Numbered from the whole stretch's first letter, positions 1 to 63,716 are shown. The stretch is DNA of 63,716 nt, filler included, from Octopus bimaculoides (GCF_001194135.2; 6 parts of 6 records of this genome joined end to end with filler, not necessarily neighbours in it); one strand, 5' to 3'. The notes: a model not told the origin generated them from the sequence alone. A program made the numbers and translations.

Positions 1-683
1 ATATATACATATATATATGTATATTTATCATATATATACATGTATATATAATATGTATACATATAAATATATATATATACATATTTACGCATACAGACAT
101 GCGCATATATTTTATATATATACAAGTGTGACGTGTATGTACGTGTATATATGCATGTATTTACGTATATTTGTTTTGTATATGAGTATGATTATCACAA
201 TCAAGACCACATACAAATGTATAGATATATATGTGCGTGAGAGAGAGAGGGCAGTTTTGCCTGTATGCATATATGCGTGTACGTATCCACGTATGTATGC
301 ATGTATGTATAAATAGATATATGCACTCACCTATGTATGTATGTATGTACGTGAGAGTATAGATAATCTATTAAAGATGAGAAAATACAACATTGTCGTG
401 TCAGTGATGGATGAGAATTTTTACGGAGTCTCTTGACGAACTCCAATAAGCACACAATGTCATCTCACTTTACCAACAACGCAACAGTAATTTAGATATA
501 AATAAAATGTCGTATACAAATTAATCTCCCCTTATACTGTAACTCTTTTATCGCTGAAATCATTTTCGTGTAGACGAAGGTTAATCTTATTTTCCTACCG
601 TCTATTTTTTTCTTAATTCTACTGTTTATTACGTTTGCTTGTTTTCGGAGAATGGTTATTGTAAATTACTTAATATACATACA

Positions 684-727
<44 letters not shown>

Positions 728-934
728 TATGTGTATGTATGTATATACATATATACTTATATATAATTAAATATATCTATATACACACATACATACAAAC
801 ATACAAAAATGCATACATCCATGCATATATATGTGTGTCTGTGTGTGTACACATATAAACATACTTAAATCTGTATATAAATATTTTGCGCGCGCGCGTG
901 TGTGTGAGAGAGAGAGAGAGTGTTGTTAGTATGT

Positions 935-977
<43 letters not shown>

Positions 978-1186
978 TGTCTTTGTATGTATATACGTAT
1001 GTATGTGTATAAATGTAGTTTTATATGGTATATTTGTTTACAGATCTATAAATCTCTACAGAACTAAAACTAATATACATATACACACACACATTCACAC
1101 AAACACACACACACACATATGTATATATACATCTATGTATATATACATCTATGTATATATACATCTATGTATATAAACATTTTGAT

Positions 1187-1251
<65 letters not shown>

Positions 1252-1290
1252 CAGACCGATAGACAGACAGACAGTCAGGCAGACAATCAG
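1..1290. repeat. Compound microsatellite block: (TA)n, (TATG)n, (CA)n, (GATA)n, (GACA)n
   Basis: Seen directly; the YI/HT-rich ORFs here are translations of these repeats. Confidence 0.95.
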
Positions 1291-2043
1291 TCATACAGAA
1301 AGAAAGATAGATAACTTTCTTTTATTAGCCACACAGGGCTGCACACAGAGGGGACAAATACAACTGTAGAGCTTTTCTTTAAAAATAAAAAAGGTAAAAT
1401 AAAAATAATAAAATCCGATCAAAAGGAGCAATAAAAAAAAGGTATCGTATATCACAGAAAATGTCAATTGTGTAAAATGGGGTAACATTAGGTTTATCCA
1501 TGGAGAGAAAAGCCTACGGAAAAGACCATGGTAACCTCAGCAGGGAATAGACACATGAGAGCGAAGTGCTCTCTCNNNNNNNNNNNNNNNNNNNNNNNNN
1601 NNNNNNNNNNNNNNNNNNNNNNNNNNNNNNTTTTTTTTTTTCTCGATTTATAGGATCATGCTCAAAGAGGTATCGTCACTCGCACACACCATCTTTGCTA
1701 CATTCACCCACCTTTTAATGAAACTTTCATGAGACAAAAACTGTCTCTCTATTCTCACCTTCCTTTTCAAGTGATACTTGAAAAAGTTGATGAGCGATTG
1801 GCCAGAGAGGTAAGTTTTCGTCTCTAATCCTTTCGCTCGGGTCCACCACACACATTCTTTCACCATGGCCACCAGTATGATGAGCACTGCCTTGCCTTCC
1901 CTGTTGAGGGACGGTGGTGGAGCAATTTGCATAATAGACTCGGCTGACAGGCGGACTCGTCCCACATATGACAGCAGCCGTTCGGCATAAGCCCACAGGT
2001 CGGAAATCTTTGGACACTGCACGATTGCGTGCAGAACGGTTTG
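1285..2043 (-). mobile_element. 5'-truncated L1/Tx1-clade LINE 3' end (ORF2 C-terminus, 3' UTR, microsatellite tail)
   Basis: Minus strand reads QTVLHAIVQCPKISDLW...VKECVWWTRAKG...FFKYHLKRKVRIERQ...FIKRWV (stop at 1648-1650), matching the zf-RVT H-x4-C half and the WxxR motif of L1/Tx1 ORF2. An A-run, an N gap and a UTR with AATAAA follow, running into (TCTG/TCTA)n. Confidence 0.75.
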
Positions 2044-2933
2044 GAGAGAAGGAGGAGGAGGAGGAAGACAACGACGATAACAACGGAAGAGGATGACGAT
2101 GATGATGACACCATTTTATGCGAGGGTAGCATTAAGATGACATTGGTACTTGAAAGGTATGGCCCCGTTCAATTATTTATTTATTAAATTATTTATTTGT
2201 TAAATTGTGTCCGAATGTAATAAAATAATGCATCAGTAAGCATTTTTTATACACTAGGTTTTCTAAAATGCCATCTTCTTGAAGATTTTTTCTATTAAGT
2301 TCGGTTTAATGTCTTAATTTTAATTTTCTAGTTATCTATCATTTGCACGTTGTCTGTGTTCTGAAAATAAATTGATTTTTATGTAATTTTAAATTCCTTG
2401 AAGAGTCCAGAAATTAAGTATTTTTATCTGTGAACTGTTTGATTTTTAAAGAACAGTGGCTCACTGATCTCTGTCCTAGAGAATTTTAAATAACTAATTT
2501 TTGTATAATAGATATGTGGAATTATTTTAAACATTATAACTTTCTGTACAAGGGAGTGTATATAATGTTTATTGGGTAAACTAAGTTACGATCACATTAA
2601 TCCTCTATCATCATGTGATATCTTATTTCTTGATGTGTTCAGGCTCCCAGACTGGATTTGAAACAGAAACTTCTTTTTCTAAACAAAGGATAATACCGCT
2701 CTTATTCTAATGAGATAAAATGAAATTACTTAATCTGGAACTGAAATGGTAACTGCAAAGATTTATTTTACCAAATTATACTACCATCAGCTGTCGTATC
2801 CGCAGGAGACTACCAGATTTTCAAATAATAAATTGTAAAGAAAACTTTTGAAAAATTCTTAACTGTATTTGAAGGTTTTTGTCACGGTAAATATGAGGAT
2901 CTTTTCAGTAAATAGAACTAGTTGAAATCAAGA

Positions 2934-3021
<88 letters not shown>

Positions 3022-3048
3022 TTAATAATAATAATAATAATAATGATG

Positions 3049-3110
<62 letters not shown>
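2934..3110 (+). repeat. (AAT)n microsatellite
   Basis: Seen directly; source of the poly-N and poly-I ORFs. Confidence 0.98.
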
Positions 3111-3111
3111 C

Positions 3112-3432
3112 CCTAGGAATGATAAAAAATGGTACTGAAACCTATTTGAAAATGATACCAGGCTTACCATCCCTGCAAGAAGTGCAAAAAATTGTGTTAA
3201 CTGGAACGACTCATGTACTGAGAAGAGCATTATCGCTGTGAATACAACATCCATTCATGAATTTATTTATTTATTAGTTCTTTTAAATACATATTTTACT
3301 TGTGAATTTGCGTGTGTAAACTGAGAATGCATACAATGAGCTCCTCTGCCCTAGGTGTACGGAAAACACTCGGCGAGAAATGGAAGAAAATTTGAAAGAA
3401 GAAAAGTAAAGAGAAAATAATTATATTAATAA
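3112..3432 (+). mobile_element. R4/Dong-type RLE LINE, extreme 3' fragment (copy 1)
   Basis: LGMIKNGTETYLKMIPGLPSLQEVQKIVLTGTTHVLRRALSL* followed by a 3' UTR ending ...ACACTCGGCGAGAAATGGAAG... and an AAT-like tail. Confidence 0.8.
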
Positions 3433-3433
3433 T

Positions 3434-4147
3434 GGATAAGTTGCCATTATAAAAATCAAAACTGCTGACAAATGGTACAAGCACCACCCTGAAGTTGTAA
3501 CTGAGGGGAAAAATGTAACGATTATTTTGGACTTTCCTGTATATAGAGACCGGGCCATCAAAGCTAATAAACCAGATATTGTTGTGAAAGACGAAAACAA
3601 TAAAATTTATTTATTGATTGACATGAGCATACCTTGTGATGATAATATCCTGGCAAAAGAATTTAATGAGCTCAGAAAATATAAGATTTGCTGATTGGCA
3701 TCTAAAGACGGTTACGACACCAGTGATTATAAGAGCACTTGGAATGATAAAAAAAAGGAACTGAGGATGATCCCTGGCTTACCATCCATGTAAGAAGTAC
3801 AGAAGACCGTCTTAACTGGTATGTCACACGTATTGACAAAAGCATCGTCGCCGTGAAATTTCGTTCTTTTTCCTACTTTATTTTCTTTTTCTCGTTTTCA
3901 ATTTTTCTTTTCTCTTTCTTTACATTTTCTCTCTGTTTTCCTTCCCTCTTTCTTTTTCTACTACATGACTTTGCAAATGAACACTCTGGTGCGTTTATTT
4001 TAATGGCCAGCCAATGTATTCAGTGAGGGTTTTTGCTCAAGGTGTTGGGAAGACACTCGGAAAGAAATGGAAACAAAATTGAAGATTAAAACAATAATGA
4101 TAATAATAATGATAATAATGATAATAATAATAATAATAATAGTAATA
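3434..4147 (+). mobile_element. R4/Dong-type RLE LINE 3' fragment (copy 2), degenerate
   Basis: KIKTADKWYKHHPEVVTEGKNVTIILDF...KANKPDIVVKDENNKIYLLIDMSIPCDDNILAKEFNELRKYK, a PD-(D/E)xK restriction-like endonuclease, then ALGMIKK..MIPGLPS..EVQKTVLTG. The 3' UTR resembles that of copy 1 and is followed by an (AAT)n tail. Confidence 0.85.
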
Positions 4148-4841
4148 NNNNNNNNNNNNNNNNNNNNNNNNNNNNNNNNNNNNNNNNNNNNNNNNNNNNN
4201 NNNNNNNNNNNNNNNNNNNNNNNNNNNNNNNNNNNNNNNNNNNNNNNNNNNNNNNNNNNNNNNNNNNNNNNNNNNNNNNNNNNNNNNNNNNNNNNNNNNN
4301 NNNNNNNNNNNNNNNNNNNNNNNNNNNNNNNNNNNNNNNNNNNNNNNNNNNNNNNNNNNNNNNNNNNNNNNNNNNNNNNNNNNNNNNNNNNNNNNNNNNN
4401 NNNNNNNNNNNNNNNNNNNNNNNNNNNNNNNNNNNNNNNNNNNNNNNNNNNNNNNNNNNNNNNNNNNNNNNNNNNNNNNNNNNNNNNNNNNNNNNNNNNN
4501 NNNNNNNNNNNNNNNNNNNNNNNNNNNNNNNNNNNNNNNNNNNNNNNNNNNNNNNNNNNNNNNNNNNNNNNNNNNNNNNNNNNNNNNNNNNNNNNNNNNN
4601 NNNNNNNNNNNNNNNNNNNNNNNNNNNNNNNNNNNNNNNNNNNNNNNNNNNNNNNNNNNNNNNNNNNNNNNNNNNNNNNNNNNNNNNNNNNNNNNNNNNN
4701 NNNNNNNNNNNNNNNNNNNNNNNNNNNNNNNNNNNNNNNNNNNNNNNNNNNNNNNNNNNNNNNNNNNNNNNNNNNNNNTGGTGGTGGTGGTGGTGGTGGT
4801 GGTGGTGGTGGTGGTGGTGGTAATGAGGATGGTGATGATGA

Positions 4842-6895
4842 TGATAATTCCAGAAGAGCAGAAGGGATGCTGCAAGGGTTCATACGGCTGTAAAGATCAA
4901 CTACTGTAAAGATCCATAACTGAAGACATCCGCAAACAGAAGGCTCTCAGAATGGCTTAGATCGATTATCGAAAGGCTTTTGATAGTATTCCCCACTCAT
5001 AGATCTTAGAAACACTAGCCATGAATAAGGTAGCACCAATAATCATAAAATATATAAAACATTCCATGGATAAATGGCAGACAGTGCTACAGCTCTAGAC
5101 AAAAGAGAGGCTCATAAAAACTAAAGCTATTCCCATTACAAGAAGAATATTCCAGAGAGACACCCTCTCTCCACTCTTTCTCAGTGTGGCACTGACACCT
5201 TTATCTGACATGCTAAACAGAGCTGGATGTGGATACAACTGTTACGGCCCAACTATCAACCAATTCTTATATATGGACGATCTAAAACTGTACACTACAA
5301 ATGATAAACAGCTGGAAACAGTACATGGATTTACCAAAGAAATAAACATGAAATTTAGCCTAGAAGAATGTGCCAAAGCAATCGTGAAAAGAGGAAAACT
5401 AGTTAAGAGTAGCAACATCACACTAGATAAAACAAATGAAATAAGAGAATTAGACCAAAGCCAGACATACAAATACTTAGGAATCAATGAACTAGATACG
5501 ATACAATACACACCAATGAAAGAGAAAATAAGAAAAGAATACTATAGACGAGTTAGATTAATACTGAAAACAAAGCTCAAGGCGAAAAATAAGATAATAG
5601 GTATCAACACTAGACGTCCCACTTATGAATTACAGTTACAATATTCTTAACTGGATTGTAAATGAACTAATCAAAATAGACTGAAAAACAAGAAAAATAA
5701 TGACAGGATTTAGGATGCACCACCAAATCTCTAACAAAGAAAGAGTATATACACAACGTATCGGAGGTCGTAGAGGCCTTATACAGCTAGAAAACTATTA
5801 CAAAATGACCACCATAGGACTACAGAAATACCTACTTCAGAAGCAAGGAAAACTAATGCAAATAACCACAAAACTCGAACAAAACAAAAGACTGTTTTCA
5901 GTCTTTAAGGAAGTTGACAAATACAAGACAGAAGTCATAGTACCTAACAACTATGAAGAAAAAGAAGAAACAACAACAGCTGTAAACCAACTGAAACCCA
6001 AACTAAAACTGGACCAGCAAAGGATCAGGATAAAACGATGGTAAGAAAAGCCCCTACATGGCAAATATTGGGTTAAGCTAAACAGAAAAGAAATAGACAA
6101 AGAAAAATCCCAACAATGGCTGAGAAGCTCAGGACTCAAAGCAGAGACAGAAGGATTTTTAATTGCAGCACAAGATCAAAGCCTTCCCACCAGAAATCAC
6201 CGAAAACACGTATTGAAAAGAAACACAAGTAACTGCAGAATATGTGGTGATGGACAAGAAACAATAAATCATCTTGTCTCTGGCTGCCCAGTCCTGGATA
6301 AGAAGGAATATATTCACAGACACGACAGAGTTAGGACCTATGTACACTGGAAGTTATGCCAATATTATGGAACAACAACAGAAAAAGGATTGAATAGGTA
6401 CACCTCAAAAAAGTTCACGGAAAATGGGAAAGCAACCATACTCTGGAATATGCCAATACACAGATAGAGAAATTAAGGCGAATAGACCGGATATAGTTGG
6501 CAGAGATCACCAAGAAATAAAATGCTTTCTAATCGATGTATCCATACCAACAGATGTCATCGTTTCTCTAAAAGAAACGGAGAAACTTTCAAAATACAAA
6601 GATCTGGAAATAGAGGTAACTCGAATGTGAAGCCTAAAATCAGAAACAATTCCTATCATAGTAGGCGCATTAGATATGATAAAAAAATATATTCAGACAC
6701 ATACATAACAAATACAGCAGGACTTACAAGTATATATAACATACAGAAAATAACACTAATAGGCACCGCACAATCCTACGTAAAATACTTCCAAAACTGT
6801 GAAAATAGAACACCACAACAAACCACAGCACATACCCAAGGCACACAGAGCTGCGCTCGGTAGTGCAATGAAAACACGTGATAAAAATAAGACTA

Positions 6896-6897
<2 letters not shown>
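4842..6897 (+). mobile_element. R4/Dong-clade non-LTR retrotransposon, 5'-truncated pseudogene (RT + CCHC knuckle + RLE)
   Basis: IIPEEQKGC..GCKDQLL, IDYRKAFDSIPH, FQRDTLSPL, FLYMDDLKLY (RT catalytic YMDD), YKYLG, CRICGDGQETINHLVSGC (zinc knuckle), ANRPDIV..LIDVSIP..KETEKLSKYKDL (RLE). Many stops and frameshifts; ends in (AAT)n. Confidence 0.93.
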
Positions 6898-6975
<78 letters not shown>

Positions 6976-7015
6976 CAACAACAACAACAACAACAATAAC
7001 AATAATAACAACAAC

Positions 7016-7060
<45 letters not shown>

Positions 7061-7112
7061 CATGACAATGATGAATATGATGATAATAATAATAACAGCA
7101 ACAACAATACTA
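6898..7112 (+). repeat. (AAT)n/(AAC)n tail of the LINE
   Basis: Seen directly. Confidence 0.95.
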
Positions 7113-7436
7113 AATAGTAAAATACAAGCGCTAATGTTAATATCCACAGACTAATAGATCTGACAAGATTTCACCGCCTCACATAGCTAATCAGTCATTC
7201 TAACCAATTCAAATTGCCATCTGCGAGCCAACCATTCCTCAGGATGTGGACATCGAGGTTTTAAAAAGAACAAACTTACCTGGCACATTACCAGGAGACC
7301 GAGCACACAATCTCTCTCTCTCTTTCTCCTTCTCTCTTTCTTTCTTTCTGTGTGTGTGTGTGTGTGTGTATGTGTGTGTGGTTAGCGAAAATAATGAGTA
7401 AGTGTATGTATGTATATAACATATTCACATACATAT

Positions 7437-7475
<39 letters not shown>

Positions 7476-9090
7476 TACATGATTGTGTCAATGTGTGAGT
7501 GTGTATTAATGGCGGAAATTTGGCGGCCTTTTCGGTATACAGATTAAAGTTTTCGAAGAGTCTTTATTAAAATTATAATGGGTTATTATATTCGACCCTA
7601 TCAACTGCTACCTACATCCTCCAGACCGCTACCTTGCTGCAGCCTCGAGCCGCACCGGAACTTCGATTTAAAGGGAGAAAAAAAAAGCATTCAACCCCAA
7701 TTAATCGGTGGTATGTATTTATTTATTTTCATATTGGATTCCATCCAAGACTTGGAAATTTGTGCGTTACCGCTGTAGGAATAAACAAGAAAGAAACCGT
7801 GATGAAAAGAAAAGTTAATAAGATATATTCTAGAAAGAGCAATAAGAACGACATTGCAGAGAAAAGCAAGAGAAATAAGGCAATTGAGTAGAGTAGGCTT
7901 TCGGTCAGCTGCGTAAAAGCCTGTTTACCATTTACAGTAACATAATTAAAATGTGTGCGGGGAAGTTAGCTGTAGTAGTCACAATAGAAAGCTGCTAATT
8001 CGCATCCTTTAAGAAAATCTCCAAAGAGTGAAAATTTTAACCAACAGCTGCTGTGACATTATGTGACATGAATTAATAGAATTTTCCAGAAAACGAATAA
8101 GTAAATCTTGTCATACTTTTCTTTCTCTTACTGATATTATTCCGGTCTGTAATCAAAGTTCAATTAATCTCGTTTCTAAACAGGTAGCAGCCATTTTCCT
8201 TCTGTGCAATTCATCTGAAATGATTTTACAAGCAATTATTCACTATCGGAAAGCTGGTTCCGCTTAAAAGCAAAAACGGAATAGTGGTGTGTATGTATGG
8301 CGGGGTTAGGTTATTGTCGTGGTGGTAGTGGTAGTGGTGGTGGTGGTGGTGGTGGCGAGAAGGAGAAGGAGGAGGAGGAAGGTGGGGGAAAAGTAAGGAA
8401 GGAGAAGCAAATGGCGACGGATGGGTGAGAAGTTTGGAGGGTAGATAATGAGGAAACAGAAAAGGGGGCAAATGGGTGGAGAGGTAGGGCGGTGCAGGAA
8501 AGGAATTTCTGAATATTGATTGTGGGGTAACTTTGAAGACAATTATACCAAGTCTACACTGCTGTTGGCAAATCTGTAAGATTTTGTGTGTACCTTGCCA
8601 GCGCAGTATAGACGCAGGGGGAAAGAGCGAATACGAGAAGGAGCTAGTTGGAGAGGAAGGACAATGTGTAGTGGTGATAGAAGTGTAGAGGGGTAGGATA
8701 TGGACTAGCGTTAGTAAGGTGGACATTGGTATCAGTGTACAAACAATGGCCACCGATGGAATGGAATGAAATGGAATGATGCACACAAATGGGCAAAGTA
8801 AAATAAGGTTCTGTGAATATTTCAATTTATTTGGTGCGATTCTTTAAGTTGAATGGTGCACTAAATATACTTCATATGAGCGTTGTTGTGAGAGTGTAGG
8901 GTCATTTGTGTGTTATATAATGTTTAGATATATATATTGATGTAGATATAGATGCATACACATATATCATAAATAACGTTATGCATTATATATAAAATAG
9001 AAATATATATATTATACATGTAACAATATATATTGCACATTATATAGACAGACTGACAGATAGATAGATATTTATACACACATACACACG

Positions 9091-9194
<104 letters not shown>

Positions 9195-9244
9195 CAAACA
9201 TATTTATACTTATTCATGCACACAACAAATACACACAATTGGTA

Positions 9245-9460
9245 ATACTTTTCTACTCTAGGCACAAGGCCCGAAATTTTGGGGGAGGGAGCAGTCGATT
9301 AGATTGACGCCAGTACGCAACTGGTACTTAATTCATCGACCCCGAAAGGATGAAAGCCAAAGTCGACCTCGACGGAATTTGAACTCAGAACATAAAGACT
9401 GACGAAATATCGCCAAGCATTTCGCCCGGTGCGCTAACGTTTCTGTCAGCTCGCCGCCTT
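9245..9460 (-). mobile_element. tRNA-derived SINE family A (resembles octopus OR-type SINEs), near full length
   Basis: Minus strand AAGGCGGCGAGCTGACAGAA (A-box-like) ... GAGTTCAAATTCC (B box) ... CTTTCATCCTTTCGGGGTCGAT...AAGTACCAGTT; homologous to the copy at 53587-53790. Confidence 0.85.
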
Positions 9461-10446
9461 ACACACAATTGTTAATTGCAGCATAAACGACTCACAACCA
9501 TATTCAATGACTACAGATGCATGCTACAAAACACAACTGTAGAGTATCGTTATGGGAAAATATATGTGTGTTGCCAGTTACAGATGTAACATTACAGATA
9601 TAATGTATGCAACTGTTTCCTAACACTTAAAACGGCAAGGAAATTCAAACATATATTAATTAGTTGGAATAGGAAACCTATGGAAATATTGCTATTTGTG
9701 AAGGGTTATGAGTTGTGCTTAGTTTATATTGTACTGTCAGTCATGAATAACGAAATAATGCAACTCTCTAGTGTCTCAAAGATGTTGTATGAGGTGTCTG
9801 ATGACGTAGTCTGATTTGAGCACACAGCACTCTGTTTCAGCCATATTCGCTGATGCAGCTCGGTTCCTTGAGTCTTGCAGTGGATGCATGGTTCTACATG
9901 CTAGTACTGCGACAGAGCCTTGTTAATATCCTTTAATACTCGCCATTCAAGAAAGTATCACGACTCCTTGGTGACATAAGGCTATTATGTAAGTTCAACT
10001 AAGCATTACTGTTGTGTGCTGTTAATTCTGAAGATGTAATATACGTCTTAAAGTAGTAGAGTTAAGCGTAGAATTGTCTGCTAGGTCACAACTTAGTGGT
10101 ACTTACGGTTTAGGATCGTTTGAGACGTTTTCCAAATCAGATTTGTAAGTTGGCGAACCAAAGGTCTCTGCCCTTCTCATTATGTTGGCTACACATGCAC
10201 ACCCCTAATCTGTATAATAGTGTAGAGTTAAACTATGTTCTCTTAGTTATAACGTTAAAAGTAGAAATGCTTTGTTATCTCCCTTGCATGTAACAAAGGT
10301 CGACGCTCGATAGATGCCCGATTACGATATGGGTTAAATATAGTTTGTTTGTGGAACGGGTGGCGTGCTGTGTGAAGGAAAAGGGACGACAGGAAAGAAC
10401 GGAAATGAAAATATAGATATAGATGTATGTCGATTTCACACCTGAC

Positions 10447-10501
<55 letters not shown>

Positions 10502-10910
10502 ATGTGTGTGCGTGTGTGTATGNNNNNNNNNNGTGCGTGTGTCTGTGTGTGCGTGTGTGTGTGTGTGCGTGTGTGTATGTGTGTGTGCATGTGTGTGTGT
10601 GTGTGTTACTTAGCCTTTGACGTTTTTACCATCCAATACATTGCATACAATAGTTTATAGTTGGATGGATGGAAACGATGGATATGGATGGACAATTTAG
10701 GTAGATTTCGGACATTACTGGATCTGGTCATCTTTTAACATAGTAACAGTATCTGGCGAAGCGTCTTTAAAGTCATGTTTTAGGACATCACAGCCTACTC
10801 GAGTAGGGCGTTGTTAGTTGCCGCAATGTGTCCTAATGTCCATGGTTTTTACTGGTATATCTTACAGGAATTTGTCCGGATACGTATGAATCTAACGCCA
10901 TTTATTTATT

Positions 10911-10962
<52 letters not shown>

Positions 10963-10980
10963 TGTGAGAGAGAGAGAGTC

Positions 10981-11030
<50 letters not shown>

Positions 11031-11204
11031 GGACAGACGGACAGACAGACAGAGACAGAAAGACAGAGAACAAGCTAGAGTACTTCAATTCTTATAATGC
11101 TTGGATCTGTTGAGGGAGAGTGCAGCGGGCAGCTGCATTCAAGGTGAGATCAAGAAAACGCAGAGGAAAGCATCTAAGAATCCATGAGTCCATTGTGTGC
11201 AAAC

Positions 11205-11478
11205 GTGGCTGTGTGGTAAGAATTTTGCTTCCCAACCACATGGTTTCGGGTTCAGTCCTACTGTGTTGCACCTTGGCAAGTGTCTTCTATTATAGCCTCG
11301 GGCTGACCAAATCCTTGTGAGTGGATTTGGTAGGTGGAAACTGAAAGAAGTCAATCGAAAATATGTGTGTGTTTGAGTCTATATTTGTCCCGCCGCCAAC
11401 GCTTGACAACCGGTGCTAACGTGTTTACGTCCCCGTAACTTAGCGGTTCGGCAAAAATCACCGTTAGAACATTAAGAA
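11205..11478 (+). mobile_element. tRNA-derived SINE family B (head, short internal TG tract, partial tail)
   Basis: GCTGTGTGGTAAG..GGGTTCAGTCC head, GGCAAGTGTCTTCT..GGATTTGGTAG..GGAAACTGAAAGAAG body, CCCCGTAACTTAGCGGTTCGGCAAAA tail; shared with several other copies in the window. Confidence 0.85.
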
Positions 11479-11734
11479 AAAGTATCGTCGAAAACCTTTC
11501 ATGACGGCGTTCGATTCTCGTAGGATACTGTTTGACATTAATAAACTGGTAAATACACACGCGCACGAGCGCGTGCACATGCACACACACACACACACAC
11601 ATACACTCGCACACAAATATAGAAATGCACATAAACATATACACACACGCATGCATACACGAACATGTATATTTATAAGTTTGTGTGTGTGTGTATGTGT
11701 GTGCGTGTGTGAGTGTGTGTGCGTGTGTGTGTGT

Positions 11735-12605
11735 TATTTTATTCTGTTAGTTGTTTCAGTTATTTGATAGCAGCCATGCTGGAGCAACGAATGAAAGGTT
11801 TCTTAAACCTGGTACTTATTCCTTTGTTATCTTTTGCCGAACCGCTTAGTTACGGCGACATAAACACACCAACACTAGTTGTCAGGGCGTACTGGGGGGG
11901 GGGGACAGACACATACACAAAGGCACACGCACATAGATATATATATATATATATATATNNNNNNNNNNNNNNNNNNNNNNNNNNNNNNNNNNNNNNNNNN
12001 NNNNNNNNNNNNNNNNNNNNNNNNNNNNNNNNNNNNNNNNNNNNNNNNNNNNNNNNNNNNNNNNNNNNNNNNNNNNNNNNNNNNNNNNNNNNNNNNNNNN
12101 NNNNNNNNNNNNNNNNNNNNNNNNNNNNNNNNNNNNNNNNNNNNNNNNNNNNNNNNNNNNNNNNNNNNNNNNNNNNNNNNNNNNNNNNNNNNNNNNNNNN
12201 NNNNNNNNNNNNNNNNNNNNNNNNNNNNNNNNNNNNNNNNNNNNNNNNNNNNNNNNNNNNNNNNNNNNNNNNNNNNNNNNNNNNNNNNNNNNNNNNNNNN
12301 NNNNNNNNNNNNNNNNNNNNNNNNNNNNNNNNNNNNNNNNNNNNNNNNNNNNNNNNNNNNNNNNNNNNNNNNNNNNNNNNNNNNNNNNNNNNNNNNNNNN
12401 NNNNNNNNNNNNNNNNNNNNNNNNNNNNNNNNNNNNNNNTATATATATATACGACGGGCTTTCAATTTCGGTCTACCAAATCCACTTACAAGTCTTTGGT
12501 CACCCTCAAGCTATAGCAGAAGACACATGCCGAAGCTGTCACACAGTGGGACAGAATCTGGAAGCAAGTGATCGGAAAGCAAGCTTCTTCCCACAGAACC
12601 ACGCT
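11735..12605 (-). mobile_element. SINE family B, full-length minus copy with an internal (TA)n tract containing an N gap
   Basis: Tail at 11735-11910 (TTTTGCCGAACCGCTTAGTTACGG) and head at about 12449-12605 (ACGACGGGCTTTCAATTTC..AAGCAAGCTTCTTCCCAC). Confidence 0.85.
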
Positions 12606-12677
<72 letters not shown>

Positions 12678-13082
12678 CTAAAGTGTATATATCCATTATA
12701 TATTTTCATTTATGTATATATGTAGTTATATATAAGCGTATATACATATACATACATATGTATGTATGTACATACACACACAGAAATACAGAAGGGTGAA
12801 GGGAGATGTGATATGTATATGTGTACATGACACACGCACACACAGACATACACTCATACATACATACATACCTATACACATGTATACATATATACATGTG
12901 TATACATATATACATTATAGTATTAATCCCCAAATCCATACCGTCCATAGCGTAAGCGATATTGAAGGTAAGATATTAAAGGGTCATACCGGAACTGCTG
13001 TGATTTTCAGTACGAGGATTAATTATGTAATACCCTTTATATATATGTGAGTGTTTGTATGTGAGTGAGTGTGTGTGTGTGA

Positions 13083-13458
13083 GACGCAATGGCCCAGCGG
13101 TTAGTGGCAATAGACTCGCGGGTATGGGATTGCGGTTTCGATTCCTAGACCGGGCATTGTGAATGTTTATTGAGCGAAAACACCAAAAGTTCCACGAGGC
13201 TCTGGCATGTAGTGGTGGCTAACCCTGCTGTACTCTTTCACCACAACTTTCTCTCACTCTTTCTTCCATTTTTTGTTGTAGCTGTATTTCAAAGGGCCAG
13301 CCTTGTTACGCTCTGTGTCACGCTCTTTCTCGCCGAGAAGTATGTTAAGGGTACACGTGTCTGCAGAGTGCTCAGTAACCCACGCGTTAATTTCACGAGC
13401 AAGCTGTTTCGTTAATCAGATCAACTGGAACCCTCGTTTTCGTAACCGACGGAGTGCC
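13083..13458 (+). mobile_element. tRNA-derived SINE family C
   Basis: TGGCCCAGCGG (A box) and GGTTTCGATTCC (B box), TTGAGCGAAAACAC core, tail ending ...AACTGGAACCCTCG..GTAACCGACGGAGTGCC then (CA)n. Related heads lie at 44.2 and 52.0 kb. Confidence 0.75.
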
Positions 13459-27617: not shown

Positions 27618-28793
27618 GTCATATGAATAGAGCCAATGAAAAACTGGATTTGAAATGAATGTAATGTAGGTTATATAAAAAAGCACCCATATTTTTCTAC
27701 TAAATATTTCATCTCTCATGGAAGAAATGTCAAATTGTGACTTCCATTAATACCATCAGATACAAGCATATTGTTATTATTCAAGTGATGTTATTTCCAA
27801 GCAAGTCTTGGTGAAATGTAATGCTTGATAAAGTTGTTATTTACGAAATTTTTATTTACAAAATTTCCAAGTGTTTCTTATGAAAATTTCATAAATTCTA
27901 AGTTAATATGTGTGCATTAAATAGCTATCTTTATGAATTAACATGCAATTAAATGATATATTTCATTGATGGAAAGTTGATAAATTCCAAATAGAAAGCA
28001 AAGAAGATCATCAAACATTTTTGCAACAAAAAAAGTAAGAAAATCAAAAAATTATAAACTTTTTTGCCATCAAAACATTGATAATGAAAGTAATATGATT
28101 TTGTTTTATAATTTTACTAGTTACAGATAGTGGCCTGTGGCCATGGTGTAGAACAATCATTATTAATGATAAATCTTACAGCGTTAGACTATTTCTTGTC
28201 TGAATGAGGTAAAAAAATAACAATATTAGCAACTCTGTTGAAGTAGGCATAGCTTTATGTCAGAAGGGCATAACTGATGAAATTTACTCAAGTATATTAC
28301 GCATATTAATTTTATTGGTGTTAAAGTGATGAAAGGCAAAGGTAGACCTGACAGGATTTTAGCATCAGGTCAATAAGGCACTGAATAGATTAACTTACAC
28401 TAATTAATCTCTGCACTATCAGTTTTAGCTTTAATGCATTTTCTATAATACATTGTAGTATAAGTAATTTTATAATAATGAAACTAAAATAGTTACTCTT
28501 GTAGTAAACTAGTCAGTAACAAAGGAGGCTGATAAAACAAGAAAAAATTACCATGTTCTTAACACTTTAATAGGTACAGATTTAGATTTTGAAACTCAAG
28601 TAATTATTGCACTATTCTGTTTGCAGTAAGATTTCAGACTCATACAGTAACTTAAACATACATGCATGCACACACATCTGCATACATCATACATCTTTAG
28701 ATCAAAGCATTCATAAAAATGGTTGTATGAGAAATAATAATTAGTGAGTGCAAGCCAAGTGGGAACTGAACTCACATAATTTTTTTGTTCCAG

Positions 28794-28990
28794 ACAAATG
28801 TTTTATGTTGATAAACTGGATTCTTTACTTTTGCAGTGTTATTTTTCTCTTTTTGGGAGCTGCATTATTTATCATATATATTACATAAAAAGAAGAAAAA
28901 AAGAAATTATATACCTTAAAAAGAAAATTCCCTATTAGTAGTAATGGCAACAGTCCTCTGCATAAATGCAGAAGACATTCCCTGTTCATG
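28794..28990 (+). pseudogene. Candidate transmembrane-encoding exon with one in-frame TAA
   Basis: Acceptor tttttttgttccag| and donor ATG|gtaaaa; frame reads xKCFMLINWILYFCSVIFLFLGAALFIIYIT*KEEKKKLYTLKRKFP...HSLFM with the stop at 28885-28887. Read by eye only. Confidence 0.3.
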
Positions 28991-31900
28991 GTAAAATAGT
29001 TGTCCCTCTTCCTGAATGCAAACTTTTCAAGCAATTAGAAAGAAAGATTTAAATATACTCTTTATGAGTAAATTCATTTGAGAAAACTCATTTTGATAAT
29101 TCTATTGCTTTTTATATTTATTCTAGTAGGTTAATTTTATGGAAGGTTATTGATTTATATACTTTGATTGTAGACTTATCTAAAGCGTAGCGTATAACAA
29201 TAGTTTTGTTAATTTATCTGGAAATTATGAAAATAAAGATGAATTGAAAACGTTACACAGCTTATCATCATCAAAATTTAAAACACTGGAGTATCTAATG
29301 CATTAAGTATGTGGTAAATTCTGTTATACAAAACACCAAATGTCATAAACATGATATATTGTGTATTTAAATTGAAAAACAAAAAGAAAGAAAAAAAAAA
29401 GAAAATGAGAGAGAAACTAAAATAACAGGTTAGAAGATGTCTTTCTAATTTTATCTTAAATCTCACAGTACTTGTAAGCCTTATTCTCTATCAAATATAT
29501 TTTATAATATAGATATAGATATCTAAATTAATTATGATTTCAACCATTATAAAATTGTTGAAAAGAAGGTAAATAAAATATAAGAAATAAATATAAAATG
29601 ATTTACATTAAAAGCTATAGGAGTATTTATGTCAATATAGATAGTACTTATAACTTAATGAGCACTGGTTTCAGCAAATCATGGTTATAAGCAGAATATA
29701 ATAAAGAAAATATATAGTGAGTAAAGACTGAATGAAAGACTCACAAGAGAATTTGGAGTCATTAGTGATGTATAAGAGGTTAACATTCTATTGCTCAATA
29801 GTTTTCATCATTCTCTTGAGAAACATAAGAAAACTTATAACTGGTGATATGTTAGCAAAATGTTAAATGCTTTAGAGTACATATATGGTGCAGCACTTTT
29901 AACTGGAAGCAACCTCATTATACAGAGATTTATAGACTGCACTAATGCTATACCAAAAGAAGCAAGAGTTGAAAATAATGAAAAGCCATGATGAAAAAAT
30001 AGTAATAAAAATGTGGACTGAATAAGCAGAGAAGACTGAGTTTTCCTGAATGGTAATATATTTGAGAATACTGACTTGTGGATACATGTAGCACCATCTT
30101 TGAAATCAAATGGTGGCTAATTCAGTCATAAATTCCCAATTTGATAAGAAATTAATAAATAGGTTGGCTACATAAATTTTGGAAGTTGCAAAGACTCAGT
30201 AGGTACACAACATAAATGTGTACACCCAGTTCTCTTGTAAAACAGTTAATCCCAATACAACAACAAAGTATGATCTACAAAATACAAATTTTGTGGACAA
30301 ACTCACATAAGAAATTGGGAATATTTGAAGTAGTGGAGATTTTTAATAAAATATGTGGATGTCTGGCAAAATATGACAAAAATATTTGATTAAGAAATAT
30401 GGAAGAAAGAAAGTTGTTTCATCTTTATAGAAGTGAAAGAGGTTAGTGGTTATAATTTAAAACCACTTATGAAGTAGATGAGATGGTGGATCATCACAGA
30501 TACTAAATTTGATAATCTGGGAGATCAGTAATGTTTAGTATTAAGAGAATACAGTTAAGCTGGAACATATGACATGGATGTATTTCATACAAGGGCCTCC
30601 CAGCTCAAAATGAAAAATTTTTTAAACTGAAAATACACAAGAAGCAGCAACTTTGCAAGGGTCCAAAAAGATGGAGAAAGAAGTATGATAATTTAAGACA
30701 TTGGCAGCTGAATTATAGAGAATGTAAAATTTAATTATAAATTTTCAAAAGGAAAATTTAAATGGCTGCACAAGATTTTCTTCCTTTTAGAATAAATGAA
30801 AAAGTATTTAGAATAGGTTAGCACCATAATTGAGCTTTTAAACTTTCAGCTTAATGATTCAGTATTATCTATTTTTAGGTACAAGCAATTTAGATGAAAA
30901 TTTATATGCAAATTGTTTGACAATTGTCTTGCAATAACTAAACAGATAATATATTTTATCAACAGAAAGAAAATAGTTCTTTTAGCAAATTTTTCAAGGT
31001 TAACAGAAGTAATCTGCAGAGGTTATTTCTGGAGTCTAAGGAATACAGGTTTCTATCTACACTTCCCATGAAAAGATTAGGTATGAAATTAATTCTTCTA
31101 TTTAATATTTAATTGCTAAGACAGTTAACTTAAAAAAACTGAATATGGAAACATGTTAGTATTTTAGACTTAAATAAGTCGGTCTTATAAAAACACCTTT
31201 GACATAAAACCTGTAAGCTTAGAGTAACTAAGTCAATATTCTACAAAGATAGTGCTTGTGAAGACTAATGCATGTGTATTCACATATACACATTATAGAA
31301 GAAGCTATCAGTAATTGTATTGTGGATGGAATTAAGTGTTAACTCCTGCTAACATAAATGCTAGTTCTGAATTCTACTGATTAACAGTTATTCAATGGAG
31401 AATAACACTAAAATCTTCATATGGAAAAGAAAATAAGAAAGGTTTTTAATAAAAATACTGTGTTTTTTATGATTTTTCAACAGCACTAATTTCCTATTAT
31501 AATTATTTTACAAAATGTATTTGTATGTGATTTTAGTAGATTTCTTGAAATCAATAATAATAAATGAATAAAGTTTTGAACTAATAAGAATTAATTCATT
31601 TTATTACTAGATTGTAGTGATTAAATTGACTTTTTCATTTTACATTTGACTAATACTTATTTTAGAGACTCTAGTGAAATGAAAGGCAAAGTCAGCTTAA
31701 GCAGGGTTTCATTACACCAAATTACATACTGTAAATAATTTAGACTGATGCAGTACTTACTGTTTATCCTTATTAGTAAGGAATATTAATATTAAATAAA
31801 TATGTAATTTTGTAAAGTAGTCAAATTAAATCCTCCCTAAACATCAAAATGAATCAAAAATATAACAAGTAAATAAATATCTACTTGGCTATGAAAACTT

Positions 31901-32162
31901 TAGCATGAAATGACTTCTTAATTAGTCATGACATGCTGTTCTATCACAAAGTGTGATAAGTGGAATAATTTAAATTGGAAATTGAACCCAAATAATGTAC
32001 TTCATTTTCTGAGAAGCACAGATAAATAATGAAAGAACTGAATTGGTATTTAATCCTATGAAACAAAATACATGTTAGTTATGAAATTCAACTTTAGTGT
32101 ATTTATTTACCTGGTTCATTTTTTGCTTAAAAAAGAATAATTAAAAAGGAATGCTTGCATAC

Positions 32163-32234
32163 ATTTTTACAGTGAACACTATTTTTACAGTGAACACTAT
32201 TTTTACAGTGAACACTATTTTTACAGTGAACACT
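32163..32234 (+). repeat. Minisatellite: 4 perfect copies of the 18-mer ATTTTTACAGTGAACACT
   Basis: Counted directly. Confidence 0.97.
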
Positions 32235-32777
32235 ATTTGTTGATATTCAAAAAAATGCTTAAATAAAAATTTTAACCAGGTATGTATTGGTTCATCTTTT
32301 ATACAAAAGAAAAATGGTATTGAATACCTCAGAATATGGACTAAATACAGAGGTGAGCCAGTGAAAATGTTAAAGAAATCTGTATATATCAAAACATAGA
32401 ATATATGTTTGGTTTAATGAAAAAAAATTGTAGATTATTGATAGAAAATTCAAGTAAAATATTTTCATAATTTAATCTGCTAAGATTCAAGATATTTTAA
32501 CATATAGATGTGTCACATGTTTCATATTTGAATTATATACTGGAGGTGTTTCAATGGTTGAACTGATAATGTGTTTTGCCTCTTGGCTGAATATCCTTTC
32601 ATTGCCACTGTCGCACAAACTGTACTTCAAGCACTAAACACACTCTGTTCTATGTATCTGACAGAAGACAAGGAATAGGGACACACACACACACACATGC
32701 ACACATGTATATATAGTGAGAGAAAGAGAGAGAGAGAGAAAGAGAAAGAGAGAGAGAGAGAGAGAGANNNNNNNNNN

Positions 32778-32822
<45 letters not shown>

Positions 32823-34445
32823 ATGGGGACAAACAGAGTCAGAAAATAATGATCGTGATGATAATACAAATTACTGAAATTAAATCATATTCTCTGCTCA
32901 CCTTTCCTTTCTGTCTACTTGTTTGTACTTATATTTCAGTCAACCACCCTATCTATATCCATATACACACAAAAGCAGAGAATTGATAAGATTTTAGATA
33001 ACTTAAAAGAATTGATAGGGATGAAAAAGAAGATCAAGAATAATAATGATGACAATCACAACCGACTGAAAGATATGACTTTTACTACATTTCTTACTGT
33101 GGTAACTAATTTACAACCTAATTAAAATATTTTAGAGAGTAAAACAATGATGAGTAAATATTCATAATTGTTATGATTGGGTTGTAAAAATATTTTTGTC
33201 TTAGTGATATGTGCAATAACCATATAAACCAGTATTCAGTTCATTTGATATCTAAGAAAAAGACCAGAAAACTTTTTAGCTACATGAGCTGTTAAGAATG
33301 CGTTATCGCAGGTTTAGGAAAAAATATTCTGAGTCACTGGAAAGAAAGATTTTACATTTCCTTTTGAAATCTGATATAGTTCAGCTACTAACAATGCTTC
33401 CAATAATTTGGAGCCAATATTTTTTTTATTTATTTATCTTCCTGTGTCCATTGGAATCTAATTAGTATGAAGTGTAAAGATTAAAGTGTCACTCTTTAGG
33501 AGAGATCATGGAGAAGAATATTATAAAATGGAGAAAAGTATTAATAATCCGATCACTATGTGTATTGTTGAAAATATTTTCTTATATATTAATGCTGAAT
33601 GGGATTAAAATTATCAGTGTTTCATATTAGTACAAAATGACAGCTTAAACATAGAATGAAACTATGTCATTACTAGTTGAAAATAAGAAATAACAACATT
33701 TGTGATTTTAGGTGCTTATCTTCATGTATTCAAATCTTGTCACAAATACTGTATTGAAGGTGAATAATTCTGCATGTCTTACCCAACCCAAATTCCAATA
33801 TGTTCTATTCATAGAGCATGGTTCTTAAGCAGTAAGATAGGGTTTAAACAATCAAAAAAAAAGTAATGGACGTAATAAAATGAACAAAAGAAAGACAGAA
33901 ACAATGAGAAAGAGGGAAGAACTATTAAACCATTAAAATTTCACTTAAAATACAATTTTCATAATTACTGAAAAAATAGTTACAAAAGTGAAATCTATCC
34001 AATGTACATATATATTCACAACACTTGTGAAAATGCATATATATAGTACATATATACATACAAATACATTCATCACTTTTTCTAAGTGTGTGTATTTGTA
34101 TGAGTATGAATAATGATAAGCACATACACTATCATATATATATATATATATGTGTTACATCATTTTATATAACATCCATGAGAAGTTTTTATTTTATAAA
34201 AGGCTATGACTTGAGTAAAAGGAATATAATTTATTTATTTTACTTATGTGCACATTCACATACTGATGACCTCTATTCTGAGTTGTTTTCACCTTTCTTT
34301 CTTGCTGATATCATCTGTGGTATTCTACTTCACGTAACCCTGGTTGTGATTGAAATCTTTTCTCCTTAGTACTATGATTATATCAGTCTTTAGATTTTAC
34401 ATCTCCATAAAGAACACAGATAGATAGATAGTTTGATTCTTCTAG

Positions 34446-35239
34446 CAAGAAACAGAAAACATTTATTCAACTTTCAGGTGTAAGTTCACTGCAAGCTAAC
34501 TGTGTACTAAAAGATAACTTTTGCTGGCAATGCCGAAATCACAAATGCTTAGTTTGTGACAGTACTAATGGCTTCCTTAAATTTCAAACAATATATTTTA
34601 ATTTTATATAAAAAGGTAAAATAAATGTAATCAAAGAAAGATAAAACTCGTAATTTTTTATTATCACATTGCAGTATGTGTGTATTAGTGTGTTTCTGCA
34701 TACATTTAGGTCTCTGTATAAGATAGGAAATAGCACCTTTTGAAAAGATGAAGTGATGTTATGAATCTGAAAGTTTTTCTATAGGATTTGAAAATGAAAC
34801 ATGAAGAAATATTGTATCATATTTATATATATTATCTAAGATATCTTTGAAAGCTGGCTTGGTACCCAATGATTGTTGGCATTCCACACAGTCATTGTTG
34901 CTATTTTGCATTTCTCTTTTAATTCCTATTGATATCACATAGGTTTTACCTATACTTACCGATATAAGTAACATACTTCATACTTATTCAAATGCAACTG
35001 TTGATATCTCATATATTTTCAAGTTATGTCTAATTACATTGTTGGAATTCTGCAGCTTGTACAACACTGACTAAAAGGTCAAATATCTAAAATAGCATAT
35101 CTAAATGACAATTAGTCTTACAGATTTCAAGACAACTCCGACCAGTATTTCTACACTATACATAGTTTTTATGTGAAATCTCTATTAGATGTATACAGAA
35201 TTCATTGAATTATTTCCTTATATACTGCTTAGGTTTCTT

Positions 35240-35306
<67 letters not shown>

Positions 35307-38300
35307 CTGTATGTTAATAACATTTGTTAGATATAAAAAAGAGAGTTGTTTTACGTTTGTATTCATATATATATGCATGTATATATGTGTTGTATGTATG
35401 TGTGAACAATTTTTTTATTGTCTGTCAGTGATATCAAAGGGCCTGGTGTATTATTATATGTTATTCCTTAATCAAACCAAATCTGTACCTGTCAAGCATG
35501 CATAATTAACAAGGCAGGAAAAAAAAGATATATATTGATATATAGATATGCATGTCCCAAATATAAAATGAAGTCAGATCAAAAACTAGCACAAACATGA
35601 GCCTAACAAACAACCAATCATATTACAGGATTGCACACAAGCAGCCACTGCTGACTAACATAACAGCTGGGCATGTCAGTATTCCAGGCAGAAAGATATG
35701 CACATACACAGAAGACAGATAAAGGAGTAAAATATTGAAAGGATATATGTATATAACAAGAACAATTTCCCAATGTCTAGCTAGCATTTGCAATTCATGC
35801 TTATTGTTTATCATTCACATGCCACTTAGTTTGTAGTTACTTACAACGAACAACCCTCTATCCTTCGCAAGCTGTGCAGTAAAATCAAATACAGGTGATT
35901 TTATAAATGTGTGCATACAGTTACAGAAGAGGAGAAAGAGCTAGAGTTTTAAAGAGTTTGAAGAAAGAGTCAGTAACAATGTCAGAAACAATGTCAATGA
36001 CAGAAAAGTGTTTATATGTGTATCTGTGAGTGTGTGTATGCATGTGTGTGTATGTGTGAATATGCATACACACATAAATAAAGATAAAGACAGAAAGAGA
36101 TAGAAAGTAAACTAGAAAGAGAGTGAAAGCCTGCGAGAAAGATTTGTCAAATGACAGTGAGGAGTGTTTAGAAAGAAATGAATTCAAGGTCTATATAAAT
36201 GGTCAACATACTGCCAAACAGAACTTGAAAAATAATCGCATTCATATGCAAAAAGGAAATGATAGACACACAGATAGAAAAAAGATAAGGCATCCAAATG
36301 CAAAACAAAAGGATAATTAGATATGAATATATGGTTTATATGTATTTACATATATGTATATATACATATGTGCATGTATTAGTAAATTATATTAAATATA
36401 TATATAAATATATACACTACAAAGTATATATATTTAAATACATAATTGTATATAACTTATTATGCATATACACATGAATATATAGCTATGTAATTAGATG
36501 GGAGATAGTCCATTTGAAATGCGCATGAGCAACAAATGAATAATGCATGCATGTCGGACACTTATGACAATATGAATTGATGTATAACACTGGAGACAAT
36601 TTCATTGGAAAATGTTGCACACTGATGATATTAGAGCTGAAATCTGATTATATTTTGCTAACTGTTGACCTTTGTATGGAAGCAGCTAATTCTAGATTGA
36701 TAATAAAATGTTTTAATCATAAATATATATACTTTCACTGATAATTGTAAGTAAACAAGTAGAAAATGTGGGTTGAATAAAATGTTTAGTGAAAAAAATA
36801 TGTGAAAGGCTAGTGCAAGCAAGTTCAACTCTAAATATTTTACTTGTATACTTCGTGGAATTTTCTTACACAAATTCCATAACTTCTATACATAAATGCG
36901 TAATGGACTTTACTGTTAGTACAAGTATATTGGTATCAGTGTATTTGTATATTTCTTTGAATGCATGTATGAACAATACATTTATGTACCAAACATAGTA
37001 AATTGTGTATGTGAGATACAGGAAGAGAAAAAGAGGGAAGAGAGAGAGAGGAAGAGGAAGAGAGAGAGAGAGAAAAAAAGAGAGAGAGGAAGAGGGAGAG
37101 AGAGAAAGAGGGAGAGAGAGAAAGAGGGAGAGAGAGAAAGAGGGAGAGAGAGAGAGAGGGAGAGAGAAAGAGGGAGAGAGAGAAAGAGAGAGAGTAACAT
37201 AGAATGTGTGTATTTATGAATGTGTTTCAATGAGAAACTAATATTGAGAAAATAATTTAATTCTGCAGTGTAGATTATAATAGGGAGTTGTCTTCATAAA
37301 ATATATTTCTTAAATGGTAGAGTAAAACATGAAACTATTAGAGACTGGTTCTAAATAATAATTACAATGTTGACAGTTTAAAAATTCCCAGCCCAGCCAT
37401 ACACACAAAACAGCAAAATTAAAGAAATTTCTAAAAATTCTTATTCAAATACATCATAAAACTACAAATTTTCTAAAGATTGTCTCATATATAGTAAGAC
37501 TAAAAAATATCAATAATTCTGAAAGTATATGGAAATGTTTTAATCACTAATGAAACTGGAAAAATTATTCTTCGGGGAAAAGAATGGATACATTCATTTT
37601 TACTGAAGTTCTGTTTTTTTTTGTGTATACTATATTTTTTCAGCCCTAAATATTTGATACAGAAAAGACTACTTAACACATTTCATATCTGTTAACTATT
37701 TCTTTTACATGTCAGTTATTTACAGGAGAAAGTGTGAATAAATTAACTCAATTTTATAAATATTTTTTAAGATAATGAAAGTAAGTCTAGATATATTTAT
37801 AGGTCACTAATAAAATATTTTAGTAAACTAAGTTTGGAGGAATGGTTATAAAAACAAAGAAAACAATAAAATATTAATATAATCTTCAGAGTGAATTTTA
37901 TCATAAACAGAGTGTGTGTATGTATGTATATATATATTATATATACATATACATACATACATANNNNNNNNNNNNNNNNNNNNNNNNNNNNNNNNNNNNN
38001 NNNNNNNNNNNNNNNNNNNNNNNNNNNNNNNNNNNNNNNNNNNNNNNNNNNNNNNNNNNNNNNNNNNNNNNNNNNNNNNNNNNNNNNATATAAAAGTTAA
38101 GTCCTTGACAAAGAAAAATTTATTAATGTATTTTTGTTTAGTTTTTTTGTTATAAATTGACACTAAAAATGTTTAGCTTTTATCTGGGTCTCTACATAGG
38201 TTCTGTAGGTTCCCAATGTAAGAAATGCTAAACAAACTCAAATGGATTCAATAGAATTATTCAGGTGTCATATACTAGTCTATTTTTCTTCTTTATAACC

Positions 38301-41300
38301 TCCTAATTCCTCTTTTTTATGCTATTTTCTGTATAGATTTTTTTGATCTGTAAATGATTTTTGGAGAAATTCTATCCCTTCTGATTTCTTTTAATTTTAC
38401 TAAGTTCTAATATTATCATCATTATCATCATAATTTTACTTCTATATTTCTGTGTTGGCTTTGGTTGGACAGCTGACAAAGAAATTTAAGCAACCTATCC
38501 GTTATCAATTATTCATCACTTATTTTAAGTATTTTTGGTGTCAGTGTATTAATTTCAGCTAGGTACACATGCACAAAAGGTAAGTGCTTTATCTAAATAT
38601 TCCATAAACCATAAATTACAAACTTTTATTTGTGCACATAACTGATTGTTGTAATTTGAGCTGCCTATATTACCAAAATCTATTTTAGAGCATTCTTTCT
38701 GAGTGCTCCCATTACAGTAGGTTAAACAATTTACAAAATCCCAGAGTGACATTCCCTTTACTCGTATCATACTCTGGTTTCTCATATTAGCAAAATTCAT
38801 TCTTTATCCAAAATCAGTTACCTTTTTCTGTTACATTGTTAGATACCCATTGTATAACTTTTAAGATGTTTAAAGTTTATTGGTTTGATTATTAATTAAA
38901 TAAACTATTTAAATTCAAACAGATGTTTGAACTTTATTTAAATATGTGTGTGTGTGTGTGTTGCAAAATTAATTTGAAGGAAAACAGGGAATAGCTCGAA
39001 AGATAAATTTTAGGTAGTTTTAAGAGTGCTAATATCTGGATTCCAGGTTTTTGCATGACACAAAATAATACTTTGAAAAATTTGATGAGTTAGAAATTAT
39101 CATTCAGTTTAGGATTTCTGATATAATTGTAAAATGAGATTATTTTACTCTTTATAGTATATGAGATCTAGTTCCTCAATCAAGAAATATTTAATATACA
39201 TAATTAATATCAGATATTTTTCAAGCAAGTATAATTAATAAACACTTCAATAAACATGGTAGTTTACTTATAATGTTCTGGATGATAAACATTGGTCTAC
39301 TTGTATATGGATACTACTTAGAAGCAACTTTTAATTTTGTGTTTTCTGTTTGTTTTGCTGTGTCAAAATTTTGATAATAGGTAAAATGAAATGAAAAATA
39401 TGCGTAAAGTGAGGAGAAAAAATTTAGGGTAGAAAGGAAAGTATTACATTCTCTAGACTTCATACTTTACTTTATAAACCTATTATTATATTACACAAGG
39501 TATATTAACATAAACAGATACACTTCTTTAATTTAAGTTCAACTTAAGTATTTTTTTTAAGATTTGAAATAAATGGTAAATGATAACACATCGATCTTCT
39601 ATGATTTAGAATTTGAACTGTCAATATAATTGATTTGTAATAGATTTGAAGTATTGCATATAATTGCTTTAAAATTAAAGTCTGTCTTAAATTATTGAAA
39701 ACACTAAATAATGATGACTTGGTAGAATGTATTCTACATACATTGTATCTTGCTAAATCTCTCATGTAAATTTATTAATATCAAATGACAGGACCTAAAA
39801 TTACATGCCATATCTATCACTAATATGTAATCAAAATAGATATTGAATTTGACAGTGCCTAACGTTGTATGACATAAATATTACTAATATGTAACAGAAA
39901 TAGATATTGAAACAGATAAGAATTTTGCAGATTCATTCATTGGAAATATTCTAGAAATATAAAACACTTAATTAACATAAATATATTTGAATACCTTTAC
40001 TAAAAGGACTATTCAAAACTAAGAATGCTACTAGTGATCATAATTGTCATTTAACAGACTAATATTGAATGTACGTATAAATTTTGAAATTTCATTGTTA
40101 TATTCTTTTAGGTATCCGTTCTCAAAAAATAGAACACGAGGTGAATATATATTTTCTTCTTAAAATCTTAAATATCAAAATTTTAATGAACCTAAGTTTG
40201 AAAGTTTAAAATTATAATCCCTATATCCCATAATGAAAATGCATTTCAAATAATAAATGAATGATAAATTGTAAAAATCAATTCTTGCTTTGAAGAATCA
40301 TAAGCAATGTTCTGGTGAAGAGCAGGAACCAATGTTGTTCAAAGAATAAAAAAAATGTTAAAAGTTGTTGATTCATTTTATTGTAAAAAAAATAATTTAA
40401 AAAATTGCAACCAAAATCTTCAAGATGTCTGAGATGAGCAAGTTCCATGAACTCTAAAAGTATCCATTTGCTTCATTTTTTTTTTATATATCAAAAGAAA
40501 GAAAATTATTTTTCAGATATGTTGTTTAAAAAAATATTTGAACATATTCAAATACTATCTCTATGATATTTTTATAAATTCAAAAGGTGAAGACGATGAA
40601 TTATGACAGCTTTTTTTTACAACAAAAACTTCAATAGTTAAAAAAGATATCAAAATTGGCTAAAGTAATCATAACTCATTTTGATATAGAGAATTTTCTT
40701 TTTTATTGACTACATACTTTCAGATTAGATATTGAAATAATTGAATAAAATAACTGCTAAAGAAAACATCATGTAAAACAATATAGACATAGCATACACA
40801 TGTCACTTATTTGTACAATTAAAAACAACTATAAAGGTAATAACAATATAAAGTAATTAATGATAGCAACCAGGTTATGATGATAATAGTAATGATGATA
40901 AGAATAACTATCAAAATTAATAAAAGACGAATTGTAATAATAAAAACAAATAATAATGACATCAACAACAATGATAATTATAATAATACAAGACAAAAAT
41001 ATAGGAAGTTCATTTGTAATATGGATATATTTTAATTCTTTTATAAATTATGATGAATTTTGTAACCAATGTTATAAACCAGTTCTTCAAGAAGTAAAAA
41101 AATATATATATTCAGTAGGATTCAATTAACAAAACAAATTTCTCAATCTCTCTCTCTCTCATATGCATGTGCACACACCCACACGCACACATGCACACAT
41201 GCACACATGTGCGCACACGCACATGCACACACACACACGCACACATGTACACACATATACACTCATATTCACAAAACGAAACAAAAAACGAGGGATTAAC

Positions 41301-43415
41301 ACAGTGCTGCACTTAAGGTATGAGCTGTGAGTGGTAACAAAAATAAAGTGCAGGAGCGGATAACTAGCTACAACTTTCATTCCACAAGGTTTGGATTCAC
41401 AATATATCACTAGAGGATTTTGTCTATATAATAAATTATAGAGAATTAAGAAATACAGTTGATGGGAATCAAATACTAAAAGTTTGCTAATTATAATAAC
41501 AACAAAGACACAATTCTAGCAGTAAGTTAGAAATGCTAAAACATGAAATTGTTTTTAAATAGAAGCAAATATTTTCAGTACACTTTTTGTTTTTATTTGC
41601 TAGTGCGTGGAAGATTAGAATAGTTATAGTATCCGGTGTATTCCAGGTCTGGAGGTTGAAATAATTTATCTGATATTAATATGGTGGGAGATGACAATGG
41701 TGAAGTTTTCCAAAAGGATGAAACTGTGGTAGGAAATGAATATATGTAGTAGGAGGAAGAATCACTAGTATAATGGCTACGTATTTATAACACAAATTGA
41801 CATAAAGCAAACAAATTTTAGAAATAGCTTATGTTGAATAGACAGAAAGAAAACACAATGTAGTGGAGGTAAGTTTATGAAGGGATCTAATCTAACATTT
41901 GATAGCTGAAACAAGTGCACCATTCCGAACATTGGGACCACTACTTAATGTTTGAGATATATATTTAAAGGATTAGTAATTATTGGAATATTAAATACTT
42001 TGCTGAACAATATTAAGGAAATGAGATTTCCATGATAGAGGTTAGTTAGAACCATGCATTCATAAAAGTTTCAAAGATTTTAGTTTTTAGCAGATATTGC
42101 TTTTAATTGGAATGAAAGAAACAGAATGTTGTTAGTAGTATAGATTTAAATTTTATTTTCTAAAGAAAAGAGACAAGTTGGATCAGTAACCTGTCTTTTA
42201 GATCTTGCAGCAAGGCAATGAGATGCAGTCAGTCAGTTGATGTTGAGATATCTATCACACCCCTGCTAGATAGCTGAAATTTTATAATTCCTAGGTTTTT
42301 CATCACTGTTCTAGAGTTTCTTTAGGAGCCAATGGCATGAATTCTTTGAATACACTTTTATAACATCTAATGTAAAGCTTTTATTCTGCACATGCCTGTT
42401 TATTTGTGTGTCTGTATGTTTATATGTAAGTGAATGTACACAACTAGTTATAGAGTCTAGAAATAATTAACATTTGAGCATTTACTTTAGGGAAATATTT
42501 TATGTCTATATACACACAAACAAAGCTTAATGTATGTATTTATACACACATATGTATATACATCTGTGTAGATATATATGCATATGAACATATGTAATAT
42601 ATAATTATATGTGTATAGGTAAATTACAAAGTGTTTATGTTCATATGCTATTGAAGTAAGTTACTGATGTATTCAACCGAATTCTTTGGAGAAAGGAAAA
42701 ATGTTTTTTGTGTCTTTAGTTCATGGAAGTATGAAAGTAATGAAAGATTAGTTTCTGCAAACTTGTGAGAGGGAAGCAGTGGAAAAGGGAGAAATATAAA
42801 TTTGGAAAAAAGTGTGATTGGAGGTGGAGAAGGAATACGAGTGAGAAGAAAGAGTAGAATTACTTATCACTGTAAGGTAGAGAGAATAACTGGGGTTTAC
42901 AAATTTAGTCAATAACAATGTTCACATTCATGAGCGTCATTCATAATACACTCTCTTATATTCAGATATACTCACTTTGTGCCCAATCATATTTTTTTGA
43001 AATACACACTTGTCTGTAACTTTCTATTTATACTTTCTAACTGCCTCTATCTTTACCACACCATACCTTTTCTTTTTTACAAAATCTCACCAAAATTGGA
43101 GTTAAAACCTTCATGGTCTCAATCCATGTCCAACTAGGTATCTTTAAATGTGTATGTTGAATATTTCTCATCAGTAGTATGAGTGTAATTACTTGTTCTA
43201 AATCCTAATCACTCAAAACTTTTAGCCTGCCAATGTTATATACTGCATTACATGAAAACTCTGATGACACAGGGTGACATTTAGGTGATTCATTCAAAGA
43301 GCATCTATGAAACATCTCCACTGCATTCCAACCAACCTGTGGCTGGATACCTCTAAGTGTCCAGTGTTTCTGCAGTTTACAGGGCATTATAGTCCTGAAA
43401 ACACATACATGCACA

Positions 43416-43469
<54 letters not shown>

Positions 43470-43624
43470 NNNNNNNNNNNNNNNNNNNNNNNNNNNNNNN
43501 NNNNNNNNNNNNNNNNNNNNNNNNNNNNNNNNNNNNNNNNNNNNNNNNNNNNNNNNNNNNNNNNNNNNNNNNNNNNNNNNNNNNNNNNNNNNNNNNNNNN
43601 NNNNNNNNNNNNNNNNNNNNNNNN

Positions 43625-43655
<31 letters not shown>

Positions 43656-45414
43656 ACATTATCATTGCTCAAAATACATCGTCCATGGAACTTAATGAAT
43701 ATTTTCCTTCTCTACTTCTTAATTTCACCTTACCCCATCTGTATTTAAGGATGTATATCGGTACCAAGATGTGCAGCTGTGGTGATATATTTTTGCATGT
43801 AACTCAATGGGTGTATGTAGATGTATATAAATATGTGTGAGCAGAAAATTTTGATATGAATACATCATTATTTCATTTGCATGAATAACTGAATGCATTT
43901 GGCTATATAAACGTATGTATACAGGTGTGAACACGCATGGGTATATTTTTGAATGTGTACATAGATATGAAAGGCTACAGGTATGTTTAGAAGTACGTAT
44001 ATCTATGCACATTTAAGTATTTGCATGAGCTTATATATGCATACATACACACATATGTATATATGCGTATGTATGTAATGATGAACTTTCTCATCGAAGA
44101 TGACATAAGAGTGTTCAGCTTTTTTGCCAAATGACCTGCACAAATGACATTGCCTGAACAGGTGTACAGTGTGCCATGCATCAGGTGTTGAAGTCATCGC
44201 AGAGCAACGTGAGATGAAGTACTTTACTCAAGAACACAACACAGCACCTGGTCAAGAAATTGAAACCATGATCTCTCTATCGTGAGTGTAATATCCTAAT
44301 CACTAGGCCATCTGTTTTCACAATTGTGAGGTCTGATATGTATGTGTAAATATACATGAATAGAACAGAGAAGAGAAGTGAGGTGAGAGAATAGATGTTT
44401 ATTCCATTTGCTTGCAATAGTTTCATAATCTTGTTAGTTATATAATAAATGTTGCATCAACATTTGCATGTAATATAAAATATACATATAAATATATATG
44501 TGTACACCCATATAAACAAGAGAACTAACAGATTAATTTTAAGAATGATTCATGGTAGTCCAAAACATCAGGACTACCATGAATCATTCTGAAGATTAGT
44601 CTGTTAATCTGTTTGAACACATGTATATATGGGTGTACAGACACATGCATATTTATATATTTTATAAATGTGCAAATGTTATGCAATGTCTATTATATAA
44701 CTAACAAAATTCTGAAACAGCTGTAAACAAATGGAATCAACATTTATTCTCTCACCTTACTTCTCTTATCTGTTCCATTCATAAACATTCTCTCTACCAT
44801 TTGTAAGAGTGGGTACTTATGTAAGTATATGTGCATGCAAGCTTCAGGGAATATGTGAGCTGGTGGTCCGATTTCACTATTTATAATTACGAGTATGTAC
44901 AAGTATAAATGTGCATATCATTATTGACTGGAGTGTTTACAAACATACTAACTTGAAAATGATCCCAAATACTGAATTATTTCCCTCCTAAATATGCACA
45001 TAAACTAGCAATTTGTTACTTTCACACATCCACAGATTAAGGACACAAAATCTTTCCTATTTCTCTGAAGAATGGTTTATCCTAAAGTGACAGAAAGTTT
45101 TAGGAATTTTATATTTTATTTTTTAACCTACATGTATAAATATATATATTTATATATATACACACATATGTCACTAAAGTGACTGAGGTCACTAGTCAGC
45201 AGCAGTATTGCTAGAAATAAGAGTTAAAACAACTCATAGCCATGCTTCTTGTGGCCATGAGTTATTTTAATTCTTATTTCTAGCAATACTGGTGCTGACT
45301 AGTGACCTCAGTCACTTTAGTGACGTATATATTTCTGCCTTTCGGTTATAAAATTGCGAATAAGCCACCCTTATTATTTAATATTATATATGTATATATA
45401 TGTACATACATAGG

Positions 45415-45456
<42 letters not shown>

Positions 45457-45900
45457 NNNNNNNNNNNNNNNNNNNNNNNNNNNNNNNNNNNNNNNNNNNN
45501 NNNNNNNNNNNNNNNNNNNNNNNNNNNNNNNNNNNNNNNNNNNNNNNNNNNNNNNNNNNNNNNNNNNNNNNNNNNNNNNNNNNNNNNNNNNNNNNNNNNN
45601 NNNNNNNNNNNNNNNNNNNNNNNNNNNNNNNNNNNNNNNNNNNNNNNNNNNNNNNNNNNNNNNNNNNNNNNNNNNNNNNNNNNNNNNNNNNNNNNNNNNN
45701 NNNNNNNNNNNNNNNNNNNNNNNNNNNNNNNNNNNNNNNNGCATATATATATGCATACACATATGTATGGATCAAAACAGCTTGCTTCAAATTTGTTGGT
45801 AATCCAAGAGTTTTTTCAAGTGTAATGCTAATCTTCAACCATTTTGTATATATAGTAACACATACATATGTACATATATATACACATATATATACCTTTG

Positions 45901-45970
<70 letters not shown>

Positions 45971-46710
45971 AATACACACAAGCACATACATATATAGGTA
46001 TGTGCACGTGCATGCATGTGTGTGGATATGCTTATACGTATGCATATGGGCTGGCATTATAAGGACAAATGTGAGAAAGCTGAATTTTCTAATGTCCAAA
46101 ATATCAGAAAGTTGAAAAATCAAATTGCCAAATCTTGAAATATTTAAAAATCTTTAAATTCCCAATTTTTCTCTAGAATATCTTAGGGATAAATAATAAT
46201 AAAAAAAATAGTCTTAAAAAATATTTAATTACAATTTTAAAAAGAAGATTTTTTTGGAGCGCATATTATAACAATAAATTTTGATATAAATGTTTTAAAA
46301 AATCTTTAAGTAATTAAGTTCAGAAACTAGGCAAAATATGTAACAATAAATAAAAACAAAGAGAAAATATTGTTTTATCTTACATGGGTAGTTTAATGCT
46401 TATATTATATTTCAAGAAAGGACAAAGTAAAAATTGTTCAAAACATGATTTTTATCTTTGAATTCTTGGATTATTTTCTTTCTTACATTTGATATGGGGA
46501 TTTTCCCCAAAATATACTACAAACATTAAACAATCTACATATGGTAATACAATATCTTCTATTCCCTTTAATTTATTGGCATCACCTTATTTTTTTTGCC
46601 AAACTTTTCGACTGCATTGCTTCAAGTTTTTTAAGACATTTATATGTTTTGAGCAAATAATGTAACCTTTTATATTTACTTTTTTCTTATGCTATGTTAG
46701 AATTACAAAG
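34446..46710 (+). CDS. Speculative chain of phase-compatible micro-exons (34446-34479, 38563-38579, 38689-38716, 40112-40140, 46701-46710)
   Basis: All bounded by AG/GT (donors gtaagt, gtaagt, gtaggt, gtgaat, gtaagt); spliced reading QETENIYSTFRCTHAQKSILSECSHYSIRSQKIEHENYK. Exons were chosen post hoc in AT-rich DNA. Confidence 0.25.
37020..37195 (+). repeat. Polypurine GA-rich tract
   Basis: Seen directly. Confidence 0.9.
44100..44312 (-). mobile_element. SINE family C-like, CpG-decayed copy
   Basis: Reverse complement gives TGGCCTAGTGATTAGG...GGTTTCAATTTC...GTGTTCTTGAGTAAAGTACTTCATCTCACGTTGCTC, similar to the 51929-52046 and 13083 heads. Confidence 0.65.
44356..44782. mobile_element. About 427-bp foldback/MITE-like palindrome
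   Basis: Perfect central 20-bp stem AGAATGATTCATGGTAGTCC / GGACTACCATGAATCATTCT (44542-44561, 44571-44590) with a 9-nt loop; diverged arms extend about 200 bp each side. Confidence 0.9.
45170..45324. mobile_element. 155-bp near-perfect hairpin (MITE-like)
   Basis: 73-bp arms with 4 mismatches by my count and a 9-nt loop TGCTTCTTG; each terminus is itself a mini-palindrome GTCACTAAAGTGAC. Confidence 0.9.
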
Positions 46711-47567
46711 GTAAGTGAGATATGGTGAGCATATAAATTCTCTCATTATTGGATGTCTTCTTTTGCTTCTTTCAAAACAAACATAAGCATAACTAAAGAT
46801 AATATTTGTCTTTAGACCTGTTCTTGGTCTATCAAAATTTAGCCTTTTAATCATTTGGTATTTATTCATTGAGAGACAAGAAGGACAATAATCAAAAATT
46901 TAAGAATTTAAAGAATGAACCCATATAAGCATGGAAAGCGGTGTACGATCGAATGAAGGAACAGATTTATTTAAGATTTTGTCAATGTCTTTAATAGAGT
47001 TTCCATGTAACACCCTTTCATTTTTTCCTACAAGAAAATATGCTCACTCTATCTTGCTTTCCTATGTTATTCTAAAGCAGCATATTTGGAAATGTAAATA
47101 TGCCAATATAAATTTCTCATAAACTGACTTTTCAAGCAGTAACTAAATGGATTTTAAAACACATTTTTCTTATTATTTTCCCCAAACTTATTTCAAAATT
47201 TGCAGTTTGAATCTTTTCACATTATGGCATTTAGAGATTGGAATTTTAGCTCATTCAGACTTTGGGGATTATGGTGTTTAGGTGTTTTGAAATTTGGCAG
47301 TTTATGTCCACAGCTATCATATTCAACCTGATGACCAGCAGTAATATACATATACACATAATTATACACACAGACACACACATGCATACATATCTATGCA
47401 CACATGTATATAAAGGCACATACATGCATACATATGTATACACATGTACATATATCTATATGTATATAAACATACATATAAGTAGATATATATCTATGCA
47501 CACACACACACACATATATATGTATGCATATACATATATTCATATATATTTATATATATATGTATAT

Positions 47568-47609
47568 ATGTTTTAGAGTGTGCTTCTTTTAAGTTATATG
47601 AATTACTGA

Positions 47610-47673
<64 letters not shown>

Positions 47674-47715
47674 TCAGTAGTTCATATAAATTAAAAGAAG
47701 CACACTCTAAAACAT
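47568..47715. repeat. 148-bp palindrome with a (TA)n core
   Basis: 45-bp arms (43/45 complementary) around about 29 TA units at 47613-47670. Confidence 0.92.
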
Positions 47716-47971
47716 TAGAACAGAAATGTATCTAGAATGGTGTTTGTTATGGCTGGTCATTGGTTTAGCACCATTAAAGTGCTTAGCTGTGTAGGCAACT
47801 TGTCAGACTCAAATGGCTGGAGGCACATAAACTCTCTACAACTGGAGGGAAGAAAGCACCATGGTCAGTTAGGTTTTTAAGCAAAACATATCCAGAACAT
47901 GGAAGAGAAAAAAAAACTCTGTTGCTGGGAAACTCAGACTTCCCAGTGACCCAATGTGTCATGGGTAGTCT

Positions 47972-48009
<38 letters not shown>

Positions 48010-48109
48010 NNNNNNNNNNNNNNNNNNNNNNNNNNNNNNNNNNNNNNNNNNNNTTAATTAATTAANNNNNNNNNNNNNNNNNNNNNNNNNNNNNNNNNNN
48101 NNNNNNNNN
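48010..48109. other. Synthetic 100-bp scaffold spacer
   Basis: 44N-TTAATTAATTAA-44N. Confidence 0.95.
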
Positions 48110-48198
48110 TTTTATATGTGTGTGTATATGATAGACTGCATGCAGAGTTGTTCAATACCAGGTTTATCAAGAGGATGAAGAGGTGGGTTTCTGTTTTT

Positions 48199-48421
48199 TT
48201 ATCTTAGCTTGACATAAGTTTCACTATCATCTTCTATGGCTGCTGAAATTTCTGGATCTAGATTCAAGCATTCATAATGTTCTTCAGAGTTTTGCTGTTG
48301 GAAATGTAATCCTTGTCCAGGTGCATTGATATGAATTGAGTTGGTCTTTTGCATGGAGGAGGAAGTGACTTGAGGTTCTGACATATTACCTTTGCCTTTG
48401 TTGTTTCCAAGCATCTTAGAC
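48199..48421 (-). CDS. Terminal coding exon: cytoplasmic tail of a single-pass membrane protein with two YxxL motifs
   Basis: Acceptor ctattgcag|G (phase 2); (R)SKMLGNNKGKGNMSEPQVTSSSMQKTNSIHINAPGQGLHFQQQNSEEHYECLNLDPEISAAIEDDSETYVKLR*; phase matches the upstream TM exon. Confidence 0.75.
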
Positions 48422-48531
48422 CTGCAATAGACATGTACAAGTATATGTAAACACACATACATACATACATACATACATACATACATACATACATACATAC
48501 GTATATAAACACACACACACACACACATATA

Positions 48532-48783
48532 TTGGGTTGGTGCATAATTATTGCGGCTTTTTTCAACAAATTTTATTTAGCAAAAACAATAAGAATATTT
48601 AACAAAAACGTCTTTAAATGATGGTCTGACCGTCTGCCAAGCGAATGGGAAGCAGTAATTGAAGAAGATGATGAATATGCTCTGGAATAATCATTTAAAG
48701 ATGTTTTTGTTACATGTTGTTGTTGTTGATTTGTTGAATTAAATTCATTGAAAAAAAGCCACAATAATTATGCACCAACTCAC
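48532..48783 (+). mobile_element. Internally deleted mariner element (MITE-like), 252 bp
   Basis: About 32-bp TIRs TTGGGTTGGTGCATAATTATTGCGGCTTTTTT / AAAAAAAGCCACAATAATTATGCACCAACTCAC, TA on both flanks; internal DRLPSEWEAVIEEDDEY resembles the mariner transposase C-terminus (LxxRWxxVIxxxGEY). Confidence 0.88.
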
Positions 48784-48814
<31 letters not shown>

Positions 48815-49215
48815 GTGTATGTTTGTTTGTATGTATGTATGGATTGTGTGTTTGTATGTATGTATGTCCACACTGTCTTTCAAATTATCAACGGTGCGAA
48901 ATTTTAAAAATTTTATTTAAAAACTATTATTGGAATTCAACTAAATTTTCACAGAATGTTGGCAACAGCTATATGCAAGAGGTGTGTTAAAAGTGTGAAG
49001 TTCTGTAAAACAACACAGAAACCACAACCATTTATCCAATTTACATAAACTTTCCCTGTTTCAAATTATTAGCGAGGTGTGATTAAAACTCGTGTAAACA
49101 GGAAAATACCGACTTAATTGTTTGATGTACACACTGGAATGAACACATACAGTCATAAACATGGAAGAAATAGAAATAAACACACAAACAGCATTCAAAA
49201 ATGATTGATGAGCTG

Positions 49216-49548
49216 GTTAGTAAGGGATGCATGAGCCTGTGTTTCAAATAAGTTGGAAAAGGCACAAGTCCATGGAACATGCTAGTTTCTGGATCTCCTC
49301 TGATTTCATACCATAAGATACATCCACTATTGCCTGCCATAGGTCATCCTTGCTCTTAAATTGGTGTCCTTTCTTGTAAGCGCATGGCATTAGAATACTC
49401 CACAAGTTTCCTATTGGGTTTCAGTCAGAGGAACAGGTAGGCCACTTTATCTTTTGAGGTCCACCAAAGCCTAATTGTTGCAGACACTCTGTAGTTTTTT
49501 TTACTGAGTGTGAGAATGTAGTATCTTGCATGAAAATTATGGTTGTCT
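49216..49548 (-). pseudogene. Tc1-family transposase C-terminal fragment
   Basis: IFMQDTTFSHSVKKTTECLQQLG...KWPTCSSD*NPIGNLWSIL...FKSKDDLWQAI..EEIQKLACSM, i.e. degenerate FMQDNAPxH and WPxxSPDLNPIENLW motifs. Confidence 0.85.
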
Positions 49549-49962
49549 GGAAGGGTGGTGTGAGAGAGCTGCATTAAGGAATGGGTATAGAAAAGGTAGA
49601 GAGAAGGTAAGGGTAGGGTGATGTGTAAGTGGGTATTAGTTTTGGTAGTAAAAATGGAGGTGGAATGAAAAATATAAGTCAAGTTGCTATAAACAGACAT
49701 GTGTGATAGGTTAGTGATAATTAGGAAAAGAAAGAAAGAATGTATATCTGTGAATATGTATGCACACATACGTACCCACACATATATATATTTACATATA
49801 CCGACATACAAATCCATACTTATATAAAATACCTATACATATACTCATACATACTCACATGTACCCGTTTGCATGCTTATATATGTATACACACATATAT
49901 ATACATATATATATACATACACATACTCATACATACATGTATCCGTATGTATATGTATGGTC

Positions 49963-49996
<34 letters not shown>

Positions 49997-50002
49997 GTAT
50001 GG

Positions 50003-50042
<40 letters not shown>

Positions 50043-51367
50043 NNNNNNNNNNNNNNNNNNNNNNNNNNNNNNNNNNNNNNNNNNNNNNNNNNNNNNNNNN
50101 NNNNNNNNNNNNNNNNNNNNNNNNNNNNNNNNNNNNNNNNNNNNNNNNNNNNNNNNNNNNNNNNNNNNNNNNNNNNNNNNNNNNNNNNNNNNNNNNNNNN
50201 NNNNNNNNNNNNNNNNNNNNNNNNNNNNNNNNNNNNNNNNNNNNNNNNNNNNNNNNNNNNNNNNNNNNNNNNNNNNNNNNNNNNNNNNNNNNNNNNNNNN
50301 NNNNNNNNNNNNNNNNNNNNNNNNNNNNNNNNNNNNNNNNNNNNNNNNNNNNNNNNNNNNNNNNNNNNNNNNNNNNNNNNNNNNNNNNNNNNNNNNNNNN
50401 NNNNNNNNNNNNNNNNNNNNNNNNNNNNNNNNNNNNNNNNNNNNNNNNNNNNNNNNNNNNNNNNNNNNNNNNNNNNNNNNNNNNNNNNNNNNNNNNNNNN
50501 NNNNNNNNNNNNNNNNNNNNNNNNNNNNNNNNNNNNNNNNNNNNNNNNNNNNNNNNNNNNNNNNNNNNNNNNNNNNNNNNNNNNNNNNNNNNNNNNNNNN
50601 NNNNNNNNNNNNNNNNNNNNNNNNNNNNNNNNNNNNNNNNNNNNNNNNNNNNNNNNNNNNNNNNNNNNNNNNNNNNNNNNNNNNNNNNNNNNNNNNNNNN
50701 NNNNNNNNNNNNNNNNNNNNNNNNNNNNNNNNNNNNNNNNNNNNNNNNNNNNNNNNNNNNNNNNNNNNNNNNNNNNNNNNNNNNNNNNNNNNNNNNNNNN
50801 NNNNNNNNNNNNNNNNNNNNNNNNNNNNNNNNNNNNNNNNNNNNNNNNNNNNNATATATATATTTATTTATTTATTTATTTATTTATGTGTTTCAGCCAA
50901 GTGGCTGCGGTCAAAAATGGAGAAGCAAGACAAGTAAAAAGCAACAGCGTGAGGACATAGCACATGCAAAGTATTAATAAGACGCTCATATATAGTAAGA
51001 GAGAGAGAGGGGGGGGAGACATACATACATATATGAACATAAAGATATCTATTTTCCTAGACATCAGTATAGATATGTATGTCTCTCTCACCCTCTCTCT
51101 CTATACACACAAGCACATACACACGCACATATATAGATATATGTATGTATCTCCATACATATATACATATGAGCACACACTCACATACACACACACATGC
51201 ATACATATACACACACTTTGATAGCGTCCTATTTGCAATTTCTAAACAAACACCCACACAAACAACTAGAAACACATATACGCACACAGATATACACACG
51301 TATACACACCTATAACTACAAGAAGGAAATGAAATGAGAGTAAAGATTGACAATATACGAGTATTAC

Positions 51368-51419
51368 CTGACAAGAAGGACTAACAGCAATAATATGATG
51401 ACTGAAAGGAGGCCTATAA
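51368..51419 (-). CDS. Transmembrane-helix exon (52 nt, phase 1 to phase 2)
   Basis: tttttcttctttag|TTATAGGCCTCC...CTTGTCAG|gtaata; (V)IGLLSVIILLLLVLLV(R). Confidence 0.8.
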
Positions 51420-51928
51420 CTAAAGAAGAAAAACATAAAAATAATCAAACAATATTTTATGTATATTTAAATGGCAGCTGATATAATTAATGTAATAATA
51501 ATTAAGGAAAGAAAGTTATCATCATTGAAAATTACTAATGTAATGAAAAGGAAATTCATTAACTTTGATAATAGCTGTGAAAATCAAGGGAGACAATTCC
51601 TGGATGGAAATTGATTAANNNNNNNNNNNNNNNNNNNNNNNNNNNNNNNNNNNNNNNNNNNNNNNNNNNNNNNNNNNNNNNNNNNNNNNNNNNNNNNNNN
51701 NNNNNNNNNNNNNNNNNNNNNNNNNNNNNNNNNNNNNNNNNNNNNNNNNNNNNNNNNNNNNNNNNNNNNNNNNNNNNNNNNNNNNNNNNNNNNNNNNNNN
51801 NNNNNNNNNNNNNNNNNNNNNNNNNNNNNNNNNNNNNNNNNNNNNNNNNNNNNNNNNNNNNNNNNNNNNNNNNNNNNNNNNNNNNNNNNNNNNNNNNNNN
51901 NNNNNNNNNNNNNNNNNNNNNNNNNNNG

Positions 51929-52046
51929 AGCAAGATGAAATAAAGCGTTTTGCTCAAGAACACAATGCACAGCAGCCAGTCTGGGAATTGAAACTACAAT
52001 CTTGTGATTGTGAGTGCAACACCCTAACCCCTAGCCCACGCACTCT
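51929..52046 (-). mobile_element. SINE family C-like head
   Basis: Reverse complement GGGCTAGGGGTTAGGGTGTTGCACTC..GTTTCAATTCCCAGAC..GTGTTCTTGAGCAAAACGCTT..CTTGCTC. Confidence 0.7.
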
Positions 52047-52906
52047 CCCTACTGCATGAAGGTACCATTCAGTTTCTTGAAACAATTTCAGTTTTGAAGT
52101 TGTTGCTGTTCTTCTTGATACGGATTATCGTTAATACAAATGATTTCTCTTTCCCTCCTGATTGTAAGTTGAACTCTTTACTTCCTGTACTATGACACAG
52201 TACAATAAGGAAATGTATAAACCTTGTTTATATTCATTTCGAGGGAAGTGAAGAAATCTTTAATGTAAGGGCAGATAACTCTAATCCCTTCTTCAATCAT
52301 TCATTTCTCTTCTATCACAGAATCACTACAACATTGGTCTTTTGACTTGGAAAATCTTCAATATGATTTTCAGAGTTAATTAAATAAATATTTAGGTGTG
52401 GAGAAGTTATTATTTTAAGTTTGTTAGCCCCACTTAACTCTCTGTCTTTCATCCAGACATTCTCGATGCAGTTATTAAAGTGACAGACATGAAATATCTT
52501 TCACTAATTTCTCCATTATTTTCAAAATCAATTAAAACAAAGATAGAGTATTTGATTAGAAATATAATCACAAACGAGTTAAATTAATTCAGACATTCTT
52601 GGTGCTGTTATTAAACAGTCGATTAAATTCAGAGTTAAGCTTTGACCAAAAAGGGACACTCCTACCCAATCATGACTGAATGGGACACCCATATTTTCAG
52701 CCCTTGAAATTAAGAGGGTACCCTTCCAATCATACCCAGAGAATAATTACAAAGCATTGGTTTTACTGACTGTCCCAGGACTAGGGAACAAGACACATGC
52801 CAAAGGTGTCAAGAAATGGGACTGAACTCAAAACCTTGTGATTGTGAAATGATAAAGTTTACAAAGACAAATTATGAGATGATATATGAAGAAAAATAAT
52901 AATTAC

Positions 52907-52954
52907 CTATTTCCATGACGAGAATTGTTTCATCAGAATTGGAATTAATTTTCT
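52907..52954 (-). CDS. Extracellular juxtamembrane/stalk exon (48 nt, phase 1 to phase 1)
   Basis: ttttctttattttttag|AGAAAATT...GAAATAG|gtaatt; xKINSNSDETILVMEI; phase matches the TM exon. Confidence 0.72.
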   Translation of the reverse strand, partial: RKLIPILMKQFSSWK

Positions 52955-53005
52955 CTAAAAAATAAAGAAAATTAAAAATCAACAAAAATCTCTCTAATAA
53001 TAACA

Positions 53006-53087
<82 letters not shown>

Positions 53088-53267
53088 CAAAAAAATATGT
53101 ATAAAACACCCATCAAGACCCCTCCCCCCTATTGTAAAATCATGTTTGAGAGGCATCAGCTGGTATCCATAATGAACAAACCATAACGGAATGGGACTCA
53201 GATTTTCACCCCTTGAAATTAAGTGTGTACCCTTCCAATCATACTCAGAGAATAATTACAAAGTTTC

Positions 53268-53367
53268 NNNNNNNNNNNNNNNNNNNNNNNNNNNNNNNNN
53301 NNNNNNNNNNNTTAATTAATTAANNNNNNNNNNNNNNNNNNNNNNNNNNNNNNNNNNNNNNNNNNNN
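53268..53367. other. Synthetic 100-bp scaffold spacer
   Basis: 44N-TTAATTAATTAA-44N. Confidence 0.95.
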
Positions 53368-53368
53368 T

Positions 53369-53413
<45 letters not shown>

Positions 53414-53416
<3 letters not shown>

Positions 53417-53570
53417 CGGACATCTTTCAGTTTCCGTCAACCATTTCCACTCAGAAGGCTTTGGTCCCCTCGCGGCTATAGAAGAAGACACTTGTCCAAG
53501 GTGCCACTCAGTAGGACTGAACCCGGAACCGTGTGGTTGGGAAGCAAGCTTCTTACCAAATAACCACGCC
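53414..53570 (-). mobile_element. SINE family B head
   Basis: CTTTCAGTTTCCGTC..GAAGACACTTGTCCAAGGTGCC..GGACTGAACCCGGAACCGTGTGGTTGGGAAGCAAGCTTCTTACC. Confidence 0.88.
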
Positions 53571-53586
53571 TATATATTAGGTCTAT

Positions 53587-53790
53587 AAGGCGACGAGCTG
53601 GCGTGCCGAGTAAAATACTTAGCTGCATTTCGTCCGTGTTTTCGTTCTGAGTTCAAATTCCGCCGAAGACGACTTTACCTTTCCTCATTTCGGGGTTTAT
53701 AAAATATGTCCCAGTCAAACACTGGAGTAGTTGTAATTGACTGAAACCCCTCCCCCGAAATTACTGGCCTTGTGCCAAAATTTGAAACCG
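53587..53790 (+). mobile_element. SINE family A
   Basis: AAGGCGACGAGCTGGC..GAGTTCAAATTCCGCCGA..CCTCCCCCGAAATTACTGGCCTTGTGCC; homologous to 9245-9460. Confidence 0.85.
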
Positions 53791-53995
53791 ATATTACTAA
53801 CAGATCTGTAAAAGTGGCTTAGATAATTAACGCGCTGAGGATTAATTAATTTTGTTCATTAATGACCGAGTTCAAATCCTACTTGTCAGCTTCAACATAT
53901 CATATGGTCTGCAGGAAATATTTACTATATTGAGTTCTACTGAAATATATGTATAGTGCGTGTGCTTATTTGGCAAAAAAAAAACTAACCAATTT

Positions 53996-54545
53996 TGGTA
54001 GATGGATTTGGTAAATGGAAACTGTAAGAAGCTCGTCGTGTATATATATATATATNNNNNNNNNNNNNNNNNNNNNNNNNNNNNNNNNNNNNNNNNNNNN
54101 NNNNNNNNNNNNNNNNNNNNNNNNNNNNNNNNNNNNNNNNNNNNNNNNNNNNNNNNNNNNNNNNNNNNNNNNNNNNNNNNNNNNNNNNNNNNNNNNNNNN
54201 NNNNNNNNNNNNNNNNNNNNNNNNNNNNNNNNNNNNNNNNNNNNNNNNNNNNNNNNNNNNNNNNNNNNNNNNNNNNNNNNNNNNTATATATATACGTATA
54301 TATATCTGTATGTATGTATGTATGTATGTATGTATTTGTGTGTCTGTGTTTGTCCCCCACCATCGCTTGACAACCGAAGTTGGTGTGTTTACGTCCCCGT
54401 AACTTAGCGGTTTGGCAAAAGAAAGTGATAGTATAAGTACGAGGCTTACAAAGAATAACTCCTGGCGACGATTTGTTCGACTAAAGGCATTGCTCCAGCA
54501 TGGCCGCAGTGAAATGACAGAAACAAGTAAAAGAGTAAAAGAGAG
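53996..54545 (+). mobile_element. SINE family B (partial head, TA/TATG tract with gap, full tail)
   Basis: GGATTTGGTAAATGGAAACTGTAAGAAGCTCGTCG ... CCATCGCTTGACAACC..CCCCGTAACTTAGCGG..CCAGCATGGCCGCAG..GAAACAAGTAAAAGAG. Confidence 0.88.
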
Positions 54546-54638
54546 AATAATGATGTCCACGCTGCCTATATTTAGATGTATGCGCGGGGACAAAAACGCA
54601 CGAATGCGCACGCACACCACACACACACAGACACAGAC

Positions 54639-54709
<71 letters not shown>

Positions 54710-55348
54710 CACGCACATACACACACACAATATGCATATACAAAGTTTGGAACAAAGAGAGTAGACAAGAACCGAATACATGAGTATATTTATTTTGTTA
54801 TGTTTTAATTAGCAGAAAAGTGTCTTCAAGAGCTGAGAGTCCGAAGCAACATACTGTTGAATACCCACCCACCCCATACACATACACACACACACATACA
54901 CAGGTGCACATCCACCCACACACAGACATACACATGCGCGCCCGCCCGCCCGCGTCCAGGCACATTCCCACAAAATACATAATATTGCCTATCCCACATA
55001 TAGAATAGCGTAAAATCATTTCGCAATGTCAAAACGTTTTCCTCAAAATCAGTATTTTTACCTTGGGATTCGTCGTTCACTAAACAATGATGATGCATCA
55101 CTTAGGCAAGGGACGCAGTCATGTGGGGATCGAGACGACCGCAACCGCTGCTGTACTTCACCTTCCGTGCACATAAAACAACATAAGTGACGGTGTTTCA
55201 CTGTCGCAAATATTCAGGATTTCAACCTTCCCCCCACGAGTCTGTCTACTCTTTTGGTGAGGATCCGTCAATCGTATGCGGAGCAGTTTTTCCAGCAGAA
55301 CAGTGTGTGGGGGGTGGGGGTTGAAGTGGATTTTCCCACCACTTAGAC

Positions 55349-55585
55349 CAGTGGTTCACAACCATTTTTTTAACCTTTGGACCTCTTTGTTTCCTAATTT
55401 ACCCGGATGGACCCTTCTAACCATTCAATGTTTAAAAAATCCTATTAAATTTTTATAAAAGATCGTTAAGATATTTTGTGAATTCTAGAAGTACAACCAA
55501 TTTATTGCGGATAAATTTCAACAAAAAAAAAAAAAATCATATATGGACCCCCAAGGGCCATATGGATCTCGGTTGAGAACCACTG
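55349..55585. mobile_element. hAT-superfamily MITE, 237 bp, with 8-bp TSD
   Basis: 15-bp TIRs CAGTGGTTCACAACC / GGTTGAGAACCACTG (14/15); flanks ACTTAGAC and TCTTAGAC (7/8). Confidence 0.9.
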
Positions 55586-55789
55586 TCTTAGACGGATATT
55601 GTATCTAGAAACAGGAATCCGTCACTTCCAGCGATGTAACAACATCACGAAATAAACCGTAATTAGTGAGAACTCTCTATAGGGCAAGCAAACTGCAGGA
55701 GAAATCTTTAGAGGAAGAACTCTCATCAAGCAAGTGTTTCACTTCTACCTCCTACTGCTCCACCAATCCCCCCGTGCAGTTGGAGGAAA

Positions 55790-55839
55790 TGCTAAGCTTT
55801 ATTCCCGACTCGGTAACGGTTCAGCCAGCTCGCCGCCTT
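55790..55839 (-). mobile_element. SINE family A head fragment
   Basis: GCTAAGC..CGGTAACGGTTCAGCCAGCTCGCCGCCTT. Confidence 0.7.
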
Positions 55840-56104
55840 TATAATCACAAATAATATTATCAAGAGGTTATCATTATCAAAATTAGTGAGTTCCAAAGAT
55901 CCTTTAGCAGCTGGATATTGCTCTCCATATGCTCCGTATCAAAATGATAAAGATATCTGGGACTACATTATCCAGTGTGTCCAGGATTTTTAAAGACATG
56001 TGAACTAGTTGTTTAGCTCGAAGTTAGTTCAGTCTGATTGAAGAGCTCTAAATTCATCAGTAGCAGTCGTGTTTCAGACTGTACACACAAGAATACTATT
56101 TTTA

Positions 56105-56137
<33 letters not shown>

Positions 56138-56486
56138 ATACACAATGCCCATGTTTCTAAAATAGTTCCATCCCTATTCTTCGACCGTTGTAATTACATC
56201 TGAGTGTCTGATTTAGATGATAGTGGAATTGGTATTTTACTTTGATGAGAAAGAAGTCTACAAAGGCTAGAAATTCGTCTTGTCGAATCACTCTCATTTC
56301 TGTCTACGGAGAAATAAATTCTGCGAGATGGTCATTTTGTACAATTTTCCTAATGAGAATAAATTGTATTTTATCATTTATCTTTTACTTGACTGCAGCC
56401 ATATGTGCGTCTATCTGTCTGTGTGTGTGTGCGCGCGCACGTATATGTGCATTTGTGTAAGTGTTTGTGTGTGTGTATATATATAT

Positions 56487-56524
<38 letters not shown>

Positions 56525-56939
56525 GGATATATATATNNNNNNNNNNNNNNNNNNNNNNNNNNNNNNNNNNNNNNNNNNNNNNNNNNNNNNNNNNNNNNNN
56601 NNNNNNNNNNNNNNNNNNNNNNNNNNNNNNNNNNNNNNNNNNNNNNNNNNNNNNNNNNNNTATATATATATATATATATATTTGTGAGTTAAGGCTACCA
56701 TTGGTTTCGCGTTGAGAAAAATAGAAAAACATTCTAGTGTCGTAGCAATTTTTCAGGCCGATCACATGGTGAAAGGTCTCTGTGTGTGCGTGTATCTCTG
56801 TAAACATATACTTACATTCGATATACACACACACACGGACAGATATGTATGAATAGACATGCTTGTTTATATGTGTAAGGTTATGCAAGTTTATGTATAT
56901 GTATTTAAGCCTGTAAGTGCATGGATATTTGTGTATGAG

Positions 56940-56980
<41 letters not shown>

Positions 56981-57558
56981 GGAGCGTTTGCATGCACATA
57001 GATGCGTGCACTGTCTATTAACCCCAAAGTACTTAAGTGAAATACAATGAAACTCATTTAGCGTAAAGAGAAAATACAAACAGCAAAACATAAAATAAAA
57101 TAATACAAAACAAGACAAAAACATACATAAAAAATATAAAATGAAACGAATAAATTTTACAAAAGGGTGTGAAGCAATCTGGGAGGTGGATCAGTGGCCA
57201 CCACCCTATTGGGGGTCTGCCCTTATTTTACTTTTCCTTCTTTACATCAATAAGCTGAGCTTGTTGGGTGTTAATAGACGAATGAATGAATACAGTGAGT
57301 AGGCGATCCCCTATAATTAGTGGGTATACACTTTCTTTCTTTCCTTCTTTCTTTCATTTTCTATCGTGTTTTGGTCGTCTGTCGGCTGGTGGTGGTCTTA
57401 GTGGTTGGCGATGGTGGTGCAATGGTTGTGATGATAGTGATGCTGGTGGTATTAATAGCGTATAATCCATTAAATCGGGGGATTTGCGTAGACGAAATAA
57501 ATAAAGAAAAGAAACGGAAACAAAAAAATGCAGAGCGATAGAGCATTAATAGGCTGAA

Positions 57559-57628
<70 letters not shown>

Positions 57629-57722
57629 CAGAGAGAAAGAAGAGAGAGAAGGAGGAGGAGAAAGAGGAGGAAGGGGATTCAGAACAGACGAAATTGTAAC
57701 GTAGTGTGTATGCATGAACGTG

Positions 57723-57770
<48 letters not shown>

Positions 57771-57870
57771 CAGACACACAGACACACACAGACACACACA
57801 CACACACACAAACATATATATATAAAGTAAATACATACAAATGTATGTATTATTATGTGAATGTGTGTAT

Positions 57871-57931
<61 letters not shown>

Positions 57932-58193
57932 TGCACATACATATAAATGTATGTATTATTTTGTAAATATATATATATATATATGTGTGTATATAACCTT
58001 ATCCATCTATTGTTTTCATAATCGGTCATAATGTCTTACGTTTAAGATGATTCCCATGCTTTCCCTGATGAGAAGGTTACAATTTTAATATCAAAGATCC
58101 CTATGGATCACACAGGTTGTAATCCTTTGAAACATATGTAGGAATAAAGTATGCAATTATAACATGCGTTTTCTCCAATCCTTAAATTCTTAA

Positions 58194-58247
<54 letters not shown>

Positions 58248-59129
58248 GCACACACGTACATATATACACACATACACTCACATAATAATGCATATATATT
58301 AAATGTATGTATTATTCTTTGAGTATATATATGTGGGTGTATATATATATATATATATAAATAAATATGTACATATATATGTATGTATGTATGTATGNNN
58401 NNNNNNNTATATATATATATATATATATATATCCATGCACAAAACTCTTATCTCGGGTGTCTAGTTTCTGGTTCCTGCCTGAAGATCGCAGTGCAGTGAA
58501 ATTCGTTTCAATCGCTATTTACGTGTACTAAGCACTCTCATTAGCCCAACACAATTTAATGTTCATACGTGTGTGTGTATGTGTGTGTGTGTATGTGTGT
58601 GTGCGTGTGTGCGCGTTTGTGTCTGCACGCGTGCTTGCGTATATATATGTATATATATATGTATGTATGTATGCATATATGTATGCATACATGCATATAT
58701 AAAAATCTACCTTACGTTCGGTTCTAATTTACTTAATCTAGAATTTAATATCTTTAAAAACTGAAAATTGCAAAGTACCTGAAACTGGGGAAAAAAAGAA
58801 AAGAAAAAAGTGCTTCCTGTTCTTAAAAGCTATCAGATTGAATATCTATTGCCCAATCTGGGTAACCGTGTTATATCGTTCTAAATTGATATACAATATA
58901 CGATTTAGTGGGAAAAAAAGGAGAAGAAAAAATACTGAGCGATCATCCAATCACGTTATAGAGTATTAAAACGTTCATAAAACGATGAATGTGTTGATTC
59001 GATAACTTAAATAGTTTTGCTTGTCAGACATATAAACATTTAAGACGTTGTTATATGATAACACCGACATTGTTGTTAAGCAGGTCAGATTCACAGAAGT
59101 TATATTGCTTGTGTTACAAGTGTTATACT

Positions 59130-59194
<65 letters not shown>

Positions 59195-59306
59195 GTCTGT
59201 CTGTCTGTCTGTCTGTCGGTCTGCCTGTCTGTCTATGTATCTATCTATCTATATATCTATCTAACTATCTATCTATCTGCTTATCTGTCTGCCTTTCTGT
59301 CTGTTT

Positions 59307-59371
<65 letters not shown>

Positions 59372-59392
59372 TACACACACACATACACACAC

Positions 59393-59423
<31 letters not shown>

Positions 59424-59624
59424 TTGTGCATATATGCACGTGTGAATGTGTACGAGCGCATTTAGTTGCGTTCAGAAAACTTTTACTTAAGCATAGAATA
59501 TGCATATATGCATAAATATTTACTTATATACTTATATATATATATATGAGTAGAAATACATACATACATACATACATACATACATACATTTGTATGTATG
59601 CATATCTATCTATCTATCTATGCA

Positions 59625-59689
<65 letters not shown>

Positions 59690-59789
59690 NNNNNNNNNNN
59701 NNNNNNNNNNNNNNNNNNNNNNNNNNNNNNNNNTTAATTAATTAANNNNNNNNNNNNNNNNNNNNNNNNNNNNNNNNNNNNNNNNNNNN
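59690..59789. other. Synthetic 100-bp scaffold spacer
   Basis: 44N-TTAATTAATTAA-44N. Confidence 0.95.
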
Positions 59790-60114
59790 ATATAACATCA
59801 TTTATTACCAAACACTGAAACATCACAACCTGACCTTTCGTCTGATGTTACTTTGTCCACTGTCACTTCATACTCACATCTTTTGGTCCAATGTCTTTTT
59901 ATCCGATGATTGTTTTGTCCAACAACTTTTTGTCCAATTTTAAATAAACTCAATAGAAAAGAAAGTGAACATCAAAATCAAATAATCATTGAGAATTTTA
60001 TTGATAGGATTCAAGTAAAATACTGTGGAAAAATGTATTTAAAAACAAGTCATTTTTAAAAAAGTAATAAGATATAACTAGTGATTTATTATGATTGCTT
60101 AAAATTGATGCAAA

Positions 60115-61472
60115 TTATATGACACTCTTCAAAAAATCAATTTTTCTTGTTGACCCATATTCAATGACCAATCTTTTGAGGCGTTCAGTTATTCTTTGAT
60201 ATCGTGTTCATGAATTTGATGGATCTCCTTGAAGAATTTAGTCATTTTCCTTCAGAGTTTTGATTAATTTCCAAATATTCAAATGTACTCCACCTGCCAA
60301 ATGCTTTATCACAGAATGAAACCTTACCACAGCATTATTTGTTCTGGGAATGTCTTGAAGAACATGCTGATTAACATTCCATACAGCTATCGGGAATGTA
60401 GGTGGTTCTCTCCTTCGTCTAGCATCACCTCCTCTCACAACACCTATGTAAGTTAAGTCAAAGTAAGTAAAAAATTAAGCAGGTATTTCTTCATTGTCTG
60501 TTAATTCTTCATAGGCTTCTTTGACATCTTCAATTGATAGGAAGGCTAATGCTAAAAAATACCGAATTTTAAGACAGAAGTCAGAGTCTTTATTGTATTT
60601 TTCTTTGAGGCCTAAATCTGTAATTTTTTGAAATACTGATCAGCTCAAATGAAACAAACATGCCACGATAGATGAATTAAGGAATCATGAATTAAATGCT
60701 GTATGAAATTCAACTTTGAAATCTGCCATGAGATGAAGCAGATATGGATTAGATTGCATAATTTTCAATTACTCGAAAAATAATTTGTATATCTGCTTTG
60801 GCAGTAATGCAAAAACCTGTGGAAAACTACTACCTTTAACTTGTACACGAATACTAAACAGTTGAAACCACTGTTCTGGCACAATTTTGAACATTCTATC
60901 ACATACCCAATGACAATATGATGCCATATCTTGAAGAGCACTTTCTGATGCAAATACTGGTATGAGCTGTCGATACCTGAATCGTATCGCAGGAGCTATT
61001 TGCCATTATCAAATTTAAAATATCCTTCAGGCATTTCAAAACCAGTTCTAGCCCCTGGATTAACGGGAAATCCAGAACTTTTTTTTTGGCACCTTTGAAT
61101 AATCTTGGAAAGTACAGGCAAACGAGAAAGTTATGAGCAAGTATTTTCTCTTAGCTGCGTAAACTTAGCCACTATTGTGCTACACAAACTTGCTGCTACG
61201 TTTCCCACCGCTTCATGCTTTATTTCTGCAACTGCTTTTCTAGCATTTAACAAATCTACATCAGCTAGATAAAGGTGCTCACTAGAAAAATATATAATAT
61301 TCGGTTCCTTGTTTTCCATTACTGTGTGAATTTACAATGAACACAGCTTTCTTTTCTCGCATCTCCAGTATTCTTTTCCTAGTTTTGAATTGCTTGAATG
61401 AAAATCGTAGATTTAATTACTTTCATCAACTACTTTTCTTTTGTTTTTGGTCGATGCTATGAATTTTGTCAT
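60115..61472 (-). pseudogene. FLYWCH-MULE (Mutator-like) transposase pseudogene
   Basis: MTKFIASTKNKRK..KEYWRCEKRKLC..IHT (FLYWCH); HWVCDRMFKIVPEQWFQLFSI..FALLPK..MADFKVEF..IVACLFHLS (MULE core); PTFPIAVWNV..IPRTNNAV..FH. Many stops and frameshifts; repeated TTTTGTCC subterminal motifs at 59850-59940. Confidence 0.9.
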
Positions 61473-61924
61473 TTCAGGATGGGTAAGTTAAAAATGTGTA
61501 CACTAAATTTGCTGCACTCTCTATACACAGCGTCATACTTATGAGAGAGAAGGAAAATGAGCAAAGTAAAACTGTTAACAGAGAAGGAAAAAGAACGATA
61601 ATAACAAAAGAAACGTGTGTAATGGTGAATAAATAATGCCAATAAATTTTCCATCCTCCTCCTTTGTTATACAATAACTCAGCAATCAAAATTTTCAAAA
61701 TTTTGAACTCTGATATGTACCTTGCATCTATGCAACAATGACAACAACTACATACTGGGCTATAATAATGGAATAAGCAGAAGTACTTCAGGACAAAACT
61801 GGGATTTTACTCTACTTATACATACATACATACATATATATATAATAATAATATATATTATATATATATATATATATAATAATATATATATTATTAGTTA
61901 ATAAATCATATAGTATACACCTGG

Positions 61925-61985
61925 TGGTTTGTGAGTGGATTTGCTAGACGGAAACTGAAAGAAGCCCGTCGTATATATGTATATA
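61925..61985 (+). mobile_element. SINE family B partial head running into a gap
   Basis: TTGTGAGTGGATTTGCTAGACGGAAACTGAAAGAAGCCCGTCGTATATATG. Confidence 0.85.
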
Positions 61986-62085
61986 NNNNNNNNNNNNNNN
62001 NNNNNNNNNNNNNNNNNNNNNNNNNNNNNTTAATTAATTAANNNNNNNNNNNNNNNNNNNNNNNNNNNNNNNNNNNNNNNNNNNN
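61986..62085. other. Synthetic 100-bp scaffold spacer
   Basis: 44N-TTAATTAATTAA-44N. Confidence 0.95.
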
Positions 62086-62615
62086 GAAATCGAAATCGTA
62101 ATTGAACCATATTCGATGACTGGCACCTGTGCCAGCAGAGCACTAACAGCACTATCCAAGTGTGATCATTGCCAGAGCAGCTGTCTGGCTTCTGTGCTAG
62201 TGGNNNNNNNNNNNNNNNATTTGAGCGTGATCGTTACCAGCGTTGCCTTACTGGCACTTGTGCCGGTGACATGTTTAGAAAAGCATTCGAGCGAGGTCAT
62301 TGCCAGTGCCACTGGACTGGCTCCTGTGCAGGNNNNNNNNNNAGTGCCACTGGACTGGCTCCTGTGCAGGTGGCATGTAAAAGACACCATTTCGAGCATG
62401 GTCGTTGCCAGTACTTCCCGACTGGCCTTCGTGCCGGTGGCACGTAAAAGCAACCACTACACTCTCGGANNNNNNNNNNNNNNNNNNNNNNNNNNNNNNN
62501 NNNNNNNNNNNNNNNNNNNNNNNNNNNNNNNNNNNNNNNNNNNNNNNNNNNNNNNNNNNNTCAGTCAAATGGTCCAACCCATGCTAGCATGGAAAGCGGA
62601 CGTTAAATGACGATA
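62086..62615 (+). mobile_element. SINE-like interspersed repeat with about five diverged ~60-nt tandem units and a CCCATGCTAGCATGGAA..GTTAAATGACGAT 3' end
   Basis: Unit consensus approximately CGAGCGTGATCGTTGCCAG..ACTGGCTCCTGTGCAGGTGGCACGTAAAA; interrupted by N gaps. Family assignment is from recollection and not verified. Confidence 0.65.
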
Positions 62616-63716
62616 TATATATATATTCTTTGAAACCTATTTCGGGACATATTATATTTGAAGTGCTGTTTGTTTATCCCACCTTTACACTAAATCTCCA
62701 CCACTTATACTCTTTTTTTCTGGTCTCACACAGCAAAATATTACAACTAAATAAGAACGTCTTATCTATTTAACAATACAATCAATACAATTTTTAAAAA
62801 TAAAGCACTAAATTGATGTAAAGCTACGTCTTTCTTTTAATAAAAGGCAACTGTAATTTAGATGTAATCTCATATGTATATATTCTGTATTCCTTTTCAA
62901 GCTGTTTATATAAAACATATCTGAATATAATTTAACTGAGTGTAAATATAATTGTTTTAGATAACAACCAAAAATATTCTTTTAGTGTTTTTGTAGGTTA
63001 GCAGCAAAAATCTTATTATATATCTTTTCTATCTTTATAGGTTTTCTCATAACATATAGATATAATAAAAGGAGAAAATCGTTTTGTTCCTAAAAACTCT
63101 TATCAGCTTTACCCTGAATATTTCTATTTCATACATATTTCTCTCACTTTGTTAATATGTTTTTGAATAGATTCATTGAGGACACCTATTAAAACTGATA
63201 TAAATGGGTATTTTTTTAATGTATCTGTTGTTACATTGTTAATTTAATTTCTTTTCGCTTGCTAGGTCTTAAGGATGCAAGCCTTGTAGACAAGTGAAAT
63301 TGATGTCATTACCTTTCTGTTTAAACTTAGTAAATAAATATCTGTAGGAATGATATAAGCGGGTGAAGGTGGAATTCCAGAAGGAAATATTAAGTGAAAG
63401 AAGGCCTGGGCACAGTGATTAGTGCAGAGCTGAAGCAGTTAACCATAACAAGAGTGATATGAAGAGGAGATAGGAGTAGAACAGATAACATGACTCCCAG
63501 TCACTTCTGGAAACAGAGATCACTATACTAGTAGTAAAAAAGGCAGAGATAGGTGACAGTGACACCTATTGAACAAAGGCTGGAACTTATTTATGAGTGA
63601 CTTTATGATGATCATTTGGATGTAGTGTTATGTATGAATATATATGTGCGAGTGTGTGTGTGTGTGTATATATATATATACATATATATGTTTATATATA
63701 CATATATATATATATA

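Follow-up and report, generated by a model that had tools for sequence, protein, structure and literature searches.

A 3' cassette of an Octopus-restricted receptor-like gene family in a probable headless copy with two conserved tail tyrosines

What kind of protein do three short minus-strand exons of Octopus bimaculoides encode, and is there an ectodomain that goes with them? The window analysed here is a stretch of 63,716 nucleotides, filler included, in which six parts of the O. bimaculoides genome (GCF_001194135.2) are joined end to end; the exons lie within one of these pieces. An initial annotation had taken them for a cryptic single-pass receptor of the immune or phagocytic type with an ITAM-like tail. 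The exons themselves, bounded by AG/GT sites and with phases of 1-1, 1-2 and 2-stop, were confirmed, and the features of the locus are as follows.

52907..52954 (48 nt), minus strand: exon 1, the last stalk mini-exon, phase 1-1; acceptor ending in ttttttag, donor G followed by gtaatt; peptide xKINSNSDETILVMEI
52916-52914, minus strand: annotated start codon ATG in exon 1, the start of A0A0L8GKS9
51420..52906, minus strand: intron 1, with an assembly gap at 51619-51927 (309 N) and SINE-like repeats
51368..51419 (52 nt), minus strand: exon 2, phase 1-2; acceptor ending in ttctttag, donor AG followed by gtaata; transmembrane helix (V)IGLLSVIILLLLVLLV(R)
48422..51367, minus strand: intron 2, with an assembly gap at 50043-50853 (811 N), microsatellites, a decayed Tc1/mariner transposase relic and a MITE-like inverted repeat
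48199..48421 (223 nt with TAA), minus strand: coding part of exon 3, phase 2 to stop; acceptor ending in ctattgcag; cytoplasmic tail of 73 residues
48265..48288 (Tyr codon 48276-48274), minus strand: first tyrosine motif, SEEHYECL, aligning with a tyrosine in paralogues
48202..48234 (Tyr codon 48216-48214), minus strand: second tyrosine motif, EDDSETYVKLR, the present C-terminus, aligning with a tyrosine in paralogues
48201-48199, minus strand: stop codon TAA of exon 3, ending the tail frame
48110..48198, minus strand: 3'UTR in which an ancestral, longer C-terminus survives as an in-frame relic, KNRNPPLHPLDKPGIEQLCMQSIIYTHI and a stop, cut off by the edge of the piece

Splicing yields 323 nt with a single open frame, KINSNSDETILVMEI-V-IGLLSVIILLLLVLLV-R-SKML...NSEEHYECL-(16)-YVKLR followed by a stop, which reproduces exactly the peptide first reported. 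Since both runs of N fall within introns, the reading frame does not depend on the gaps. The gap-free counterpart of the intron-1 gap in L004, the locus of LOC106880589 (28193-28540, 348 bases), has stops in all frames, and in full-length relatives the stalk, transmembrane and tail segments are joined without extra residues, so that no hidden exon is expected in the gaps. An additional, out-of-frame ATG lies in exon 1, 18 nt 5' of the annotated one. Exon 2 has a mean Kyte-Doolittle value of 3.5 across 17 residues; the piece contains one AG/GT-bounded segment of this length with a mean of 3.3 or more, compared with 0.01 per dinucleotide shuffle. Long open frames, in contrast, are unremarkable here because microsatellites generate many of them: the real sequence contains 12 open stretches of at least 74 codons, and the longest ORF reaches at least 109 codons in 15% of shuffles.

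The decisive independent check on the exon model, and hence on the established exon structure, comes from public records. The product read from the exon-1 ATG is identical, residue for residue, to the 94-aa UniProt entry A0A0L8GKS9 (A0A0L8GKS9_OCTBM) from O. bimaculoides, and because of this identity the label "cryptic" was wrong; a RefSeq model exists as well. The same three-exon structure is found in LOC106871631 on CM046626.1, for which RefSeq lists isoforms; isoform X2 (XP_052832940.1; UniProt A0A0L8HC62) differs at 3 residues (H/Y, L/P, K/E; 97% identity). The introns of this chromosomal copy are 6.7% diverged, which makes it a paralogue or a divergent haplotype and not the same sequence. 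In both RefSeq and the 2015 annotation the protein begins at MEI. The three exons are real, and the membrane protein model to which they belong is already public and uncharacterised, A0A0L8GKS9 and XP_052832940.1 both being named "uncharacterized protein" with no function attached.

The homology of the exons identifies the family. A HMMER/phmmer search of 1.84e9 representative proteins matched residues 1-91 of the query with residues 515-609 of P0003 (LOC106880587; E=7e-13), and tblastn against the piece gave E=8e-10. Another LOC106880587 protein, P0005, is a 583-aa type I glycoprotein with a signal peptide, an N-glycosylated ectodomain of ~480 aa, a stalk built from 14-residue mini-exons, a transmembrane segment and a tail. 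It is encoded in L002 by about 14 exons, about 11 of them beyond the stalk/TM/tail cassette, and its last three exons equal those of the window in length and phase, with nearly equal intron flanks. The 52-nt phase 1-2 transmembrane exon and the phase-2 terminal tail exon are common to the window, L002 and L004. Exon 1 has its homologues among the stalk mini-exons (42 nt each) in LOC106880587 and LOC106880589, for example DIINCNKTILIMQI, and this homology includes the intron flank ggtaattattatttttcttc. Across the transmembrane segment and tail the window product is 40-54% identical to the LOC106880587/LOC106880589 family, and the tail exon also matches the tails of P0007, P0012, P0015, P0019, P0020 and P0021. 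The M-x-I-V-I-G boundary is conserved, and when the family's tails are aligned the methionine of exon 1 and V-I-G are invariant. Window and LOC106880589 are collinear at the 3' end of that gene, with 84-91% identity around the transmembrane exon.

The 14 proteins of the family come from O. bimaculoides, O. sinensis and O. vulgaris, and the full HMMER search found none outside these three species. Its ectodomain is all-beta and has no Pfam or PDB sequence match; a Pfam scan of 13 family proteins found no Ig, EGF, EMI or lectin domain. The best local structural match of the relatives' ectodomain model is the PLAT/LH2 beta-sandwich of lipoprotein lipase, pancreatic lipase and lipoxygenases (Foldseek probability 1.0 over 110-138 columns), but the E-values are only 0.017-0.09, the query-normalised TM-score is at most 0.15, there is no sequence signal, and the match concerns the relatives and not the window. 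In the AlphaFold model of P0003 the TM-equivalent segment is helical (pLDDT 74-87), and the tail, with pLDDT below 30, is predicted to be disordered.

By these homologies, the three exons are the stalk, membrane-anchor and tail end of an Octopus-only receptor-like gene family, of which LOC106880587 and LOC106880589 of O. bimaculoides are the prototypes. Our tentative reading, held with slightly less than even confidence, is that they form a 3' cassette of this family of type I membrane glycoproteins and that the window copy is a headless duplicate with a tyrosine docking or sorting tail. As for its origin, the copy most likely arose when part of a LOC106880589-like gene was duplicated.

Both tyrosine positions are kept wherever the tail is intact, in paralogues as well as in other Octopus species. 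The first tyrosine aligns with those of QNSEDYEHI (P0005), QNSEDCYEDI (a second copy, upstream in L001, the locus of the closest chromosomal twin), QNPEDIYANT (P0019), NEDTYCTI (P0012, P0020) and LDVYENI (P0021). The second aligns with those of SVSYVVQ (P0005), SYVMQ (upstream L001 copy), AVYEDLH (P0019) and PIYEELT (P0015), in each of which a stop follows, and of DLYAMPE (P0021). The conservation expected by the initial annotation therefore holds for the position of both tyrosines but not for a YxxL/I consensus at either site, since the +3 residue varies (YANT at site 1 of P0019; YVVQ and YVMQ at site 2). The window tail itself has two YxxL/I motifs, YECL and YVKL, separated by 16 residues (NLDPEISAAIEDDSET). 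By tail shuffling, the placement of both tyrosines in YxxL/I has P=0.0125, and P=1.2e-4 if acidic context is also required, in what is a post hoc test. A hemITAM consists of a single YxxL behind an acidic cluster of the DEDG type and works in a dimeric receptor; for comparison, SEEHYECL is acidic at -3 and -2 with Glu at +1, and its relatives read SED(C)YE.I and PEDIYANT. NPxY is absent from the window tail. Judged from the alignment, the two tyrosines are family-conserved but constitute no true ITAM.

It is possible, if doubtful, that these tyrosines are not phosphotyrosine docking sites at all but YxxPhi endocytic or lysosomal sorting signals for the mu subunits of AP-2/AP-1, the family then consisting of receptors that cycle or serve in uptake. 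Both window motifs, YECL and YVKL, conform to Y-x-x-bulky hydrophobic, and of the 10 intact tails 8 have L, I or M at +3 of site 1. The tails of the window copy, P0019 and P0015 end in Y-x-x-L-x-COOH, an arrangement that resembles C-terminal sorting signals. However, +3 is Q at site 2 of P0005 and T at site 1 of P0019, such strongly acidic surroundings are more usual in substrates of kinases, and the relatives' tails additionally carry YxN and YxxP motifs, which are typical of SH2 ligands. Nor are sorting and docking roles mutually exclusive.

A rather doubtful alternative is that the window copy is a decaying fragment, a recent partial 3' duplication that is untranslated or unselected, with an ORF open only through its youth and tyrosine motifs that were inherited and not maintained. 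The evidence on selection is mixed. Between the window and L001, exons 2-3 and the UTR differ by 4 mismatches in 364 nt and the introns by 137 in 2035 nt, a divergence about 6-fold lower (Fisher p=1.5e-6), and the splice sites and ORF are intact in both headless copies. These observations argue against decay, as do the isoforms listed by RefSeq and the methionine shared by headless models in three species. Exon 2 is 100% identical between the two, including its flanks. Because the low divergence reaches into intron flanks and UTR, gene conversion could explain it. Tail Ka/Ks is 0.79-0.87 when the comparison is with L002 or the upstream L001 copy and about 1.0-1.2 when it is with L004, with no sign of purifying selection at the protein level in these comparisons; of the coding changes that set the window apart from the L001 twin, 3 are nonsynonymous and none is synonymous. 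In support of decay, the tail is easily lost in relatives, with a premature stop after PGQE in LOC106880589 and a TAA in the upstream L001 copy. The 3'UTR relic corresponds to a stretch that P0021 of O. vulgaris carries in frame as its C-terminus (BLASTP crosses the stop, E=9e-6), and the same module follows stops in L001, L002, L004 and L003. It differs from L001 by 1 mismatch in 89 nt, and a third ancestral tyrosine within it, behind the stop, has already mutated to Cys. The headless form also has no homologue found outside Octopus and no literature that we could find.

Where, then, is the ectodomain? The piece reaches only 313 nt beyond exon 1 on the 5' side and contains no signal-peptide or ectodomain exon; the ~480-aa ectodomain and signal peptide of LOC106880587 and LOC106880589 are seen neither here nor upstream of the twin copy. 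For the L001 twin, the 10 kb upstream, as far as it can be read, yielded no ectodomain exon of 18 family proteins. In that search another tail exon ends 8.4 kb upstream, and 3.3 kb of this 8.4 kb is N. L002, by comparison, has 5-6 ectodomain or stalk exons within the same distance. In O. sinensis, a tail-only model in the gap-free locus L003 starts at the same methionine, with the same kind of stalk exon, and no ectodomain exon occurs in 23 kb of gap-free DNA 5' of its tail exon (10 kb upstream plus the 13-kb span). Headless models starting at this methionine recur in O. bimaculoides, O. sinensis and O. vulgaris. The proposal of a single-pass receptor stands insofar as the exons belong to a receptor-like family with full-length members; for the window copy an ectodomain may not exist, the nearest chromosome-scale copy being a 94-aa model from MEI.

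We consider it unlikely that the window nevertheless holds the end of a complete receptor gene, with ectodomain exons upstream of the piece and possibly far away, or that a large gene has several alternative 3' ends and this cassette is one of them, the 94-aa models being truncated annotations. Such a gene could be accommodated: the exon 1 acceptor is good, its phase-1 frame is open and fits any upstream phase 1-1 stalk exon, the piece stops inside a repeat that follows stalk exons in the family, LOC115217841, with a span of 134 kb, shows how large genes of the family can be, and L001 has both its run of N and two tail cassettes 8-14 kb apart. Against it stand the searches of L001 and L003, the annotated starts at MEI and the divergence of exon 1 before the ATG. 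Here 4 substitutions and a 6-nt indel separate the window from L001 (4/42 aligned bases in exon 1), an intron-like rate.

Finally, it is very improbable that the tail is a canonical ITAM or hemITAM of the kind known from Draper, Fc-receptor gamma and CLEC-2, which would recruit Syk or Shark through their tandem SH2 domains. In a canonical ITAM, the motif in its doubly phosphorylated form is bound by such domains of Syk, ZAP-70 or Shark. In favour of this reading, acidic residues precede both YxxL motifs, ITAM-Syk signalling operates in molluscs (oyster CgIgR; PMC6994640), and invertebrates possess a Syk-like gene and SHARK (PMC10253181). Against it, the spacing of 16 lies beyond the 6-12 residues that PMC6994640 gives in its definition, site 2 reads YVVQ or YVMQ and site 1 YANT in relatives, the alignment with P0021 places the ancestral site-2 tyrosine away from the C-terminus, no homology to any ITAM-bearing protein was found, and the family lacks an Ig, EGF or C-type lectin ectodomain. 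The likeness to ITAM receptors and adaptors (Ig-alpha/beta, FcR-gamma, DAP12, Draper, CgIgR) is confined to a single-pass design, a disordered tail and two acidic-context YxxL motifs; the window helix has no charged residue of the kind found in DAP12 or FcR-gamma. A phagocytic receptor of the Draper/MEGF10 type was rejected, as the 13 family proteins have no EGF or EMI Pfam match and the tail has no NPxY, and no link to an immune or phagocytic role was found.

Returning to the headless duplicate, if it is expressed, we infer its topology, phosphorylation and binding partners as follows. Translation from the family-invariant methionine in exon 1 would give a 94-residue protein in which 3 extracellular residues precede a signal-anchor helix and a disordered acidic tail of about 73-74 residues. 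The helix is flanked N-terminally by MEI- and C-terminally by RSKMLGNNKGK, so that under the positive-inside rule the tail would be cytosolic and the N-terminus outside. Some transmembrane adaptors have minimal ectodomains, among them LAT, NTAL, PAG, SIT and SCIMP, and a product translated from MEI would resemble them in its about 3 extracellular residues, single helix and tyrosine-motif tail; YxN and YxxP motifs in the tails of relatives add to the likeness. A LAT-type adaptor was nevertheless rejected: the product has no juxtamembrane CxxC palmitoylation motif (VRSKMLG, no Cys), only two tyrosines and no homology, and it would derive from truncation of a receptor gene and not from a dedicated adaptor family. 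The tyrosines of EEHYECL and SETYVKL may be phosphorylated by Src- or Syk-type kinases and then docked by SH2 domains, and in the unphosphorylated state the YxxPhi motifs could double as AP-2 sorting signals. The headless copy would then be a small adaptor or a decoy for the full-length receptors of this Octopus family.

On the minus strand of the piece taken from NW_026354711.1 (48110-53267; G+C 32%, with many microsatellites and SINE-like repeats), the three exons proposed in the initial annotation were found at exactly the coordinates that it had assigned to them. They are listed here together with two runs of N.

Exons and runs of N in the piece
52954-52907, minus strand: exon 1, 48 nt, preceded by a pyrimidine tract and AG and followed by GTAAT
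51419-51368, minus strand: exon 2, 52 nt, preceded by a pyrimidine tract and AG and followed by GTAAT
48421-48199, minus strand: exon 3, 223 nt including TAA, preceded by a pyrimidine tract and AG
51619-51927: run of N within intron 1
50043-50853: run of N within intron 2

When spliced, these exons yield 323 nt with a single open frame, KINSNSDETILVMEI-V-IGLLSVIILLLLVLLV-R-SKMLGNNKGKGNMSEPQVTSSSMQKTNSIHINAPGQGLHFQQQNSEEHYECLNLDPEISAAIEDDSETYVKLR followed by a stop. Since both N runs are intronic, the continuity of the frame is independent of them; at the position of the intron-1 gap a related locus has 348 gap-free bases with stops in all frames, and in full-length relatives the stalk, TM and tail segments are joined without additional residues. 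The TM-like exon is beyond chance expectation, as dinucleotide shuffling of the piece yields, per shuffle, 0.01 AG/GT-bounded 17-residue segments this hydrophobic. The length of the exon-3 ORF was rejected as evidence, because microsatellites make long ORFs common in this DNA. Exon 1 also contains an out-of-frame ATG (52934-52932, minus strand), located 18 nt before the annotated start, from which a uORF of 8 codons (MKQFSSWK, then a stop) extends and overlaps the main ATG; as read from the sequence, the main ATG has the better context, with G at -3 and at +4. Forty nt upstream of the exon-1 acceptor lies a (TAA)30 microsatellite (52995-53084); translated in the exon-1 frame, which it keeps open, it gives a poly-Leu ORF (ATG at 53156), probably a meaningless one.

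The gene had been regarded as cryptic, a description that must be withdrawn because two annotation pipelines already join its three exons. Protein searching returned XP_052832940.1 ("uncharacterized protein LOC106871631 isoform X2", O. bimaculoides, 94 aa), which is 97% identical, and the 90% cluster containing this entry includes the public UniProt record A0A0L8GKS9, residue for residue the window product from the ATG at 52916-52914. No exact match to the 94-aa product was on record in the contig index, and a literature search under the LOC identifiers found nothing.

Other elements lie in the introns and upstream of exon 1. In intron 2 (49230-49560, minus strand) there is the decayed C-terminus of a Tc1/mariner-type transposase (KIKWPTCSSD-stop-NPIGNLWSILM), with a Pfam DDE_3 match at E=0.022, under the curated cutoff. 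SINE-like repeats at 52687-52754 and 53196-53263 are 91% identical across 68 nt, and an additional copy at about 51950-52060 has a tRNA-like head; ARAGORN found no tRNA in these repeats. At the LOC106880589 locus (L004) the same SINE-like element follows the stalk mini-exons described below. A MITE-like inverted repeat (48503-48595 and 48720-48812), whose 93-nt arms are 75% complementary, sits directly upstream of the exon-3 acceptor, between (ACAT)n and (TATG)n microsatellites. A palindrome in intron 2 that could form a hairpin (50983-51116) gave Rfam matches, far below gathering score, to several unrelated miRNA families from plants as well as animals; matches to mir-297, mir-466 and similar models, which fall on TG/TA microsatellites, were likewise far below gathering score and were discarded. 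At the chromosomal locus of LOC106871631 (L001), an LRAT/PLAAT-domain gene encoding 147 aa is annotated on the same strand, with its first coding exon (MFMTVCVHS...) inside intron 2; the positions concerned are about 49061-49198 (minus strand) in the window and 14128 and 22029-22520 in L001. Its main LRAT exon (Pfam LRAT, E=5.6e-30) is located beyond the piece, 6.4 kb past the tail exon on the downstream side.

Pfam returned only sub-threshold noise for the spliced peptide (Protocadherin, DNER_C; E>0.1), and a word-indexed protein search retrieved the near-identical RefSeq protein only; the family to which it belongs surfaced only via exhaustive HMMER. Among 1.84 billion representative proteins, this search matched P0003, the 611-aa form of LOC106880587 from O. 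bimaculoides (E=7e-13), with the whole query (residues 1-91) aligned at residues 515-609. A metagenome protein of 582 aa (P0004, source ENA), which consists of tandem repeats of ~100 aa, matched via five weak stretches (E=6e-6) and was rejected as repeat-inflated noise. In P0005, the current RefSeq form of LOC106880587 (583 aa), a signal peptide (MLLLPYWSIFLIISPHFIVAQA) precedes an ectodomain of roughly 480 residues, in which NxS/T sites are numerous; a stalk made up of three repeats of 14 residues each (EEINFNETVVVNKT, EEINSDKTIVVNKT and DIINCNKTILIMQI) leads to the TM segment (VIGLLAVTILILLVLLI) and to a tail ending in QNSEDYEHIDSKPLITASAEDGSVSYVVQ. The earlier suggestion of a receptor is supported at the level of the family. 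The LOC106880587 gene (locus L002) comprises about 14 exons across 31 kb, with a separate 42-nt mini-exon (phase 1-1, ggtaattatt coming next) for each stalk repeat, a TM exon of 52 nt (phase 1-2) and a tail exon that begins in phase 2. Because the window exons share this design, intron flanks included, exon 1 is identified as a stalk mini-exon, and the open frame upstream of the Met is thus inherited coding sequence. In genomic DNA the stalk is laid out as tandem units of about 700-2300 bp with one such mini-exon each and nearly identical splice flanks (26303, 27049 and 27741 in L004; 33808, 36059 and 36926 in L002), an arrangement that would favour exon gain and loss and partial duplication.

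A search with P0005 found 14 proteins, all "uncharacterized" and only from O. bimaculoides, O. sinensis and O. vulgaris. Pfam scanning of 13 family proteins detected no domain in any, and the family profile had 0 matches among PDB sequences. An AlphaFold model computed from the 13-sequence family alignment predicts an all-beta ectodomain (pLDDT mostly 70-88, pTM 0.58), a helical TM segment and a tail with pLDDT below 30. Foldseek found no global match to this model in the PDB (TM at most 0.15), and the modelled ectodomain shows only a weak local likeness to beta-sandwiches of the PLAT/LH2 type, from lipases and lipoxygenases (E 0.017-0.09, probability 1.0).

The initial annotation had proposed that conservation of the two tail tyrosines be examined in homologues. 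Across the family alignment both positions, and their acidic surroundings, are kept at 35-55% tail identity.

Contexts of the first (Tyr1) and second (Tyr2) tail tyrosines in family members
Window: Tyr1 QQNSEEHYECL; Tyr2 SETYVKLR-stop
P0005: Tyr1 QNSEDYEHI; Tyr2 SVSYVVQ-stop
Upstream copy in L001: Tyr1 QNSEDCYEDI; Tyr2 SYVMQ-stop
P0019: Tyr1 QNPEDIYANT; Tyr2 AVYEDLH-stop
P0015: Tyr1 IAEYCLM; Tyr2 PIYEELT-stop
P0012 and P0020: Tyr1 NEDTYCTI
P0021 (O. vulgaris): Tyr1 LDVYENI; Tyr2 DLYAMPE
P0011: Tyr1 GGPYENQ

By shuffling of the tail, the post hoc probability that both tyrosines fall in YxxL/I is P=0.0125, and that they do so in acidic context is P=1.2e-4. The motifs had been read as ITAM-like. 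Their spacing is 16, as against 6-12 in the ITAM consensus (quoted in PMC6994640), and the +3 L/I is absent at either site in some members, so that this reading is not supported, nor is the immune function attached to it. Judged by sequence, the motifs would fit YxxPhi sorting signals equally well. Other family tails carry additional YxN and YxxP motifs, which would favour general phosphotyrosine docking over a Syk-specific role. An ITAM-Syk-ERK axis is present in molluscs (oyster CgIgR; PMC6994640), and a Syk-like gene and SHARK are present in invertebrates (PMC10253181), which makes such machinery plausible here.

The best reading of these data is that the window gene is a partial, "headless" paralogue of an Octopus-only family of type I glycoproteins, comprising stalk, TM and a tail whose tyrosine motifs would serve docking or sorting. 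The piece is collinear with the 3' end of LOC106880589 (84-91% identity near the TM exon, 74% across the tail exon), and its membrane-proximal tail is nearest to that gene (RSKMLGNNKGKGNMSEPQV vs RFKMLGNKKGKSYMPMPQV). It ends 313 nt above exon 1, and the search for a head was made on the near-twin at L001 (chromosome CM046626.1), where no ectodomain exon was found in 10 kb upstream with 18 family proteins (E<=1), 3.3 kb of this DNA being N; L002 has 5-6 stalk or ectodomain exons over the same distance. At about 1380-1610 in L001, ending 8.4 kb upstream of the twin, is the tail exon of another family copy, which has 76% protein identity to the LOC106880587 tail and is cut short by a premature TAA where the Gln codon of SMQKT would be. 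A tail profile search returned two further "tail-only" models, O. sinensis LOC115217851 (115 aa, beginning MGT-VIGIL at the family-invariant Met) and O. vulgaris P0021 (162 aa). Headless copies are thus known from O. bimaculoides (LOC106871631 and the window copy), O. sinensis and O. vulgaris and constitute a recurrent genomic feature. Coding sequence at the O. sinensis locus (L003), which is free of gaps, likewise starts with an acceptor-bounded stalk exon whose open frame is inherited; ectodomain exons were found neither in the 10 kb preceding the gene nor within the gene itself, which spans 13.6 kb. A main alternative is that headless copies are alternative 3' cassettes of very large genes, spliced to exons beyond view, and large family genes do exist (LOC115217841 spans 134 kb).

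The other main alternative is that the headless copy is a dead fragment. The twin at L001 is collinear with the piece but not identical to it.

Mismatches between the piece and L001
Introns: 137 of 2035 aligned bases (6.7%)
Exon 1: 4/42 plus a 6-nt indel, all upstream of the ATG (9.5%)
Exon 2: 0/52 (0%)
Exon 3 CDS: 3/223, all nonsynonymous (1.35%)
3'UTR: 1/89 (1.1%)

For exons 2-3 plus the UTR, divergence is about 6-fold lower than for the introns (4/364 vs 137/2035 nt; Fisher p=1.5e-6), which argues that the parts retained in the mature mRNA are constrained or homogenised. The pattern differs from that of purifying selection at the protein level: the pair differs by 0 synonymous and 3 nonsynonymous changes, and identity at exon 2 continues into its intron flanks. 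Ka/Ks values for the window tail are 0.79-0.87 in comparisons with L002 and with the upstream L001 copy, and 0.97-1.21 with L004, in contrast to 0.29 between the upstream L001 copy and L002. Tails are easily lost within the family; the LOC106880589 tail exon (L004, 33808-34040) has a stop after PGQE, beyond which a decayed remnant of both tyrosine motifs is found, with Tyr1 changed to Cys and a second stop. The window copy may therefore be a young fragment in which the ORF is still open.

In the stretch beyond the stop (48110-48198, minus strand), the 85 nt following the TAA read in the same frame as KNRNPPLHPLDKPGIEQLCMQSIIYTHI and a stop, ending in PLDKPGIEQLCMQSIIYTHI, and this module aligns with the in-frame C-terminus of P0021 (PPQTIDNLNNPNIEELYTQPIKYICR). 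The BLASTP match to P0021 starts in the stalk and continues past the stop as far as the end (145 aa at 32% identity, E=9e-6). Because the module is homologous to the coding end of P0021, the ancestral tail was about 29 residues longer and the YVKLR end is a truncation; an ancestral third tyrosine motif, IEELYxQPI, has Cys for Tyr in the window. The module also follows the stops in L001, L002, L004 and L003, out of frame in the latter three and in the upstream L001 copy, and in the alignment of window and upstream L001 copy its DNA appears better conserved than the CDS; Ka/Ks on its 15 codons is too noisy for use. This conservation could reflect a poly(A) signal region (TATAAA) or a TAA that is read through or edited. 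A mini-intron joining tail to module was rejected, as introns bounded by the candidate GT...AG pairs would measure 35-49 nt and leave the frame wrong.

Taken alone, the window gene is small, was correctly spotted and had been annotated before; if headless copies are dead, the locus is a minor case of partial gene duplication and decay. Headless copies of the stalk-TM-tail cassette recur in this Octopus receptor family, and it seems rather improbable that they are expressed as LAT/DAP12-like mini-adaptors or decoys, or used as alternative 3' cassettes, and tune tyrosine-kinase signalling by the full-length receptors. Were the mini-adaptor reading true, the receptor-plus-adaptor logic of vertebrate immunoreceptors would have been invented independently. 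Most immunoreceptors of the vertebrate type are not known from cephalopods, whose taxon-restricted genes have for the most part been little explored. The gene being already public and uncharacterised, its interest is mainly as a pointer to an undescribed, Octopus-restricted family of about 14 single-pass glycoproteins, with an apparently novel ectodomain modelled as all-beta, a stalk made by mini-exon duplication and a fast-evolving tail rich in tyrosine motifs. Should these tails prove to be real kinase/SH2 targets, cephalopods would have in this family a candidate system of signalling receptors specific to their lineage.
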